A stretch of DNA of 63,520 nt, filler included, from Methanobacteriota archaeon (GTDB lineage Archaea > JACRDV01), in assembly GCA_024860865.1 (NCBI GenBank). It is 6 parts of 6 records of this genome, joined end to end, with 100 filler letters (N's around TTAATTAATTAA, not from the genome) between each part and the next. Parts side by side here need not be neighbours in the genome. Positions count along the whole stretch, not along the records: positions 60,576 to 63,520 come from JACRDV010000086.1; 5 more parts are not named here. One strand, given 5' to 3'. The notes under the pieces are model-generated. The model saw only the letters and a list, made by a program, of their open reading frames with translations, was not told the origin of the DNA and searched no databases. The position numbers were made by a program, and so were the translations under genes. Numbering within the stretch: position 1 is the stretch's first letter; each line of letters opens with the position of its first letter. Positions 1 through 63,520 of the stretch are shown one piece after another.

Positions 1-180
1 AATTGCTTCTCTAGGCTTAATTCCGGCTAAAGATCTCCTATTTGGGTTGTTCATCAACAATGAAATGCAATAAATACCTTTAAATCTTTTCATTTAATTG
101 ATTTCCTGCTCCAGAGTGTTGCAAAATTTAATTTTTAAAAGTTTGGGAAACTCAGCACAGAAGAAAATTTTGGCTTATCT

Positions 181-1203
181 ATGAAGGTTTTGGGGCTAGA
201 CGTTGGCGGCGCGAATACGAAAATTGCTTTTCTTAAATATTCTGAGAACAAAATCCAAAGTTTAAAAACAAAATCAAAATATTTTCCAATTTGGAAAGCA
301 CCAAAAAAATTGCCAAAAATTTTAGTCGAGTTATCTAAGCCATTCAAAGGAGAATACACTGGAGTTACTTTAACTGCTGAACTCTCAGATATATTTCCAA
401 ACAAGTGCGAAGGCGTGCTTTCAGTTTTAAAAGCAATCGCTCAAGTTTTTGATAGAGAGAAAACTAGAATTATTGATGTAAATGGAAATTTGTTATCTTT
501 TGAGCAAGCTATTAAAGATCCATTAAGCGTTGCAGCTGCTAATTGGCAAGCAACTGTTCAAATGATTAAGGAAACAATGCCAAGTGGTATTTTAGTAGAT
601 ATCGGCAGTACAACAACTGATATAATACCAATTAAGAATGGAAAGGCAACTGCGTATAAAACTGACTTTGAAAGGTTAGCTAATTATGAACTCGTTTATA
701 CCGGATTACTGAGGACTAGCCTCAGTTCAATTACTGACAAAATAATAATTGACGGAAAATATGTTAATGTGTCTGCAGAATTTTTTGCAATTGCTGCTGA
801 TATTCACCTAGTACTTAACAATATTTCGCCAAATGATTATACTTGTGATACACCTGATAATCGAGAAAAAACTAAAGAAGCATCAATTAGGAGACTCGCT
901 AGAGTTGTTTGTGCAGATTTAGACCAATTGACTGAAGGACAGATTTTCCAAATTGCAAAATATATCTATCAAATGCAAGTTAGTAAAATTTCTGAAGCAA
1001 TTTCTACTATAAAATTGCGAGACGAACTCAACAAAGTTATGGTTACTGGAATTGGAAAAGATATCCTAGGAAAAGTTGCTGCACAAAAAGCAAACATTTC
1101 AGAAATTCTAGACATGGCTGATCTGATTGGAGATGAAGCTTGCAAAATTGCTCCAGCTGTTGGAGTGGCATTAATGGTGGCAAAAATTGAAAGTCGCAGT
1201 TAA
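181..1203 (+). CDS. mfnF: Methanofuran biosynthesis protein MfnF (hydantoinase A / H4MPT-linked C1 transfer family)
   Basis: GLDVGGANTK, LTAELSDIF, AAANW, DIGSTTTDIIP and ELVYTGLLRT motifs; adjacent to an MfnE-like kinase. Confidence 0.85.
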   Translation: MKVLGLDVGGANTKIAFLKYSENKIQSLKTKSKYFPIWKAPKKLPKILVELSKPFKGEYTGVTLTAELSDIFPNKCEGVLSVLKAIAQVFDREKTRIIDVNGNLLSFEQAIKDPLSVAAANWQATVQMIKETMPSGILVDIGSTTTDIIPIKNGKATAYKTDFERLANYELVYTGLLRTSLSSITDKIIIDGKYVNVSAEFFAIAADIHLVLNNISPNDYTCDTPDNREKTKEASIRRLARVVCADLDQLTEGQIFQIAKYIYQMQVSKISEAISTIKLRDELNKVMVTGIGKDILGKVAAQKANISEILDMADLIGDEACKIAPAVGVALMVAKIESRS

Positions 1204-1840
1204 GGTTGGGGGAAGTTTAGCAGATTTTGCAAAGCCATTGCTCGAGACTCTCTTTCAGGCTATTTCAACATGTTCTATACTGATTGTTCCTGGTGGATGG
1301 AAATTTGCTGAGTTGGTTAGAGAAATTGATCGAAAATATAAGCTTTCAGCAGAAGCAGCGCACACAATGGCTATTTTAGGAATGGATCAATATGGGATAT
1401 TTTTATCAAATCTCGCTCCTTTTACCGAGATAGTAACGACAATTAAAGAAGCGGAAAAAGTAAGTAATAAACTCCCAGTTATTTTGCCAGCTCAGTTGGC
1501 CTTGAGAGCAAATTTTGAACCTTCATGGGATGTAACATCCGATACTATAGCAGCTTATATTGCAAAGCTGTTTAAAGCCGATAAATTTATAATAGCAACA
1601 GATGTTGATGGTATACTCACCTCCGACCCGAAGATGAAACAAACAGCTCAATTTATTCCTAAAATTTCAGCTGAGGAACTATTGAGTTGGGGCAGAAAAA
1701 CTTCGGTTGATAAAGAATTACCAAAATTTCTGCTCGAAGAAAAAATATCGTGTTGGGTTGTTAACGGCAAATATCCAGAGAGGTTAATTTCAATTATTGA
1801 AGATAAAAAAACAATTGCAACTGAAATATTTGGTGAATAA
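1187..1840 (+). CDS. mfnE: Amino-acid-kinase family, MfnE-like [5-(aminomethyl)furan-3-yl]methyl phosphate kinase
   Basis: VKVGGSL, VPGGWKFAELVR, AHTMAILGMDQYG, SWDVTSDTIA, TDVDGI; overlaps mfnF. Confidence 0.75.
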   Translation: MKVAVKVGGSLADFAKPLLETLFQAISTCSILIVPGGWKFAELVREIDRKYKLSAEAAHTMAILGMDQYGIFLSNLAPFTEIVTTIKEAEKVSNKLPVILPAQLALRANFEPSWDVTSDTIAAYIAKLFKADKFIIATDVDGILTSDPKMKQTAQFIPKISAEELLSWGRKTSVDKELPKFLLEEKISCWVVNGKYPERLISIIEDKKTIATEIFGE

Positions 1841-2014
1841 ATGGAAGCAGCATCAATTGAAAAGATATGTACAAGTTGCGGCGGAAACCTAGACCTAGGA
1901 TCAATTGAATTTCCGTGCCCGAATTGCGGGGATGTAATAATAGTTAGATGCTCTCGTTGTAGGCAAGTTAGCAATCGTTATAAGTGCGTAAAATGCCAGT
2001 TTAGTGGGCCGTGA
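1841..2014 (+). CDS. Small double Zn-ribbon protein (DUF1610 family), 57 aa, missing from the ORF track
   Basis: Manual translation MEAASIEKICTSCGGNLDLGSIEFPCPNCGDVIIVRCSRCRQVSNRYKCVKCQFSGP; four CxxC; usual position upstream of EF-1beta. Confidence 0.9.
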   Translation: MEAASIEKICTSCGGNLDLGSIEFPCPNCGDVIIVRCSRCRQVSNRYKCVKCQFSGP

Positions 2015-2018
2015 GAAT

Positions 2019-2285
2019 ATGGCTAAAGTCTTAATAGAAATCAAAATATTCCCAGAAGATATTGAAACAAATTTAAATCAATTGAAGCAAGAGATTCAAG
2101 TAGCTCTCCCTAGCGATGCAAAGCTCCAAAAAACTGAAGAAGAACCGATTGCTTTTGGGCTAAAGGCATTAAGGGTTTATGTTATTGTTAAAGATGAGGA
2201 AGGGACGGCTGAAGCAGTGGAAAGTGCTATTTCAAAAGTAAAAGGAGTAAGTCAAATCCAAGTTGAAATGGCTACCAGGTTATGA
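2019..2285 (+). CDS. ef1b: Translation elongation factor aEF-1beta
   Basis: MAKVLIEIKIFPED...EEEPIAFGLKAL; ATG at 2019. Confidence 0.92.
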   Translation: MAKVLIEIKIFPEDIETNLNQLKQEIQVALPSDAKLQKTEEEPIAFGLKALRVYVIVKDEEGTAEAVESAISKVKGVSQIQVEMATRL

Positions 2286-2326
2286 AATATCAATCGTCAG
2301 GTCTTTTATCGCCAAGTGGATAAGTT

Positions 2327-3268
2327 TTAACTCGTAAGTAATTCACGACCAGAGAGAAGCCAAATTAGAATAGCTTTTTGAGCGTGAAGTCTATTCTCAG
2401 CTTGATGCCATATGATGGAGTGTTTAGTGTCATCTATGATTTCATCGGTCACTTCCTGCCCACGATGTGCAGGTAGGCAATGCATGAAAATATAGTCTTG
2501 TTTAGCGTGCGCTGCTAACTCCTTGTTTACTTGATAAGGCGGGAATATTTTGAGTCTCTCTTTAGCTTCATTTTCCATCCCCATCGATATCCAAGTGTCA
2601 CAATATATTATATCAGCATTTTTGACTGCTTCTTTAGGCTCAACAATAATTTGAATTGTAGCACCGGAGTTCTCAGCAAGTTGTTTTGCTTTATCTGCAA
2701 GCGCTGGTTCATAACCTTTAGGACATGCCACTTTCATGTTAACACCAGTAAGTGCACAACCTAACAAAAGCGAGTTGCAAACGTTATTTCCATCGCCAAT
2801 CCAAGCTAGGTTTAGTCCTTTAAAGCGACCTTTATTCTCTAAAATAGTAAAAAGATCACTGATAACCTGGCATGGATGCTCTAATGGAGAGAGCGCATTT
2901 ATTATTGGCACAGTCGAATTTTTAGCCAAACTGACTATTGTTTCGTGCTTTTTAACTCGAGCAACTATTGTATGTACATACCCGCTAAGAACCTTTGCCA
3001 AATCTTCTATACTCTCGCCCCTGATTAGTTGTAGAGTTTCAGGTTCTAAAAATAAAGGATATCCCCCTAATTCACTAATTCCGACGGCAAAACTTATTTT
3101 TGTGCGAGTTGAGGGTTTTTCAAATAATAAAGCAATTGCTTTTCCCTTTAAAAGATTTGACGTTCTCCCTCCTTTTCGTTCTTTTTTTAATTTTTTAGAA
3201 AGCTTAAAAATATTATTGATATCATCTCTGCTGAAATCCCCAACAGAAATCAAATCACGTTTGTTCAA
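2327..3268 (-). CDS. argF: Ornithine carbamoyltransferase
   Basis: FEKPSTRT, HPCQ, GDGNNV, DTWISMG, HCLPAHRG, QAENRLH. Confidence 0.95.
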   Translation of the reverse strand: MNKRDLISVGDFSRDDINNIFKLSKKLKKERKGGRTSNLLKGKAIALLFEKPSTRTKISFAVGISELGGYPLFLEPETLQLIRGESIEDLAKVLSGYVHTIVARVKKHETIVSLAKNSTVPIINALSPLEHPCQVISDLFTILENKGRFKGLNLAWIGDGNNVCNSLLLGCALTGVNMKVACPKGYEPALADKAKQLAENSGATIQIIVEPKEAVKNADIIYCDTWISMGMENEAKERLKIFPPYQVNKELAAHAKQDYIFMHCLPAHRGQEVTDEIIDDTKHSIIWHQAENRLHAQKAILIWLLSGRELLTS

Positions 3269-3412
3269 GAAAATCGCCCATAAATTTTTAAATGTGTATC
3301 AAAGATTTCTTTTTGCTTTCCTTCCAAAATACACTTCTCTCAAGGTTTTTAAAACTGCAAATGTTTTTTGGTAATATAGATGGATCTATCTTAAAGTATT
3401 TACATATTTAAT

Positions 3413-3940
3413 TTATTTTCTAACTCCGAGATCTTGAACAGTGATTAATGGAACAAGAATAATGCCATGCATTTTTAGACTCTCGCTAGCTCCTTCAAGT
3501 CTATCCACAACAACGAATGCTTTTTCTACAATTCCACCCAAATCCCTAACCGCTTTTGTTGCTTCAATAATGGATCCGCCTGTTGTGCTAACATCCTCAA
3601 TTATAACAACTTTTTCGCCGAGATTAATCTCTCCTTCAACTAGGCGCTCAATTCCATGTTCTTTTGTTTGCTTTCTAACTATTACCATAGGGATATTTGT
3701 TCTCAAACTAATTGCAGTTGCAATTGGAATTGCTCCAATAGCAATGCCTGCAATTTTTGCTGGCTTTTCTTTTTTAACTAATTCGCTCATATCTCCAGAA
3801 ATCATGTTAAGCAAAGCGGGATCTGTAGCAGCTTTTTTAATGTCAATATAATAATTGCTTTTTCTTCCTGAAGTTAAAGTAAAATCTCCAAATTTAATAA
3901 CACCCTTTTCTTTTAAAGCATTTGTAAGGGCTCGTAACAT
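3413..3940 (-). CDS. pyrE: Orotate phosphoribosyltransferase
   Basis: FGDFTLTSGRKSNYYID, RKQTKEHG, PRPP motif IIEDVSTTGGS. Confidence 0.95.
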   Translation of the reverse strand: MLRALTNALKEKGVIKFGDFTLTSGRKSNYYIDIKKAATDPALLNMISGDMSELVKKEKPAKIAGIAIGAIPIATAISLRTNIPMVIVRKQTKEHGIERLVEGEINLGEKVVIIEDVSTTGGSIIEATKAVRDLGGIVEKAFVVVDRLEGASESLKMHGIILVPLITVQDLGVRK

Positions 3941-4200
3941 ATGATTAGCTCCTTCTCATCAGCTTGAATTTTCCTTAATGTTTGAGCAAAGTCATACTTA
4001 ATTTTAGTTCGAATTCTATTGCTCAGTGGTAAATTAAGTTTCTCAAATATGAAACTATATAATAGCTCTGAGTTCGCAAAGAAGAGCGCCCCCAATCCTG
4101 GCTTTAAAAGGGCACGAATTCCAATTTCACCAAATCTGTTTAAGTAGTTCTTTCTTAACCACTCTTCAAATTCTGTAATTGATATTTTTAATTCTTTCAT
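3913..4200 (-). CDS. Hypothetical protein in the carS-radical SAM-pyrE operon
   Basis: 95-aa ORF overlapping both neighbours on the same strand. Confidence 0.55.
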   Translation of the reverse strand: MKELKISITEFEEWLRKNYLNRFGEIGIRALLKPGLGALFFANSELLYSFIFEKLNLPLSNRIRTKIKYDFAQTLRKIQADEKELIICYEPLQML

Positions 4201-5300
4201 ATTCGCTCAAGTATATTTTTTATTTGGGCTAGTTTCTCAGGTACTTGAACAATAAAACCATAATTTATCAAAAGTTTTCTAGTTAACTCGTTTAAATGAA
4301 TGCCATCTAAAGTATAACCTTCTGTATCAAACATTGCACTTGGCAAAATCATAGCTTTAATTGAGGGAGTCCCATTCAAGCTCTTAGCACATCTCAAGAG
4401 ATCTTTTGCAGTTAATAGACCGGTTGAACCAATGCTTTCTCCAAACACACTGTTTTTAACAGGCACTACCTTCACAGTCGGAAAGACTCTTTCTAAACTA
4501 TGTGCGCTTAGCTCTCCGGTTATTATATATGTTGGAATTTTTGGCCGAACTGAAAAAGGTTTAAACTCTGGAAAAAGGTCTTCGCCTATCATAGCCTGAA
4601 AAGCTGGTGAAAATTTAACTTCTAAGTTCAAATTTAGATCTTGAACTTTTTCTTTAATCATTAACAACTCATTTCTCGTTAAAGCTCTAATTTTTCTTTG
4701 AAGTTTTGTTATACCGACTGGAAATAATCTTGCCTCTTTTGCTTCAGCTTCATTTAGGTCCATGAGAGTTTGCCCAATTTCTTTCGCATTATAATTCGGG
4801 ACTAGAACCAAATCTGCAATTAACTCGATTTCACGCGCAGAGAATTCTGGCAAAAGTTCGATTAATTTGCCTGCATTCGGGTTTTGCACCAATTTAACTC
4901 TAGTTTTTGGATTTGTAGTATGAACTGAAATTTGAATTTGATCGAGGCCAGCTTTTGCTAAACTTGTTATCCTAGTTTTGTTTAGTTTTACATTCCCAGA
5001 AGTATCAGTTACTCTAACAATTTTAGCTCCAAGTTTTTTTGCAAGTTTGATCTTTTGTTCAAGTTTTATGTCGTTAAGAGCATCACGTTTTACCGTTATC
5101 ACTCGGCCGCGCGGCTTAAGTACCAGCTTTGGATTTTGGTCAATATAACAAAAGATGCATTTATTCCCACAATGCCCGGAGTCGGAAGATGTAGAAATAA
5201 TTGTTAACCCATCTGGTTCTGGTAAGCTGTCAAGTACATCAACTGCTATACAATGGAGTTTTTTGTCTTCACCAAGTTCACTTATCATGTTTTCTACCAA
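4197..5300 (-). CDS. Radical SAM Fe-S protein with DUF512 domain
   Basis: CGNKCIFCYIDQNP, ISVHTTNP, PVGITK, ITGELS, NSVFGESIGSTGLLT. Confidence 0.75.
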   Translation of the reverse strand: MVENMISELGEDKKLHCIAVDVLDSLPEPDGLTIISTSSDSGHCGNKCIFCYIDQNPKLVLKPRGRVITVKRDALNDIKLEQKIKLAKKLGAKIVRVTDTSGNVKLNKTRITSLAKAGLDQIQISVHTTNPKTRVKLVQNPNAGKLIELLPEFSAREIELIADLVLVPNYNAKEIGQTLMDLNEAEAKEARLFPVGITKLQRKIRALTRNELLMIKEKVQDLNLNLEVKFSPAFQAMIGEDLFPEFKPFSVRPKIPTYIITGELSAHSLERVFPTVKVVPVKNSVFGESIGSTGLLTAKDLLRCAKSLNGTPSIKAMILPSAMFDTEGYTLDGIHLNELTRKLLINYGFIVQVPEKLAQIKNILERI

Positions 5301-5776
5301 GGTTCTTTTTTCAGGCCAAGCTTATATCCAGTAGCATTTACGGTGAAATGTGCCAACGGCGTAAAAACAACAAGTATGAAAAAAGTTGTAAGATATATTG
5401 GAACAATAAGCGAAGCTGCCAATATAGCTCCACAAACAAAGTCAAGCTGATCAAGAAGTGGGGCAAAAGCTCCTCTCGGCAATCCAAATCTCCTTTTTAT
5501 AAAAGCTCCAAAAACAGCGTCTCCAAAAATTGCACCAGCTCCTAAGCTGAGTCCCAATGGCAAATTTCCTTGGAGAGCTCCGATAAAGGCACCCCAGAGC
5601 ATACCTGCCAGTGAACCTTTGAAAGTCACCGATTCACCAAAAATTCTCTTGCCATCAAAGAAATTTTTGCCAAAATCAACTGGCTTACCACCACCGAAGA
5701 TTGCCGCTGACATATTTGCAAAGTAAGCTGGCAAGAAAAACCAAATTGTTTGAGCAAATAATTGTAAATAATCCAT
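5294..5776 (-). CDS. carS: CDP-archaeol synthase
   Basis: LPAYFANM, PVDFGK, DGKRIFG, FIKRRFG, LDQLDF, C-terminal KKEPW. Confidence 0.92.
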   Translation of the reverse strand: MDYLQLFAQTIWFFLPAYFANMSAAIFGGGKPVDFGKNFFDGKRIFGESVTFKGSLAGMLWGAFIGALQGNLPLGLSLGAGAIFGDAVFGAFIKRRFGLPRGAFAPLLDQLDFVCGAILAASLIVPIYLTTFFILVVFTPLAHFTVNATGYKLGLKKEPW

Positions 5777-6181
5777 AAATTACCGACTCAACTGAAGTGA
5801 TAGTATAATATGAGCAATTAATTATATCATAGGTGTTATTTAGGAATCTTGTTACTACAGTGGCTTTTCTAAGCGCGATAGAGTTTGTTTAATAATGCTT
5901 CAGCTTCATCATTAAATCCCTATCGCTGAAAATGTCTAAAGCTAAAGTTTCAACGTAGGGTATTGGCTCTTGGGCTGAAGGAGTTCGCGCTCCTCCAATT
6001 AATATTTCTTTCAATATCAGCGGTAGGCATTTCTTTTTGTATTTTAATAGACATCATATTCGAAAAGCCTTTCACTACTTTGTTCATCTTCAAAAGATCC
6101 AAAAAGGATAAAAAATTTGGGTAATTATGTGCCTCCGAAAATAAAAAGTCAAAAAAGTTCTAAAATAAAACTCAGACTTAA

Positions 6182-6264
6182 GCAGTGGGTTGAGAAAAGT
6201 TATTTTTTATAACTTTTGGTACAATGAAGTTAGGTCCAGCGAGAACATTGACCCAACCCACTGC
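6182..6264 (-). ncRNA. Candidate structured small RNA (three-stem junction), function unknown
   Basis: 11-bp inverted repeat GCAGTGGGTTG/CAACCCACTGC enclosing two further stems; TATA-like CTTAAATA on the minus strand about 24 nt upstream. Confidence 0.35.
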
Positions 6265-6408
6265 AAAAAAACTTTAGTTAATCTAATTATTTAAGTTTTA
6301 AACAATTTTTCTTATTGGTTTTTAAATTTAAATCTGATTCTCTTATTAATCAAATAATCTAAAAATTTAGAGATTGCTTATACAAAAAACTACTTGAAAA
6401 GAAAAAAT

Positions 6409-7167
6409 TTAAAACATTAACTCAGTTGAATCTTTCCATAAATATTCAAAATACTCCTTTGCAAAGGTAGCGAGGCCTGGTTCATCTGACCAAATCCCAA
6501 GTTTCTCCTGCAGTGAAGCTAATAGCAATAAAATCTCTCTGCTATCAACAATCACCCCGCCGCCAAAAAGAGTTTCCTTGTATCTAACTTTAAGTTTAGG
6601 AAAAGGCTGCATGAACAATTTGATTTTTGGATTTTTTTCTGCAAATATCATTCGAACTTTAATTTCTTTTGTTTGAAAAACTTGAAGGAAAGGCTGGAGC
6701 CGAATTGCTTCAGGCTCCGTTAAACTCGGAACTACAACTAATACCTCATTCTGAGCGCGGCGCAACATTTCTTCTATTTTTGTTAAAACATTTCTAGCTC
6801 CGTGAATTATCCAAACATCTGGTCGCTTTGTCTCAGCTTGTTTTTCAAAAATGGGGTTAAGCTCTTGTAAAACGCTTTCTCCAGCTTGTGTAAGAGATCT
6901 TTCGAGTCTTTCTTGTGCTATTCTAATTGCATCTCCTGGTGGTTTAGCTCTGTATCTAATAGGCCTACCAGAATGAACTTCTAACCAACCTCTGTGTTCA
7001 AGTTTACTTAACACGTCATAAATTCTAGAGTAAGGAACACCGGCAATCTTACTTACATCACCTGCGGTCGAAGCACCAGCATTAACTAAGGCAACGTATA
7101 CCTTAATTTCATACTCCGTAAGACCAAATTGTCTAAGGGATTTTAGGACCTTTTCGCTAATTTCCAT
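6409..7167 (-). CDS. TrmB-family transcriptional regulator
   Basis: FGLTEYEIKVYVAL, GVPYSRIYDVLSKL, GRPIRYRA; C-terminal effector domain with IVDSRE. Confidence 0.9.
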   Translation of the reverse strand: MEISEKVLKSLRQFGLTEYEIKVYVALVNAGASTAGDVSKIAGVPYSRIYDVLSKLEHRGWLEVHSGRPIRYRAKPPGDAIRIAQERLERSLTQAGESVLQELNPIFEKQAETKRPDVWIIHGARNVLTKIEEMLRRAQNEVLVVVPSLTEPEAIRLQPFLQVFQTKEIKVRMIFAEKNPKIKLFMQPFPKLKVRYKETLFGGGVIVDSREILLLLASLQEKLGIWSDEPGLATFAKEYFEYLWKDSTELMF

Positions 7168-7338
7168 GTTTTTACCCCTTTAGGTGGTAGATCCAAAATT
7201 TGATCTATCTTGTTTCTGTTTGGAATACAAAAACGAAATAACTACTTTTCAGATTATGAAAAGTTTGATAACATATTTATATTTACTCCTAACAGTGGTA
7301 AATTCTAATTCTGATTTGTTTCTATCTGGAGGTCCCTT

Positions 7339-8841
7339 GTGGTCAAAACTAAAAGCATTTGCCCTGAATGTTTGAAAGCAATCGAAGCTGTGGTTTTTGA
7401 AAGGGATGGAAGGATTCTAATCGAGAAAGAATGCCCGGAACACGGAAAATTCAGTGATACGTACTGGGGAGATGCAAAGCTTTATTATCGGGCGCAAAAA
7501 TTTGCCTGCGATGGAAAAGGCGTTGAAAACCCAGCAACTAACCACGAAAATTGCCCATGGACCTGCGGTCTCTGTAATGGTCATCTCTCTCATTCTGTCC
7601 TCGGAATAATTGATGTGACCAATAGGTGCAACCTAAAATGCGATTTTTGTTTTGCTAATGCTGGTGCTGTTGGATATATTTACGAGCCAAATCAAGAGCA
7701 AATTTGGGAAATGTTATTAGCGCTTCGAAATAATAAACCAGTTCCTTGCCCCAGTGTACAAATGAGTGGCGGCGAGCCTTTAATTCGAAGTGATATCGTT
7801 GAACTAATTAAGCTTGCTAAAAAAGCTGGCTTTCCTCACACACAAATCGCAACCAATGGATTGATGCTTGCCAACAAGCCAGAGTTAGCAAAAGAACTTC
7901 GAGAGGCTGATTTAAACACAGTTTACCTTCAGTTTGACGGAGTGACACCTGAACCTTACCTAAAAGAGCGTGGTCTTAATCTCCTGCCTGAAAAACTTAA
8001 AGTTATTGAAAATTGCAGAAAAGTTGGGCTTGGGATCGTTTTAGTTCCGACTCTTGCAAAGGGTGTCAATGACAGCCAAATTGGAGACATGATTAGATTC
8101 GCAGCAAAAAATGCAGATATCATTCGAGGAGTGAATTTCCAACCAGTTAGTTTTGCTGGTAGAATCGCAAAAGAAGAGCGAGAGCAAAGAAGGATAACAA
8201 TTCCAGATTTAATGAAGCTAGTCGAAGCACAAACCGACGGAGAGATCGCAGCTGAAGACTTCTATCCAATTCCAAGCATAATTCCTTTCTCTGAATTTGT
8301 TTCTGCTTATGAAGCAATACCTCAAGTTGAATTCACTACCCATGTATGCTGCGGCGCTGCTACTTATGTCTTCCTCCATGATGGCCATTTCGTTCCAATA
8401 ACTAGATTCGTTAATGTTGAAGCTTTCTTTAAATTAATGAGCGAACTTGCGGCCGATATAAGAAAGTGGGGAGTTTTAGGTAAAGCCAAGGCCATACTAA
8501 AAGCAACTACTTCTCTTTCAAAAATAGTTGATGAAAAAAATAAGCCGAAGTGGTTTGACTTTAAGGAATTGATCATTAACATACTTGAAAAACGAAATTA
8601 CGATGCACTTGCCGAGTTCCATTATAAGAGTTTATTTATCGGTTGTATGCATTTCCAAGATGCTTACAATTTTGATATTGAGCGGGTGAAGCGCTGTGTA
8701 ATTCACTATGCCGTCCCGGATGGGCGAATCATACCATTCTGTGCTATGAATACGATTTATAGAGAAAAGATTGAAAAGCAATTTAGTAAGCCATTGGTTA
8801 TCTCAACTGTTCCATCCGAAACAGCTGCTGTTCAGAGTTAA
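7339..8841 (+). CDS. tes: Tetraether lipid synthase Tes (GDGT-MAS, MJ0619 family radical SAM)
   Basis: N-terminal CPEC...CPEHG, CPWTCGLC, CNLKCDFC, C-terminal MHFQDAYNFDIERVKRCVIHY...IIPFC. Confidence 0.88.
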   Translation: MVKTKSICPECLKAIEAVVFERDGRILIEKECPEHGKFSDTYWGDAKLYYRAQKFACDGKGVENPATNHENCPWTCGLCNGHLSHSVLGIIDVTNRCNLKCDFCFANAGAVGYIYEPNQEQIWEMLLALRNNKPVPCPSVQMSGGEPLIRSDIVELIKLAKKAGFPHTQIATNGLMLANKPELAKELREADLNTVYLQFDGVTPEPYLKERGLNLLPEKLKVIENCRKVGLGIVLVPTLAKGVNDSQIGDMIRFAAKNADIIRGVNFQPVSFAGRIAKEEREQRRITIPDLMKLVEAQTDGEIAAEDFYPIPSIIPFSEFVSAYEAIPQVEFTTHVCCGAATYVFLHDGHFVPITRFVNVEAFFKLMSELAADIRKWGVLGKAKAILKATTSLSKIVDEKNKPKWFDFKELIINILEKRNYDALAEFHYKSLFIGCMHFQDAYNFDIERVKRCVIHYAVPDGRIIPFCAMNTIYREKIEKQFSKPLVISTVPSETAAVQS

Positions 8842-9025
8842 ATACAACAAAACTTCTCAAATATTTAAATTTTAGCCAGTTTAGTATAAAAATTTAAAAT
8901 TTATTGATAATTACTATACAATTGTTAAAATTATATAATCGTTATTAAATAAAAATTCTTATTGTAAGATATTTATAATTATATATGCACAATAAGACTA
9001 AAGCTAAAAAAATTAAAGGGTTATT

Positions 9026-9298
9026 ATGGTTTTTACAGTCAGAAAGCGCGCTATAGACATTTTAAAAATTATGGTAAAAGATAGAAAGCCAATTACAGCT
9101 AAAGAGATTTCTTTCCGAGGAAAACTGCCATTACCAACTGTTCATCAAACTATCAAAGTTTTAGAAGAAAGTAGATTAATTGAAAAAGAGAAAGAGGAAA
9201 GCGGAGAGGCCTATTGGAAAGTTGTTCCGAGAGAGAAAGCAAATAAACTAATTCTTCAATTTATTGATGAGATTTTAGACCAAGTGTACGCGAAATAG
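9026..9298 (+). CDS. Winged-helix DNA-binding protein
   Basis: ITAKEIS...LPLPTVHQTIKVLEESRLI helix-turn-helix plus wing. Confidence 0.7.
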   Translation: MVFTVRKRAIDILKIMVKDRKPITAKEISFRGKLPLPTVHQTIKVLEESRLIEKEKEESGEAYWKVVPREKANKLILQFIDEILDQVYAK

Positions 9299-9390
9299 CC
9301 CTTTTTGTTTGTTTTAACTTAGCTTCTTCAACGAAAATTATTTATTATTATTTTGTTATTATCATAATAATAGTGGTATTACATTCTATA

Positions 9391-9693
9391 ATGGGTTTTA
9401 TATTGAAAATAGTTCGGCTACATGATAGAGAGATAGATGTTTGGAAAACTCTTTGCAAAGAAAAGAGATCTCTCACTGTAAATGAAATTGCAAATATTAG
9501 CAAAATTCCACTGCCGAGTATCTACGACAATGTTCGAGAATTAGTTACAAAGAACCTGGTTATAAAAGACAAGGAAGAAGGTGGAGAAGTCTATTGGAAA
9601 GCTGTTTCAAGAGAAGAGGCGCGAAAGACCCTAGGGATATACGTAGACGAGGTTTTAGATGAAATTTTCGGGAAAGATAATGGATCGCATTAA
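9391..9693 (+). CDS. Winged-helix DNA-binding protein, paralog of the upstream gene (start uncertain)
   Basis: LTVNEIA...IPLPSIYDNVRELVTKNLV; shares KEE.GE.YWK and DE.LD with 9026-9298. Confidence 0.7.
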   Translation: MGFILKIVRLHDREIDVWKTLCKEKRSLTVNEIANISKIPLPSIYDNVRELVTKNLVIKDKEEGGEVYWKAVSREEARKTLGIYVDEVLDEIFGKDNGSH

Positions 9694-10408
9694 ATCAGGC
9701 ATCATTGGTTTAGATTATATAATTGGAGGCGGCTTCTTCCAATCATCAACTATTCTTATTTCTGGCGGAGCCGGAACTGGCAAAAGCATTTTTGGAATCC
9801 AATTTTTATACAAAGGCGCCATGGAGCACAATGAAAATGGAATCCTTCTAGCTGTTGAAGAGCGACCGCGAGATATCCGGCGTTACATGCTTGGGTTTGG
9901 CTGGGACCTTAAAAAACTTGAAGACCAGAATAAACTTGTAATTATCGATGCCTCAGCTGCGAGGCTTGGAATTCCTAGTGGAGAAAAGTATGTAGAGATG
10001 CGGCCTTTTGAGTTAGATTCTTTAATGAGCACAATAATTAAAATAATAGAAAAAATTCAAGCAAAGCGCCTTGTAATTGATTCTATCCCCTCTCTATTTT
10101 TACAGCAAGAACATGAGCTTGCAATACGAAGAGAGATTCTCAGGCTAGGAGCTCTTTTGTCTGAAACAGGTTGTACTGCAATTTTAACAACTGAGGCAGA
10201 TACACAGGGAAACAAGCTCAGTAAATTTGGAGTGGAAGAATTCATTGCTCAAGGCCTTGTTCTATTGTCCCTGAAAGAGCAAGCTACAGAACTAAAGAGG
10301 AGCTTAATTGTATTGAAAATGAGGGGGACCAAACACAGTACGCGCAGATATCCTTTTGATATCACTCCCAATGGGATAGTTATGCACACCAGCGAAGAAG
10401 CCTATTAA
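9680..10408 (+). CDS. KaiC/RAD55-family single-domain ATPase
   Basis: RIKSGIIGLD, Walker A GGAGTGKS, Walker B RLVIDSI, LKMRGTKH. Confidence 0.9.
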   Translation: MDRIKSGIIGLDYIIGGGFFQSSTILISGGAGTGKSIFGIQFLYKGAMEHNENGILLAVEERPRDIRRYMLGFGWDLKKLEDQNKLVIIDASAARLGIPSGEKYVEMRPFELDSLMSTIIKIIEKIQAKRLVIDSIPSLFLQQEHELAIRREILRLGALLSETGCTAILTTEADTQGNKLSKFGVEEFIAQGLVLLSLKEQATELKRSLIVLKMRGTKHSTRRYPFDITPNGIVMHTSEEAY

Positions 10409-10508
10409 CAGTGATTTTTTTAAGTTTTTATTAAAAGTTATTGCTTATAGAGCTAAGAGAAATTGAAGCAGTTTAGTAATAAAAAAGATTTTGTAACAAG
10501 TTATACAT

Positions 10509-10943
10509 TCAGCCAAAAAGCCACTTGAAAGCCTCAAGATAAGAAATTCCACGCGAGACAGCGCTAACTATGTCATGGGAGCTTACTATCCCTACAAGTT
10601 TTTCGCCTTTGATCACTGGGAGATGTCGCACTCCTTTATTTTTCATAAGCTCTGCTGCTTCTTTTATTGTTGTATTCGGAGAACAAATGATAACTGGGCT
10701 TGACATAGTGTCCTTGACTTTAGCCTCACTAATTTCAATGCCTTTCGCGACAGCTTTGAGGAAATCGCTTTCGGTAACTATGCCTCTGACTTTGTCTTCT
10801 TCTATTACTACTAAAGAACCTATTTTACGTTCAGTCATCAATCTGGCAGCATCACTTAGACTTTTTCCAGGCTCTATTGTAACAACATCTTTTATCATTA
10901 TACTCTCAACAGTATCATATTCATAAACCAAGAGCTCACCCAA
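10509..10943 (-). CDS. CBS-pair domain protein
   Basis: KIGSLVV, GIVTESD, GVRHLPV, GIVSSHD. Confidence 0.9.
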   Translation of the reverse strand: MGELLVYEYDTVESIMIKDVVTIEPGKSLSDAARLMTERKIGSLVVIEEDKVRGIVTESDFLKAVAKGIEISEAKVKDTMSSPVIICSPNTTIKEAAELMKNKGVRHLPVIKGEKLVGIVSSHDIVSAVSRGISYLEAFKWLFG

Positions 10944-11090
10944 TTTTGAATAAGAATACGCGCTAATAAATCTTTTTTCAAAAATTCAAGAGTTCAAAGG
11001 ACCTTAAATGATTTAAAAATCTTAGAGATTCCATCACCATACCAGTATTTATGTGAGCCTAAAATTATCTCTTATTTAAAAATTCCAAAA

Positions 11091-11444
11091 TTATTTTTCT
11101 TGGAAAATTATTTGATTGCCGATTTCTATGCTTGTTTTTTTAATTGTGCCTGCTTGCAGCTCTACAATCCATTTTGCCTCCTGTTTTGGAAAATAAAATC
11201 GCCAAGGTTTGAGCTCTTTAATTAACTCAACTACTCGGCCAGTTCGATCTAAGAATAACACATCAATTGGAAAGAACATGAAAAATGTGTGGATGCCGTT
11301 TTTAGCCTGTAAATGGACCTCAATAACCAAGGCTGTGTCCTTTGGAAATTCCCTTTTAAACATGAGCCCAATCGCTCTAGAAAAGAAAGAGTGCGCAAAA
11401 TTTACTTTTCCAGCCAGCAATATGCCTTTTGTTTCGTTAAACAT
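11091..11444 (-). CDS. DUF192 family protein
   Basis: SRAIGLMF, IHTFFMFFPIDVLFLD, IVELQAG. Confidence 0.85.
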   Translation of the reverse strand: MFNETKGILLAGKVNFAHSFFSRAIGLMFKREFPKDTALVIEVHLQAKNGIHTFFMFFPIDVLFLDRTGRVVELIKELKPWRFYFPKQEAKWIVELQAGTIKKTSIEIGNQIIFQEK

Positions 11445-11492
11445 ACTAAAAAATTAATTTACCCCGAAGCCAATAATTCTTTTGGGATTGCT

Positions 11493-12539
11493 TTGGGAGT
11501 TCAATTAGGGGATCTAATCTCCAAGAAGGTCATTTCTTTTGATTTGCTGAGGGGGAAAATTATAGCGTTGGATGCTTACAATTGTTTGTATCAGTTCTTA
11601 TCGATAATTAGACAGCCAGATGGGACACCGCTCAAGACATCGAATGGTAAAATCACTTCCCATATCTCTGGCTTATTATATAGAACAATCAATCTAATTG
11701 AGCTCGGAGTTAAGCCAACTTATGTTTTTGATGGGGAGCCACACGAGCTCAAATCCTCAACAATTGAAGGGCGCCAAATTATTCGCAGACGGGCGAGAGA
11801 AGAATGGATAAAAGCAATTGAGATTGGAGCACCTGCTGAAGAGATTAGAAGAGTTGCGCAAGCATCTTCAAGGCTTTCTGAAGAGATGATTGAAGAGTCA
11901 AAACAGCTGCTGGAAATTATGGGTGTTCCATGGGTTCAATCGCCCTCTGAAGGCGAGGCACAAGCTGCTTATATGGCAAATAAAGGAACGGTCCACGCTG
12001 CTGGCAGTCAGGACTGGGATAGCATACTCTATGGAGCACCTAGGCTTGTTCGAAATTTGACTATAACTGGAAAAAGAAAGCTACCGAGAAAAAATGTTTG
12101 GGTCGAAGTTGAGCTAGAGCTCATTGAGTTGGAAAAAGTTTTACAAGAGCTCAATTTAACGCGCGAACAACTGGTCGACTTAGCAATTTTAATCGGTACT
12201 GATTATAATCCAGACGGATTGAAAAAAGTTGGGCCGAAAAGAGCACTTGAGTTGGTCCGAAAGTTCGGTTCAATTGAAAAGATGTTAAACGACCCTGAAT
12301 GGGAATCCCGTATTAAGGAGGAAATACTAGCTGACCCTTTGGAGATTCGAGAAATTTTCTTGAAACCAAAAGTTACAGACAAATACAAACTCCAATGGAA
12401 AGAGCCTCAGGCTGAGAAAGTAATTGATTTTTTGTACTCAAAGCGCGAATTCTCTGAAGAAAGAATAAAAAAAGCGTTGGAAAGGCTACAAAAAGCAATG
12501 GTTGAAAGAAAACAAGCGACATTAGAGAGATTCTTTTAA
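11493..12539 (+). CDS. fen: Flap endonuclease 1
   Basis: TTG start giving MGVQLGDL; YQFLSIIRQPDGTPL, SEGEAQAAY, GTDYNPDG, C-terminal PIP box QATLERFF. Confidence 0.96.
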   Translation: MGVQLGDLISKKVISFDLLRGKIIALDAYNCLYQFLSIIRQPDGTPLKTSNGKITSHISGLLYRTINLIELGVKPTYVFDGEPHELKSSTIEGRQIIRRRAREEWIKAIEIGAPAEEIRRVAQASSRLSEEMIEESKQLLEIMGVPWVQSPSEGEAQAAYMANKGTVHAAGSQDWDSILYGAPRLVRNLTITGKRKLPRKNVWVEVELELIELEKVLQELNLTREQLVDLAILIGTDYNPDGLKKVGPKRALELVRKFGSIEKMLNDPEWESRIKEEILADPLEIREIFLKPKVTDKYKLQWKEPQAEKVIDFLYSKREFSEERIKKALERLQKAMVERKQATLERFF

Positions 12540-12552
12540 ACCGGATTAGAAT

Positions 12553-13233
12553 TTATTCGCCCCAGCCATACTCGCCAACCAGCGGAACAAATGCACATGG
12601 CCCACGATTTTTCACATCAAATTTATCCTGGTCCTTTTTAATGGCCACTAGGAGGTCTTGAAGTGTATAGCCTCCCACCGGAATCACTATAATGCCCTCA
12701 ATTTTAAGTTGTTCACACAATGGCTTTGGGATTTCAGGTGCACCAGCTGTCACAAGAATTCTGTCATATGGGGCTTTTTGTTGGTAACCTTTACTCCCAT
12801 CGCTAGCTATTACAGTAACCAGTTTGCCATATCCAGTTAAAGCCAAATTTCTCTTTGCATTTTCAACAAGCTCAGGAATCCTATCGATTGTATAAACATG
12901 CCCTGCTTCTCCAATTATTTCTGCAATGACTGCGGAATGGTACCCTGAACCAGCTCCTATCTCAAGCACTTTCATGCCAGGGTTTAGATTAAGTAGCTCT
13001 GTCATCATTCCAACCATGTGGGGTGCAGAAATCGTTTGACCAGCTCCAATCGGTAGAGGGCGGTCATCGTAAGCATATAGCTTGAGTCTCTCTGGCACAA
13101 AAAGGTGCCTAGGAACTTTTCGCATTGCTTCAATAACTGGTTGCGAAGAGATATAACCAGTATCAATTAGCCTTCGAGTGAGCCTTTCCCGCTCATTCTC
13201 ATAAATGTCTACGGGCAAAATCCTCGCCATCAT
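12553..13233 (-). CDS. pcm: Protein-L-isoaspartate O-methyltransferase
   Basis: VPRHLFVP, GQTISAPHMV, LEIGAGSGY, APYDRILVTA, FVPLVG. Confidence 0.95.
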   Translation of the reverse strand: MMARILPVDIYENERERLTRRLIDTGYISSQPVIEAMRKVPRHLFVPERLKLYAYDDRPLPIGAGQTISAPHMVGMMTELLNLNPGMKVLEIGAGSGYHSAVIAEIIGEAGHVYTIDRIPELVENAKRNLALTGYGKLVTVIASDGSKGYQQKAPYDRILVTAGAPEIPKPLCEQLKIEGIIVIPVGGYTLQDLLVAIKKDQDKFDVKNRGPCAFVPLVGEYGWGE

Positions 13234-13270
13234 AATTCTTTAATGCTTATTTAGATAAAACTTAGGGAAT

Positions 13271-13531
13271 ATGCGCATTATTGAAGTTATACTTGCAAAG
13301 GGGCATCCAAACATAACAGCAAAACACCCTACAACATTTGAAATAACTAAAGACCATGAAATTACCGAAAAAGCAGACTGTGTAGTGGCAATTAAGGCCT
13401 CAAAGGGCGCAAATGACCTAAATCCCAAGTTCAAAACACTGGCTCAAAAACAAAGCGCGAGAATTACCGCTATTTTTGAGGCTAAAGGTTTAAAAGAAAT
13501 AGTAAAAGGCTTTGGACACCCTAAATTATCC
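13271..13531 (+). CDS. DUF371 family protein, truncated by contig end
   Basis: AKGHPNITAKHPTTFEITKD, ADCVVAI, GFGHPKL. Confidence 0.85.
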
Positions 13532-13631
13532 NNNNNNNNNNNNNNNNNNNNNNNNNNNNNNNNNNNNNNNNNNNNTTAATTAATTAANNNNNNNNNNNNN
13601 NNNNNNNNNNNNNNNNNNNNNNNNNNNNNNN
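13532..13631. other. Artificial contig spacer
   Basis: N-run, TTAATTAATTAA six-frame stop, N-run. Confidence 0.99.
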
Positions 13632-13867
13632 AATGGAAAACACAATCAGCACAAGTCTGGCACTTTGCATTCTTGAATTTGTATTCGTGTTATATGATAC
13701 ATATTCAACATTCGTAAAAATAAATATTTTTTTCTTTTCAACTTCCGAATCAATTCGATTTAATTTCGAAAAAAGTCAACTTCTTTTTTTAATTAGAAAA
13801 ATTAAGTCTAAGTCTAAATCAATATTCAAGTCTAAATTAGACCGGAAACAAGGGGGGTTAAGAATTC

Positions 13868-14020
13868 TCAAGGGAAGATGCGGAGCAGAAGTTCATCAAT
13901 TTCATCTTCCGCTGCTCTTTCTTCAGCTTCATCATCCGCTGTATTTTCTTTCTTGAGTCGCTTTTCATTCGCCCTTGGTTGCAACTCTGTTTCTATTTCT
14001 CTTGCCTTTATTTTTATCAT
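13868..14020 (-). CDS. Small acidic hypothetical protein (50 aa)
   Basis: Manual translation MIKIKAREIETELQPRANEKRLKKENTADDEAEERAAEDEIDELLLRIFP; purine-rich, coding-like composition. Confidence 0.45.
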   Translation of the reverse strand: MIKIKAREIETELQPRANEKRLKKENTADDEAEERAAEDEIDELLLRIFP

Positions 14021-14388
14021 AAACTATAGGACAGAGCTTTGAAAGTTAAAGATTAACCCAATAAACCATACAAAAATTACAGTTTTAGTAAAAATTTTTT
14101 GTCATTTTTTAACTCTAAATTAGACTCATAATTAAAACTTATTTCTTAAACCGATAGAATTTAGCCTTCCTACTTTCCTATTTAACTCTAGTTTTCCTTT
14201 TGCTTCTATGATTGTCATAGTTATTAGACAACAAATCTACAATCCATAGAGCACAAGCAAATAAAAATGTATTCGCTTTGTGTTTTGTTATAATTCATAA
14301 TTAAGAAGAAAATTGCATTTGGCTGTAAGATTTCATCCCTGACAAGGGCGAATCCTATAAATGTTTTAATCAAATGGAATAAAAGGAA

Positions 14389-14958
14389 GTGATTAAGATA
14401 AAAGCAAAAAAAGTTGATATTGCACCAGATCTAGCCTATAGGCTTCTTAATCCTAGACATGTTGTTTTAGTTAGTTGTATTGATAAAGCTGGCAAAGCAA
14501 ACATCATAACTTTAGCTTGGTCAATGCCAACGTCGTTTAATCCTCCTTTAGTAGCGATAAGCGTTGCTCCAGAAAGATATTCACATAAATTAATTCAAGA
14601 AACGAAAGAATTCGTTGTAAATGTTCCAACAATCAAAATAATAAAAGAAACTTTATTTTGCGGCAGAAGAAGCGGAAAGAATTACAATAAGTTTAAGGAA
14701 ACTACGTTAACTCCTTTACCGGCAAAAAAAGTAAAACCCCCTATAATCAAAGAATGTATCGCTCATTTAGAATGTAAATTAAGCAACCAAATAGAAACTG
14801 GAGACCACACTATTTTTATCGGAAATATAGTTGCTGCTTACGCAAACGAACGCATTTTCAATGACACTTATCATGTTAAAAAAGTAAAACCAGTTTACCA
14901 TCTTGGGAAAGATGATTTTGTAACAATTAACCCTAAAAAAATTAGACCTCGACTGTGA
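14389..14958 (+). CDS. Flavin reductase-like FMN-binding protein (flavoredoxin family)
   Basis: NIITLAW, PPLVAISV, EFVVNVP, CGRRSG, HLECKL, GDHTIFIG. Confidence 0.9.
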   Translation: MIKIKAKKVDIAPDLAYRLLNPRHVVLVSCIDKAGKANIITLAWSMPTSFNPPLVAISVAPERYSHKLIQETKEFVVNVPTIKIIKETLFCGRRSGKNYNKFKETTLTPLPAKKVKPPIIKECIAHLECKLSNQIETGDHTIFIGNIVAAYANERIFNDTYHVKKVKPVYHLGKDDFVTINPKKIRPRL

Positions 14959-15035
14959 AAGTTCTCTTTGATTTTACAACTTCATTTGAAATTGAGTTTA
15001 AATAGAAGATTTGCCCCTCTTTATTTCAATGGGGC

Positions 15036-15932
15036 ATGACTTTGAAGATATTGATAACTGGGGCTTCAGGCCTTTTGGGTAGCAAGATAGTAGAACTAAA
15101 CAAAGATAGATACGAAATTATCCCAACACATAGCACTCAACCTTTCCACCCAAATTCAGTGAAGATGGATATCATTGTTGGAGAGAATGTTCTCCAGGTC
15201 TTTAATAAATTCAGGCCAAATGTAGTAATACATACTGCAGCTGAAACAAATGTTGATAGATGCGAGAGCTACAAAAATGAGGCTTGGAAAGTTAACGTCG
15301 AAGGGACGAGAAATATAGCAGAAGCTTGTAAAAATGCTAATGCAAAACTGATTTTTATTTCAACGGATTATATTTTTAATGGAGAAAAAGGTCTCTATAA
15401 CGAAGAAGATAAACCCAATCCAATAAACTATTATGGATTAACGAAATTAAAAGGAGAAGAAATAGTAAGAGCACACTGCGAAGATTATATTATCGCACGC
15501 CCAAGCGTTCTGTATGGATGGCACTTAAAGAAAACCAATTATGTCACATGGGTAATAAATTCTCTCAAACAAGGAAAGAGAATAGATGTCGTTGAGGACC
15601 ACTATAATTCTCCAACCTTAGCCGATAATTTAGCCGAAGCCGTGCTAAGAACGATTGAAACTGATGCAAATGGAACATATCACATAGCTGGAAGCGAAAG
15701 AATAAACAGATGCGACTTTGCACTTAAAATAGCAGAAGCATTTAAACTCGATAAAACACTTATAAATTCTATTAAAATGGAAGATCTTAAGGTATGGATT
15801 GCAAAAAGGCCAAAAGATTCTTCTTTAAGTGTAGATAAAGCTCAAAAAGAATTAAAAGTAGGGCTTTTGAATGTTAAGGAAGGGCTAGTGAAAATGAAAA
15901 AAAGGGAAAATTCTGAAAAATGTCATTTATAG
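15036..15932 (+). CDS. rfbD: dTDP-4-dehydrorhamnose reductase
   Basis: GASGLLG, HTAAETNVDRCE, ISTDYIFNG, YGLTK, RPKDSSL. Confidence 0.92.
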   Translation: MTLKILITGASGLLGSKIVELNKDRYEIIPTHSTQPFHPNSVKMDIIVGENVLQVFNKFRPNVVIHTAAETNVDRCESYKNEAWKVNVEGTRNIAEACKNANAKLIFISTDYIFNGEKGLYNEEDKPNPINYYGLTKLKGEEIVRAHCEDYIIARPSVLYGWHLKKTNYVTWVINSLKQGKRIDVVEDHYNSPTLADNLAEAVLRTIETDANGTYHIAGSERINRCDFALKIAEAFKLDKTLINSIKMEDLKVWIAKRPKDSSLSVDKAQKELKVGLLNVKEGLVKMKKRENSEKCHL

Positions 15933-16018
15933 ATTGATTTTTATTTTTTATATATGCTGTTTCCAAAATAAAAGTTAAATTTGTACAAAAAAGATTTCAA
16001 TAAATTAGAGGTCCATCA

Positions 16019-16423
16019 ATGGAAGAGCTTAAAAAATTCTTTAAAGGGCGAAGAGAAGTAATAGCAGCTTACCTCTTTGGCTCAAGGGCTGAGGGTTTTG
16101 AAAGAAAAGAGAGCGATTATGATATAGCTATTTTATTGGATGAGAAAGCTTTACAGATAGATCTTTTTGGTTATCGTCTTAGAATGATGAGTGAGCTATC
16201 AGACTTCCTAAAAAAAGATGTAGAGCTTATTATTCTCAATAATGCTCCACTATTTTTGGCTTCTCAAATAATATCTAAAGGTAAGATACTTCACGATAAA
16301 GACCCTGATAAAAGAGCTTTTTTCGAAATGAAACTGATGAGTAGATTCTATGATTACAAGAAAATAATGCACCAATATTTAGAAAACTTTAGGGAGAGAG
16401 TGTTAGAAGAGGGTTTGGGTTGA
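16019..16423 (+). CDS. MNT (minimal nucleotidyltransferase) antitoxin, MntA type
   Basis: YLFGSRAEG...SDYDIAI (GSx10DxD). Confidence 0.88.
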   Translation: MEELKKFFKGRREVIAAYLFGSRAEGFERKESDYDIAILLDEKALQIDLFGYRLRMMSELSDFLKKDVELIILNNAPLFLASQIISKGKILHDKDPDKRAFFEMKLMSRFYDYKKIMHQYLENFRERVLEEGLG

Positions 16424-16646
16424 TAGACAAAGACGTAATAGGAGTTAGGCTGGACAAGCTTAATTACTACGTAAGAGAGTTAAAAAACTAAGAAAGTTAG
16501 ACATGGTACCTCTTAGAAATATTTTGGTTCATGGATATCTTGAAGTTAATCAAGAAGAAGTTTATTCTTTTTTACAGAAGAGGTTAAAAGAATTTGATGC
16601 CTTTGCCAAAGCTATATTAATTTTTTTAAAGCAACTTAAAAGTTGA
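16420..16646 (+). pseudogene. HEPN/DUF86 toxin remnant with frameshift and internal deletion
   Basis: MIDKDVIGVRLDKLNYYVRELKN* followed in another frame by LRNILVHGYLEVNQEEV (Rx4H-x-Y); far shorter than a full HEPN toxin. Confidence 0.8.
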
Positions 16647-16761
16647 CTAAAAGAAAATTCTCTATGTAAGATATTATTTTTTATTTCTTAAGAAAAATTA
16701 TGAATTTTTAAGAAGAAAATATCTCTTAATGGACTAGAATCTTTAGTTAGAGGTTTAACTT

Positions 16762-18138
16762 GTGGTTGATTTAGAAGGACTAACTCGCAAAAAACTAAAA
16801 GATGGTTTTAGTGATGAACAAATTCTAAAATTGCTAGCTGAAACTATTCGCGACTATAAAAAAATTTCACCTGAAAAAGCGAATTTCTTTGCTAAAGCTG
16901 TTTTTGACGAAATAAAAACAACTCTTAAAACTCAGTCGATAACCGATCACTTTCTGAAAGAGCTGATAGAATATCCAAAAGCGAACATTTCAATGGGTGA
17001 AATTGGCGTTGGATCTCGTGGCGAAGGCGATTTTTTCATTCACAAAAAGATTGCAGAAATTGTTAAAGAAACTAAATCCACAGTAGTTGGGCCAAGAGCT
17101 CAAGATGATGCAGGTGTTGTAAGAGCAGACCCATATTATATTGCAGTAACAGTTGATGGCACTCACTCTAGATTAAGCGAATATCCTTTTTTAGCCGGAT
17201 TTCATGTTGCCCGCGCTGCTCTAAGGGACATATATGTTATGGGTGGTAATCCAATCGCAATGTTAACTGATTTGCACCTGGCTGACGATGGTGATGTTGG
17301 AAAACTCTTTGACTTTACAGCTGGAGTTTGTACAATCTCAGAGTTAACTGATATACCGCTTGCTGCCGGGAGCACGTTGCGCGTGGGTGGCGACTTAGTG
17401 CTTGGTGACCGGATGGTGAGTTGTGTTGGAGCAGTTGGAGTTATTAATGGCAGGCCAACAGCTCGAAAAAATGCCGAACCTAAAGATGTTATATTGATGA
17501 CAGAAGGTGCTGGAGGAGGAACTATCACAACAACTGCAATTTATAATGGTTATTTCGATGTTGTTAAAGAAACTCTTAATATTAATTTCATTCAAGCTTG
17601 TCAAGCTCTACTCCAAGCAAATTTGCTAAATCAAATTCATGCTATGGCAGATGTGACCAATGGAGGGCTTCGCGGTGATGCTTGGGAAATTTCGAGAAGT
17701 GCTAATGTCAAACTTACTTTCAATGAAAAAGCGATCAAAAGTGTTGTTAATAAAAAAGTTCTAAAAATGCTAGAAAGCCTTAAGATAGATTACTTAGGTG
17801 TTTCATTGGATGCTCTTCTATTGATAGCTCCAAAATCAATTGCTGACTATGTAAAAACAATTATTGAACGAACTGGAATTAAAGTTGCTGAAATCGGTAA
17901 CGTTGAGAAAGGTCCAGCTGGAGCAATTTTATTTTCTCAAAATACTAAAAAAGAACTTACACCTCTATTTAGAGAGGCAGCATATACTAAAATTAAAAAG
18001 GCCATCGGAGAAAAAAAACCGCCAAATTTTGAAAAAATGAAGAAAAATGTCGAGAAAGCTTTAAGAGTTGCTTTAGAGAAAAAAGATAATACAATTGCCT
18101 GGATTAAAGCTCATAATGCCGAAAAATTCAAAGGTTAA
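16762..18138 (+). CDS. AIR synthase (PurM/HypE)-related archaeal protein
   Basis: GVGSRGEGDFFIH, DDAGVV, DGTHSRLS, AALRDIYVMG, MADVTNGGLRGD. Confidence 0.8.
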   Translation: MVDLEGLTRKKLKDGFSDEQILKLLAETIRDYKKISPEKANFFAKAVFDEIKTTLKTQSITDHFLKELIEYPKANISMGEIGVGSRGEGDFFIHKKIAEIVKETKSTVVGPRAQDDAGVVRADPYYIAVTVDGTHSRLSEYPFLAGFHVARAALRDIYVMGGNPIAMLTDLHLADDGDVGKLFDFTAGVCTISELTDIPLAAGSTLRVGGDLVLGDRMVSCVGAVGVINGRPTARKNAEPKDVILMTEGAGGGTITTTAIYNGYFDVVKETLNINFIQACQALLQANLLNQIHAMADVTNGGLRGDAWEISRSANVKLTFNEKAIKSVVNKKVLKMLESLKIDYLGVSLDALLLIAPKSIADYVKTIIERTGIKVAEIGNVEKGPAGAILFSQNTKKELTPLFREAAYTKIKKAIGEKKPPNFEKMKKNVEKALRVALEKKDNTIAWIKAHNAEKFKG

Positions 18139-18173
18139 TTCTCCTAAATTAAATTTTCTCGGAGGACTCTCTC

Positions 18174-19061
18174 TTGAAAGTATTTAAGGGAACTGTTAGA
18201 GTTAAACGAGGATTCTGCCAAATGACCAAAGGCGGTGTAATAATGGATGTCATAAATGGCGAACAGGCTGGAATCGCAGAGGATGCTGGAGCAGTTGCGG
18301 TTATGGCACTGGAGCGAGTACCAGCGGATATCAGAGCAGCCGGTGGAGTAGCTAGAATGGCTGACCCAATTAAAGTTCAAGAAGTCATGGATGCGGTGAC
18401 AATACCAGTTATGGCAAAAGTTAGAATTGGTCATTTTGTTGAAGCTCAAATTCTAGAAGCGCTTGGGGTAGATACTCTTGATGAGAGTGAAGTTTTGACT
18501 CCAGCAGATGAAGAGCATCATATTGACAAATGGAAGTTTAAAGTTCCTTTTGTTTGCGGTGCTCGAGATTTAGGTGAGGCTTTGAGGAGGATTGGTGAAG
18601 GAGCATCGATGATAAGAACAAAAGGTGAAGCTGGAACTGGAAATGTTGTTGAAGCTGTTAGGCATATGCGCCTTATCATAGGAACAATCCGAAAACTTCA
18701 GAATATGCTTGAAGAGGAGTTGATGTCCACCTCAAAAGAGTTGGGTGCTCCTTATGAGCTTGTTGTTGAGACTGCTAAATTAGGTAGATTGCCTGTTGTT
18801 AATTTCGCTGCAGGTGGAATTGCAACCCCAGCTGATGCTGCAATGATGATGCAACTTGGAGCTGATGGTGTTTTTGTCGGCTCTGGAATTTTTAAATCGT
18901 CTAATCCTTCTATTCGAGCTGAAGCAATAGTTGATGCTGTCGCTCATTTTGATGACCCGAAAGTACTGGCTGAGGTATCGAAGAACTTAGGTGAGCCGAT
19001 GCGAGGTATCGATATTCGAACTCTTGCAAAGGAGGAGCTTTTACAAACAAGAGGTAGATAA
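18174..19061 (+). CDS. pdxS: Pyridoxal 5'-phosphate synthase subunit PdxS
   Basis: [42 protein letters not shown]. Confidence 0.97.
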
Positions 19062-19241
19062 ATGTCAATTAAAGAAGAATTTGATATTGAAGAAGAGTTT
19101 AGGAAAATAGATGAATTAACTGGAAAAAAATGGGACAAGCCACTCTTTTATCTTTCTTTAGCTCTTTTTATAGCTGCGATAATTCTTTTAATTTTTGAAA
19201 TAATAAGATTGCTTAGAGGAGAGAACTTGGCAGTTTATTAA
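19062..19241 (+). CDS. Small single-TM membrane protein (59 aa), missing from the ORF track
   Basis: MSIKEEFDIEEEFRKIDELTGKKWDKPLFYLSLALFIAAIILLIFEIIRLLRGENLAVY; ATG abuts the pdxS stop, GAGGT upstream. Confidence 0.65.
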   Translation: MSIKEEFDIEEEFRKIDELTGKKWDKPLFYLSLALFIAAIILLIFEIIRLLRGENLAVY

Positions 19242-19277
19242 AAGAAATACGCGACCTCCTCAAAATGAAGTGAAACT

Positions 19278-19871
19278 ATGAAAATTGGAGTTATCGGATT
19301 ACAAGGAGACATTGCTGAGCACATTAGTGCAGTTCATAAAGCCATGAGAGAAGAAAATATTTCAGGCGAAGTAGTGTGGATTAGGAAAGCAGAGCAAATC
19401 AACGGATTGGATCGAATTATTTTGCCAGGTGGAGAAAGCACAACAATCGGAAAACTGATTGTTAAAGCAGGAATCGATGTTGCTTTGCGCGAAGTTGCAC
19501 AGAAAGGCACACCAATTATGGGCACTTGTGCTGGCTTGGTTCTATTAGCCAACGAAGGCGATGACCATGTAGTAAAAACAGGCCAGGTTTTGTTAGGGCT
19601 AATGGACATTAAAATCAAAAGAAATGCATTTGGGAGGCAACCAGAGTCATTTGAAACCGATTTGGATATCTCAGAGCTAGGAAGCAGACCTTTTAGGGGT
19701 GTTTTCATCCGCGCTCCAGCAATTGAAAAAGCGGGAAAGAATGTGCAAATTTTAGCCAAATTTGAAGACAAAATTGTTGCTGCACGGCAAAAAAACCTAC
19801 TTGTTACCTCCTTTCATCCAGAATTAACAGATGATACGCGATTTCATTCTTATTTTTTGAGATTGCACTAA
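19278..19871 (+). CDS. pdxT: PLP synthase glutaminase subunit PdxT
   Basis: LQGDIAEH, PGGESTT, GTCAG, RNAFGRQ, FIRAP, FHPEL. Confidence 0.97.
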   Translation: MKIGVIGLQGDIAEHISAVHKAMREENISGEVVWIRKAEQINGLDRIILPGGESTTIGKLIVKAGIDVALREVAQKGTPIMGTCAGLVLLANEGDDHVVKTGQVLLGLMDIKIKRNAFGRQPESFETDLDISELGSRPFRGVFIRAPAIEKAGKNVQILAKFEDKIVAARQKNLLVTSFHPELTDDTRFHSYFLRLH

Positions 19872-20099
19872 ACTTCATTCCAGTTGTAAACATGCCGTCA
19901 AATCAAATAGACTGTTAGAATTCTTTCTTTAAAAAAATTCGAATATAACTATATTATTATTATTAATAAGGCAAAATTTTAGAAATATCGAGCTGCACAA
20001 AATCTCATAGTTCGATAATAGAAAGGCGGAATTTTTAATTTAGTTTTTGTTTTTTCTTAGCACTTTTTTGCTCATTAAAAGAGACCTCTTTAAATTCTT

Positions 20100-20660
20100 C
20101 TTTAGTTATAATTACGCCTTTTTTAGAGTTTACCCTTCTAAAAATTTCCTTAAATTTTTTATGCCTCTTTCACCTATCTTACTTTTGACCTCTATTGGAA
20201 CGATTTCATCGTTCTTTTTTACGATTATATCTACTTCTTTGTTTTTCCTGTAATAGGAATTTCGCTTCTATTTCATTAATGACAAAAGTTTCTAGTACTT
20301 TCCCAAAAAATTCTTCTTCTTGAAATTTTCAGAATAAGAAAAAATAAGAGAAGTTGAAGTTGGATAAATTTTTTTCATCTTCTCGAGGCTGCTAACGTAC
20401 TTTTCTTAAAGCTGAAAAGCATTCTAAGCAACAAAGCATACCTTAAGTAATAAAAGTAATTAATTATAGTTTTTTTATCTCTTCTTAGACTTTGCTTAAA
20501 GCATCAAAGTTCAATATATGGAAAGATTACTATCTGGAAAAATATAATTAATCATATTTTTATTCTATATTAGAGACGCATTTTAAAAACTTTGATTTAT
20601 ACAGTATCTCTAAGAATTATTCCTTCAATGCTTCAGGAGAAAATCGTCCGCATGGTCGAT
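20100..20660 (-). pseudogene. Decayed AAA+ ATPase with DUF4143 C-terminus (approximate bounds)
   Basis: Fragments in different frames: KMKKIYP, FGKVLETFV, RKNKEVDIIVKKNDEIVPIEVKS, KKGVIITK. Confidence 0.6.
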
Positions 20661-21146
20661 AATCTTTCGTCTTTTACATTCAGTGAGATTTTAACATTTA
20701 ATCAAATGTACATCAGATCCCTAAAATGAGTTAAAATGGAATTATAGATTGAATCATAGAATTCGAAATGGTTTGAGCTTTAAAAATTTTTTAGGAAAAT
20801 AAATTTTTCAAACTAAAAATTTTTTAAAAATTTAAATGAAAATAATTTTCATTTGTGTGTGCTTAAAGAGCTGAGTCTACAATTGAAGCTATTTTGATGT
20901 TTGTTCTTCCAACATTCAAAATTAATATAATTAAAAAATAAGATTATGGATTATAAATTTTTATTTTCTTTTTAATTTGTTTTAAAATTTTAAATAAAAA
21001 ACATAAAATAATAAATTTATAAACCAAATTTTAAAAATTTTAACCATTTAATTTTGTATACAATCGATTACAATAATTTTAAACATTAAAAATTTGAATT
21101 TTTATATTGATATTTTAATGATATTACAACGATTCGTCCAAGAGAG

Positions 21147-21506
21147 TTGAAAAAAAATATGGCTTTTAAATTTTCTAAAATTTTCATAGTTTTCTTTATG
21201 GCACTTTTATTCTTTATTTCGAGCTCAGTTGCCTTTGAAATCTCCTCTTATGCTATGGATTGGTATTCTTTTTTTCTCAGCGATTTACATTATAACTCAA
21301 CCCATATTTATAATGACACTCGCGTTTATAATTTTATTTTGGTTCACGATTCTTTCAAATCATCTGATGGAACTTGGCTTGAGACTTGGTATCGGATACC
21401 GGAGTTGGCGACTTTTGTTTTTGTGACCGATTATGGAAGAATGCTCTCGGTCGAGGTCGTTCAAGGATTTTGTTTGGATAGGTTTGGAGTGTATAAAAAT
21501 ACCTAA
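21147..21506 (+). CDS. Putative secreted protein, possibly a fragment
   Basis: Signal-peptide-like FKFSKIFIVFFMALLFFISSSVA followed by an aromatic-rich domain. Confidence 0.4.
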   Translation: MKKNMAFKFSKIFIVFFMALLFFISSSVAFEISSYAMDWYSFFLSDLHYNSTHIYNDTRVYNFILVHDSFKSSDGTWLETWYRIPELATFVFVTDYGRMLSVEVVQGFCLDRFGVYKNT

Positions 21507-21841
21507 AACTTGTGATATTCTCTGGTTGTCCACTATACTCACAAAGAAAAGCGCCATCAATTAATGATCTAGCAATTAAGTCTAACTGAATTATGTTAGT
21601 GAATGCCAGCCTCACAAGCCTATTGGTATTGCGAGTATCACTGAAAGCACAAGCGGCTTTCTGTAGATTTATGTTTAGTTTAACTTTTGATTTGAGAGCT
21701 CAATGGCTGAGAAATCAGAACCTTTTGTTTCGCCGATGGTTTGCAGGGTTGTGATGAACAACATCAGATATGCAGGGAAGTATAACAATCATAAGACTTA
21801 TTAAAATGAATGCTATTTCTTAAAAATATGACGAGCTTCCA

Positions 21842-22045
21842 GTGGTTTCAGGAAAAGAAGTTATTAAAGCACTGCAAAAGATAGGTTACTATGTTTATGA
21901 CCAAAAGGGCAGTCATGTGCACCTACGACATTTTAACGAGAGACCATTAACAGTTCCTTATCACGAAGAGATAGACCGAGGCACTCTCAGAAGAATAATT
22001 AAAGATGCCGGTTTAACTGTAGAAGAATTTGTAGACTTGCTTTAA
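21842..22045 (+). CDS. hicA: HicA-family mRNA interferase toxin; the 5' end may be frameshifted
   Basis: (LPV)VSGKEVIKALQKIGY, QKGSHVHL, LTVPYHEEIDRGTLRRIIKDAGL; the nearby ATG at 21828 is 1 nt out of frame. Confidence 0.88.
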   Translation: MVSGKEVIKALQKIGYYVYDQKGSHVHLRHFNERPLTVPYHEEIDRGTLRRIIKDAGLTVEEFVDLL

Positions 22046-22245
22046 ACTTCAACTTCAACGATTTTTTGTGCCGGACCTTTTGGAATCTCTTTTTCAAGGG
22101 CACTTAAGTGTAGCTCGATAGCCTCTTTTATGTTTTTCAGAGCTTCCTCCAAGGTTTTACCCTGAGAGATACAGCCAGGCAATGAGGGTACCCAAGCAAC
22201 ATAATATCCGTCTTCACCTGGCTCTATTACCACTTTGAATTTCAT
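22042..22245 (-). CDS. hicB: HicB-family antitoxin (short form)
   Basis: EDGYYVAWVPSLPGCISQGKTLEEALKNIKEAIELHL. Confidence 0.9.
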   Translation of the reverse strand: MKFKVVIEPGEDGYYVAWVPSLPGCISQGKTLEEALKNIKEAIELHLSALEKEIPKGPAQKIVEVEV

Positions 22246-22807
22246 GATTTAACCTAGTAATTATTTAATAATATTAAAAAGTGTATTTATTACTATTTCT
22301 GCCTCTGCCAAAGCTAAAAATTATTACGCTTTCTATAAAATTATGCTAAATACGAGATTTTTTAAAATGAAAAACAGTGAAATGATAAAAATACCGAAGA
22401 AAACCAATCTAAGCTAAGTTGGACCACATCCACATATCAAAATTATAGAGGCCATTGTTACATCCACTTAACAGAACTTGCAGAGTGTTCAGATGTTTCA
22501 CCAACTTCAGAGATAATCAAAGAAAATGAGACTGGATTTTTTGTGGAGCCTATTAAGTTGCTTCAAGATGAAGATTTTTATCATAGCGTCATAGAAAATA
22601 GAATTTAGATCTATCCCAAAATTTATTTGCCAAAGTTCTTTTTCAATATAGTCGATCAAAAAATTCACTTCAAATTCGGGTAGTTTAAAATCTTATCTGC
22701 GAATACAAAGCCCTTTCTTTTAGTCTTCATGAGCTCAACATAAACAGAATTTGTGATGAAAAACTCTGAACGTGGAAACGCTTTAAAAAAATATTCTTTG
22801 CAATTAC

Positions 22808-23545
22808 TTATGTTACAATATTATTTATAACAATTCTGACTACATTAACTTCATATGGAACTTCTTCGGTAGAATGCTTTGTATTAATAATTAGTTTTCG
22901 AATTCTAAGAGTTCTTTGGAACTTATTTGATAGTTCTTTAATTTTGAAGTCAACTAAGCCATCAACCAAATGATCAAACAATGTCTCTATTCTAGAAGAG
23001 AATACTCCTCGAGTACGTATAAGTATTAATGTACTACTCTTTAGAGCATGTATTCTTTCAATCAAGCTACGTAACAACTTTACAGCACTAATTGAGCTCT
23101 CAGAAATTAGCATTAAAGTTGTATAGGAATCAAAAACCCATCTAATATTTTTAAATCCTTTGTTAGTTAATTCATCAGCAAAAGTGCTAAACCATGCTGA
23201 TACCTTTGCAAGGTCATATGGTTTCTCAATAAAGAATTTTTCATCAGAAGGTTTCATATGCTCGGGGCGAAAACTTGGAGTATACGCATCAACCACTATA
23301 AAATTTTCATATTTCGCTATCTCGGGTAAAATTTTTTTCATTTGGTTTCTAATGTGCTCTGGAGCATGATCGTAAGATATATAAACCGCAGCTTCGCCTT
23401 TTTTTAAACCCTCACATAAATATTGCATTGCCAGCAGAGAAGAATAAGTTCCTGGATCACAATTAAATGCAGTGACCAAACCCCTTGGAATTCCCCCTCC
23501 ACAGAGGGCATCAAACTCAGCATTACCCGTTTTAGCAAATTCCAA
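22808..23545 (-). CDS. KaiC/RAD55-like protein with degenerate Walker A
   Basis: KTGNAEFDALCGGGIPRG, CDPGTYSS in place of GxPGxGKS, RWVFDS, RTLRIRKL. Confidence 0.75.
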   Translation of the reverse strand: MEFAKTGNAEFDALCGGGIPRGLVTAFNCDPGTYSSLLAMQYLCEGLKKGEAAVYISYDHAPEHIRNQMKKILPEIAKYENFIVVDAYTPSFRPEHMKPSDEKFFIEKPYDLAKVSAWFSTFADELTNKGFKNIRWVFDSYTTLMLISESSISAVKLLRSLIERIHALKSSTLILIRTRGVFSSRIETLFDHLVDGLVDFKIKELSNKFQRTLRIRKLIINTKHSTEEVPYEVNVVRIVINNIVT

Positions 23546-23921
23546 AATTCACACCATCCAAATACTTCAATGAATTTGTTTTATGAACGACCTATAAAAT
23601 AACCAAGTGATGATAACTAATTCCAAATTTCCAAACAATACCGCCACAAAATTAATTTTATACGGATAAATTGGGAACTCATCCTTTACACTCAAGTAAA
23701 CTTACTTACCGCTATACTTGTTGCATTATCACTCCATTTTTTAGTAGAAAAAAGAGTTATAAAAAGAAATCCTAAAAAATTAATCTTAAAAATAATAATC
23801 AACTCAAATTTTAACTCAGATTTTGATTCAAATAAAAAAGCAATACTAAAAGCGAAAGTATAAAATTTGGAAAGATTTTTTAAGTAAATGTACAAGTAGC
23901 TCCATCTTTAGAGGATAAAAT

Positions 23922-25445
23922 TTGCATAAAAAGTCCCTTGCTTTTCTAGTTACTTTGTTAATTGTATCTAGTACTGTTACTATCTCCCCAACTAGCGCTG
24001 CCGAAAAAGTTGCTGTAATTGCAACAAGCGATAATTTTCCAGATGCGCTTGCTGCTGGACCTTTTGTCGCAAAAAATAATTATTCTCTTTTTCTAACGCC
24101 AAGCGATAAATTGGCAGATGAAATTAAAACAGCTCTGAAGAATCAAAGCATAACAAAAGTTATAATAATTGGCGGAGAAGTTGCAATTTCTCTTTCTGTT
24201 GAAAATGAGATAAGGGCTCTCGGAATTAAAACTGAAAGAATTGCCGGGTCAGATAGAGATGAAACGGCCGCTATGATTGCTCAAAGATATGGAAAAACCG
24301 AGTATGCAATTATTGTTACTGATGAAAACTTTCCCGATACTTTGGTATCTACTTCTCTAGCAATCGCTTTAAATTGCCCGATTATCTTTACTAAATCAAA
24401 AGTTTTATCAAAAGTTAGTGAAGATGCATTAAAAAATGTACGAAAAACCATAATAGTTGGTGGAACGGATGCAGTTTCTAAGGATGTTGAAACAAAAATT
24501 TCACAAATCACAATAATGGCAGAACGAATTGGAGGAAAAGATAGATACGAGACATCTATATTAGTTGGCCATAAATATATGGATATTACGAAAGGAAAAG
24601 GACCTGCTAATAAAAGCATAATTATAACAGATGGAGAAAATTTCGAGGATGGTTTAGCCGCTCCAATTTTAGCTTCTGTTGCTTCACCTATTATGATAAC
24701 TCCGCCTGGACTTCTCAGAAAAGAGCTTTCTGATTTTTCTAAGAAATATGAGATCAAAACTGTCTATGTTGTTTATGGACCAAAAATTCCTAGAGGGCTA
24801 ATTGTAGCAGTGCTACAACAAATTCGAACATTTTTGGGAGTCATACCAACCTTATTCACTTCTATAACTATCTCAAAACTTTCAGTTGAAATTAATGCGA
24901 AAGTAAATGAGATGAAAAAAGTGATTGAAATCGCCGTAGCAGTGCCAGGGATAGGGGCAGGAGCCGCCCCAACAGCTGGTCCAAGCTATCCCCAAACTGG
25001 AACCCTCACAGGAACTATAAATGCAACGATCAATTTTCTAACTCCGATGGTCGGAGCCTTATCCAACATAATTGGAAGCATCACTGGAACCTACAGTATC
25101 CCATCTGGCACATCTGGAACCTTTAACGGAACTGTAAATTTTACAAGTATAACCGGAAATGTTGCTGGGAACATCATAACCTCTGGTAATATCTATGGAA
25201 ACGTAGTTGGTAATGTAGTTGGATCTGTTTCAGGCACCAGCGTAGTAGTAAATACCATAACAGCCACTTTTACCGGGATTATTGAAGCAGTAATTGATGG
25301 AACAAGGTATGTCGGAAGAGTTGCTGGGAGTATCACAGGTACTGTAGTAAGTAACGTGATAAAAGTAACTTCGTTCAATTGGACTATAAGCAATTGGACT
25401 TATGAAAAGAACATCACAGGGAATATAGTTGGCAACATCCTTTAG
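23922..25445 (+). CDS. Secreted cell-surface protein with three cell-wall-binding-2 (CWB2)-like repeats and a G/T/N-rich beta tail
   Basis: Signal peptide; NFPDALAAGP, IIGGEVAIS, ERIAGSDRDETA, NFPDTL, IVGGTDAVS, ERIGGKDRYETS, GENFEDGLAA. Confidence 0.8.
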   Translation: MHKKSLAFLVTLLIVSSTVTISPTSAAEKVAVIATSDNFPDALAAGPFVAKNNYSLFLTPSDKLADEIKTALKNQSITKVIIIGGEVAISLSVENEIRALGIKTERIAGSDRDETAAMIAQRYGKTEYAIIVTDENFPDTLVSTSLAIALNCPIIFTKSKVLSKVSEDALKNVRKTIIVGGTDAVSKDVETKISQITIMAERIGGKDRYETSILVGHKYMDITKGKGPANKSIIITDGENFEDGLAAPILASVASPIMITPPGLLRKELSDFSKKYEIKTVYVVYGPKIPRGLIVAVLQQIRTFLGVIPTLFTSITISKLSVEINAKVNEMKKVIEIAVAVPGIGAGAAPTAGPSYPQTGTLTGTINATINFLTPMVGALSNIIGSITGTYSIPSGTSGTFNGTVNFTSITGNVAGNIITSGNIYGNVVGNVVGSVSGTSVVVNTITATFTGIIEAVIDGTRYVGRVAGSITGTVVSNVIKVTSFNWTISNWTYEKNITGNIVGNIL

Positions 25446-25603
25446 TTGAAATTTTTTCTTTTAATTTTTTAGTGAAGTTTTTTAGTACAGTGAGAAATCG
25501 ATAGGCCCATATTATTAATGCAGCCATCTGTATATAACTAAAAACTTGTCTTAAAAATTAAATTCAAAATTCTTTTCTATAAAAAATAAATAAGTTAAGT
25601 ATC

Positions 25604-26371
25604 TCAATTGCTTTTTACTAATTGTTTTATTTCGCAATATGGGCAGATATTCCAACTTGTATCTAACTCTTTGCCACAGACTCTACACGCGGGCTTTTCA
25701 ATTAAAGTAGCCCCACAATTTGGACAAAGTTTCCAAGTAAGATCGATCTTTCTTCCACAATTTGAACATTTAGGTTTTTCAGCCTCGAGTTGAAACTTTT
25801 GTGCATCATCAATAAAACCTACTTTGGGGATTTGAGCTGTCTCTAAAGTTGATTCTAACTTTGCTTCTTTATCGGGAGTTATCTCTTCTTCAAGCAAAGT
25901 TATTAAGAGTAATCCAATAATTGTTCCGGTTACTACAGCCAATCCTAAGCTAACCCAACCCAGATAGCTAAACTTCGAAAATATCAGCCAAAATCCAATC
26001 CAACTGCAGATAAAAATAAAAAAGTTTTCAACCAATGTGAATTGTCCAAATGTAAAGTAAACAGTCAAGCCGAGCAAAATGCTTGGCAATAGAAAAAGAG
26101 CAGTTGCGGCTAGCCAATAACTTTGGCTAGTAATTAGGTAATATCCCCAAATGGATAGTAATCCAGCTGTTAAAAAATAGACCAAATTAGTGTAGTAAGT
26201 TTGGCTCTTAATGAAAAATAGTAAAAGGCAAGCTAAAAATATCAAAATAAAGAAGCTAAGCGAAGTATAATAGGCAACTTGTGGCAACTCGATTGTTTTA
26301 AACGAGAATATAATAACTAAAAGTTCGATCGCAACTAATCCAAGCAAAATTTTTGAAGTACTAAACTGCAT
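25604..26371 (-). CDS. Multi-pass membrane protein with C-terminal double zinc ribbons
   Basis: About 6 hydrophobic helices, then CSNC..CPNC and CRVC..CPYC. Confidence 0.75.
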   Translation of the reverse strand: MQFSTSKILLGLVAIELLVIIFSFKTIELPQVAYYTSLSFFILIFLACLLLFFIKSQTYYTNLVYFLTAGLLSIWGYYLITSQSYWLAATALFLLPSILLGLTVYFTFGQFTLVENFFIFICSWIGFWLIFSKFSYLGWVSLGLAVVTGTIIGLLLITLLEEEITPDKEAKLESTLETAQIPKVGFIDDAQKFQLEAEKPKCSNCGRKIDLTWKLCPNCGATLIEKPACRVCGKELDTSWNICPYCEIKQLVKSN

Positions 26372-26625
26372 AAAATCCCTTATATCAGCAATAGAAAAAA
26401 CGACTTTTTATTTTTTAGTTTTTGTTTTTTAATTCTAAATCTGATTTTATCTCGGATTTGTTCATACTTGATTTATTTACTTTTCTAGCATAAGTTTTTC
26501 TAAAGAGTAACTCATCTGTTTGAGCAAATTTGCTAGTGAAAGATAAATTAATGATTAACTTAACTATATATGCAAACAAAAACATCTTCTAAGAAAATAT
26601 TATTACCTATGACCTAAATTAATCC

Positions 26626-28107
26626 ATGGGAAAAAAGACATTTTTTCTGTTATTTTTAGTTATAATAATTTCATTTATAGTAAGAATTTCCACTGTGAGA
26701 TTTCCATTTTTATTGGAGGCAGATCCTTGGTACCATTTTAGATTGGCCGAGTCGATAGTTGAAACGGGTTCAAGGCCAGAGTGGGATTATCTGAGCAATG
26801 CGCCTGAAGGGTCTCCAGCTAATTATCCCCCTCTTTTGCATTATTCTTTAGCCTATTGTTTTCTATTCCTTAGAAATTTGGGATTTGTTGTGAGTTTAAT
26901 CCAAGTTAGTCAAATATTTCCTGCTATAGTTGGGACGATGGCAGTTCTTGTCCTATACTTCTTGTCCTTGGAGTTATTCAATAGCAAAGCAATTGCTCTA
27001 GTCAGTTCTTTCTTTTTTGGGATAATGCCTGCCTTTATAACAAGGTCCCTCGCTGGATTTACAAGACCGGAAAACCTAGCTTTTTTGTTAATTTTAATTT
27101 CTATTCTCTATTTTCTGAAAAGTTATAAGGCAAGGCCAGTTTTTTATTCGATTATTTCAGGTTTGTTTCTCGGCCTTAGTGGCTTAACTTGGGTTGGTTG
27201 GATGTTTGGGATCATTCTCATAGCGCTGCTATTTTTCTTAAAATTTTTAATTGAGCATAATCTATCACTTAGGAATTTCATAACAGTCATATTAGTTAGC
27301 GCAACTGTGGTGGGCCCTTGGATTTTGTGGAGTATTAAGATAGGAACGAGCATTTTTGCTGCTTTCTTAAACCCATTTCAACAGCAATCAATACATCATA
27401 CTATAGTAATGGAGCTTCAGCATCCTACCTTGGAGATTTATTTCAAGATGTACGGATTTTTGCTCTTTATTTTTCCCTTTGGCTTGTGGTATATGTTAAG
27501 AAAAAGGAGCACCGAGAATGTTTTCATCGTTGCTTGGTTATTAATTGGGTTATATCTATCTTGGACAGGCATTCGATTTATGTTTATACCTGTACCTGCT
27601 ATCTCTTTAGCCATTGGAATATTTATAGAAAAAGCCTTAGCACACAAGCAAAAACTGTGGAAAGTTATAGCTCCTTTTGCAATCGGGCTTTTAGTTTTTA
27701 TTAGTTCTTATAATGCTTTTAGTTTTAGTTTGTCTGCAACCCCAATGGTCAATGATGAATATTATAAAGCTTTAATTTGGCTCAGAGATAACACTCCAAA
27801 AAATTCAATTACATTAGCTCCTTGGGACCAGGGTTATATCATCCAAGCCATTGCAAAGCGAAGAACAGTGCTTGATGGAGGAAGTCAGTTCAAAAATAGG
27901 ACAAAAGAAGCTTTGGAGTTTTTTGCTAAAACTAATAACGAGAAAATTAGCGATTTTATCCAGGGATATTCTATAGACTATATTTTAATTGACAAAAGAT
28001 CGACAACCTTGTTGCCAATTTTTCAAACTTGGAAAGAAAAAACAAAGTTCAAGAAAGTCTTTGAAAATGATTATGCAAGCATTTATTCAACCAGTAGTGC
28101 TAAGTAA
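26626..28107 (+). CDS. Short STT3/AglB-like oligosaccharyltransferase (GT-C)
   Basis: EADPWYHFR, YPPLLHY, TRSLAGF, IVMELQ, ALIWLRDNTP, PWDQGY variant of WWDYG. Confidence 0.75.
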   Translation: MGKKTFFLLFLVIIISFIVRISTVRFPFLLEADPWYHFRLAESIVETGSRPEWDYLSNAPEGSPANYPPLLHYSLAYCFLFLRNLGFVVSLIQVSQIFPAIVGTMAVLVLYFLSLELFNSKAIALVSSFFFGIMPAFITRSLAGFTRPENLAFLLILISILYFLKSYKARPVFYSIISGLFLGLSGLTWVGWMFGIILIALLFFLKFLIEHNLSLRNFITVILVSATVVGPWILWSIKIGTSIFAAFLNPFQQQSIHHTIVMELQHPTLEIYFKMYGFLLFIFPFGLWYMLRKRSTENVFIVAWLLIGLYLSWTGIRFMFIPVPAISLAIGIFIEKALAHKQKLWKVIAPFAIGLLVFISSYNAFSFSLSATPMVNDEYYKALIWLRDNTPKNSITLAPWDQGYIIQAIAKRRTVLDGGSQFKNRTKEALEFFAKTNNEKISDFIQGYSIDYILIDKRSTTLLPIFQTWKEKTKFKKVFENDYASIYSTSSAK

Positions 28108-28390
28108 ACTGCTCGAAGGCTAAAAGCTTGGTTCCAGCAACTCCCCCACTTTAGAAAGTATTTGAATTACGCCAAGAATTTAGCGAATCACTTAATCATT
28201 ATTACATCTTTTTCAGTTTTGAGATGCGGGTCCTAAGGAGAAAGACCTTATTATCCCCATGCAATTTTATGGGTGGACCACTATTCTGGTCTTATACTAA
28301 GCTGTGATTTAGCAAAACCTACAGAATGGATGTCCGGGTTTCCAAGGCAATTTTTGGATTTCGCTGATGGGAGGAGGCAAATATTAAATA

Positions 28391-28438
28391 TATTCAGTAG
28401 GTGAATTATTCAGTAGGTGAATTATTCAGTAGGTGAAT
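28391..28438. repeat. 16-bp tandem repeat x3 (TATTCAGTAGGTGAAT)
   Basis: Three exact adjacent copies. Confidence 0.95.
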
Positions 28439-28519
28439 AAATGAATTTGTCGACAGGGAAACCGAACTCAAAACCCTATTACTTCTAGTTGTTTCTCTCC
28501 GGGTTTTGCTTTGATTAGG

Positions 28520-28619
28520 NNNNNNNNNNNNNNNNNNNNNNNNNNNNNNNNNNNNNNNNNNNNTTAATTAATTAANNNNNNNNNNNNNNNNNNNNNNNNN
28601 NNNNNNNNNNNNNNNNNNN
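28520..28619. other. Artificial contig spacer
   Basis: N-run, TTAATTAATTAA, N-run. Confidence 0.99.
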
Positions 28620-28646
28620 CAGCGGCTAAATTCAAGGAAGATTTGA

Positions 28647-29288
28647 ATGAGTTTAAAAAGCTTTTTGGGCAAGCAGCAAGTGAAAAACGTAAAATTTTGG
28701 CTCATCAAGAATGAAATCAGAGCTATTGGAATTGATGATGCTCCTTTTGTTTCAAAGGCGCGTGGCCAAAAAGTAATTATTATTGGTGCAATTTTGCGCG
28801 GAGGGCAATGGGTCGAGGGTGTTTTAAGAGGCAATATAACTATTGATGGTAATGATGCGACTGCCGAGCTTGCTAATATGATCAATAAATCAAAACATAA
28901 AGATCAGTTGAGAGTAATCCTGCTCAATGGTATCACACTTGGTGGTTTTAACATAGTTAATATCAAGGAACTTTTTGAGAGCACGGGCATACCTGTAATA
29001 GTAATTACCAGAAAACACCCTGAATTCAATAAAATTAAAAAAGCGCTTGAGAACTTCGATGACAAAGAAGCCCGCTGGAAAGCCATTTGTGCTGCGGGGC
29101 GCATTTATAAGGTAAAGTCAAAAGCTGGTGAGAATCCAATTTATATGCAATTCATTGGGCTTGAAAAAAAGGATGCTGAAAAAATTGTTCAAATAACCTC
29201 TGGTAGAAGCATTGTTCCAGAACCAATTAGAGTCGCCCATTTAATTGCCTCGGGAGTTGTCAAGGGCGAGTCGGTTGGGAGAGCGTAA
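28647..29288 (+). CDS. DUF99 family (endonuclease V-like / endonuclease dU); start may be GTG 28680
   Basis: IRAIGIDDAPF, IDGNDAT, GITLGGFN, PEPIRVAHLIASG. Confidence 0.88.
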   Translation: MSLKSFLGKQQVKNVKFWLIKNEIRAIGIDDAPFVSKARGQKVIIIGAILRGGQWVEGVLRGNITIDGNDATAELANMINKSKHKDQLRVILLNGITLGGFNIVNIKELFESTGIPVIVITRKHPEFNKIKKALENFDDKEARWKAICAAGRIYKVKSKAGENPIYMQFIGLEKKDAEKIVQITSGRSIVPEPIRVAHLIASGVVKGESVGRA

Positions 29289-29415
29289 TATTTTCAAATC
29301 GAATTAACATAGCACTTTAACTTTATTAATTAGACGAGAAACGTAAATATATCCTTGCAACGGAAAGTATTTGAGCTCTTGGATAGTAAGAGAAAAAATC
29401 CCAGATAGGAGAAAT

Positions 29416-29895
29416 ATGAAATTGCAAAAAACTATAAAGAACTTTTTCGCAGAGCATAAATCCCTAAAAAAAGAAATTTTGAGCACGGTTTTTTATGCTA
29501 TTCTAGGGATCGTGCTTGGGTATTTAGTTTTAAAAGGGGCTTCCTTCGCTCTAAATACCTCTATGCCAGTTGTTGCTGTAGTTTCTGATAGTATGGTTCC
29601 AACTTTTTCTAAAGGCGATCTATTGTTTGTAAAAGGAGTTGATTCAAAAGCGCTAAAGGAAGGCGACATCATAGTTTTCAAGGTTCCACTTCAAACGCCA
29701 GTTGTACACAGACTAATTCGAATAAATGGCGATGGTACCTTTACTACTAAAGGTGATGCGAATCGCGATATATTACCATTTGAGAGGCGAATTCACAAAG
29801 AACAAATTATTGGGAAGGTCATTTCTTGGGGTGATCGGCCTATTGTTGTACCAAAGTTAGGTTGGGTCAAAATTATGTTTTCTGGTTATAGGTGA
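29416..29895 (+). CDS. Signal peptidase I (archaeal Sec11 type)
   Basis: VVSDSMVPT, GDIIVF, VVHRL, TKGDAN. Confidence 0.9.
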   Translation: MKLQKTIKNFFAEHKSLKKEILSTVFYAILGIVLGYLVLKGASFALNTSMPVVAVVSDSMVPTFSKGDLLFVKGVDSKALKEGDIIVFKVPLQTPVVHRLIRINGDGTFTTKGDANRDILPFERRIHKEQIIGKVISWGDRPIVVPKLGWVKIMFSGYR

Positions 29896-30420
29896 TAACA
29901 TTCGCTTTGCTTCTGGTTACTTCTTTTTTATTGAAACAAATTATAAGAGAGTCTTTTGATTAAAATTAGAAATTAGTTAAAAAAGGTTCAAACTTGATAA
30001 AGGACCGTAAAACTTTTCGAATAAAATTATAACTAATTTTTAAACTTGTTATCACTACATTTTCGTTCACAAGAATCTAAGTGTCTGGAGGTACTTTATA
30101 GGTTTTTATGGCATGTTTCATTTATAACTTGATTTTTGAATGAATTTATCACAAAATACTGCAACACTTCCAACTTATTCACAAAACATGTATTTTGGGA
30201 TTCTGACTCTACTGCGCCGGTTTAAAAATCCTCCCATTTGTAAAAGTTAAATTATAAAAATAATATATATAAATAAATAGATAATTAAACAAATAACGTT
30301 AAATTATTATTTGCCGAATGTAAAAGGAGGGTTGACTGGCGTCAGACTATCTTAAATATTCGAAAGTCGAATTAATTACCAAGATACTCATATTATTATC
30401 GAAGAAGAGGGGAGGTTAGT

Positions 30421-30618
30421 ATGGAGAGAATTAATTGGATTGCACCCATAGGTAAGCTACCTCAAGACAAATCTTTAAGAGAAAAAATCGAAGCGTTGCC
30501 TGATGCTTCTTCCATTAAGGATGTTATGGAAATTCTGCTTGCAACTGGACAAGAAATTAAGATAGAGAAGATTACTATTTTAAATGAGGAGGAATATTCT
30601 CAGCAGTTGGATGTCTAG
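30421..30618 (+). CDS. Small acidic hypothetical protein
   Basis: 65-aa ORF preceded by GGAGG Shine-Dalgarno. Confidence 0.6.
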   Translation: MERINWIAPIGKLPQDKSLREKIEALPDASSIKDVMEILLATGQEIKIEKITILNEEEYSQQLDV

Positions 30619-30680
30619 TTTTTATTTTCTTTTTTTCATGTGCGAAAATTTTAATTAAACCTAACAAAAAAAGTAAACAC

Positions 30681-32033
30681 ATGTCCTCTATACCTAATCT
30701 TTCCTATTTTCTAAGTCAAATTAACTTACGAATTTACAACGGTTGCTTACGAATCGATAATGCTATAGAAGGTGTTCTTGACTTAAACTGGTTAGAAGAA
30801 CATAAGCTTTTGTACCAGAAAATACCTGGGGCATATCCCTATGCCAAGAGACTTTTACTTTCAGGCCAAAATGGACAACCATGGGGGATAGTAAATCTTC
30901 GAGCTATAAATCCGGTTGATCCTATAGATCATAGAAAGAGACATTCTAACATCTCCGAAACGTACTTAAAACCTCCTAATCAAATGAATGAGGGTAACTA
31001 TAATTACATCACCTGTTTAAATACATACGACGCTTATGGTCAAAAAGTAAAATGCGTACCATTTATTATGCCAAATCCTGATTTTGGTATGTGCGCACAG
31101 GCATCGGTCTGGATATGCCTTAAAATCCTTGAAGGGAAAAGCCGAGGAGCTGTGCCTTCGAAAACAATCCCAGAGATCCAACATTTGGCAACCGGTTATC
31201 ACTTTTCGGATGCACGTGGTCTTTTGTTTTCTCATATACGTAGACTCATAAAAATGAACAATTGCAATTCTTTTTATTACAATAATAAACTGATGGATCT
31301 CAGTGATGATGAAATGGTAAATATCATCTATGCTTATGTAGAATCTGGTCTTCCTGTCATAATAGGAATAGACGTAAGTAGAGTCAAATGGTGGGATAAT
31401 CACCCTACAGGGTATCATTCAGTAGTGCTAATAGGGCATACAATTGATGGAGATACAGGAAAAGTTAATGGATTTATTCTTCATGATGAGAGCAAATACC
31501 CTTACCTTACTATAACGAGTGATGAACTGCTAAATGCATGGGGTCATAAAAAAGATAGCACTAATAGCCAAGTAATAAGGGAAGCAGTCGTGGGCGTGCC
31601 TCCTGTAGTACAAGTCGGGTATGAGAATGCTTTAAAATGGAGATACCTACTTGATTCGCTACATCTAGGAGGACTAATAAAAACAAACCAATTTCCTATC
31701 CGTCCTTTTCTTCTTAGTTATACAGATGTTAACATTCTTTTTAAAGAATTTGAATTTAGCAATACAAATTTTAAGAAATTATTCTATCAGTACTTTAGTA
31801 AAATTCCACCAAAAGCATGGATGTGGCTACTTATCTTGCATGTTCATGAGAAACAAAGATTACAAAATGAGTTTGAGGGATTAATTCTATCGGATGCTAC
31901 AGAAAACGATAATTTATTGTTTCTTGCAGTAGAAGAAAAGATTATTATCTACTTATCGTCGGATGATAATAAGTACTATCAAGTCATACTTCAAAATGGC
32001 GAGGTTAAAGAAGAAGTGCTAGAGATTAGGTGA
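30681..32033 (+). CDS. Hypothetical protein with a papain-like (C39-like) cysteine peptidase domain
   Basis: GMCAQAS (Cys), YVESGLPVII, HSVVLIGH (His), FILHDE (Asp). Confidence 0.65.
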   Translation: MSSIPNLSYFLSQINLRIYNGCLRIDNAIEGVLDLNWLEEHKLLYQKIPGAYPYAKRLLLSGQNGQPWGIVNLRAINPVDPIDHRKRHSNISETYLKPPNQMNEGNYNYITCLNTYDAYGQKVKCVPFIMPNPDFGMCAQASVWICLKILEGKSRGAVPSKTIPEIQHLATGYHFSDARGLLFSHIRRLIKMNNCNSFYYNNKLMDLSDDEMVNIIYAYVESGLPVIIGIDVSRVKWWDNHPTGYHSVVLIGHTIDGDTGKVNGFILHDESKYPYLTITSDELLNAWGHKKDSTNSQVIREAVVGVPPVVQVGYENALKWRYLLDSLHLGGLIKTNQFPIRPFLLSYTDVNILFKEFEFSNTNFKKLFYQYFSKIPPKAWMWLLILHVHEKQRLQNEFEGLILSDATENDNLLFLAVEEKIIIYLSSDDNKYYQVILQNGEVKEEVLEIR

Positions 32034-32285
32034 TAATTTTTTCACTCGTGAATAGTTCAAAAATATATATAACAACAAAAACCCTTTACGAGTTAAACCT
32101 TATATAACACTAAAAATTTTATTTTTTGAAATTGTTTCTATCGGATAGAGATGATCATTTGCTAGTTTTAGAGTGCTTAACTATATGAGCCAAAATAGAA
32201 AGTATCTGCCATCAGTGGAAATTGAAAATTATTTTGAGTTATACTTAAATGACATAAAACACATGTAAAAAAGGAGGAAGTATAT

Positions 32286-32531
32286 ATGCAATCTTCTATT
32301 GCAGGAGAGTCTGAAACTGATAAAAAAATTTGGTATACTTATCATAGCAACGCTCTTCAAGCAGCAAGGGAAGCTATCGAGTTAGATGAATCTATTAAGG
32401 TTCGGCCTAAGGATGAGGATAAAAATTTAATTTGTGTAAGAAACAGTTTGCCTCCGGAGTTCTCAGAGAAGAAATTGCTCGAGTTTACGAAGACTGGAAC
32501 AAAAAAAGCTGGGAATAAAGAGAGGAAATAA
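32286..32531 (+). CDS. Hypothetical protein
   Basis: 81-aa ORF with AGGAGG upstream. Confidence 0.45.
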   Translation: MQSSIAGESETDKKIWYTYHSNALQAAREAIELDESIKVRPKDEDKNLICVRNSLPPEFSEKKLLEFTKTGTKKAGNKERK

Positions 32532-32604
32532 ATAAATTTGTAAAGGAGTAACCCGAAGTAAAACGAAGGTTATAGGTGATTCCACGAAAGTTAATTGCTT
32601 TTGT

Positions 32605-33015
32605 ATGTGTAGAGGACGTGAAGCTCCAGCCCTAACTGTTGATGCTATAATCCAAAAAAACGATGGAACTATTGTTTTGATTAAAAGAAAAAAAGAACCA
32701 TTTAGAGAATGCTGGGCTCTCCCAGGTGGATTTGTAGAGTGTGGAGAAACTGTTGAACAAGCTGCAAAAAGAGAGTCAAAAGAGGAAACTGGTTTAGATG
32801 TATCTGTTACCAAATTAGTTAACGTGTACTCTGATCCAATGAGAGATCCTAGAGGCCACGTTGTATCGATTTGTTTTTTAACTGAAGAACTTGGAGGTAA
32901 ATTGTTTAAAGAAACGCCAGAAACTTTCGTCCAAACGTTTAATAGAGATGAACTAAAAAATTTAAAGTTTGCGTTTGATCATCTTCAAATGCTTAAGGAT
33001 GCAAATATTCTCTGA
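32605..33015 (+). CDS. Nudix hydrolase (ADP-ribose pyrophosphatase-like)
   Basis: WALPGGFVECGETVEQAAKRESKEETGL, RDPRGHVVS, AFDH. Confidence 0.92.
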   Translation: MCRGREAPALTVDAIIQKNDGTIVLIKRKKEPFRECWALPGGFVECGETVEQAAKRESKEETGLDVSVTKLVNVYSDPMRDPRGHVVSICFLTEELGGKLFKETPETFVQTFNRDELKNLKFAFDHLQMLKDANIL

Positions 33016-33024
33016 GGTCTTTTT

Positions 33025-33354
33025 ATGGAATTTTGCCCAAAATGTGGCAGTTTGCTTTTACCACAAGAAAATGAGGGAAAATTTTCGCTTATTTGCAGGA
33101 AATGTGGCTTTATAAAAGATTCGTTTGACCACAATAGCTACCGATTTAATGAAGCGGTTAAGCCAAGGAATGCAATCGTTGTAGCTGATATAGAAGGAAA
33201 GATAGATCTTTTACCGAAAATTAATGCTGCGTGTAAGAAGTGCGGAAATTTTGAAGCATACTGGTGGATGCAACAAACTCGCGCTGCTGACGAACCTGAA
33301 ACCCGATTTTATCGCTGCACTAAGTGCGGATTCACCTGGAGAGAATTTAGCTGA
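33025..33354 (+). CDS. tfs: Transcription factor S (TFS/RpoM)
   Basis: MEFCPKCGSLL, QQTRAADEPETRFYRCTKC. Confidence 0.95.
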   Translation: MEFCPKCGSLLLPQENEGKFSLICRKCGFIKDSFDHNSYRFNEAVKPRNAIVVADIEGKIDLLPKINAACKKCGNFEAYWWMQQTRAADEPETRFYRCTKCGFTWREFS

Positions 33355-33408
33355 TCTTCAAAGGGCAAAACTTAACTCTTTATATACTAATGAGATATTG
33401 GGAAAGCT

Positions 33409-33771
33409 ATGGAAGCCTTTGAAAAATCCATTTATAAGTATGCCTCGGCTGTAGAACGAAAAATAAAAGACATTGACCCGGCAAAAGATGCTAAAGTTAA
33501 AGTTCTAGGAATTGTTGTAAATAAAGGCATAGCTGAGGGATCATTTATTATTGATGATGGCAGCGGCCAGGCATTAATTTCTATTGATGACCCAACGCTT
33601 TTAGATAACATCAAGGAGGGAATCCCTGTCAGAGTTTTAGGGGTTCCAATTAAACGAGAGACTACGATAGAGATAATGGCGGAGATTCTACAAAACATGG
33701 AAAAACTTGATATGGAATTGTTTAAACAAATAAAAGAAATTGAAGAAAAAATAAAAAAATCTCGCTTTTAG
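33409..33771 (+). CDS. OB-fold protein, RPA small-subunit-like
   Basis: AVERKIKDI, KVKVLGIVV, FIIDDGSG, AEILQNMEKLDMELF. Confidence 0.7.
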   Translation: MEAFEKSIYKYASAVERKIKDIDPAKDAKVKVLGIVVNKGIAEGSFIIDDGSGQALISIDDPTLLDNIKEGIPVRVLGVPIKRETTIEIMAEILQNMEKLDMELFKQIKEIEEKIKKSRF

Positions 33772-33783
33772 GGGTGAATTTTT

Positions 33784-34542
33784 TTGGCCTTCCGTGCAGT
33801 AATGAGTGAAGCTCGAACCATGAAGTCTCTTGCTGAAGCTATTTCAAATCTAATTGATGAAGGTGCTTTAAGAGCAACAAAAGAGGGCATCAAAATGAGG
33901 GCAGTTGATCCTGCTCATGTTGCAATGGTAATTCTTGATTTATCTTCCAAGGCATTTGAAGAATATGAAGTAGATGGAGAGACTGTTCTTGGGATAGATC
34001 TTGAAAAATTCAACACTATTTTACGGCGTGCAGGCCCAAATGAAAGGTTAGAAATGAAGTTGGATGAAGGCACCAATCGCCTAAAAATTACTGTTAGAGG
34101 GATTTCTACAAGGTCATTCAATTTGCCATTAATTGAGGTATCTGAAGAAGAGCTCAGAGTGCCCCAAATTGATTATCCTGCTCAACTTAAAATTGATGCT
34201 GGCGTAATACGTGAGGGATTAAAAGATGCTGAAACAGTATCTGACCATGTGGCACTAGAAGTCGACAAGAACACATTTTATATGCGAGCGAGCGGTGATG
34301 CTGGCGATGTTGAGGTCAAACTAGGAAAAGATGATGAAGCTATGGTTGAGCTAAATGTTAAGGAGACAGTGAAGTCGTTGTTTAGCATCGAATATTTAGA
34401 TGATATGATGAAAGCTTCGTTAGCGACTGATGTAGTTTTAATCAGCTTAGGCAACAATCTGCCAGTTCTTCTTGAGCTCAAACTCGGGGCAGAGGTTGGA
34501 AAAATAGTATTCCTATTGGCTCCACGAATTGAAACTGCTTGA
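33784..34542 (+). CDS. pcn: DNA polymerase sliding clamp PCNA
   Basis: RAVDPAHVAMV, FSIEYLDDM, FLLAPRIE. Confidence 0.96.
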   Translation: MAFRAVMSEARTMKSLAEAISNLIDEGALRATKEGIKMRAVDPAHVAMVILDLSSKAFEEYEVDGETVLGIDLEKFNTILRRAGPNERLEMKLDEGTNRLKITVRGISTRSFNLPLIEVSEEELRVPQIDYPAQLKIDAGVIREGLKDAETVSDHVALEVDKNTFYMRASGDAGDVEVKLGKDDEAMVELNVKETVKSLFSIEYLDDMMKASLATDVVLISLGNNLPVLLELKLGAEVGKIVFLLAPRIETA

Positions 34543-34631
34543 ATTAATTAATTTTTAACCACCATCCCTTTAAATCACAGTTCGACTTCCAAATATTAAA
34601 TTTAATATCTTCTGTTTTACTCTTACTGATT

Positions 34632-35660
34632 ATGGTTGGATTGGAATATCTCGCTAAGTACCCCTTTACAAGGGAAGCATCTGGATATGTTGCTCAACTC
34701 AATATTAATCCGGTTGACCTTATAACAGAGAGAGCTTACTTAAATACTAGGGAAAGGGGCAAAGCCAGAGTTTTTGAAAGTTTGGAATTTGGGCTTATCC
34801 AAAATAAATCATCTGAACACCTAACTGAATTACTTTCATATCCCTTTGCTCGAATTATTGTTTCGCTTGTTAATGATAGGTACCTTATTAGACGCTATGC
34901 CTTGGCTGAGGCTAAGAGAGCCTACGGATTTCTAATTAATGAAGACACAAATAGGTTACTAGAAATTGCACAACGCACATTCGGTTTAAATGTAAGGCTT
35001 GTTGAGGAAAATCTAACTTTGCCTTTTATTTTCAAAATGTATTTTACTGATTATCTCAACCTTACAGAGAATCTCAGAGCGATAGAATGGAAACTAATCA
35101 ATCGATTGCTTGTTAAAGGCCACGTTTTACTTAGGAAGAGAGAGTTTGCTAGATTAATTTCTGAAAATTTGAAAAGAAAGACCGAGCGCGAATTGCCACT
35201 TAAGCTAGACAGGAAGTTAGAAGCTCATTATGAAAATATCGTTCAAGAAGTTCATAGAGTTCTTATTGAGAGAAAACCAAGCATGGAAGTTTTTCTCCCG
35301 AAAAAGGCCGAAATCCAATCATCGCCCCCTTGTATGAAAAGCCTATTGGGAGCAGTTCAAGCTGGAGAAAATGTCCCTCACCAAGGAAGATTTGCCATAA
35401 CAGCTTTTTTGCTTAACATTGGCATGAAAATTGATGAAATAATTCAACTTTACTCAGCTTTCCCAGACTTTGATGAAAAGAAAACGAGATATCAGCTGGA
35501 GCATATCTGCGGGTTGCATGGATCTCACATTAAATATGCCCCGCCCTCTTGCAGTACCCTTAAGACTTTCAACCTTTGTTTAGATCCTGATGAACTCTGT
35601 CAAAGAATTAAACATCCTCTCACGTATTATAAACTGAAGTTGAGTGGAACAAATGGATGA
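34632..35660 (+). CDS. priL: DNA primase large subunit
   Basis: AKYPFT, RYALAEAKR, PPCM, HQGRF, PDFDEKKTRYQLEHI, PPSC...C...C. Confidence 0.93.
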   Translation: MVGLEYLAKYPFTREASGYVAQLNINPVDLITERAYLNTRERGKARVFESLEFGLIQNKSSEHLTELLSYPFARIIVSLVNDRYLIRRYALAEAKRAYGFLINEDTNRLLEIAQRTFGLNVRLVEENLTLPFIFKMYFTDYLNLTENLRAIEWKLINRLLVKGHVLLRKREFARLISENLKRKTERELPLKLDRKLEAHYENIVQEVHRVLIERKPSMEVFLPKKAEIQSSPPCMKSLLGAVQAGENVPHQGRFAITAFLLNIGMKIDEIIQLYSAFPDFDEKKTRYQLEHICGLHGSHIKYAPPSCSTLKTFNLCLDPDELCQRIKHPLTYYKLKLSGTNG

Positions 35661-36894
35661 AATAACTCAAAAATTTATTGCTAAAAAATTTAGCGAATAC
35701 TATAAGACTGTTGAACTATGGACTCCACCAGAATTTGAAAAACGTGAATTTGGGTTCATACCTTTTGGCGGGGGGATGATGATACGTCACAGAGCTTTCC
35801 AATCCAAAATTGAATTGCAAAATTATCTTCAAAGAACTGCTCCAGCCCATGCTTATCATTCTTCTGCCTATTATCAGAATCCAAGCGCAAGTACAATGAA
35901 TGAAAAACGATGGCAAGGAGCTGACCTCATTTTTGATTTGGATGTGGACCATATCGACACGCCGTGCAAACAAGTGCACGATAGCTGGAGTTGCAGGTGT
36001 GGCTATGTTGGAAAAGGAATTAAACCTGAAAAGTGTCCTAAATGTGGAGGAACCAAATTTTCTGAGCTCAATTGGTTGTGTGATGAGTGTTTAACCGCAA
36101 TTAAAAAAGAAGCGTTAAAACTCATTTATGAATTTTTATTAAATGATTTTGGATTCAAAGAAAATGACTTGTCAGTTAACTTTTCAGGGGCGCGAGGGTA
36201 CCATATTCATGTTAGGTCAAAATCAGTTAGAGAATTATCCCAAGTTGGGCGCAGAGAAATTGTAGATTACATAAGAGCAGAGGGGTTATTCCCAGAGTTT
36301 CATGGACTCAGAAAAGATAAGGGGCGCATAGTTGGACCTAAACTCACAGACCCCGGATGGCGAGGCAAATTAGCTAAAGTAGCCCTGGAGTTTCTGGCTC
36401 AAGCTACTATTGAAGATTTAAAACAGCTCCCAGAAATTGGAGAGAAAAGCGCTGCTAAAATCATTGAGAACAAAGCTCGAATTATCAAAGCTCTTAAAGA
36501 GGGATATTGGGATGCATTGCCAGTCAGGAGCTCCAGCCATTTCTGGTTAAATTTACTTAAAATTGGAGCGGTGAAGTTAGGAGGAGAGATTGACCAGCCT
36601 GTAACAGCTGATGTAAAAAGATTGATTAGACTTCCTACTACAATTCATGGGAAAACTAGCTTTAGAGCAACTCAAATTTCGATAAATAAACTTGAAGGCT
36701 TTGATCCTTTATCAGAAGCTGTTGTGTTTGGAAAAAAAGAAATCTCAGTTCAAATAAATGAAGCCCCAAAGTTCAGACTTGGTGAAGAAATTTTTGGGCC
36801 ATTTAAGAATGAAAAAGTAGTTCTACCTGAAGCCGCTGCAATGTTTTTAATTTGTAGAGGAGTTGCAAAACTAAATGGAAAAACTAACATATGA
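35653..36894 (+). CDS. priS: DNA primase small (catalytic) subunit with an extended Zn-binding insert
   Basis: REFGF, DLIFDLDVDH, FSGARGYHIH, IDQPVTADVKRLIRLP. Confidence 0.95.
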   Translation: MDEITQKFIAKKFSEYYKTVELWTPPEFEKREFGFIPFGGGMMIRHRAFQSKIELQNYLQRTAPAHAYHSSAYYQNPSASTMNEKRWQGADLIFDLDVDHIDTPCKQVHDSWSCRCGYVGKGIKPEKCPKCGGTKFSELNWLCDECLTAIKKEALKLIYEFLLNDFGFKENDLSVNFSGARGYHIHVRSKSVRELSQVGRREIVDYIRAEGLFPEFHGLRKDKGRIVGPKLTDPGWRGKLAKVALEFLAQATIEDLKQLPEIGEKSAAKIIENKARIIKALKEGYWDALPVRSSSHFWLNLLKIGAVKLGGEIDQPVTADVKRLIRLPTTIHGKTSFRATQISINKLEGFDPLSEAVVFGKKEISVQINEAPKFRLGEEIFGPFKNEKVVLPEAAAMFLICRGVAKLNGKTNI

Positions 36895-37495
36895 AAAACT
36901 TCGCCAAATTCAGCACGAAGAACAAAACTCATCGAGAATTCAAGCAGTTGATGAAAATTTTTATGAAATGTTACAAAACTATATACAAGAATTACAGAAA
37001 GCATATTCGGAAAGTCAAAAAAAGGGATTTTCATCTAACGTTGTAGTATTAGAAGATGAACTTAAAAATGCGCGCAGGGCAATAGAGACAATTTATGATA
37101 TACGCGAGCGAAAAATAGTTTTACAAGCTATGGCAACAGCTAGAAGCAAGAAAGAAACTGAGATTGAAAATCTTACTCCTGAAGAAAAAAAGCTTTTCGA
37201 AGCTTTAGTCAAAGGGCTTAAAGAGCAACGAGACCAATTTCTTATAAAAATTCTTTCAGGTGAGCAAAAACCTGAACTCCCAATTAAAATCATTGAGATG
37301 CCAAAAATTGAACAAAAAGCCCCGGTAATCCCAATAACTCTCATTCGATTCGTAAAAAATATCGATGCTATAGTTGGAGTTGATGGCAAAACTTATGGTG
37401 CTTTTAAAAATGAAGATATAGCTGCTCTACCAGCTTTAAATGCAAAGGTTCTGATTGAACGAGGAGTTGCTAGGGAAATTAACTTAAAGACGTAG
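36875..37495 (+). CDS. GINS complex subunit (Gins15/Gins51 type)
   Basis: IYDIRERKIV, NLTPEEK, C-terminal B domain IVGVDGKTYG...NAKVLIERG; follows priS. Confidence 0.85.
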   Translation: MEKLTYEKLRQIQHEEQNSSRIQAVDENFYEMLQNYIQELQKAYSESQKKGFSSNVVVLEDELKNARRAIETIYDIRERKIVLQAMATARSKKETEIENLTPEEKKLFEALVKGLKEQRDQFLIKILSGEQKPELPIKIIEMPKIEQKAPVIPITLIRFVKNIDAIVGVDGKTYGAFKNEDIAALPALNAKVLIERGVAREINLKT

Positions 37496-37612
37496 CTCAA
37501 AAAATTAGATGCTGACCAGACTGCGTTGTTGGTCTCACAAAATCGAACAGTCTCAGAAAGCCATATTAAATAAAACGTAACTCTAACAGCTCAGAGGTCG
37601 ATAAAGGTGAAA

Positions 37613-37885
37613 ATGCCCCGAAAAATCCGAACTTTCTGCCCTCATTGTAAAAAACATACTCAACATGAAGTTCATGCTGTAAAGAAGCGAGCTCGTGGAG
37701 AGCTTAGCTGGGGACAACGCCATTTCAGAGAAGTTTACAAAGGATATGGCGGATTTCCTAGACCGAAACCATCGAGCGAAAAACCAACAAAAAAAGTTGA
37801 CCTTCGCTTTAAGTGTAAAGAGTGTGGAAAGGAGCACATGCGAGGAAAAGGCTTTCGTATAAAGACGCTTGAATTTACTGAGTAG
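37613..37885 (+). CDS. rpl44e: 50S ribosomal protein L44e (eL42)
   Basis: [41 protein letters not shown]. Confidence 0.96.
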
Positions 37886-37895
37886 GAGGATTTAA

Positions 37896-38087
37896 TTGAC
37901 AAAAAAAGTCGTCACTCAACCAAAAAGTAGGTTCTTAAAAGTCAAATGTTCAGATTGCGGAAATGAACAAGTGATCTTTGGTTGTGCAAGCACTAACATT
38001 CGATGTTTAGTTTGTGAAAAAACATTAGCTGAGCCTCTTGGCGGAAAAGCTGAAATTAAAACCAAAATAATTGAAGTTTTGGAGTGA
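37896..38087 (+). CDS. rps27e: 30S ribosomal protein S27e
   Basis: [28 protein letters not shown]. Confidence 0.96.
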
Positions 38088-38095
38088 TTAAATAA

Positions 38096-38905
38096 TTGGC
38101 TCTAAAAATAAAAGAATTTCCAGAAGAAGGCGACTTAATAATTGCCACTGTAACCAAAGTCATGCCTTACGGAGCATTTGTAAAACTTGATGAGTACGCG
38201 GACAGAGAAGGATTAATTCACGTCTCTGAAGTAGCTTCAACTTGGGTTAGAAACATAAGAGACCATGTTCGAGAGGGACAAAAAGCCGTTGCTCGAGTTT
38301 TAAGAGTTGACCCAACAAAAGGGCATATCGACCTCTCTTTAAAAAGAATTACTGACCAACAAAAGCGAGATAAAATCCAAGAATGGAAGCGCGCTCAAAA
38401 AGCTGAGAAATTATTAGGGCTTGCTGCTAAAAAAATGAGGAAGCGATTGAAAAAAGCATATGAAGAAATTGGCTCAAAGCTTGAGGAAAAATATGGAGAG
38501 CTGTATGCTGCCTTTGAGGATGCTGCTAAAAAAGGAAAGGATGCTTTAGTAGCAATAGGAATCCCAGAAAAATGGGCCGATACTTTGACCAAAATCGCCC
38601 AAGAAAATGTTGAATTTCCAAGCGTTGAAATTGTTGGTTATGTTGACCTAAAGTGTCCTGGTCCAACCGGTATAGAAACAATTAAAGATGCTTTGCTAAA
38701 AACTAAAGAAATAAGTGAGGATGATGCTAAATTAGAAGTAACATACGTAGGCGCGCCAAGATATCGAATTCATGTAACTGCACCTGACTATAAACTTGCT
38801 GAAAAGGTGCTTGAAAAAGCAGTTGAGGCAACAACTTCAACGGTTGAAAAAGCTGGCGGGAGCGCAGAGTTCCATCGATTGACTAAAAAAGGAGTAGTGA
38901 TATGA
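38096..38905 (+). CDS. eif2a: Translation initiation factor 2 alpha subunit
   Basis: FPEEGDL S1 domain, GLIHVSEVASTWVRNI, KGHIDLSLKR, YVGAPRYRI. Confidence 0.96.
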   Translation: MALKIKEFPEEGDLIIATVTKVMPYGAFVKLDEYADREGLIHVSEVASTWVRNIRDHVREGQKAVARVLRVDPTKGHIDLSLKRITDQQKRDKIQEWKRAQKAEKLLGLAAKKMRKRLKKAYEEIGSKLEEKYGELYAAFEDAAKKGKDALVAIGIPEKWADTLTKIAQENVEFPSVEIVGYVDLKCPGPTGIETIKDALLKTKEISEDDAKLEVTYVGAPRYRIHVTAPDYKLAEKVLEKAVEATTSTVEKAGGSAEFHRLTKKGVVI

Positions 38906-39093
38906 AATATCGACTCTGGAAGTGCGAAGTGTGCAATCAGTATACTATCCACCAAGATAAATGTCCATATTGTGGGGGGAAATTAAAAGTCCCACATCCG
39001 CCAAAATTCTCGCCTGAAGATCCTTATGGAAAATATCGAAGGAAATTAAAAAAAGAAATCTTAGTGAGGGAGGACAAATGGAAAAAACATTGA
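38902..39093 (+). CDS. nop10: H/ACA RNP protein Nop10
   Basis: CEVC..YT..CPYCG, PHPPKFSPEDPYGKYR. Confidence 0.95.
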   Translation: MKYRLWKCEVCNQYTIHQDKCPYCGGKLKVPHPPKFSPEDPYGKYRRKLKKEILVREDKWKKH

Positions 39094-39857
39094 TCAGGTT
39101 GTTTAAAGAGCCGAAACTCGATAATCCAATGTTTATCGAGGGATTACCTGGAATCGGGCATGTCGGCAAGTTGGCAGCTGAGCATTTAGTTGCTGAGCTA
39201 AAAGCCGAGAAGATTGGAGAGGTCTATTCACCTTCATTTCCACCTCAGGTTCTGATAAAATCTGATGGTACAGTAGAGCTGATGAAAAATGAGGTATTCT
39301 TTTGGAGAGGTAAAAAGCCTCAAAGCGATTTGCTTCTCTTGGTTGGGAATACTCAAGGTTTAACACCCGAAGGGCAATATGATTTGGCTGATAAAATTCT
39401 TGATTTAGTTGAAAAATTTGGAGTTAAAAAGATGTTTACATTAGGTGGATTCGCAACTGGAAAACTTGTGGAAGAACCTAGGGTCTTTGGGGCAGTTACT
39501 GACACAGAGCTAGCAAAAGAATTAGAAAAATACGGGGTTGTGGTCAAGGGAGAAGAGGGCGGTGGCATAGTTGGAGCTTCAGGGTTATTGTTAGGCCTAG
39601 GCAAAGTGCGTGGAATGCAAGGTATTTGCTTGCTTGGAGAAACATCAGGGTACCTAGTAGATGCAAGGTCTGCACAAGCTGTTTTGGAAGTTCTAACAAA
39701 AATGCTCGGTGTTAAAATTAATATGACTGAACTCGAAAACCGAGCAAAGGATACAGAGAAATTCATTTCGAGATTGCAAGAAATGGAACGGCGGGCTTTA
39801 GAGCAAATGCCAAGGCGGGTTCCAGCAAGTGAAGAAGACCTCAGATACATTGGTTAA
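39078..39857 (+). CDS. PAC2-family proteasome assembly chaperone
   Basis: IEGLPGIGHVGKL, FPPQV, GGIVGASGLLLG, CLLGETSGY; conserved position after nop10. Confidence 0.9.
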   Translation: MEKTLIRLFKEPKLDNPMFIEGLPGIGHVGKLAAEHLVAELKAEKIGEVYSPSFPPQVLIKSDGTVELMKNEVFFWRGKKPQSDLLLLVGNTQGLTPEGQYDLADKILDLVEKFGVKKMFTLGGFATGKLVEEPRVFGAVTDTELAKELEKYGVVVKGEEGGGIVGASGLLLGLGKVRGMQGICLLGETSGYLVDARSAQAVLEVLTKMLGVKINMTELENRAKDTEKFISRLQEMERRALEQMPRRVPASEEDLRYIG

Positions 39858-39871
39858 AGTGTTCTCAGGAA

Positions 39872-42244
39872 TTAAAGAAAATGATTTAAACTTGTTTGTG
39901 GAGTCGTGGGTTTACTCATAATTCTATCTCTATTTTCGAAAATCGGTATGCCGTACTTACCATCAAATCCTGGAACATACTTTATATTTCCTTCTCTTAC
40001 TCTTATTATTGCATTGACAATTTTTTCATTTGTTACTTTTACTAGTTCTTCTTTAGAGACATTTAATAGAACATTGAGTTCATTCCCAAATTTCTCTATT
40101 AGTTTATCATGCTCTTGTATAACTTTTTGTGAGTAAAGTTGATTAATGCCCATAGTATAAGAGATGATTTCATATAGCGGCAACAAAGTTTTGAATGGAA
40201 TTGCGTCTTTAGGAACATAACCTTCTGGTCTATCGGCTAATTCTTCTACTCTATGTAGCACTCCGATAGTTAGTTTTCTTCTGCATTTTGGGCAAATATT
40301 GCCGAACTTCTTTGCTTCTTGTGGGCTAAGGCTAATATTACAATTTCTATGCCCATCGAAGTGGTATTTCCCGTAACTTGGATTTGTCTCAATTGTAAAC
40401 AAGAATCTCTTTCTATCTTTCTTTTTTATAGCATAATAAATTTCTTTATAGCTAATTTCTTCCAGCTCGAAAACATTTGCTTCTCTTCCTAAGCGCCAAG
40501 GGTGTGGAGAGTGTGAGTCTGAATTTGAAACTAATGTAAACTTATCTAAAGAAGATAACCGCCAGTTCATCGCAGGGTCTGAATTTCCACACCAAAGTGG
40601 AATGCCATTTCGACGAATATAAATGACATGATTTGGAACTGCTGCACAAAACACCAAGCCATTATAATCGACCCAAGATTCTATGTAATTATATTTTTTT
40701 ATTGTTGATGGCAAAGTTATGGGTTTATTTTGCCTAATGAAATAGGCATCCCAAGAATTTTCTTTTTGTCTATATATTTTATTTTGAGAAGGAGAAAGAA
40801 AAGGCGTTCCTTTTTCCTTTTTTAGCTTATAATAAGCCGAAATCCCGATTTTTAAGGCTATTTCTTGCAAATCATCGCGTAGATGAATTGAGGTTGTGGT
40901 TGCCGATAAACCTTTTTTATTTCGTCCATAAATATGTCCATCCCCTTTAAGATAATATTTGAGCAAAATTTCTAGCAGTTCTTTTGAAAGGGATTTTATA
41001 TCAGAAGGAATAAATTTTATATCAGAAGGAATAAATTTTTTAGAACAATTATTAAATTGTTTAAGATAATTAAATAGCTGATAGTTTCTCACTCTGAGGA
41101 CATTACCCCATTGATAAGCCCTATAACCAAAACTTCTAAGAATTTGTTTCATTTCATTTAGTAAAGTTTTATTCTGATTACATACATAAACATCATAGCT
41201 ACCATTTCCCCCATAGCTTACCCATCCTTCTGCTAACCAAAAACCAAAAAATTTTAACCAAGATTTCATTGATAATTTTTTTTCTTTTTTAATACGAAAT
41301 CCCGAATAATACCAATTTCCGTGTTTTATCTTCGAAGCGGGTAATACGAAATACTTCTCGCTTTTGCCCATCCAAATACCATCTTTCCTAAATCGTTTTG
41401 CCCTACCAAATAGATGCTGAGCTTCTTTCAAAATGAACGGTTTTGGGTTTCGGAAATCGCAAGGAGCATATAAAAGTTTATGATTAGGGGTGACTAATAA
41501 GTCGACTCTTTTTGTCTTTAACCTATACATCTTTCCTTTGTATCTATAGGTGAATATTCCTATTGGTTTTTGAAATTCAATCTTATCAGTTTTGAGATTT
41601 AGAGTACAAATTTGATCAGAATATTGTACTTTAGAGAATTTTTTCCATCCATTATTGGTTAAAACTTCCGTTTTTTCATCATAGCAAGAAAGTCCTGTTT
41701 CTAAAGAAAAAACATGCTTAGTTTGATCTTGATAGCAATCTTCTACAGAATCAAATCCAGATTTGCTTCCTAATATCGACCTCCAAGGGGTCCAGATATG
41801 GCTACTAGTTATCATAATGTCTTTTGAAATGCTAATCAGAATCTCAACTAGTTCTGGTGCAGATATATTGAGGTTAGGTCTTCCATCGATACTGAGATTT
41901 CCATACTTGGATAAAGTTTCATTTATCTGCTCAACAATTTCAAAGGATGGCGCATGAATTAAATGATGGATATTTTTAATCTTTCCTTCATACTCAAAAA
42001 TAGTCCCAATTTCGGTTGTAAGCGCGAACCAAATGCCGTTATATTTAAATAAACTAGTTCCTTCTATTGATTCTAACTTTTCTTTTAATTCAGCCAACCA
42101 GTTTGGAAACGTAAAATCCGATGTTCCTAGTAAGTTTAGTCCTTTGGTTTTTGCACCAGCTGCAAGTCCTTCCAAATTCATTTTTTGACTTGTTGCTCTT
42201 GAATACAAAGAGTGAACGTGAAAGTCCCCAATCACTAATACCAA
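39872..42244 (-). CDS. endoQ: Endonuclease Q (PHP + Zn finger) interrupted by an intein; about 422 aa after splicing
   Basis: DFHVHSLYSRATS, HIWTPW, ETGLS|SDPAMNWR, SNSDSHS, LGREAN, GKYHFDGHRNC, CPKC, GVLHRV, PGFDGKYG. Confidence 0.9.
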   Translation of the reverse strand: MVLVIGDFHVHSLYSRATSQKMNLEGLAAGAKTKGLNLLGTSDFTFPNWLAELKEKLESIEGTSLFKYNGIWFALTTEIGTIFEYEGKIKNIHHLIHAPSFEIVEQINETLSKYGNLSIDGRPNLNISAPELVEILISISKDIMITSSHIWTPWRSILGSKSGFDSVEDCYQDQTKHVFSLETGLSCYDEKTEVLTNNGWKKFSKVQYSDQICTLNLKTDKIEFQKPIGIFTYRYKGKMYRLKTKRVDLLVTPNHKLLYAPCDFRNPKPFILKEAQHLFGRAKRFRKDGIWMGKSEKYFVLPASKIKHGNWYYSGFRIKKEKKLSMKSWLKFFGFWLAEGWVSYGGNGSYDVYVCNQNKTLLNEMKQILRSFGYRAYQWGNVLRVRNYQLFNYLKQFNNCSKKFIPSDIKFIPSDIKSLSKELLEILLKYYLKGDGHIYGRNKKGLSATTTSIHLRDDLQEIALKIGISAYYKLKKEKGTPFLSPSQNKIYRQKENSWDAYFIRQNKPITLPSTIKKYNYIESWVDYNGLVFCAAVPNHVIYIRRNGIPLWCGNSDPAMNWRLSSLDKFTLVSNSDSHSPHPWRLGREANVFELEEISYKEIYYAIKKKDRKRFLFTIETNPSYGKYHFDGHRNCNISLSPQEAKKFGNICPKCRRKLTIGVLHRVEELADRPEGYVPKDAIPFKTLLPLYEIISYTMGINQLYSQKVIQEHDKLIEKFGNELNVLLNVSKEELVKVTNEKIVNAIIRVREGNIKYVPGFDGKYGIPIFENRDRIMSKPTTPQTSLNHFL
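40583..41686 (-). mobile_element. Intein with LAGLIDADG homing endonuclease (368 aa)
   Basis: Starts CYDEKTEVLT; block B VTPNH; LAGLIDADG-like FGFWLAEG and YYLKGDG; ends VPNH...WCGN followed by Ser+1. Confidence 0.92.
40994..41035. repeat. 21-bp in-frame tandem duplication inside the intein
   Basis: TTTTATATCAGAAGGAATAAA x2, giving FIPSDIK-FIPSDIK. Confidence 0.95.
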
Positions 42245-42674
42245 GCTAACTCACCTTATACGAAATTTTTTACCGATTTTACTAACCATACTGACTTGTT
42301 GATCTACATGAGCACATTTTAGATGTTTTTGAACAGTATATGCAGTCTCAGCTCGTTTGCTATAATTTTGCCGTGAAATGACCAAAATTAAACCGCAGCA
42401 TTTGAAAATCAGCAATTATTCTCATTTACTCCCTTATTTTCTTTCATTGGTTGTTCTCATTTTCTTGAATGTTTCCGTTTTATTTAAGCAAATTTATTAC
42501 TTATTTGTTTTTAGTAATTTTCAATAGGTATAAAAAGTAATAAATAATGAAAATCGTATGCCAATAAATCCAAGCTCTCAGGAAAATCATAATATATAAC
42601 CAAGAATGATTCTCTAGCATAAATTGAACGAAATTTGTTTTCAAAAAGTCCTGAGCTTTCAAACAGTGAGAGAA

Positions 42675-42860
42675 ATGATTCAAATTAATCGTGAGCTATG
42701 CACTTATTGTGGTGGGTGCGTATGCGTTTGTCCAACTGGCGCCCTTGAGTTGATCGAAACTTATGTTGAAGTTGATAATGAAAAATGCAATAACTGTGGA
42801 ATTTGTAGCGGATTCTGCCCAATGGGTGCCATAAAGCTTGATCGCACCGAGGCGAAATAA
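42675..42860 (+). CDS. 2[4Fe-4S] ferredoxin
   Basis: CTYCGGCVCVCP and CNNCGICSGFCP; coupled to the reductase. Confidence 0.92.
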   Translation: MIQINRELCTYCGGCVCVCPTGALELIETYVEVDNEKCNNCGICSGFCPMGAIKLDRTEAK

Positions 42861-44050
42861 TGGAGTTCGATATAGTTGTCGTTGGAGCCGGCCCAGCAGG
42901 CTCAAGCGCCGCAAGAGTTGCTGCTCAAAACGGCGCTAAAGTTTTGCTTCTTGAAAAGCGTCAAGAGATAGGTGCCCCAAAACGATGCGGTGAAGCTGCT
43001 CCAACTACCGAAGAATTTGAGAAACTCGGAGTTAAAATAATTTCTCAGGTGATAAGGAATGAAATTCGAGGTTATTCCTTTTATTCTCCAAAAGGAATAA
43101 ATGTAAAAGTTGTTTGGGATCATCCAGTTGGATATATGCTTGAGCGCAAAATGTTTGATAAATTTTTAGCAATTCAAGCAGCTCAAGCTGGCGCTCAAAT
43201 AATGGTTAAAGCTAGAGCAATTAATTTACTGAAGGGGAATGGTAAAATTGTCGGTGTAAAAATCAACCATTTTGGCGAAGAATTTGATGTTGATACTAAA
43301 ATTGTGATTGCAGCTGATGGCGTTGAATCGAAAATTGCTAGATGGGCAGGCTTAAATTCAAAATCTCTTCGAGATGCAACTTCAAATGTCCAATTTGAGA
43401 TGGCTGGTATTGAGTTAAGAGATCCAAACTTAATAGAATTCTATTTTGGAAGCAAAGTTGCGCCTGGAGGTTATGCTTGGATTTTTCCGAAGGGAGATTA
43501 TACTGCTAATGTCGGATTAGGGATCAGAGGCGGACAAACTACTGCTTTTCAATATTTGAAGAAATTTATTGAGTCGAAAGAAAATCTAAGAAATGGAGCA
43601 ATAATTGAGGTTAATGTTGGAGCAACTCCAATTGGAGGACCAATTGAAAAAACAGTTTCTGATAATTTAATTGCAGTAGGAGATACCGCTGGCCACATCA
43701 ACCCCGTCACTGGCGGCGGAATATATAATGCTGTGCTATGTGGAATAATTGCTGGAGAAGTAGCAGCTAAAGCAGTCCAAGAAGGAGATACTTCTGAAAC
43801 AAGGTTGTTTGAATATGAAGAAAGGTGGAAGAAAGCTATTTTAACAAATTTGGAAAAGGGTTTGCGAATAAAAAGTGTGTTGGAAAAAATGAGTGACGAA
43901 GAACTCGATGCTCTTGCTGAGGTCCTTGAAGGTAAAGATGTTGTGCGATTGTTTAGGGAAGATCCAATGACAGTATTTATAGAGCTTATGAAAAGGTCAC
44001 CTAAGCTTTCCATCAAACTTTTACTTGATCTAAGCGGATTTCGAAAATGA
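42860..44050 (+). CDS. Digeranylgeranylglycerophospholipid reductase (GGR family)
   Basis: VVGAGPAGS, PKRCGE, APGGYAWIFPKG, GDTAGHINPVTGGGI. Confidence 0.9.
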   Translation: MEFDIVVVGAGPAGSSAARVAAQNGAKVLLLEKRQEIGAPKRCGEAAPTTEEFEKLGVKIISQVIRNEIRGYSFYSPKGINVKVVWDHPVGYMLERKMFDKFLAIQAAQAGAQIMVKARAINLLKGNGKIVGVKINHFGEEFDVDTKIVIAADGVESKIARWAGLNSKSLRDATSNVQFEMAGIELRDPNLIEFYFGSKVAPGGYAWIFPKGDYTANVGLGIRGGQTTAFQYLKKFIESKENLRNGAIIEVNVGATPIGGPIEKTVSDNLIAVGDTAGHINPVTGGGIYNAVLCGIIAGEVAAKAVQEGDTSETRLFEYEERWKKAILTNLEKGLRIKSVLEKMSDEELDALAEVLEGKDVVRLFREDPMTVFIELMKRSPKLSIKLLLDLSGFRK

Positions 44051-44243
44051 GTTATATCCTTAAATTTTTTCTTTAATAGATACAAGAGATTAAAGTTTTC
44101 TTTTTTTTCATTGTTGTTTTATAAAGTATAGAAAGTTGAGTAGGCCACCCCATTTATACTGGTTGTTTTATTGTTGTTTTTGTTAATTATCAAAGTGGGA
44201 GAGATAAAAATTTTTAAATAGGAAACATCAGAAAACAACTGAT

Positions 44244-45320
44244 ATGCCTAGTGAATTTAAGGAACTTCCTGAAGAAGAATATTTAGAGATTTATTCTAGG
44301 CAAATAGTTCTCAAGGATATAAACTATGAAGGCCAGTTGAAACTTAGAAATGCTAAGGTTTGTATAGTGGGGCTAGGAGGCCTAGGCAGTCCAGCAGCAA
44401 TTCAGCTGACAGGTATGGGTGTTGGACATCTACGTCTTGTTGACAGAGACATTGTTGAACGAACTGATTTGCATAGGCAATATCTTTATGGTGTAAATGT
44501 CCTTGGATATCCTAAAGTTGAAGCTGCTGCGAAGAGATTAAATGATTTAAATCCAGGCGTAAAGATAGAACCTTTGCCAATTTATTTAACAGCATACAAT
44601 GTTGAGAGCATTATAAAAGGAATGGATGTTGTTGTTGACGGTTTAGATACAATATAACCCCGTTACATTATAAACAGAGCATGTGTCAAACATAGAATAC
44701 CTTATGTTTTTGGAGCAGCTCTTGAGGCTTTTGGGAATGTGTCTACAATAATTCCCTATAAAACACCTTGCCTTGAGTGCCATTACCGCGATCTTAAGAA
44801 TAGAATGTTTCCAACTTGTGCTGTAGCTGGAGTTCACCCTCCTATAGTTAACATAATCTCGAGTTTAGAGGTATCTGAAGCAGTTAGGATAATCACAGGT
44901 AAAAATCCAAACTTAATGAATAAAATGCTTTTTTGTGACCTTAGGAATCTTGGATTTGATATAGTACAAATTCACCGCAGAGAAGACTGCCCCGTTTGTG
45001 GGCTCAAACCCATCGAGAAAACCATTAAGCACGAAGTTATTGAAGAAATTTGTGGAAGGGGTGGGAAAAGAACATTTGTAGTTGCACCAAGAGAAAACTT
45101 AGAATTAAACATGAATACTCTATATGAAGTTTTAAAAACAAAAGGGTACATTAGAGTGAGAGCTAATCTTGGCATAAATATGGCCTATAATCAAAAAGCG
45201 ATTAGCATTCTTAAAAGTGGCGTTATGATAGCAAAAGGCTTCGATGAAAGAGAAGAAGTTCTTAAAATTTACAAAAATATAATAGAAAACTTGGGTATCC
45301 CTTGGACGCGTGTAGAATAA
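44244..45320 (+). pseudogene. moeB: MoeB/ThiF-family adenylyltransferase with one in-frame TAA (44655-44657)
   Basis: YSRQI, GLGGLG, DGLDTI*PRYIINRAC continues in the same frame to PCLEC and CPVC. Confidence 0.85.
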
Positions 45321-45352
45321 TTTAGAAAATATTTTGAATCAAAAATAGAGAG

Positions 45353-45607
45353 GTGTTATTTATTCAAACTTTATCTGCTTCTTTAGAAAAGTGCACTGGA
45401 TGCTTAGTTTGTGCTTTAGTATGTTCTATGATTTATGAAGGAGCATTTAATCCTAGAAGTGCTCGAATAACAATTGTAAAGACAATAGCTGGGGTTCCAA
45501 AGGATATTAAAATTAGCGCTGTCAAATGCCCAATATGCATAAAAGAAGGAAAAAATCGTTGCGTTGAACTTTGTCCATTTGATGCTTTAAAAGCAGTAGG
45601 GATATAA
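45353..45607 (+). CDS. 4Fe-4S ferredoxin-like subunit associated with AOR
   Basis: CTGCLVCALVCS, FNPRSARI, CVELCPFDAL. Confidence 0.8.
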   Translation: MLFIQTLSASLEKCTGCLVCALVCSMIYEGAFNPRSARITIVKTIAGVPKDIKISAVKCPICIKEGKNRCVELCPFDALKAVGI

Positions 45608-45609
45608 AT

Positions 45610-45897
45610 TTGAAGGTAAAGGTAGAGCTATTTGCCAATCTAAGAGAGATAGTTGGCAAAAAAGAAGTGGAAGAAGAAATTCATGAAGGGTCTACTGTAT
45701 TTGGATTGGTCAAGCATATGGCCAAAAAATATGGAAAAGAATTTGAAAGCTTCATTTTCGATGAGAATGGAGAGATTCAGGCATTTATTACTATTTTAGC
45801 CGGAGAAAAAGAGCTAACTAAGGTAACAAGTGGCTTTAATGTGGAGTTAAAAGAAGGAGAAAGGGTTGCTATTCTTTTACCATTTTTTGGAGGGTAA
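45610..45897 (+). CDS. moaD: MoaD/SAMP ubiquitin-like sulfur carrier
   Basis: VELFANLREIVG, C-terminal diglycine LLPFFGG. Confidence 0.88.
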   Translation: MKVKVELFANLREIVGKKEVEEEIHEGSTVFGLVKHMAKKYGKEFESFIFDENGEIQAFITILAGEKELTKVTSGFNVELKEGERVAILLPFFGG

Positions 45898-45900
45898 GAG

Positions 45901-47787
45901 TTGAAGTTATATGGATATATGGAAAAAATTTTGCACGTAAATTTAAGTGAAGAAAAAATTTGGACCGAGCCACTGAAGGAAGAATTTGCAAGAATGTATC
46001 TCGGTGGCAATGGATTTGCTGCTCGAATATTATATGATGAAGTAAAACAGGGCACTGATCCATTTGATTCAGAGAATAGAATAATCTTCTTCACAGGCCC
46101 AGCAAACGGGACAATTGCTCCAATGGCAGCAAAATTTGGAATCGCATTCAAATCACCTGGGACTAACACTTGGATGGATACTTATTGCAGTGGTAGCTTT
46201 GGTTATGAGTTAAAATACGCAGGATATGATTGTTTAGTAATTAGCGGTAAAAGCAAGAAGCCAGTATATCTTTTCATGGATGATGATAACGTTGAGATAA
46301 GAGATGCTTGCAAATTTTGGGGGAGAGACACATTCAAAACTCAATCAATGATTAAGAATGAGCTTAAAGATGATACAATTGGAGTTGCTTGCATAGGGGT
46401 AGGTGGAGAAAATTTGGTTCGATACGCTTGTGTAATCTCAGATCAAAGAGCGGCTGGAGCCGGTGGAGCTGGTGCAGTAATGGGTTCAAAGAATTTAAAG
46501 GCTGTGGCTGCAAGAGGTACAAAAAAAGTGGCTATACCTGATTTTAACAAATTAGTAGAGCTAGTACAAAAAGTTGTGAAAACTTTCAAAGCTAATCCAG
46601 GATACAAGGTTCATGGGAGATATGGAAGCGGAGCTGGAGTTTTAAGATTGCAGAAAATCGGTGCTCTTCCAGCAAATAATTGGCAAGAAGAAGTTTTCGA
46701 TTACGCTGAGGAAATCAGTGCAGAGAAACAACATGAAAAGTATGTAAAGAAAAATGTCTGTTGTATTTCTTGTTTTGTTCCATGTAGTAAATATACAGTA
46801 GTTGATGATCCAAGTAGCCCATACTATGGCGCAGCTACAGTCGGTCCAGAGTACGAAGGTCAATATGGACTTGGAACCGTTGTTGGCAATCGAAGTTTAG
46901 AGGCATTGATTAAAGCTGACCAACTCAGCGATTATTATGGACTTGGCCAAATTTCTGCTGGAGTATGCATAGCTTTTGCTATGGAATGTTATGAAAAAGG
47001 ATTGATTACAAAAAAAGAAACAGATGGACTAGACTTGAGGTTTGGAAATAATGGAGCTTTAATGGAAATGTTGCGAAAGATTGCTTATAGAGAGGGTCTT
47101 GGAGATATACTTGCAGAAGGAGTTAAAGCGGCTGCAGAGAAGCTTAGTAAAATTGTAGGTAAAGATTTATCATATTATGCACTTGAGGCTAAAGGTATGG
47201 AAGTAGCTGGGCATTCTCCAAGAAGCGTTAAAAGCCAAGCCGTTGGTTGGGCAATAACTTCTAAGGGATCTACTCATATGGATGTAAGACCCTATGCTGA
47301 AGAATCTGGTGAAATCGACCGCAAGACAGTTGTAGGAAAGGGAAAATTAGCAAAAGATTGCCAAGACCGCACAGCTATTGAGGATTCGTTGATTATATGT
47401 CGCTTTGAGGAGAGAGTTGGCGGTTTGTTTTTAACTCAGACTCATGTTGACATAGTTAATTTAGTAACAGACATGAGTATTGATCTAAAGGAATTAATTA
47501 GAATCGCAGAGCGCATTAACCTTTTGGAGAGAGCTTTTAACTTACGAGAAGGTTTTCGAAGAAAGGACGATACTATACCTAAAAGATTCATGGAAGAGCC
47601 TATACCTAAGGGATTATCAAAAGGCATGGTAACTCCAAGGCAAGAACTCGATATAATGCTTGACGAGTACTATGAAGCTAGAGGATGTGACAAACGAAAC
47701 GGAATTATTCTTCCAGAAAAATTGCGCGAGCTTGGGGTGAATGATGTAGCCCGAGATATGGAGAAGTTATCGAAAGAAGAATATTAG
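45901..47787 (+). CDS. aor: Tungsten aldehyde:ferredoxin oxidoreductase family
   Basis: YLGGNG, LKYAGYD, GAVMGSKNLKAV, CISCFVPC, GPEYE, IAYREGLGDILAEG, ERAFNLREG. Confidence 0.93.
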   Translation: MKLYGYMEKILHVNLSEEKIWTEPLKEEFARMYLGGNGFAARILYDEVKQGTDPFDSENRIIFFTGPANGTIAPMAAKFGIAFKSPGTNTWMDTYCSGSFGYELKYAGYDCLVISGKSKKPVYLFMDDDNVEIRDACKFWGRDTFKTQSMIKNELKDDTIGVACIGVGGENLVRYACVISDQRAAGAGGAGAVMGSKNLKAVAARGTKKVAIPDFNKLVELVQKVVKTFKANPGYKVHGRYGSGAGVLRLQKIGALPANNWQEEVFDYAEEISAEKQHEKYVKKNVCCISCFVPCSKYTVVDDPSSPYYGAATVGPEYEGQYGLGTVVGNRSLEALIKADQLSDYYGLGQISAGVCIAFAMECYEKGLITKKETDGLDLRFGNNGALMEMLRKIAYREGLGDILAEGVKAAAEKLSKIVGKDLSYYALEAKGMEVAGHSPRSVKSQAVGWAITSKGSTHMDVRPYAEESGEIDRKTVVGKGKLAKDCQDRTAIEDSLIICRFEERVGGLFLTQTHVDIVNLVTDMSIDLKELIRIAERINLLERAFNLREGFRRKDDTIPKRFMEEPIPKGLSKGMVTPRQELDIMLDEYYEARGCDKRNGIILPEKLRELGVNDVARDMEKLSKEEY

Positions 47788-47847
47788 CGACTGAGAGGGC
47801 AAATTCTTTATTATTCTTGTTATTCTATTATTAACAAAGGGATTAAT

Positions 47848-48138
47848 TTGGCTACAGAAAGTGATATTTTGAGTCAATTTGATGCAGATGAAGCTGCATA
47901 TTGGAGCATGAGGGAGGAGCTATTAAAAGAGTTTAAGGGCAAGTGGGTAGCTGTGCACAATAGAAAAGTTGTCGCTTCAGGAAATAACCAAAGTGAAGTA
48001 ATTAAAAGCGCGTATGAGGTTTTAGGCAAATCACCGTTTTATCTCAATTGTGTGGGCGAGGAGGACAAAGTTGGTAAGCGGGTATATAGATGTTTAGCGG
48101 CTTTGATAATTCAGTTGCTCCACCGTTCCCATGGCTAA
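47848..48138 (+). CDS. DUF5678-family small protein
   Basis: ELLKEFKGKWVAVHNRKVVASG. Confidence 0.75.
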   Translation: MATESDILSQFDADEAAYWSMREELLKEFKGKWVAVHNRKVVASGNNQSEVIKSAYEVLGKSPFYLNCVGEEDKVGKRVYRCLAALIIQLLHRSHG

Positions 48139-48473
48139 TGACGACACTTACAAATCCTTCAAAAACAAGCGAGCAAAAAGTTAAGGGATATATTGATACT
48201 GGTAGCGATGGAAGCGCGATACCCATTAAATTAGGTCAGGATCTTGGTCTTTTCAAATACCCAATTGCTCGTGCCGAAATAAGCGGGCTTGGTGGAAAGC
48301 TAGAACAAAGAATCCTATACGGTCTTGTCATAGAAATTGCTGGACAAGACGTAGCTATAGCTGTAGATATCCGTGATGATTTAGATTTTGTGCTTTTAGG
48401 GCGAGACATCCTGCAATATTTTTCGCTTATGATTGATTGGAAACAGAGAATTGTAAGAATTAAGGATCCTTGA
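48090..48473 (+). CDS. Retropepsin-like aspartyl protease
   Basis: YIDTGSDGSAIP, VLLGRDIL. Confidence 0.85.
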   Translation: MFSGFDNSVAPPFPWLMTTLTNPSKTSEQKVKGYIDTGSDGSAIPIKLGQDLGLFKYPIARAEISGLGGKLEQRILYGLVIEIAGQDVAIAVDIRDDLDFVLLGRDILQYFSLMIDWKQRIVRIKDP

Positions 48474-48557
48474 TTCAAATTTCGTTCTTCTTGGTGATTT
48501 AAAATAAGTCTTATTTTAAATTTTATTTTAGATAGATAAGGAATGGGAGAAAATTAA

Positions 48558-49541
48558 ATGTTATTTCCCGTTGCAGGCGTTGACATAAATCCATTAATAC
48601 CGTTTTTTGTGGGTTTGATAATGGCATTTATTTTATCACCAGTTGGTCTTTCAGGAGGTTTCTTGACTTTACCCTTCATGATCACAGCTCTTGGATTTGC
48701 CAAGCCAAGCGTAAGTCCAACTAATCTTGCTTTTAATCTAATTGGACCAATTGGAGCTATAGTTAGTTTTGCAAGAGAGGGAAGAATGAGTTGGGCATTG
48801 GGTTTATGTGCGTGTATTGGCACGGTGGTTGGAGCGCTTATTGGACCTATAATAAGAGTTCAATATCTATTTCAGCCAGCGCCTTACAAAGCAGTCGTCG
48901 GCGCTTTCATGTTGATTGCGGCTATAAGATTATTTTATGAAACTACTTCATGGTATTACAGGGGCAAAACTGAGTTGAAAGCACTAAAAGAGAAATTTAA
49001 TGCTCGAGCGAAAGAAATTAAAGAGAAGCAAAAATCAGCTATAGCTGCAGGACTTGCACCAGAGGCAACCATCAAAACGATTTTTATATCACTTTCTAAA
49101 GTCAGATTCAAATTTTGGGGAGAGGAATTTGAGTTTGCTCCACCTCCTTTGATTCTCATAAGCTTTATAATTGGTTTGGTTTCATCTCTGATTGGTGTAG
49201 GTGGAGCATTTCTTTTAGTACCAACTTTCGTTTCAGTAAGTGGCCTTCCAATTTATGCCATAACAGGAGCGACTTTATTGTTTACATATCTCACATCTGT
49301 TGTAGGAATTTTTGGATATTACTTTGTGACACCTATCTTCACCAGTGAACTTCCAGTGGGCCCAGATTGGTCTCTTGGATTGCTACTTGGAGCTGGAGGA
49401 TTTTTTGGGGGATACCTTGGAGCAAAAGTACAAAAGTATGTACCGGAGGGACTCCTAAAGTACCTGCTGGGTGGAGTAGTGGGGATCTGGGGTATGCTAT
49501 ACATACTAAATTATTTCATAGAATTACCGATTAAGATATAA
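48558..49541 (+). CDS. TauE/SafE (TSUP) sulfur-compound transporter
   Basis: GLSGGFLTLP, SVSPTN, GVGGAFLLVP, GGYLGAK; multi-TM. Confidence 0.88.
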   Translation: MLFPVAGVDINPLIPFFVGLIMAFILSPVGLSGGFLTLPFMITALGFAKPSVSPTNLAFNLIGPIGAIVSFAREGRMSWALGLCACIGTVVGALIGPIIRVQYLFQPAPYKAVVGAFMLIAAIRLFYETTSWYYRGKTELKALKEKFNARAKEIKEKQKSAIAAGLAPEATIKTIFISLSKVRFKFWGEEFEFAPPPLILISFIIGLVSSLIGVGGAFLLVPTFVSVSGLPIYAITGATLLFTYLTSVVGIFGYYFVTPIFTSELPVGPDWSLGLLLGAGGFFGGYLGAKVQKYVPEGLLKYLLGGVVGIWGMLYILNYFIELPIKI

Positions 49542-49596
49542 ATTGATGAAGTTCTAAGTTCATAAGAAATTATTATAAATTCTTAAAGTGATAATT

Positions 49597-50271
49597 ATGA
49601 AAGCTTTTTCAGTAGTTGGAATCGAAAGAAGCGTTGGTAAAACATCTCTTGTTGAGGCTTTAGTTAAAAAATTTATATCTCGCGGTTATAAAGTAGGAAC
49701 AATTAAACACGTTACACACGATCCGTTTACAATTGATACCTCTGGGAAAGATACCTTTCGCCATTCTCAAGCTGGAGCAAAAGTAGTTGTAAGTGTGGCA
49801 TCTTCTGAAACCGCAGTGATTTATAAAACAGATCAAGAAATGGATGCCAGTCAAGTGTTAGACTTCTTTCAAGATGTTGATTTGGTAGTTGTTGAGGGCT
49901 GGAGTTCGGTCAAATTGCCAAGAGTAATAATTGCTCGAACTGCTGATGAAGCAAAGAAAAAATTTTTGGATGGCGCAATATTGGCAATAACTGGACCAAT
50001 TGCAGAAAATGCAAGCGAGAAATCTAAGTTAAAGGATATCCCTATCTTCGATAATAGATCTGAAATATTGAAGCTTGCTGATTTAATTGAAGATAAATTA
50101 GTTTTAAAAGAAAAAATCCCTAAAACCGTTGAACTTAAAATAGATGGAAAACATATTCCTCTTGTTCCATTTGTTCAAGATTTCATTAAAAGCACTATAA
50201 CAGGGATGGTTTCTTCTTTAAAAAAAGTAGAACCAAATGCGAAAGAGATAAGGTTGATTATTAGAAAATAA
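49597..50271 (+). CDS. mobB: Molybdopterin-guanine dinucleotide biosynthesis protein MobB
   Basis: SVGKTSL, GTIKH, GKDTFRH, VVEG, C-terminal IPLVPFVQ. Confidence 0.88.
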   Translation: MKAFSVVGIERSVGKTSLVEALVKKFISRGYKVGTIKHVTHDPFTIDTSGKDTFRHSQAGAKVVVSVASSETAVIYKTDQEMDASQVLDFFQDVDLVVVEGWSSVKLPRVIIARTADEAKKKFLDGAILAITGPIAENASEKSKLKDIPIFDNRSEILKLADLIEDKLVLKEKIPKTVELKIDGKHIPLVPFVQDFIKSTITGMVSSLKKVEPNAKEIRLIIRK

Positions 50272-50621
50272 GTTTTAGTCTCAATTTTTATGTCTACTTT
50301 TAAATATTGGGTTTTTAAACTAGAATGATGAAGTTAGTTTGTATTTATCTTTCTTAGAAATATAACTATCATAGAAATTGTATTTTTCTACAAATTGAAA
50401 AAATTAGTTTATAGTAACTTTAAATATCTTTAAAAATTAATACGAAAAGAGAAGAATTAGGGCAATCAGTTTGCTAGTTATAGGAGAAGAACAATACTAG
50501 TTGCTACGCCACTTTCGTTATCATCCCAAGGCAATTATTTTTATCCTTTAATCAACATTGTAGTAAATAATTTAAATTAATATTCTCCATAATTATATCA
50601 TTCTCTGTTCAAGTGGACTAA

Positions 50622-51545
50622 ATGATAGCTGATAATTTTGGAAGGCCTCTAACTGGCTTGAGAATTTCAGTTACTCAGCGTTGCAACTTAAACTGTATTT
50701 ATTGCCATAAAGAAGGGGAAGGGGAAAGCCAACTTGAGATGGAGCCAGAGGAAATAGCCAGAATCATAAAAATTGCAACTCATTTTGGTGTTAAAAAAGT
50801 AAAAATTACGGGTGGAGAGCCATTAATCCGAGATGATATAGTTAATATTATAGATAGATTAGCTAAACTTGATGGAATCAAAGATTTATCGATTACAACG
50901 AATGCAACATTACTTAAAGAAAAGGCAAAAGAACTGGCAAATGCTGGATTAGATAGAGTTAATGTGAGTTTAGACACGCTCAATCCAAAAATATTTTCTT
51001 TCATAACTAAATCTGATTTTCTTAATACAGTGAAAGAAGGAATAGCTGAAGCAATAGCACAAAAAATGCTGGTCAAAATTAACATGGTAGTTATGCGCGG
51101 CATTAATGATGCTGAAGTTTCAGCTATGCTTGAATACGCTAAAAATATTAATGCAACACTTCAATTGATTGAGTTATTGCGCACATCTTCTAATCAAGAG
51201 TTTTTTGATAGGTATCATAATGATATGACTCAAATTGAAAAAATACTCGAAATTGAAGCAACTGATGTTCTTACAAGAAGATTTATGCATAATAGATTGG
51301 TTTATATTTTAGACGGAGTTAAAGCTGAGATAGTTAGACCGATGGACAATTCAGAATTTTGTTATCATTGTACAAGGATGAGAATAACTTCGGATGGGAA
51401 GTTTAAACCTTGTTTAATGAGAAATGACAATTTAATTGATTTCTTAACTCCGATGAGAGCTGGAGCAACAGATGATCAGCTCAAAGAACTGTTTAGGCAA
51501 GCAGTCATGCTAAGGGAACCGTTTTACAAAAAGCCTAAGGAATAG
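50622..51545 (+). CDS. moaA: GTP 3',8-cyclase MoaA
   Basis: DNFGR, LRISVTQRCNLNCIYC, TGGEPL, FCYHCTRMRITSDGKFKPCL. Confidence 0.95.
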   Translation: MIADNFGRPLTGLRISVTQRCNLNCIYCHKEGEGESQLEMEPEEIARIIKIATHFGVKKVKITGGEPLIRDDIVNIIDRLAKLDGIKDLSITTNATLLKEKAKELANAGLDRVNVSLDTLNPKIFSFITKSDFLNTVKEGIAEAIAQKMLVKINMVVMRGINDAEVSAMLEYAKNINATLQLIELLRTSSNQEFFDRYHNDMTQIEKILEIEATDVLTRRFMHNRLVYILDGVKAEIVRPMDNSEFCYHCTRMRITSDGKFKPCLMRNDNLIDFLTPMRAGATDDQLKELFRQAVMLREPFYKKPKE

Positions 51546-51547
51546 CA

Positions 51548-52807
51548 ATGGCATCAGTTAGAATGCGAGGTTTCCTCGGAACAACTAGTTTCCTAGAAGC
51601 AAGGAAGAAATTTTTTGATGCCGCTAATCCTAAAGTGTCTGAGTCTGAAAAAATTTCAATTTATGGGGCTCTTGGAAGAGTTTTGGCTGAAGATGTTATT
51701 GCTGAAGATGATGTTCCCAATTTTGATAGAGCAGCAATGGATGGGTTTGCAGTTAGAGCAAGCGATACTTTTGGGGCCTCTCAAACCAATCCAATTATAT
51801 TTGAAGTTATAGGCCAAGTGCAGATTGGCAGTATTTTTGATGTAAAAATTGGAAAAAATCAAGCAGCTTCTATCGTTACTGGAGCTACATTACCTGAAGG
51901 TGCTGATGCAGTAGTTATGCTCGAGTACACTAGAAGGTTAAGAGAAAACGAAATTGAAATTATCACTTCAATTACTCCTGGAGAAAATGTATCTAAAAGA
52001 GGCGAAGACATCAAAAAGGGAGAGATCATCCTCAGGAAAGGAGCAATTCTTAAACCTCAAGATATTGGAGTCATAGCTTCTCTTAATCGGACATTGGTTG
52101 AAGTGGTAAGAAAGCCCATAGTTGCAGTCATGACAACTGGAAATGAATTAGTTGAACCTGGAGAAACTATCCAACCTGGAAAGATAATTGATACAGATAG
52201 AATAGTTCTTCTCAATATGGTGCTTGAAGCTGGTGGAATACCTTTAGATTTAGGAAGAGCGCAGGATAATCTTGAAGAAATTAAATCGAAACTAAAAATT
52301 GGTGCAGAAAAGGCTGACATAGTGGTGATTACTGGCGGCACATCAGTGGGCATAAGAGACTACGTTCATGAGGCAATTGAAAGTCTAGGAAAACTAATTG
52401 TTCATGGTATAGCAATGAGGCCTGCAAAGCCAACTGGGCTTGGAATTATTGGTGGAAAACCAGTAGTTTCTTTATCAGGTTACCCGGTTGCTGCAATGGT
52501 GGGATTTGATCAATTTGTAAAACCATTAATTGAAAAAATGTCGGGAAAATGCGAAGAACTTAAGCCAATTATAAGGGCGCAATCTACTAGGAGGATAGCA
52601 TCATCTCCAGGTGTGAGAGAATTTATAAGAGTTATTGTATTCGAGAAAGATGGAAAACTTTTTTTTGAACCGTTAAAAATTCGTGGCTCTGGGATTCTTT
52701 CTTCTATGGTAAAGGCAAATGGTTTGGTAATAATACCTGAAAACAAAGAAGGTATAGAAGCTGGGGAAGAAGTTGAAATTACTTTATTCAAACCAATCGT
52801 GAAGTGA
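51548..52807 (+). CDS. moeA: Molybdopterin molybdenum/tungsten transferase MoeA
   Basis: FDRAAMDGFAV, TGATLPEGADAVVMLE, TTGNEL, TGGTSVG, LSGYPVA. Confidence 0.95.
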   Translation: MASVRMRGFLGTTSFLEARKKFFDAANPKVSESEKISIYGALGRVLAEDVIAEDDVPNFDRAAMDGFAVRASDTFGASQTNPIIFEVIGQVQIGSIFDVKIGKNQAASIVTGATLPEGADAVVMLEYTRRLRENEIEIITSITPGENVSKRGEDIKKGEIILRKGAILKPQDIGVIASLNRTLVEVVRKPIVAVMTTGNELVEPGETIQPGKIIDTDRIVLLNMVLEAGGIPLDLGRAQDNLEEIKSKLKIGAEKADIVVITGGTSVGIRDYVHEAIESLGKLIVHGIAMRPAKPTGLGIIGGKPVVSLSGYPVAAMVGFDQFVKPLIEKMSGKCEELKPIIRAQSTRRIASSPGVREFIRVIVFEKDGKLFFEPLKIRGSGILSSMVKANGLVIIPENKEGIEAGEEVEITLFKPIVK

Positions 52808-53047
52808 ATGGGTAAAAAATTTTTCCTACAAGTTCTATCATCAAACTTTTCAAGCAATTAATTTTGCTCCAATCTAAAGTAAAATTTAAAAAAATTCGCT
52901 TTAACTCCCAAATAGGAAAGTTAAGCGAACAAAAAGTTCGCAAAATACTCGTTATATGAAATCGTGGACTTCGGGCGTAAAAATGATGAAATATAAAAAG
53001 TCGAAATCTATACCTAAATAGAAGGAGGTAAAACTATGGAAAACACA

Positions 53048-53147
53048 NNNNNNNNNNNNNNNNNNNNNNNNNNNNNNNNNNNNNNNNNNNNTTAATTAAT
53101 TAANNNNNNNNNNNNNNNNNNNNNNNNNNNNNNNNNNNNNNNNNNNN
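53048..53147. other. Artificial contig spacer
   Basis: N-run, TTAATTAATTAA, N-run. Confidence 0.99.
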
Positions 53148-53148
53148 T

Positions 53149-53532
53149 GAACAAGCTGCTAAAAGACTTAACGGAGTTCTCAGCGAAAACATAGCGGATT
53201 ATGCTATACTTATTAAAGCAGAAGAAATTGGCAAAGATTCAAAAATTCTCGAAGATTTTGAATCCAGATGGAAAGACAAAGGTCATGTAATTAGCATTGG
53301 TGATAATGAGAAGAATACCCTTAGCATGCTCAGCGCTAAAGCTGGGAGTTCTCCAACTAATTTAGAGGAAATCGATCTTTTTAAGAAAATATTTACTATA
53401 TTGGAAAATACACAAGAGGTATCCATAAAAGAGATTTCTGTAGAAGAGATTGCGCCAGATATGCTCGAGATAGATGAAGAACAAGATTGGATACTCGAAG
53501 AAAGCATTAAATTAAAAAATATTAAGGATTAA
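53149..53532 (+). CDS. Hypothetical protein, 5'-truncated by contig start
   Basis: Open frame from the contig edge, EQAAKRLNG...KLKNIKD. Confidence 0.55.
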   Translation, partial: EQAAKRLNGVLSENIADYAILIKAEEIGKDSKILEDFESRWKDKGHVISIGDNEKNTLSMLSAKAGSSPTNLEEIDLFKKIFTILENTQEVSIKEISVEEIAPDMLEIDEEQDWILEESIKLKNIKD

Positions 53533-53597
53533 AAAAGTTTTTAAAATTAGTATTCTTTGAGAAAAAACTAATTTTAGTCAATTAAATTTTGTTATTT

Positions 53598-54590
53598 TCA
53601 AAGCTCCAAGATCCTACCGAGTTTTTGTTTTATCGCTTCATTGTATATGAAGTATGCAGTCACTACATCCTGCACTGCAAGCCCAGTTGAATCGAAAACC
53701 GTAATTTCTTCGTCTGAAATTCTTCCAGACTTTTTTCCTGCTATGATCTCACCAAGCTCCCCACAAATATCCTCTTTTTTAATTAATCCTTTTTTAACTG
53801 GAACATTGATTTCTCCGCCATGCCAAGCTTGCTCAAAGTCGTCGACTATAATTTTTGATCGTTTTAATATCAACGGCTCAAGCTCTTCTTTTCCAGAGGC
53901 ATCAGCACCGATCGCATTGATGTGAGCTCCTTTATTAACCCAATCATTTTGAACAATTGGCTCACGTGCTGGAGTTGTTGTAACAATAATATCAGAACCC
54001 ATAACTGCATCTTTTGGAGAATCAAAAATTTTAAAATTTAGATTAAACCCAAGAGCTTGCATTTCTTGAACAAATTTCTCACTAGAGGTTCTTGTCCTAC
54101 TCCAAACTCTAACCTCGTCAATTTTAGGCAATATTTCTTTAGCAGCCATTAATTGTGTGCGAGCTTGAGCGCCTGCTCCAATCATGCTAATTATTCTAGA
54201 ATTTTTTCTAGCGAGATATTTAATCGCAATTCCACCTGCTGCTCCGGTTCTCATATTTGTGATATATGTTCCATCCATTAGGGCAATTGTGCTCCCAGTC
54301 TTCGGGTCATTTAAAACAATTACTGCCATCACACATGGCAATCCATATTTTTCCGGGTTATTTGGATGAGAATTTACAATCTTTACTCCTGCAATGTCAA
54401 GTGTTTCAATATATGCCGGCATTGCCCTTAGGTCGCCCTCATATTTTTTAAAATTCAAAAGAAGTTTTGCAGGCATTTGAACCTGATTTAAGCCCTTTGC
54501 CTTAAATGCTTCCTCATTTGCTTCCAAAGCTTTTCTCATATTCAAAACTTTTTTAACATCAGCATCAGATAACCATAGAACTTTTACCAC
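53598..54590 (-). CDS. ala: Alanine dehydrogenase (ornithine cyclodeaminase / mu-crystallin family)
   Basis: GDLRAMPAY, GVKIVNSHPNN, MRTGAAG, IGAGAQA, HINAIGAD, FDSTGLAVQD. Confidence 0.88.
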   Translation of the reverse strand: MVKVLWLSDADVKKVLNMRKALEANEEAFKAKGLNQVQMPAKLLLNFKKYEGDLRAMPAYIETLDIAGVKIVNSHPNNPEKYGLPCVMAVIVLNDPKTGSTIALMDGTYITNMRTGAAGGIAIKYLARKNSRIISMIGAGAQARTQLMAAKEILPKIDEVRVWSRTRTSSEKFVQEMQALGFNLNFKIFDSPKDAVMGSDIIVTTTPAREPIVQNDWVNKGAHINAIGADASGKEELEPLILKRSKIIVDDFEQAWHGGEINVPVKKGLIKKEDICGELGEIIAGKKSGRISDEEITVFDSTGLAVQDVVTAYFIYNEAIKQKLGRILEL

Positions 54591-54662
54591 TTAAACCCTC
54601 CAAATTCATATGGATTATCGACTTTAAATGACTATATAATTAATATTTTCTGGTGTTGCAAA

Positions 54663-55571
54663 ATAAGCATTCTAACTAAGTTTGGAATATTAGTTGGACT
54701 TATTGTTCTAGGTTATACTTTCAAAAGAGCACGGATTTTGATAAAAAGCCCCCAAATACTTCATAAAACTTTAATATATATCACATTGCCGGCACTAGTC
54801 CTTGAGACATTTTGGAAATTAGAACTTAAAAGTTCCTATTTGAAACTTACTCTCGCTGCCCTCACCATTGTTTTAATTTGCGCTGGTATTAGTTTTATAC
54901 TTTCGAGTTTCTTTAACTTCCAGAAAATCTCAAGGGGGAGTTTTATAGTAACTTCCGCGCATGCTAATACTGGTTTTCTTGGATATCCAATTTGTTTTTA
55001 TTTTTTTGGTTTGCCTGGGCTAGCATATGCGGTTTTTTACGACCTAGGAATGTTCCTATCGTTGTTAACGTTAATAACTTTTATTTCAATTTACTATAGA
55101 AATGGAAAAACTTCGATTTTTGTTGGATTGAAAAATTATTTAACTTTTCCGCCGCTAGTAGCACTTTTGCTCGGATCTTCGCTCTATTATTTGGATATAA
55201 ATGCTCCAGATTTCATTTTTACTACACTGCATTATGTTGGATTGGTAAGTCTGCCACTTGTAGTACTTTCTTTGGGTCTAGTGCTTGAGCTTTCAGCAAT
55301 TAGAAAATCAGTTATGCCAGCAATAGCCGTGAGTGTGATAAGGCTGATAGTCTCTCCAATAATAGGGGTAGTAGTTGCAACTATGTTCGATATAATAGAT
55401 CTAGGAAAAAATATTGCTATTGTTCAAGCAGCTATGCCAAGCGGCTTAATGCCGCTGGTATTGGCTGTTTATTATAAGTTAGACCTCAAATTAGTATCAG
55501 CAGCTATATTTTTAAGCACAATCTTAAGCTTCATTACATTACCGCTAATTTTTATTTTGATTTCCAAGTGA
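54663..55571 (+). CDS. AEC (auxin efflux carrier) family transporter; start non-canonical or uncertain
   Basis: YITLPALV, ANTGFLGYP, QAAMPSG; first TM helix LIVLGYTFKR lies upstream of the TTG at 54738. Confidence 0.85.
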   Translation: MSILTKFGILVGLIVLGYTFKRARILIKSPQILHKTLIYITLPALVLETFWKLELKSSYLKLTLAALTIVLICAGISFILSSFFNFQKISRGSFIVTSAHANTGFLGYPICFYFFGLPGLAYAVFYDLGMFLSLLTLITFISIYYRNGKTSIFVGLKNYLTFPPLVALLLGSSLYYLDINAPDFIFTTLHYVGLVSLPLVVLSLGLVLELSAIRKSVMPAIAVSVIRLIVSPIIGVVVATMFDIIDLGKNIAIVQAAMPSGLMPLVLAVYYKLDLKLVSAAIFLSTILSFITLPLIFILISK

Positions 55572-55813
55572 ATAGAACACTGATTCTTTGGAGCTTAAGC
55601 GGCTCTTAATACTCAATACTCAAAAAGTAGTTTTTAAAAATTCACTCAAGCAACTTATGCATGTGAATTACTTTTTCTATATTGTTTAATTTTTCTCTTG
55701 CTTCACTAAGTCTTAGTTCAATTGCAGTTGATATATATTTCTCCATGATAACCTTGCGTGGATTAACTATTTTGAAATTGACCCACTTAGTGTTATGAGC
55801 AACTGTTCGAAAA

Positions 55814-55913
55814 NNNNNNNNNNNNNNNNNNNNNNNNNNNNNNNNNNNNNNNNNNNNTTAATTAATTAANNNNNNNNNNNNNNNNNNNNNNNNNNNNNNN
55901 NNNNNNNNNNNNN
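55814..55913. other. Artificial contig spacer
   Basis: N-run, TTAATTAATTAA, N-run. Confidence 0.99.
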
Positions 55914-56779
55914 AAAAAAGATTTCGAACCACGGACTTTATGCAAGTTGTTTTTTGTTAGTTTTTAATAACAGTTTATTACCGAAGAAAATGATCTAATG
56001 AGAAAAAGAAAGAAGTGAGAGAAATAAAAGAAACCAACTTTAATACAGTTGGGAAGAAATGCCTTGCTTTATCTTTTAAAATGCTTGAGAATTTTTTGTT
56101 TCATGTGTAATTGCGTGAAAGCTGAGAAGTTCCTTATCCTGAGATTCAATAATTTTTTAGTCAAATTTATCTGAAGTAGAAGTTTCATGAAGTCATCTAA
56201 TTTAAACATTTAAGGAAGAACTGAAGTATCATAAACCAATAGACATATCTTTTTAGTGGTTGATATTGAGAAGCGACTTCAGCAAGAACCATAAACCCCG
56301 TATCTCAAATTTTTCTGGCGAATAACTTTATTGAGTATAACGCATCCATTTTATATTGTACTAAAGAAATTGTATTTGCTGACTGCTATCAAAAATTCTT
56401 CATCTCTGTTTTCAGCAGCTGACACAAGTTTGGGAAAATTGCCGAGCATGAGATTCAATATTCTTTTCGCTGATTTTCTTAACTCAAGTCGATATAGATC
56501 GCCCGTAAGCAACCAAGGACATTATTTATAGAATTATCACTCATAGTTGATATCAAAAAAATTAAGATCATCAAAATATAAGAAACACAGTTTTTTATTC
56601 AACTAACACTAAATTGGTTTTGAATTAAGGTTTAATTCAGATTAGCAATAAAAAATTAGAATGCCACCACTAACATACGAGCAAAATTGCTAAATAAAAG
56701 CCTTTACTCAAATTGGCTTATTATCAGTTTATCGAAATTAATTATATAAATGCCTAAGCCTAATTTAAACTTGAAAGAG

Positions 56780-57115
56780 GTGGTTCAAACGAGGCTCCTT
56801 AAAGACGAGAAAGGAATATTTGGCCTAGGATATCCAGAGGTATTACTGATTTTCCTAGTCGTTTTGTTATTGTTTGGCCCTAAGAAGTTGCCAGAGCTTG
56901 CGAAAGCTGTAGGAGATGCTATCAGAAAATACAGAGAGTCAAGCAGCGGAATTGTTTCTGAGCCTGAAAAGAAAGTGCCAGCTCCAGCTCCTAAAGAGGA
57001 TGTTCTAATAAAAGCTGCAGAAAGGCTGGGTATAAAGACAGAAGGAAAAACCTCTGATGAATTGGCTCAAGAAATAGCCAAGGCTGTTGCTGAAGGCAAA
57101 GAAAAAACAAAGTAA
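56780..57115 (+). CDS. tatA: Twin-arginine translocase TatA (start uncertain)
   Basis: GYPEVLLIFLVVLLLFGPKKLPELAKAVG; archaeal tail AAERLGIKTEGKT; upstream of tatC. Confidence 0.92.
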   Translation: MVQTRLLKDEKGIFGLGYPEVLLIFLVVLLLFGPKKLPELAKAVGDAIRKYRESSSGIVSEPEKKVPAPAPKEDVLIKAAERLGIKTEGKTSDELAQEIAKAVAEGKEKTK

Positions 57116-57164
57116 CTAATTTTTTTAAAGGGCAATAACTACCAAAAAAGAGGCCCCCCGACAC

Positions 57165-57935
57165 ATGGCAGAAGTAGTGGCAAGTATATGGGATCATTTA
57201 GATGAACTCAGTCACCGATTGCGCATAATTGTCTATTCAGTTATTATATCTTCTACAGCAGTTGCTGCCTTCCCAATTGGCCTTACAAAGGGAAAGTTTG
57301 AATTGAGTGAATTGAGTTACTCTCCACTCATAGGCGATATCTTAAAAAGAGTGCAAACAGACCTCCTACCAAAAGAGGCATCTCTCATCGCCCATAGTTG
57401 GTGGGACCCCATTTGGTGTTATCTTTTACTATCGCTTCTGTTTGGAGTGATAATTTCTTCTCCTGTTATTGCTTATGAAATGTATAAATTTCTAAATCCA
57501 GCTCTTCTTCCAACAGAAAGAAAGATACTTTCTAGTTTTATAATCTCGATTGTTGTGCTTTTTTTGGCTGGAGGAGTTTTTGCATATAAGTTTATTCTTC
57601 CAGTTACATTCTTAATTTTGATGAAGTTCACCATTTATTCAGGTGCATTGCCCATCTTTGCGCTTCAAGATTTCGTTTCATTCCTAGTTTGGTCTATGGT
57701 TGGAATGGGATTTGCTTTTACATTTCCAGTATGGACTACTCTTGCAGTTAAGCTGGGTTGGCTAAGTGCACAAACTCTAGCTTCAAATAGAAAAGTCGCA
57801 GTGATTTGTATAATTGTTATCGCAGGGATTATAACCCCTGATCCTACTATTTTAAGCATGCTAATCCTTTCGGTGCCTCTCCTTGTTCTGTACGAATTTT
57901 CAGTATGGGTATCTCGTTGGGTTAAGGTAGAGTGA
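57165..57935 (+). CDS. tatC: Twin-arginine translocase TatC
   Basis: WDHLDELSHRL, FLNPALLPTE, GIITPDPT, LYEFS. Confidence 0.93.
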   Translation: MAEVVASIWDHLDELSHRLRIIVYSVIISSTAVAAFPIGLTKGKFELSELSYSPLIGDILKRVQTDLLPKEASLIAHSWWDPIWCYLLLSLLFGVIISSPVIAYEMYKFLNPALLPTERKILSSFIISIVVLFLAGGVFAYKFILPVTFLILMKFTIYSGALPIFALQDFVSFLVWSMVGMGFAFTFPVWTTLAVKLGWLSAQTLASNRKVAVICIIVIAGIITPDPTILSMLILSVPLLVLYEFSVWVSRWVKVE

Positions 57936-57990
57936 AAACGATTCAGAAGGCTCTTATACCACAAGTGCGAAAACCGAGGTAGGGATTTTA

Positions 57991-58152
57991 ATGGAAAGCG
58001 GACCTGTTAAAAAAGCTTTAGGATTTTTAATACTAATAGTCGGAGTCATTGGTCTTACATACATGTTAAGCCCGATCTACTCAGCTGACGCAATTATTTA
58101 TGCAATTTTGTTGGTGTTGATTGTTTTGGGCTATGAATGGGCGATGCATTAA
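57991..58152 (+). CDS. Small two-TM membrane protein (53 aa), missing from the ORF track
   Basis: MESGPVKKALGFLILIVGVIGLTYMLSPIYSADAIIYAILLVLIVLGYEWAMH. Confidence 0.55.
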   Translation: MESGPVKKALGFLILIVGVIGLTYMLSPIYSADAIIYAILLVLIVLGYEWAMH

Positions 58153-58304
58153 ACACTTTTCAGCTTAATTTAAAAATTTTAATATTTTTTTATGAATTAT
58201 AAAAAAATTTATATGTATGCCTACTTTAAAGAGGACTAACTTAAACTATCTCAGTTTTTGATAGGAGTTATAAAAAACCAATTTAGAATAAGGAGATTAA
58301 CCAC

Positions 58305-59333
58305 GTGAAGTTTTCGGCGCTTCCAGATGTTGATCAAAGCATAAATTTGGGGCCTCAAGCACCATCAGAGGCCAATTTATTGTTAAACGAAAAATTTCAA
58401 AGTTATATCCAGGAAACAAGGCATTTAGTCAATACAAAACTTGAAGAATTGACTTCAAGTATCTCTGAGCTGAGAGTTGGTTCTTATCTTAAATATGCGC
58501 TGCTTTCAAGAGGTAAAAGGCTCAGGCCAATCTTAACTATCTTATCATCTCAATCAGTTGGAGGCGATAAAAATTCTATTGTTTCTCTTGCACTAGCAAT
58601 TGAACTTCTCCATGGAGCTACGTTGGTTCACGATGATGTTATAGATGAAGATGAATTGCGAAGAGACATTCCAACAATCCATAAAAAATGGAGTATAAAT
58701 GACGCAATAATAGTTGGAGATGCAATGATTTCGCTTGCAATAAATTTAGCTGCAGATTACGGCCCAGATATTATGAAGATAGTATCTGAATGTGGATTAG
58801 AGCTTTGTGAAGGCGAGCTTTTAGACATGTCTCTTTCATTAAGAAGATCTACTGAAGATGATTGTTTTTTGAAAATTAAAAGGAAGTCGGCCTCTTTGTT
58901 TAGAGTCTCTGCACAAGTTGGAGCATTATTTGGCGGTGGATCACCTGTTGAAGTCGAGTCTTTGGCTAGATTTGGTGAATATTTTGGGATTGCTTATCAA
59001 ATTAGAGATGACCTTTTAGATTTAACCGAAAATAAAATTCCAAGCGATTTAAAAAATGGAAGAATAACCTTACCAATAATCAACTTCTATAACAATTCTG
59101 ATTCTTATGCGAAAAATCTCTTAGAAGAAAATTTTGGGAAAAATAACATTAAAAGAGATACTATTATAGAAATCGTTGATAAAATGAAAGAAACTGACTC
59201 TATAGCATATTGTGAACAAAAAATTGAAGAAAATCTAAGAGAGGCAACTGCAAGTCTTAGCTCGATTAAAGAGTCAGAATTTAAAACATATCTTAAAGAT
59301 TTTTCAAAATTTATTTTGAACTCTGCTAAGTAA
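58305..59333 (+). CDS. Polyprenyl diphosphate synthase
   Basis: GKRLRP, LVHDDVIDEDELRR, AIIVGD, YQIRDDLLD, SDLKNGRITLP. Confidence 0.92.
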   Translation: MKFSALPDVDQSINLGPQAPSEANLLLNEKFQSYIQETRHLVNTKLEELTSSISELRVGSYLKYALLSRGKRLRPILTILSSQSVGGDKNSIVSLALAIELLHGATLVHDDVIDEDELRRDIPTIHKKWSINDAIIVGDAMISLAINLAADYGPDIMKIVSECGLELCEGELLDMSLSLRRSTEDDCFLKIKRKSASLFRVSAQVGALFGGGSPVEVESLARFGEYFGIAYQIRDDLLDLTENKIPSDLKNGRITLPIINFYNNSDSYAKNLLEENFGKNNIKRDTIIEIVDKMKETDSIAYCEQKIEENLREATASLSSIKESEFKTYLKDFSKFILNSAK

Positions 59334-59349
59334 AAAATCTTTTTACTTG

Positions 59350-60054
59350 TTATCCTTTTACGTAATGCCTTTCCCGTAAAACTCTGCTCCAATCACCAAG
59401 TTTTTGACCAAATACTATATCTGTTATAATTTGAACTAGGAAAAGAATTCCAATAAGAATTATAGACCACATAGGAGCGCTAACCGACATTGCGATGATT
59501 ACCACAATAAGTGGCATTATTTTAGTAACAATAGTACCCGAGGCATGCATAGCTATTCTAGATGATGGAGATACGCGTAAATATGAGGCATAATCTGTTT
59601 TAAGAGTTGGTTGAATCTTCAATGGTCCATTTAGAAAATAAAACGTAAAATGTATTCCGACTAATCTCCCCATTATATAGTGAGATAGTGGGTGAAGAGT
59701 CGTTCCAAGGATGAATGCTGCAATAAATAAAGCTGTGCCACGAATAAAATTGTTTGGAATAAACTCATTGGGATAGTTAATACTCAGAGCAATAAGCCAT
59801 AATCCGAATATTGTTCCTAATATTTCAAGAAAATGACCTATCCAAAGATTAACTGCAACAGGCATTTTTGTTCTAGATGCTATTTGGTCGATTCTTCCAA
59901 TTTGATCTGCAAATTTTTCGATTAAATTTAGATCTTTTTTAACTTCAGAAACAACTTTCCAAAATCCAAGCTCTTTGAGCGAATAATTTCCTTTGGATAC
60001 TTCTTGCTCTATTCTGTTAAGTTCAGCTTGAATTTTTGATACTTCAGTGAGCAC
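59350..60054 (-). CDS. Membrane protein, possibly a degenerate M50-like peptidase
   Basis: TM helices, HPLSH, MHASG, GDW. Confidence 0.5.
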   Translation of the reverse strand: MLTEVSKIQAELNRIEQEVSKGNYSLKELGFWKVVSEVKKDLNLIEKFADQIGRIDQIASRTKMPVAVNLWIGHFLEILGTIFGLWLIALSINYPNEFIPNNFIRGTALFIAAFILGTTLHPLSHYIMGRLVGIHFTFYFLNGPLKIQPTLKTDYASYLRVSPSSRIAMHASGTIVTKIMPLIVVIIAMSVSAPMWSIILIGILFLVQIITDIVFGQKLGDWSRVLRERHYVKG

Positions 60055-60475
60055 TATATTGTCTCTCCTTTAGCCATTCTCTAAAGCTATTTACCTTATC
60101 AATAATCCCTTTTTTCTCAAGCAACTCAAATGTCGTTTAACGTGTGTGAGTGGGTTTTAATTGTTTTTCAAAGAACTCTATGAAATAATTATTGGGTTAA
60201 ATAAAGCCGAGGCATCTGAGTTCAAAGGTCTTTTGGACAAACATATTGCCAATTCAAGTCAAGTAAGTTCAAAAGTTTTGCGTTTTTTTAAATTCAATTT
60301 TCTAGCTTTTTGAAAGAAATAGTCCGACATATGTCAGAATATAGTCAGAAAAGATAGAAATTCTCGAACTTTACTGAGGCATTGAGATAGGATTTTTGGG
60401 AAGGGCTCTCTGAGGTATTTCTATAGTCAGTTGAAAAAATGCAGGCGCAAAAGTAGATTTTAACGGCCATTTTGG

Positions 60476-60575
60476 NNNNNNNNNNNNNNNNNNNNNNNNN
60501 NNNNNNNNNNNNNNNNNNNTTAATTAATTAANNNNNNNNNNNNNNNNNNNNNNNNNNNNNNNNNNNNNNNNNNNN
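60476..60575. other. Artificial contig spacer
   Basis: N-run, TTAATTAATTAA, N-run. Confidence 0.99.
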
Positions 60576-61282
60576 ACAAGATTCACAGTTGGGTTTATTA
60601 TACCATACCTTACTAAATGAATTGGATTGAGCCCTTGATCTTCGGTTTTTTTGGCTTTAAAAGGATAATAAGCATTACTAGCCCCAATAAGAAATGCAAC
60701 TGGTGCAAAGTTTGCTATTTTGTGACCTGCAGCATATAAAATTTCTGGAATACCTAATGCAAGTGCTGTATATCCAACAGCACCTAGTGCCATTATTCTA
60801 GTATACTTATTGTAGAAATTGTCTTTTATATCACTCCATATCCCTTTAACATCAGGAATTAGGTATCTATTAATCCAAGATTTGGCGCCATCGTACATTG
60901 CTACAAAAGTTGCATTATAGGCAGTAAGAGCATAAGCTACTTTTCCAGCAGCATTTAAAAGCCCTGTGCCCGGAATTAAAGGGGATGTAAGGTCCCATAA
61001 CTTGGTTATAGGATAAATTATAGTGTTAATGGTTGCGTAATTTGTAATTGTGTCATTCACTATTTCATAAATTAATTTAGATTTGTCTTTAATTCTTTTG
61101 ATTAAACCTCCTGCAAGAGTTCCAAGTGCTAAACCCCCTCCTATGAAAACACCAGTCAATCCAACAAAGGGCATGCTTAACGCTGTTGCAGTTGTAGTTA
61201 CTACTGACTTATAGCCAAGCGTAAAAGCTTTCCTCATAAAGCCCTTGCTTTCCTTATCCCCAACTTTATGTTCTAAATCCAT
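60576..61282 (-). CDS. Hypothetical membrane protein, 3'-truncated by contig edge
   Basis: Long ORF with several hydrophobic segments and GAGG upstream. Confidence 0.6.
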
Positions 61283-61415
61283 TTTCTTCCTCTAACAATT
61301 TTTTCGCCGCATATTCCAAAAAGTGGCTTTTGTTACGGAATTTGCCAGAAGAAAGAACCCTAACTATTTCGTACACTAATTCTTCATCTAAAGTTACACT
61401 TAATTTATGCTTCAT
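61266..61415 (-). CDS. Ribbon-helix-helix DNA-binding protein (49 aa), missing from the ORF track
   Basis: MKHKLSVTLDEELVYEIVRVLSSGKFRNKSHFLEYAAKKLLEEENGFRT. Confidence 0.75.
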   Translation of the reverse strand: MKHKLSVTLDEELVYEIVRVLSSGKFRNKSHFLEYAAKKLLEEENGFRT

Positions 61416-61516
61416 TTTTTGTATGTAAGTACTATTTAGTAGTATATCATACTGCCATATATAAATTTTTCTATTTTAATTACTTTAGAATAGTTACATA
61501 TTCTATAGAAATTTTA

Positions 61517-62806
61517 CTATTGGAAGTATCTTGAAAAAGTGTTATGGGCTATTATGTCATTTGCGATGAAGTTGTGTGTATTTTCTATTTCCAAATCATA
61601 AACTTGTTGTGGCTCATGAACTTTAATGGAAACTATTTTTGCCCATTTTATACAAGAGCTAGAAGGTAAAAGCTGGAAGCTGGAAGCCCCTTCTAGCTCT
61701 CCACCTTCTACTCCACTTTTACCTTTTACCTTCCAGCTTTCGCCTATATTACACCTTTCATAATCAGGAATTGCAATTTCATCACCAACTTTGAGTTCTG
61801 AAACCTTGAGCCATTTTGCATTAATAAGTGATTGATTTTCAATAAATTTAAATACTTCATTATCGTTATTTATTCCATGAGAATCGAAATTAATGATTAT
61901 GTCGTTGTTGACTCCAATATTTGCCATGGACAACCTACTTTCAAAGGCACAAGAATCATGATTTCTATAGTTCTGGAAATGCTCGAAGATAGAGCCACTA
62001 CTAAAGAGATTATTGAAGCTTATCCCTCCTTGACTAAAAAGCATATCAAAGCAGCTTTGAAGTTTGCTGCCCAAATCACAGAAAGAAGTTTCGAACTTGT
62101 CCCTGCTTAAAATGAAGTTCTTATTTGATGAAAATGTACATAAAGGATTATTTTCTTTCTTATCTAAATTAAGACATGATGTTAAATTATCTCCTAAGGG
62201 TATTGAGAATGGAGAAGTATTTGAGCTAACTTTATCAGAGCAAAGATTACTAATTACACGCGATAAACACTTTACTGAAGAGCAGTTTACTTCTTCTAAG
62301 CATTTTGGAATCTGGCTATTCAGAATCCGTGCAAAAGATTTAGAAGCACAGAAACGTGCAATCTCCAAATTACTAAAGCAACACTCCCCTGAAGAATTTG
62401 AGGGTAAAGTTATTAAACTTGTTCCTGACGATTTTGAATTTTTGTAATTTTTAACCAAATAAGGATGGTTGCCTGTGGTATTAATTGCTCTGTACGGTTC
62501 TGTAGTTAATTCAAATATGGTTTTATTTTCCATATTCAACAAAGCATTTACTTTATTAGAAACAAGCTTTCCAGTTTTTTCATTTAAGCTTAAAACAAAA
62601 TCATCTGGCTTAACATCCTTGATTTTCTTTTTTGTTGTTACGTAATCAACTACACCACAGTCTAAGCTTGGGCATAGCTGCCTGAATTCATTTATAGGAA
62701 TTATTAAATAATTTGAATTTTTCCAGCTTCTAACTTTATTATTAGGATTATACTTTGACGCTGGGGGTGGGAAATTCATCTCATTGCTGAGAGAATTTGA
62801 ACCCAC
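61517..62806 (-). CDS. Intein-like Hint-domain ORF with an antisense gene cassette inserted in frame; true start unknown, block A not recognisable
   Basis: N-half IKDVKPDDFVLSLNEKTGKL...INTTGNHPYL; C-half KWLKVSELKVGDEI...KIVSIK...VYDLEIENTHNFIANDIIAHN|T; one uninterrupted frame. Confidence 0.8.
   Translation of the reverse strand: MGSNSLSNEMNFPPPASKYNPNNKVRSWKNSNYLIIPINEFRQLCPSLDCGVVDYVTTKKKIKDVKPDDFVLSLNEKTGKLVSNKVNALLNMENKTIFELTTEPYRAINTTGNHPYLVKNYKNSKSSGTSLITLPSNSSGECCFSNLEIARFCASKSFARILNSQIPKCLEEVNCSSVKCLSRVISNLCSDKVSSNTSPFSIPLGDNLTSCLNLDKKENNPLCTFSSNKNFILSRDKFETSFCDLGSKLQSCFDMLFSQGGISFNNLFSSGSIFEHFQNYRNHDSCAFESRLSMANIGVNNDIIINFDSHGINNDNEVFKFIENQSLINAKWLKVSELKVGDEIAIPDYERCNIGESWKVKGKSGVEGGELEGASSFQLLPSSSCIKWAKIVSIKVHEPQQVYDLEIENTHNFIANDIIAHNTFSRYFQ
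61657..61745. repeat. Degenerate 7-bp repeats in two inverted arms
   Basis: AGCTAGA-AGGTAAA-AGCTGGA-AGCTGGA versus TCTAGCT...TTTACCT-TTTACCT-TCCAGCT-TTCGCCT. Confidence 0.7.
61841..61854 (+). promoter_or_regulatory. Putative archaeal BRE/TATA promoter of the DUF433-DUF5615 operon
   Basis: AATAAA-TTTAAATA ending about 23 nt before ATG 61877, the spacing of a leaderless transcript. Confidence 0.6.
61877..62110 (+). CDS. DUF433 antitoxin (VapB45-like)
   Basis: VDSNICHGQPTFKGTRI, EIIEAYPSLTKKHIKAALKFA. Confidence 0.92.
   Translation: MRIEINDYVVVDSNICHGQPTFKGTRIMISIVLEMLEDRATTKEIIEAYPSLTKKHIKAALKFAAQITERSFELVPA
62112..62447 (+). CDS. DUF5615 PIN-like toxin (VapC45 / Mut7-C type)
   Basis: MKFLFDENV, HDV, RLLITRDKHF, HFGIWLFRI; starts 1 nt after the DUF433 stop. 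Confidence 0.88.
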   Translation: MKFLFDENVHKGLFSFLSKLRHDVKLSPKGIENGEVFELTLSEQRLLITRDKHFTEEQFTSSKHFGIWLFRIRAKDLEAQKRAISKLLKQHSPEEFEGKVIKLVPDDFEFL

Positions 62807-62867
62807 GTACCCGCGAAGGGTACCAGATCTTAAGTCTGGCGCAATAGCCGAACTCTGCCACCCCAGC
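62759..62867 (-). tRNA. tRNA-Leu(UAA) with a 23-nt intron at position 59/60 (62773-62795)
   Basis: Acceptor stem GCTGGGG/CCCCAGC, anticodon arm CCAGA-CTTAAGA-TCTGG, long variable arm, T stem GTGGG/CCCAC with an intron forming a bulge-helix-bulge. Confidence 0.9.
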
Positions 62868-62890
62868 TTTGTCTCTTTATTTTCAACCTA

Positions 62891-63520
62891 CTTTGTTGCA
62901 TAATTATTTCAGTTTTCACCGTCTGAGCAAAATTCTCTTGACGCATGAGAATTTACCTTCAGTCGCCCATCTCTTGTCATGTGCCCCGTCGGCACATGCT
63001 TTTCTGATTTGCACGCCTTGATTGGCAAGACCGTTTATATGCCTTTCAAAAATATCTGGCTCGCTATCACCTTTTTCAAATACCTCGATATCCAAAATTT
63101 TCTTTTTCTCCACATCCACTGTAATTACTGCCTTTATCCATCCTCTCCTGACTTGCCATTTCTGCCTCATCCACTCTCACCTATTGCTAACCTTAATGCC
63201 AGAGCCATCATTGCCTACAAAGATGGGCTTATCAAAATCAATGTCTGGAAGGTTAAGCTCTAAATCGTTAACTCTCCTGCATATGTTGCTGTAATTAAGG
63301 CTGCAGCTTTGACTCAAATTCGATAAAAGAATTTGTGTACTGATAGGGCTTTCCAACTTTATTTTTGTTCATCTCCTTAAGCTCTTGCGGTATGCTCTCA
63401 AGAAAAGAAAAGTCAAAAAACCATTCTCCTCTTTTAATGAGCCTGGAGTTGTATTCAACCCAATTTCTCTTATCTTTGAATTGTTTGCCCCATCTTTCTG
63501 GTTTCGGCATAAAATCACCT
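62891..63520 (-). mobile_element. IS5-family (IS903-like group) element, transposase pseudogene
   Basis: RNWVEYNSRLIKRGE, DGSGIKV, RRGWIK, ADGAHD joined directly to RWATEGKFS (deletion), frameshifts; terminal CTTTGTTGCATAA resembles IS903-type ends. Confidence 0.8.

What the first reader, a model, noticed from the sequence alone, without database searches (positions are those of the whole stretch)
61517..62700. Intein/Hint domain carrying a complete toxin-antitoxin operon on its antisense strand
Seen: one stop-free minus-strand frame holds both halves of a Hint domain. The N-half reads ...IKDVKPDDFVLSLNEKTGKL...TTGNHPYLVK, with His at 62465-62467. The C-half reads AKWLKVSELKVGDEI...VYDLEIENTHNFIANDIIAHN|T, ending at 61541. 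Between HPYLVK and KW lie about 210 codons (about 61820-62450). Their opposite strand is exactly a TATA box, a DUF433 antitoxin (61877-62110) and a DUF5615 PIN toxin (62112-62447), and the toxin stop lies only about 5 codons from the HPY motif. Established: this loop is normally a few residues, and intein cargo is normally a same-strand homing endonuclease at a different site. Inference: protein splicing discards the junk translation, so the intein can shelter antisense passenger genes inside a host ORF, and the TA pair could stabilise the element by addiction in place of homing. I know of no description of this architecture, but could not search the literature.
Basis: partly seen in the sequence, partly recalled or inferred. 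Interest (0 to 1): 0.93.

Follow-up and report, generated by a model that had tools for sequence, protein, structure and literature searches.

The report
Antisense toxin-antitoxin operon inside an intein
A self-splicing protein element (an intein) carries a complete two-gene toxin-antitoxin unit on its opposite DNA strand, written so that the intein's own reading frame stays open, and the same arrangement recurs in giant surface-protein genes of many tiny archaea and bacteria.

Summary
One minus-strand frame (61520-62887) holds both halves of a Hint/intein domain (Pfam PF14890, 2.2e-19). They are split after block B by 211 codons. The plus strand of those codons is an archaeal TATA box plus intact DUF433 and DUF5615 (PIN-like) genes.

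The open frame is not chance. It has 0 stops, against 13 and 25 in the other two antisense frames, and synonymous resampling gives P about 0.003. No antitoxin Leu/Ser codon is TTA, CTA or TCA.

The arrangement recurs. 19 of 25 distinct cassettes found elsewhere are stop-free. In six loci the cassette sits between in-frame Hint halves, inside open frames of at least 608 to 4606 codons that carry LamG or beta-helix domains. Other inteins hold PIN_2 pairs in the same way.

The window's own copy is a relic. It has no host extein, no usable start codon and a truncated C-extein, and it lies next to a tRNA-like element and IS debris.

Stop-free cassettes also occur where no intein is recognisable, so splicing is not the whole explanation. 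Splicing, toxin activity and addiction remain inferred. Ten literature searches found no description.

The parts
61517..62890 (-). Stop-to-stop open frame (456 codons). It reads through a tRNA-like element, the Hint N-half, the antisense of the TA cassette and the Hint C-half.
62450..62674 (-). Hint N-half, from CPSLDCGVV.. to ..TTGNHPYLVK (block B TxxH, His at 62465-62467).
   Evidence: Pfam PF14890. tblastn to the Hint N-halves of L001, L020 and L023, 59-76% identity. AF2 pLDDT 72-86 for residues 61-120.
61817..62449 (-). 211 read-through codons with no stop. This is the antisense of the TA operon and its promoter, and is predicted to be unstructured.
   Evidence: AF2 pLDDT below 50 for residues 123-306 and 308-323, with only two 4-residue strands (297-300, 303-306).
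61847..61854 (+). Archaeal TATA box TTTAAATA, 30 nt before the antitoxin ATG.
   Evidence: TTTAWATA lies at -30/-29 in 16 of 29 antitoxin upstream regions examined.
61877..62110 (+). DUF433 (COG2442) predicted antitoxin, 77 aa.
   Evidence: Pfam 1.8e-19. PDB 2GA1 at 1.7e-07. 16 invariant columns in 18 homologues.
62112..62447 (+). DUF5615 PIN-like predicted toxin, 111 aa, starting 1 nt after the antitoxin stop.
   Evidence: Pfam 8e-15, and Mut7-C at 9.6e-4. D6, E7, N8, D51 and R71 are invariant in 18 homologues. The predicted complex with the antitoxin scores 0.82 against 0.00 for the best control.
61756..61816 (-). First part of the Hint C-half (KWLKVSELKVGDEIAIPDYE).
   Evidence: AF2 pLDDT 83-91 for residues 331-350.
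61649..61755 (-). 107-nt imperfect palindrome, in frame (about 35 codons), at the canonical endonuclease-insertion site.
   Evidence: Inverted repeats I2, I3, I5, I6 and I11. A contig in run X1 skips 61649-61755 and has 11 other letters there. AF2 pLDDT is below 50 for residues 356-363 and 371-381.
61538..61648 (-). Second part of the Hint C-half (IKWAKIVSIKV..VYDLEIENTHNFIANDIIAHN), then Thr+1.
   Evidence: Pfam stretch 329-422 matches profile positions 75-155 of 155..
62759..62867 (-). tRNA-Leu(UAA)-like element with a 22-nt insert in the T-loop. It is read in frame by the same ORF. The only candidate start codons (GTG 62806, ATG 62781) lie inside it.
   Evidence: Rfam tRNA 30.9 bits against a threshold of 29. 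ARAGORN finds none. The acceptor and T-stem pairing was read directly.
62916..63519 (-). Fragmented ORFs that I read as IS/transposase remains, reaching the window's end.
   Evidence: ORFs. Pfam is weak: DDE_Tnp_1 E=0.11 and DDE_Tnp_1_2 E=0.13, both below the curated cut-offs. The label is therefore tentative.

Best explanation
Window 61517-62890 (minus strand) is a truncated relic of a mini-intein. Intact relatives of this intein sit in giant secreted or surface-protein genes of DPANN-type archaea, and in some CPR and other bacteria.

The loop after block B holds a compact 0.6-kb module on the opposite strand. The module is an archaeal promoter, a DUF433 antitoxin and a DUF5615 PIN-like toxin. 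It belongs to a family of cassettes whose non-coding strand is kept free of stop codons in the host's frame.

How the frame stays open:
- The antitoxin codons are in register with the host codons and never use TTA, CTA or TCA.
- The toxin is offset so that third codon positions coincide, and it avoids the few codon pairs that would read as stops.

In intact relatives (inferred), ribosomes making the host protein read through about 190-210 meaningless, disordered residues. Protein splicing then discards them together with the intein. The TA operon is transcribed on its own in the other direction.

The intein gives the cassette a harmless place inside coding DNA. The cassette may in turn penalise loss of the intein or of the host gene segment (speculative).

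Shown: the anatomy, the frames, selection on the TA frames, stop avoidance and recurrence. Inferred: translation through the cassette, splicing, toxin activity and addiction.
For: 1.

2. Stop avoidance.
- The window has 0, 13 and 25 stops in the three antisense frames.
- Resampling gives P0 = 0.003.
- 17 of 18 stop-free cassettes have P0 of 0.0185 or less, and all share the same phase.
- 0 of 190 antitoxin Leu+Ser codons are TTA, CTA or TCA. The window's background is 43% of Leu codons and 21% of Ser codons.
- The cassettes whose antisense frame has stops give 5 of 38, and the other DUF433 pairs examined give 7 of 42.

3. Recurrence.
- 19 of 25 distinct complete cassettes are stop-free in one antisense frame.
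- By my count from the table, 51 of the 150 best 50%-identity clusters align across the antisense part. 17 of these proteins are 705-6089 aa long.

4. Embedding. In-frame Hint halves flank the cassette in L001, L002, L005, L006, L020 and L024. The open frames there are at least 4606, 1856, 608, 1424, 1103 and 2270 codons. Pfam domains lie in the same frame: 7 Laminin_G_3 stretches and Big_7 in L001, Laminin_G_3 after the intein in L020, and Beta_helix in L024.

5. The TA frames are the selected ones. Substitutions fall mainly on TA third positions ([7,1,14] and [5,1,30] for window against L001). Antitoxin identity exceeds the identity of its antisense reading in every pair.

6. The Hint frame of relatives is under purifying selection (L001 against L020: [0.21, 0.08, 0.63]).

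7. AF2 is confident on the Hint parts and gives pLDDT below 50 across the insert.

8. The predicted TA complex scores 0.82, and the best of 3 controls scores 0.00. That mark was reached by 58 of 80 solved complexes and 2 of 110 mismatched pairs. The runs agree in at least 96% of contacts, and partner pLDDT is at least 87. My own alignments were used, so these counts hold only roughly. The antitoxin covers invariant D6-N8 and D51.

9. A conserved TATA box lies at -30.

10. PIN-COG2442(DUF433) was predicted as a TA system by Makarova et al. 2009 (PMC2701414, passages read).
Against: - The window's copy has no host exteins and no start codon that would include the first Cys. Its Hint N-half shows relaxed constraint: second-position differences are 0.25-0.29 in the comparisons over all 75 aligned codons (0.21 in the 34-codon comparison with L002), against 0.08-0.15 among intact relatives over the same 75 codons.
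- Stop-free cassettes also occur without a recognisable intein.
  - L008 has about 13 opposite-strand genes inside one frame of at least 3677 codons. Pfam finds no Hint there, and my own profiles find only fragments.
  - L036 has them as separate ORFs coupled to gene fragments.
  - In L062 the cassette follows a duplicated gene end.
- In an unbiased family-based sample, 7 of 22 DUF5615 loci are stop-free, and only one of those (L067) lies in a long ORF.
- 6 of 25 cassettes carry antisense stops.
- In L023 the Hint C-half is out of frame.
- The within-gene codon shuffle gives P = 0.25.
- There is no expression, splicing or toxicity evidence.
- The two pattern scans used peptides from the antisense frame, which biases those samples.
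Confidence: 0.7

Rival explanations
1. The stop-free opposite strand is an adaptation of the cassettes themselves to life inside any translated or heavily transcribed host unit. It would keep ribosomes on a read-through host mRNA and so avoid polarity or decay, or it would make a new insertion tolerable. On this view inteins are only one of several harbours, and splicing is incidental. This overlaps with the best explanation rather than excluding it.
For: - The L008 island: three PIN_2 genes, two aspartyl-protease-like genes, small membrane ORFs and the DUF433/DUF5615 pair. All lie opposite one frame of at least 3677 codons with no Hint found.
- L036: two cassette ORFs each start at an ATG overlapping the stop of a duplicated N-terminal gene fragment.
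- Long direct repeats flank cassettes in L006, L008, L026, L033 and L062.
- 10 stop-free cassettes lie in short open contexts.
- In the unbiased sample, 6 of 7 stop-free loci are in short contexts.
Against: - Where the context is intact, the cassette most often sits exactly inside Hint domains, at three loops, in two unrelated Hint families.
- Many short contexts keep recognisable Hint remnants (L004, L007, L009, L066).
- No transcript data are available.
Confidence: 0.35
2. The TA-like pair works as the mobility engine of the cassette or intein, a two-part nuclease replacing the homing endonuclease, rather than as an addiction module.
For: - DUF5615 is PIN-like, that is nuclease-like.
- DUF433 is a predicted DNA/RNA-binding three-helix bundle (PMC2701414).
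- The cassette is far more conserved than its flanks. Window against L001: toxin 92% and antitoxin 90%, but Hint halves 55-69%. Third-position differences are 0.18-0.27 in the cassette and 0.49-0.53 in the flanks.
- The same cassette sits in two unrelated Hint families.
Against: - No shared target sequence or terminal repeats were found at the cassette borders.
- The insertion sites differ.
- Unrelated PIN_2 pairs occupy the same loops.
- The predicted complex has the antitoxin covering the acidic site, as in inhibitor-type antitoxins.
Confidence: 0.08
3. The antisense frame encodes a functional third protein or intein domain.
For: - The frame is conserved as open even in decayed contexts.
- Some copies begin with an ATG (L036).
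Against: - In the antitoxin overlap, most substitutions fall on antisense first positions. Antisense identity is lower than TA identity in all 21 pairs.
- AF2 gives pLDDT below 50 and almost no secondary structure.
- There is no Pfam match in that part.
- The composition is Ser/Cys/Asn/Leu-rich.
Confidence: 0.04
4. The open frame is a chance or compositional artefact, or the locus is a chimeric assembly.
For: - The within-gene codon shuffle gives 25% stop-free.
- The contigs laid on the window are short pieces, and none listed spans the whole stretch.
Against: - The same junctions appear in independent assemblies from many samples.
- Open frames of 1100-4600 codons exist in DNA of about 35% G+C.
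- Free-standing DUF433/DUF5615 pairs in the same genomes have 4-19 stops in every antisense frame (L010, L014, L017, L022).
Confidence: 0.01

Closest known systems
Inteins with a nested homing endonuclease (LAGLIDADG or HNH). One ordinary example lies in this same window at 39872-42244.
   Same: A selfish cargo is nested in a loop of the Hint fold, and the host frame runs through it. The whole is removed, or presumed removed, by protein splicing. The window's own LAGLIDADG intein shows that the organism has the ordinary kind.
   Different: Here the cargo is on the opposite strand. It is a two-gene operon with its own promoter and is not part of the intein polypeptide. It occupies other loops as well as the conserved endonuclease site, and it gives no obvious homing activity. 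The conserved endonuclease site is stated in PMC6801210, of which I saw only the abstract in a search listing.
Type II toxin-antitoxin pairs of the PIN-COG2442 (DUF433) kind.
   Same: The antitoxin comes first and the toxin starts 1 nt after its stop. Pfam matches both families. Acidic PIN residues are invariant. The predicted complex passes its controls. The family pair was predicted as a TA system (PMC2701414, passages read).
   Different: This clade is embedded antisense in host ORFs or inteins, with a stop-free opposite strand. Pairs of the same families that lie elsewhere in the same genomes are not stop-free. Activity is untested.
Genes nested within genes and antisense overlapping genes. 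One example is the Rpn toxins with intragenic antitoxins (PMC10327210, abstract seen in a search listing). Another, from my recollection only, is homing-endonuclease genes lying antisense in some group I introns.
   Same: One stretch of DNA serves two reading needs.
   Different: In the intron case the host RNA removes the cargo, so no frame need be kept. Here the host must translate through the cargo, so the cargo's codon choice is constrained. Only one of the two readings encodes a functional protein.
Hint or bacterial intein-like domains in variable surface proteins and polymorphic toxins (recalled; the Pfam PT-HINT match here is only weak).
   Same: Hint domains sit in large secreted or surface proteins rather than in replication proteins.
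   Different: The present domains end in HN|T or N|S, like true inteins. PT-HINT scores below its cut-off (16.3 bits against 27.7).

Membership tests
Intein (protein-splicing Hint domain) | Hint fold with N- and C-terminal splicing regions | tested here: met
   PF14890 at 2.2e-19, two stretches. AF2 gives beta-strands with block-mean pLDDT of 71-91 over most of the Hint segments (residues 61-120, 331-350 and 381-410).
Intein (protein-splicing Hint domain) | Catalytic residues: Cys/Ser at position 1, block-B TxxH, C-terminal (H)N, and Cys/Ser/Thr at +1 | tested here: met
   Window: C45 lies 14 residues before KKKIK, as in L001 and L020. It also has TGNH and AHN|T. The same residues are present in L001, L020, L002 and L024. 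Whether C45 is the true first residue is uncertain. L067 has the same EFxxxCPSLDC junction downstream of another cassette.
Intein (protein-splicing Hint domain) | Embedded in frame in a host protein (exteins on both sides) | tested here: not met
   This applies to the window copy. A tRNA-like element and IS fragments lie upstream, no start codon lies after them, and the C-extein is 7 residues long. The feature is met in relatives L001, L002, L005, L006, L020 and L024.
Intein (protein-splicing Hint domain) | Protein splicing activity | not testable with these tools
   This needs expression of a precursor and detection of ligated exteins.
Type II toxin-antitoxin (PIN-like toxin with DUF433 antitoxin) | Two small adjacent co-oriented genes, antitoxin first, both matching the families | tested here: met
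   DUF433 at 1.8e-19, DUF5615 at 8e-15, and a 1-nt spacer.
Type II toxin-antitoxin (PIN-like toxin with DUF433 antitoxin) | Conserved acidic residues of the PIN-like site | tested here: met
   D6, E7 and D51 are invariant in 18 homologues. That these are the catalytic residues is inferred from the family, not shown.
Type II toxin-antitoxin (PIN-like toxin with DUF433 antitoxin) | Direct binding of antitoxin to toxin | tested here: inconclusive
   The model supports binding but does not show it. The score is 0.82 and the best of 3 controls is 0.00. The mark was reached by 58 of 80 solved complexes and 2 of 110 mismatched pairs. The runs agree in at least 96% of contacts, and partner pLDDT is at least 87.
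Type II toxin-antitoxin (PIN-like toxin with DUF433 antitoxin) | Toxicity neutralised by the antitoxin, with an unstable antitoxin | not testable with these tools
   This needs expression assays.
Homing-endonuclease intein | Endonuclease domain on the same strand at the conserved site between the N- and C-splicing regions | tested here: not met
   Pfam finds no endonuclease family in the 429-aa ORF. The conserved site holds only a 107-nt palindrome.

The most novel reading that the evidence does not exclude
DPANN archaea and some ultra-small bacteria harbour a previously undescribed class of guest genes. These include TA pairs (DUF433/DUF5615 and PIN_2), aspartyl-protease-like genes and small membrane genes. 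Their non-coding strand is evolutionarily kept stop-free, so they can live antisense inside translated host ORFs. They occur singly in intein loops, in tandem with duplicated Hint pieces, or as islands of about 6 kb and about 13 genes inside a single giant ORF (L008). On this reading inteins serve as safe harbours that erase the junk at the protein level, and the TA pairs replace homing endonucleases as the device that keeps the composite element in the genome.
Probability: 0.45. Interest if true: 0.95.

Novelty: new variant of a known kind. Interest (0 to 1): 0.88.

Why it matters
Inteins are thought to persist through homing endonucleases or through residence in essential genes. Their only known cargo is a same-strand endonuclease at one conserved site.

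Here inteins in non-essential-looking giant surface proteins carry independent operons on the other strand, and the cargo's codon choice is bent to keep the host frame open. This would be:
- a new way for selfish or defensive genes to hide inside coding DNA in very compact genomes;
- a natural case of strong dual-strand coding constraint;
- a natural demonstration that several intein loops tolerate 200 to more than 500 foreign residues, which is useful for intein engineering;
- a caution for annotation, because gene callers fuse or miss these genes.

It also makes testable whether TA addiction can stabilise an intein.

Tried and rejected
- No whole genome is held for the window.
- Plasmid collection, blastn of 61400-62900: no match.
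- Viral contigs scan with A2: 124 pattern matches, none confirmed.
- ARAGORN finds no tRNA in the window. The tRNA-like element rests on a borderline Rfam score plus my reading of the sequence.
- Alignment A1 was too diverse for the search for related loci, so I used A2 instead.
- No RNA holder was listed for the locus.
- The laid contigs are short pieces, and no listed piece spans the stretch or bridges 62427-62610. The junctions in this sample are therefore neither confirmed nor contradicted by that call.
- No terminal inverted or direct repeats bound the window's cassette.
- A toxin profile against PDB sequences found no match.
- My own Hint profiles on L008 found only fragments, at E = 0.0013-0.023.
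- Ten literature searches found no description of antisense cargo in inteins. The library holds open-access papers and bioRxiv only, and supplements were not available.
- The 'third protein' and 'chance' readings were rejected (see the rival explanations).
- I did not run a phylogeny of cassettes against Hint domains. Cassette exchange between inteins is therefore inferred only from unequal divergence.
Full report
**1. The observation**

On the minus strand one frame is open from 62887 down to the TAG at 61517-61519. It reads:
- ..KKKIKDVKPDDFVLSLNEKTGKL..TTGNHPYLVK (His at 62465-62467);
- then 211 codons (62449-61817);
- then KWLKVSELKVGDEIAIPDYE..;
- then ..VYDLEIENTHNFIANDIIAHN|T (Asn ends at 61541).

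Pfam finds Intein_splicing (PF14890, 2.2e-19) in two stretches. On the plus strand it finds DUF433 (61877-62110, 1.8e-19) and DUF5615 (62112-62447, 8e-15; weaker Mut7-C RNase match). TTTAAATA lies at 61847-61854, 30 nt before the antitoxin ATG.

**2. Is the open frame chance?**

Over the cassette the Hint frame has 0 stops. The two other antisense frames have 13 and 25.

I kept both protein sequences fixed and redrew each codon from the window's own usage. 0.3% of 5000 redraws are stop-free, with a mean of 4.37 stops. Shuffling each gene's own synonymous codons gives 25%. This shows that the effect lies in which codons the genes use.

The antitoxin's codons are in register with the host codons, so only TTA, CTA and TCA would read as stops, and it has none of them. 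In the window's long ORFs, TTA+CTA make up 43% of Leu codons and TCA makes up 21% of Ser codons. The toxin is offset so that third positions coincide, and it has no Tyr.

**3. Recurrence**

A word-indexed protein search gave 68 hits. Many cover 85-99% of the 429-aa ORF, including the antisense part.

An exhaustive HMMER search gave 1475 hits. By my count from its table, 51 of the best 150 clusters align across the antisense part. 17 of these proteins are 705-6089 aa long.

DNA scans with two peptide patterns taken from the antisense frame returned 11 genome loci and 28 metagenome loci. Using antisense peptides biases these samples. The record titles name Woesearchaeota, Nanoarchaeota, Aenigmatarchaeota, Altiarchaeota, 'Methanosarcinales' MAGs of 1.1-1.6 Mb, Patescibacteria and Omnitrophota.

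After collapsing near-identical copies, 19 of 25 distinct cassettes with both genes have one antisense frame without a stop. The other two frames have 8-35 stops. The six exceptions have 1, 1, 2, 3, 6 and 12 stops.

All 18 stop-free cassettes examined share the same phase relation. 17 of the 18 have a resampling probability of 0.0185 or less.

Across the 19 antitoxin genes of the stop-free set examined there, 0 of 190 Leu+Ser codons are TTA, CTA or TCA. The count is 5 of 38 in cassettes with stops and 7 of 42 in the other DUF433 pairs examined.

**4. Embedding in real host proteins**

In L001, L002, L005, L006, L020 and L024, Hint N- and C-halves flank the cassette in the same frame. The frame stays open for at least 4606, 1856, 608, 1424, 1103 and 2270 codons.

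Pfam domains lie in that same frame around the inteins:
- L001: seven Laminin_G_3 stretches and Big_7;
- L020: Laminin_G_3 after the intein;
- L024: Beta_helix/NosD.

These inteins have Cys or Ser at position 1, TxxH or SxxH, and HN|T or N|S. Their Hint codons show purifying selection (L001 against L020: differences of 0.21, 0.08 and 0.63 at positions 1, 2 and 3).

L001 also contains an empty relative of the same intein, 74% identical to the window's N-half. Its post-block-B loop is a stretch of about 40 residues bounded by two Cys. So the loop is variable, not 'a few residues'.

The same cassette sits right after block B in a second, unrelated Hint family (..SPEH(K/R)VY.. and ..KIYDVDVxNDI..; L004, L005, L006, L024). 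Cassettes also occur after block A (L067). At protein level only, they occur at the canonical endonuclease site (P0008, P0016).

**5. Which strand is the gene?**

Between cassettes, substitutions fall mainly on TA third positions. Window against L001 gives [7,1,14] in the antitoxin and [5,1,30] in the toxin.

In the antitoxin overlap, TA identity exceeds the identity of the antisense reading in all 21 pairs.

AF2 on the 429-aa ORF with 20 aligned sequences gives pLDDT of 70-91 for most of the Hint segments. It gives below 50, with almost no secondary structure, for residues 123-323.

So the TA proteins are selected, and the host-frame reading is merely kept open.

The toxin keeps D6, E7, N8, D51 and R71 in 18 homologues. 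The antitoxin has 16 invariant columns and matches PDB 2GA1.

The model of the pair supports binding but does not show it. The score is 0.82 and the best of 3 controls is 0.00. That mark was reached by 58 of 80 solved complexes and 2 of 110 mismatched pairs. The runs agree in at least 96% of contacts, and partner pLDDT is at least 87. My own alignments were used, so the counts hold only roughly. The antitoxin lies over residues 6-8 and 50-51.

TTTAWATA lies at -30 or -29 in 16 of 29 upstream regions examined. PIN-COG2442(DUF433) was predicted as a TA system in PMC2701414 (passages read).

**6. Other cargo**

In L002 a second intein of the same giant ORF holds, in the same loop and also antisense, a PIN_2 gene (2.3e-19) with a small upstream ORF.

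In L006 a PIN_2 module (7.6e-22) and the DUF433/DUF5615 module lie in tandem in one loop, separated by a duplicated Hint segment. L026 and L044 show similar tandems.

**7. What the window's copy is**

It is a relic.

- Upstream, the same open frame runs through a tRNA-Leu(UAA)-like element (62867-62759). Rfam scores it 30.9 bits against a threshold of 29, and ARAGORN does not call it. By my reading, a 22-nt insert interrupts the T-loop. The only candidate start codons (GTG 62806, ATG 62781) lie inside this element. The next in-frame start is deep in the Hint N-half.
- Further upstream are ORFs that I read as IS/transposase fragments, on weak Pfam evidence only (DDE_Tnp_1 E=0.11, below its cut-off). 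They reach the window's end.
- The C-extein is TFSRYFQ*. This resembles L001's TGRYFQYKADF.. but is cut short.
- The Hint N-half shows relaxed constraint. Second-position differences are 0.25-0.29 in the comparisons over all 75 aligned codons (0.21 in the 34-codon comparison with L002), against 0.08-0.15 among intact relatives over the same 75 codons.
- A 107-nt palindrome (61649-61755) sits in frame at the canonical endonuclease site. One contig of run X1 lacks it.

The TA operon itself looks intact.

**8. Results that complicate the intein-only reading**

- L008 has one frame of at least 3677 codons. About 6 kb of it is opposite to about 13 genes: three PIN_2 genes (1.2e-10 to 5.5e-22), two aspartyl-protease-like genes, small membrane ORFs and the DUF433/DUF5615 pair. 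Pfam finds no Hint there, and my own profiles find only fragments.
- In L036 two cassettes form separate 241- and 252-codon ORFs. Each starts at an ATG overlapping the stop of a duplicated N-terminal fragment of the downstream surface-protein gene.
- Long direct repeats of host sequence flank cassettes in L006, L008, L026, L033 and L062.
- An unbiased sample was taken with Pfam DUF5615 in 201 genomes of one phylum. It gave 22 matches in 14 genomes. 7 are stop-free, and only L067 lies in a long ORF.
- Many short contexts keep Hint remnants (L004, L007, L009, L066). In L023 the C-half is out of frame.
- Free-standing pairs in the same genomes (L010, L014, L017, L022) have 4-19 stops in every antisense frame.

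I conclude that stop-freeness is a heritable property of a cassette lineage that lives in translated host DNA. Inteins are its clearest harbour but not its only one.

**9. Mobility (inferred)**

Between the window and L001 the toxin is 92% identical and the antitoxin 90%, but the Hint halves only 55-69%. Third-position differences are 0.18-0.27 in the cassette and 0.49-0.53 in the flanks.

Together with the two Hint families, the several sites and the flanking duplications, this suggests that cassettes are exchanged between inteins by recombination. I found no terminal repeats and no copy in viral contigs or plasmids. I did not build trees.

**10. Comparison with what is known, and novelty**

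The closest known things are:
- endonuclease-bearing inteins, of which the window has one with LAGLIDADG_3 at 39872-42244;
- ordinary PIN-DUF433 pairs.

The differences are the opposite strand, an own promoter, several genes, several sites, and a coding constraint on the guest.

Ten full-text searches found nothing of this kind. The library is open-access only and supplements were closed, so absence from print is not proven.

I rate it a new variant of a known kind (an intein with nested cargo). The wider reading, stop-free antisense guests in translated ORFs, would be categorically new.

**11. Not shown**

Transcription, translation through the cassette, splicing, toxin activity and any addiction effect are all unshown.

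Noticed in passing
window 62759-62867 (-); L002 4380-4490 (+): This is a tRNA-Leu-like element with a conserved 22-nt insert in the T-loop. In the window it lies just upstream of the Hint N-half and is read in frame. In L002 a near-identical copy (anticodon CAG by my reading) sits in frame at the endonuclease site of an intein inside the giant ORF, next to a degenerate second copy. Proteins P0010 and P0001 contain its translation next to Hint pieces. Whether it is a working tRNA gene, an attachment site or a repeat is open.
   Followed up: partly
window 61649-61755: A 107-nt imperfect palindrome is inserted in frame at the canonical endonuclease site of the intein. A contig in run X1 has 11 other letters in its place, so it is polymorphic. 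It may be a small hairpin-type mobile element.
   Followed up: partly
L008 about 2500-8560: About 13 genes lie on one strand: three PIN_2 genes with small partners, two aspartyl-protease-like genes, small membrane ORFs and the DUF433/DUF5615 pair. The opposite strand is one uninterrupted frame of at least 3677 codons that joins two surface-protein-like parts. No Hint domain was found.
   Followed up: partly
L036 5583-9853: Two duplicated N-terminal fragments of a surface-protein gene are present. Each is followed by a cassette whose antisense ORF starts at an ATG overlapping the fragment's stop. The full gene comes after them. This looks like serial insertion with target duplication.
   Followed up: no
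L006, L008, L026, L033, L062 (cassette borders): Direct repeats of 15-20 or more codons of host sequence flank the cassettes. This is longer than usual target-site duplications, and the mechanism is unknown.
   Followed up: no
window 39872-42244 (-): A 790-aa ORF holds an ordinary intein. It has LAGLIDADG_3 at 2.2e-13 and a weak Intein_splicing match, and its N-half is 48% identical to the second Hint family seen with cassettes.
   Followed up: partly
window 62916-63519 (-): These are fragmented ORFs that I read as transposase remains, on weak Pfam evidence (DDE_Tnp_1 E=0.11). They reach the window's end. This may be why the rest of the host gene is missing from the window.
   Followed up: no
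window 61266-61415 (-) and 60524-61282 (-): A 49-aa ORF lies just downstream of the relic. By eye it resembles a ribbon-helix-helix protein, but it has no Pfam match. A 252-aa membrane-like ORF follows, and its end runs into a masked run of N near 60527-60580.
   Followed up: no
L006 3794-3875 (+): A tRNA-like match (ARAGORN tRNA-Ile GAU; Rfam 31.1 bits) lies about 200 nt after the intein's C-half, inside the same contig-long open frame.
   Followed up: no
L023 6759-6968: This is the window's closest relative on a long contig (292 kb). About 200 nt with stops in all frames separate the cassette from the Hint C-half, which is in another frame. The intein there is broken.
   Followed up: no
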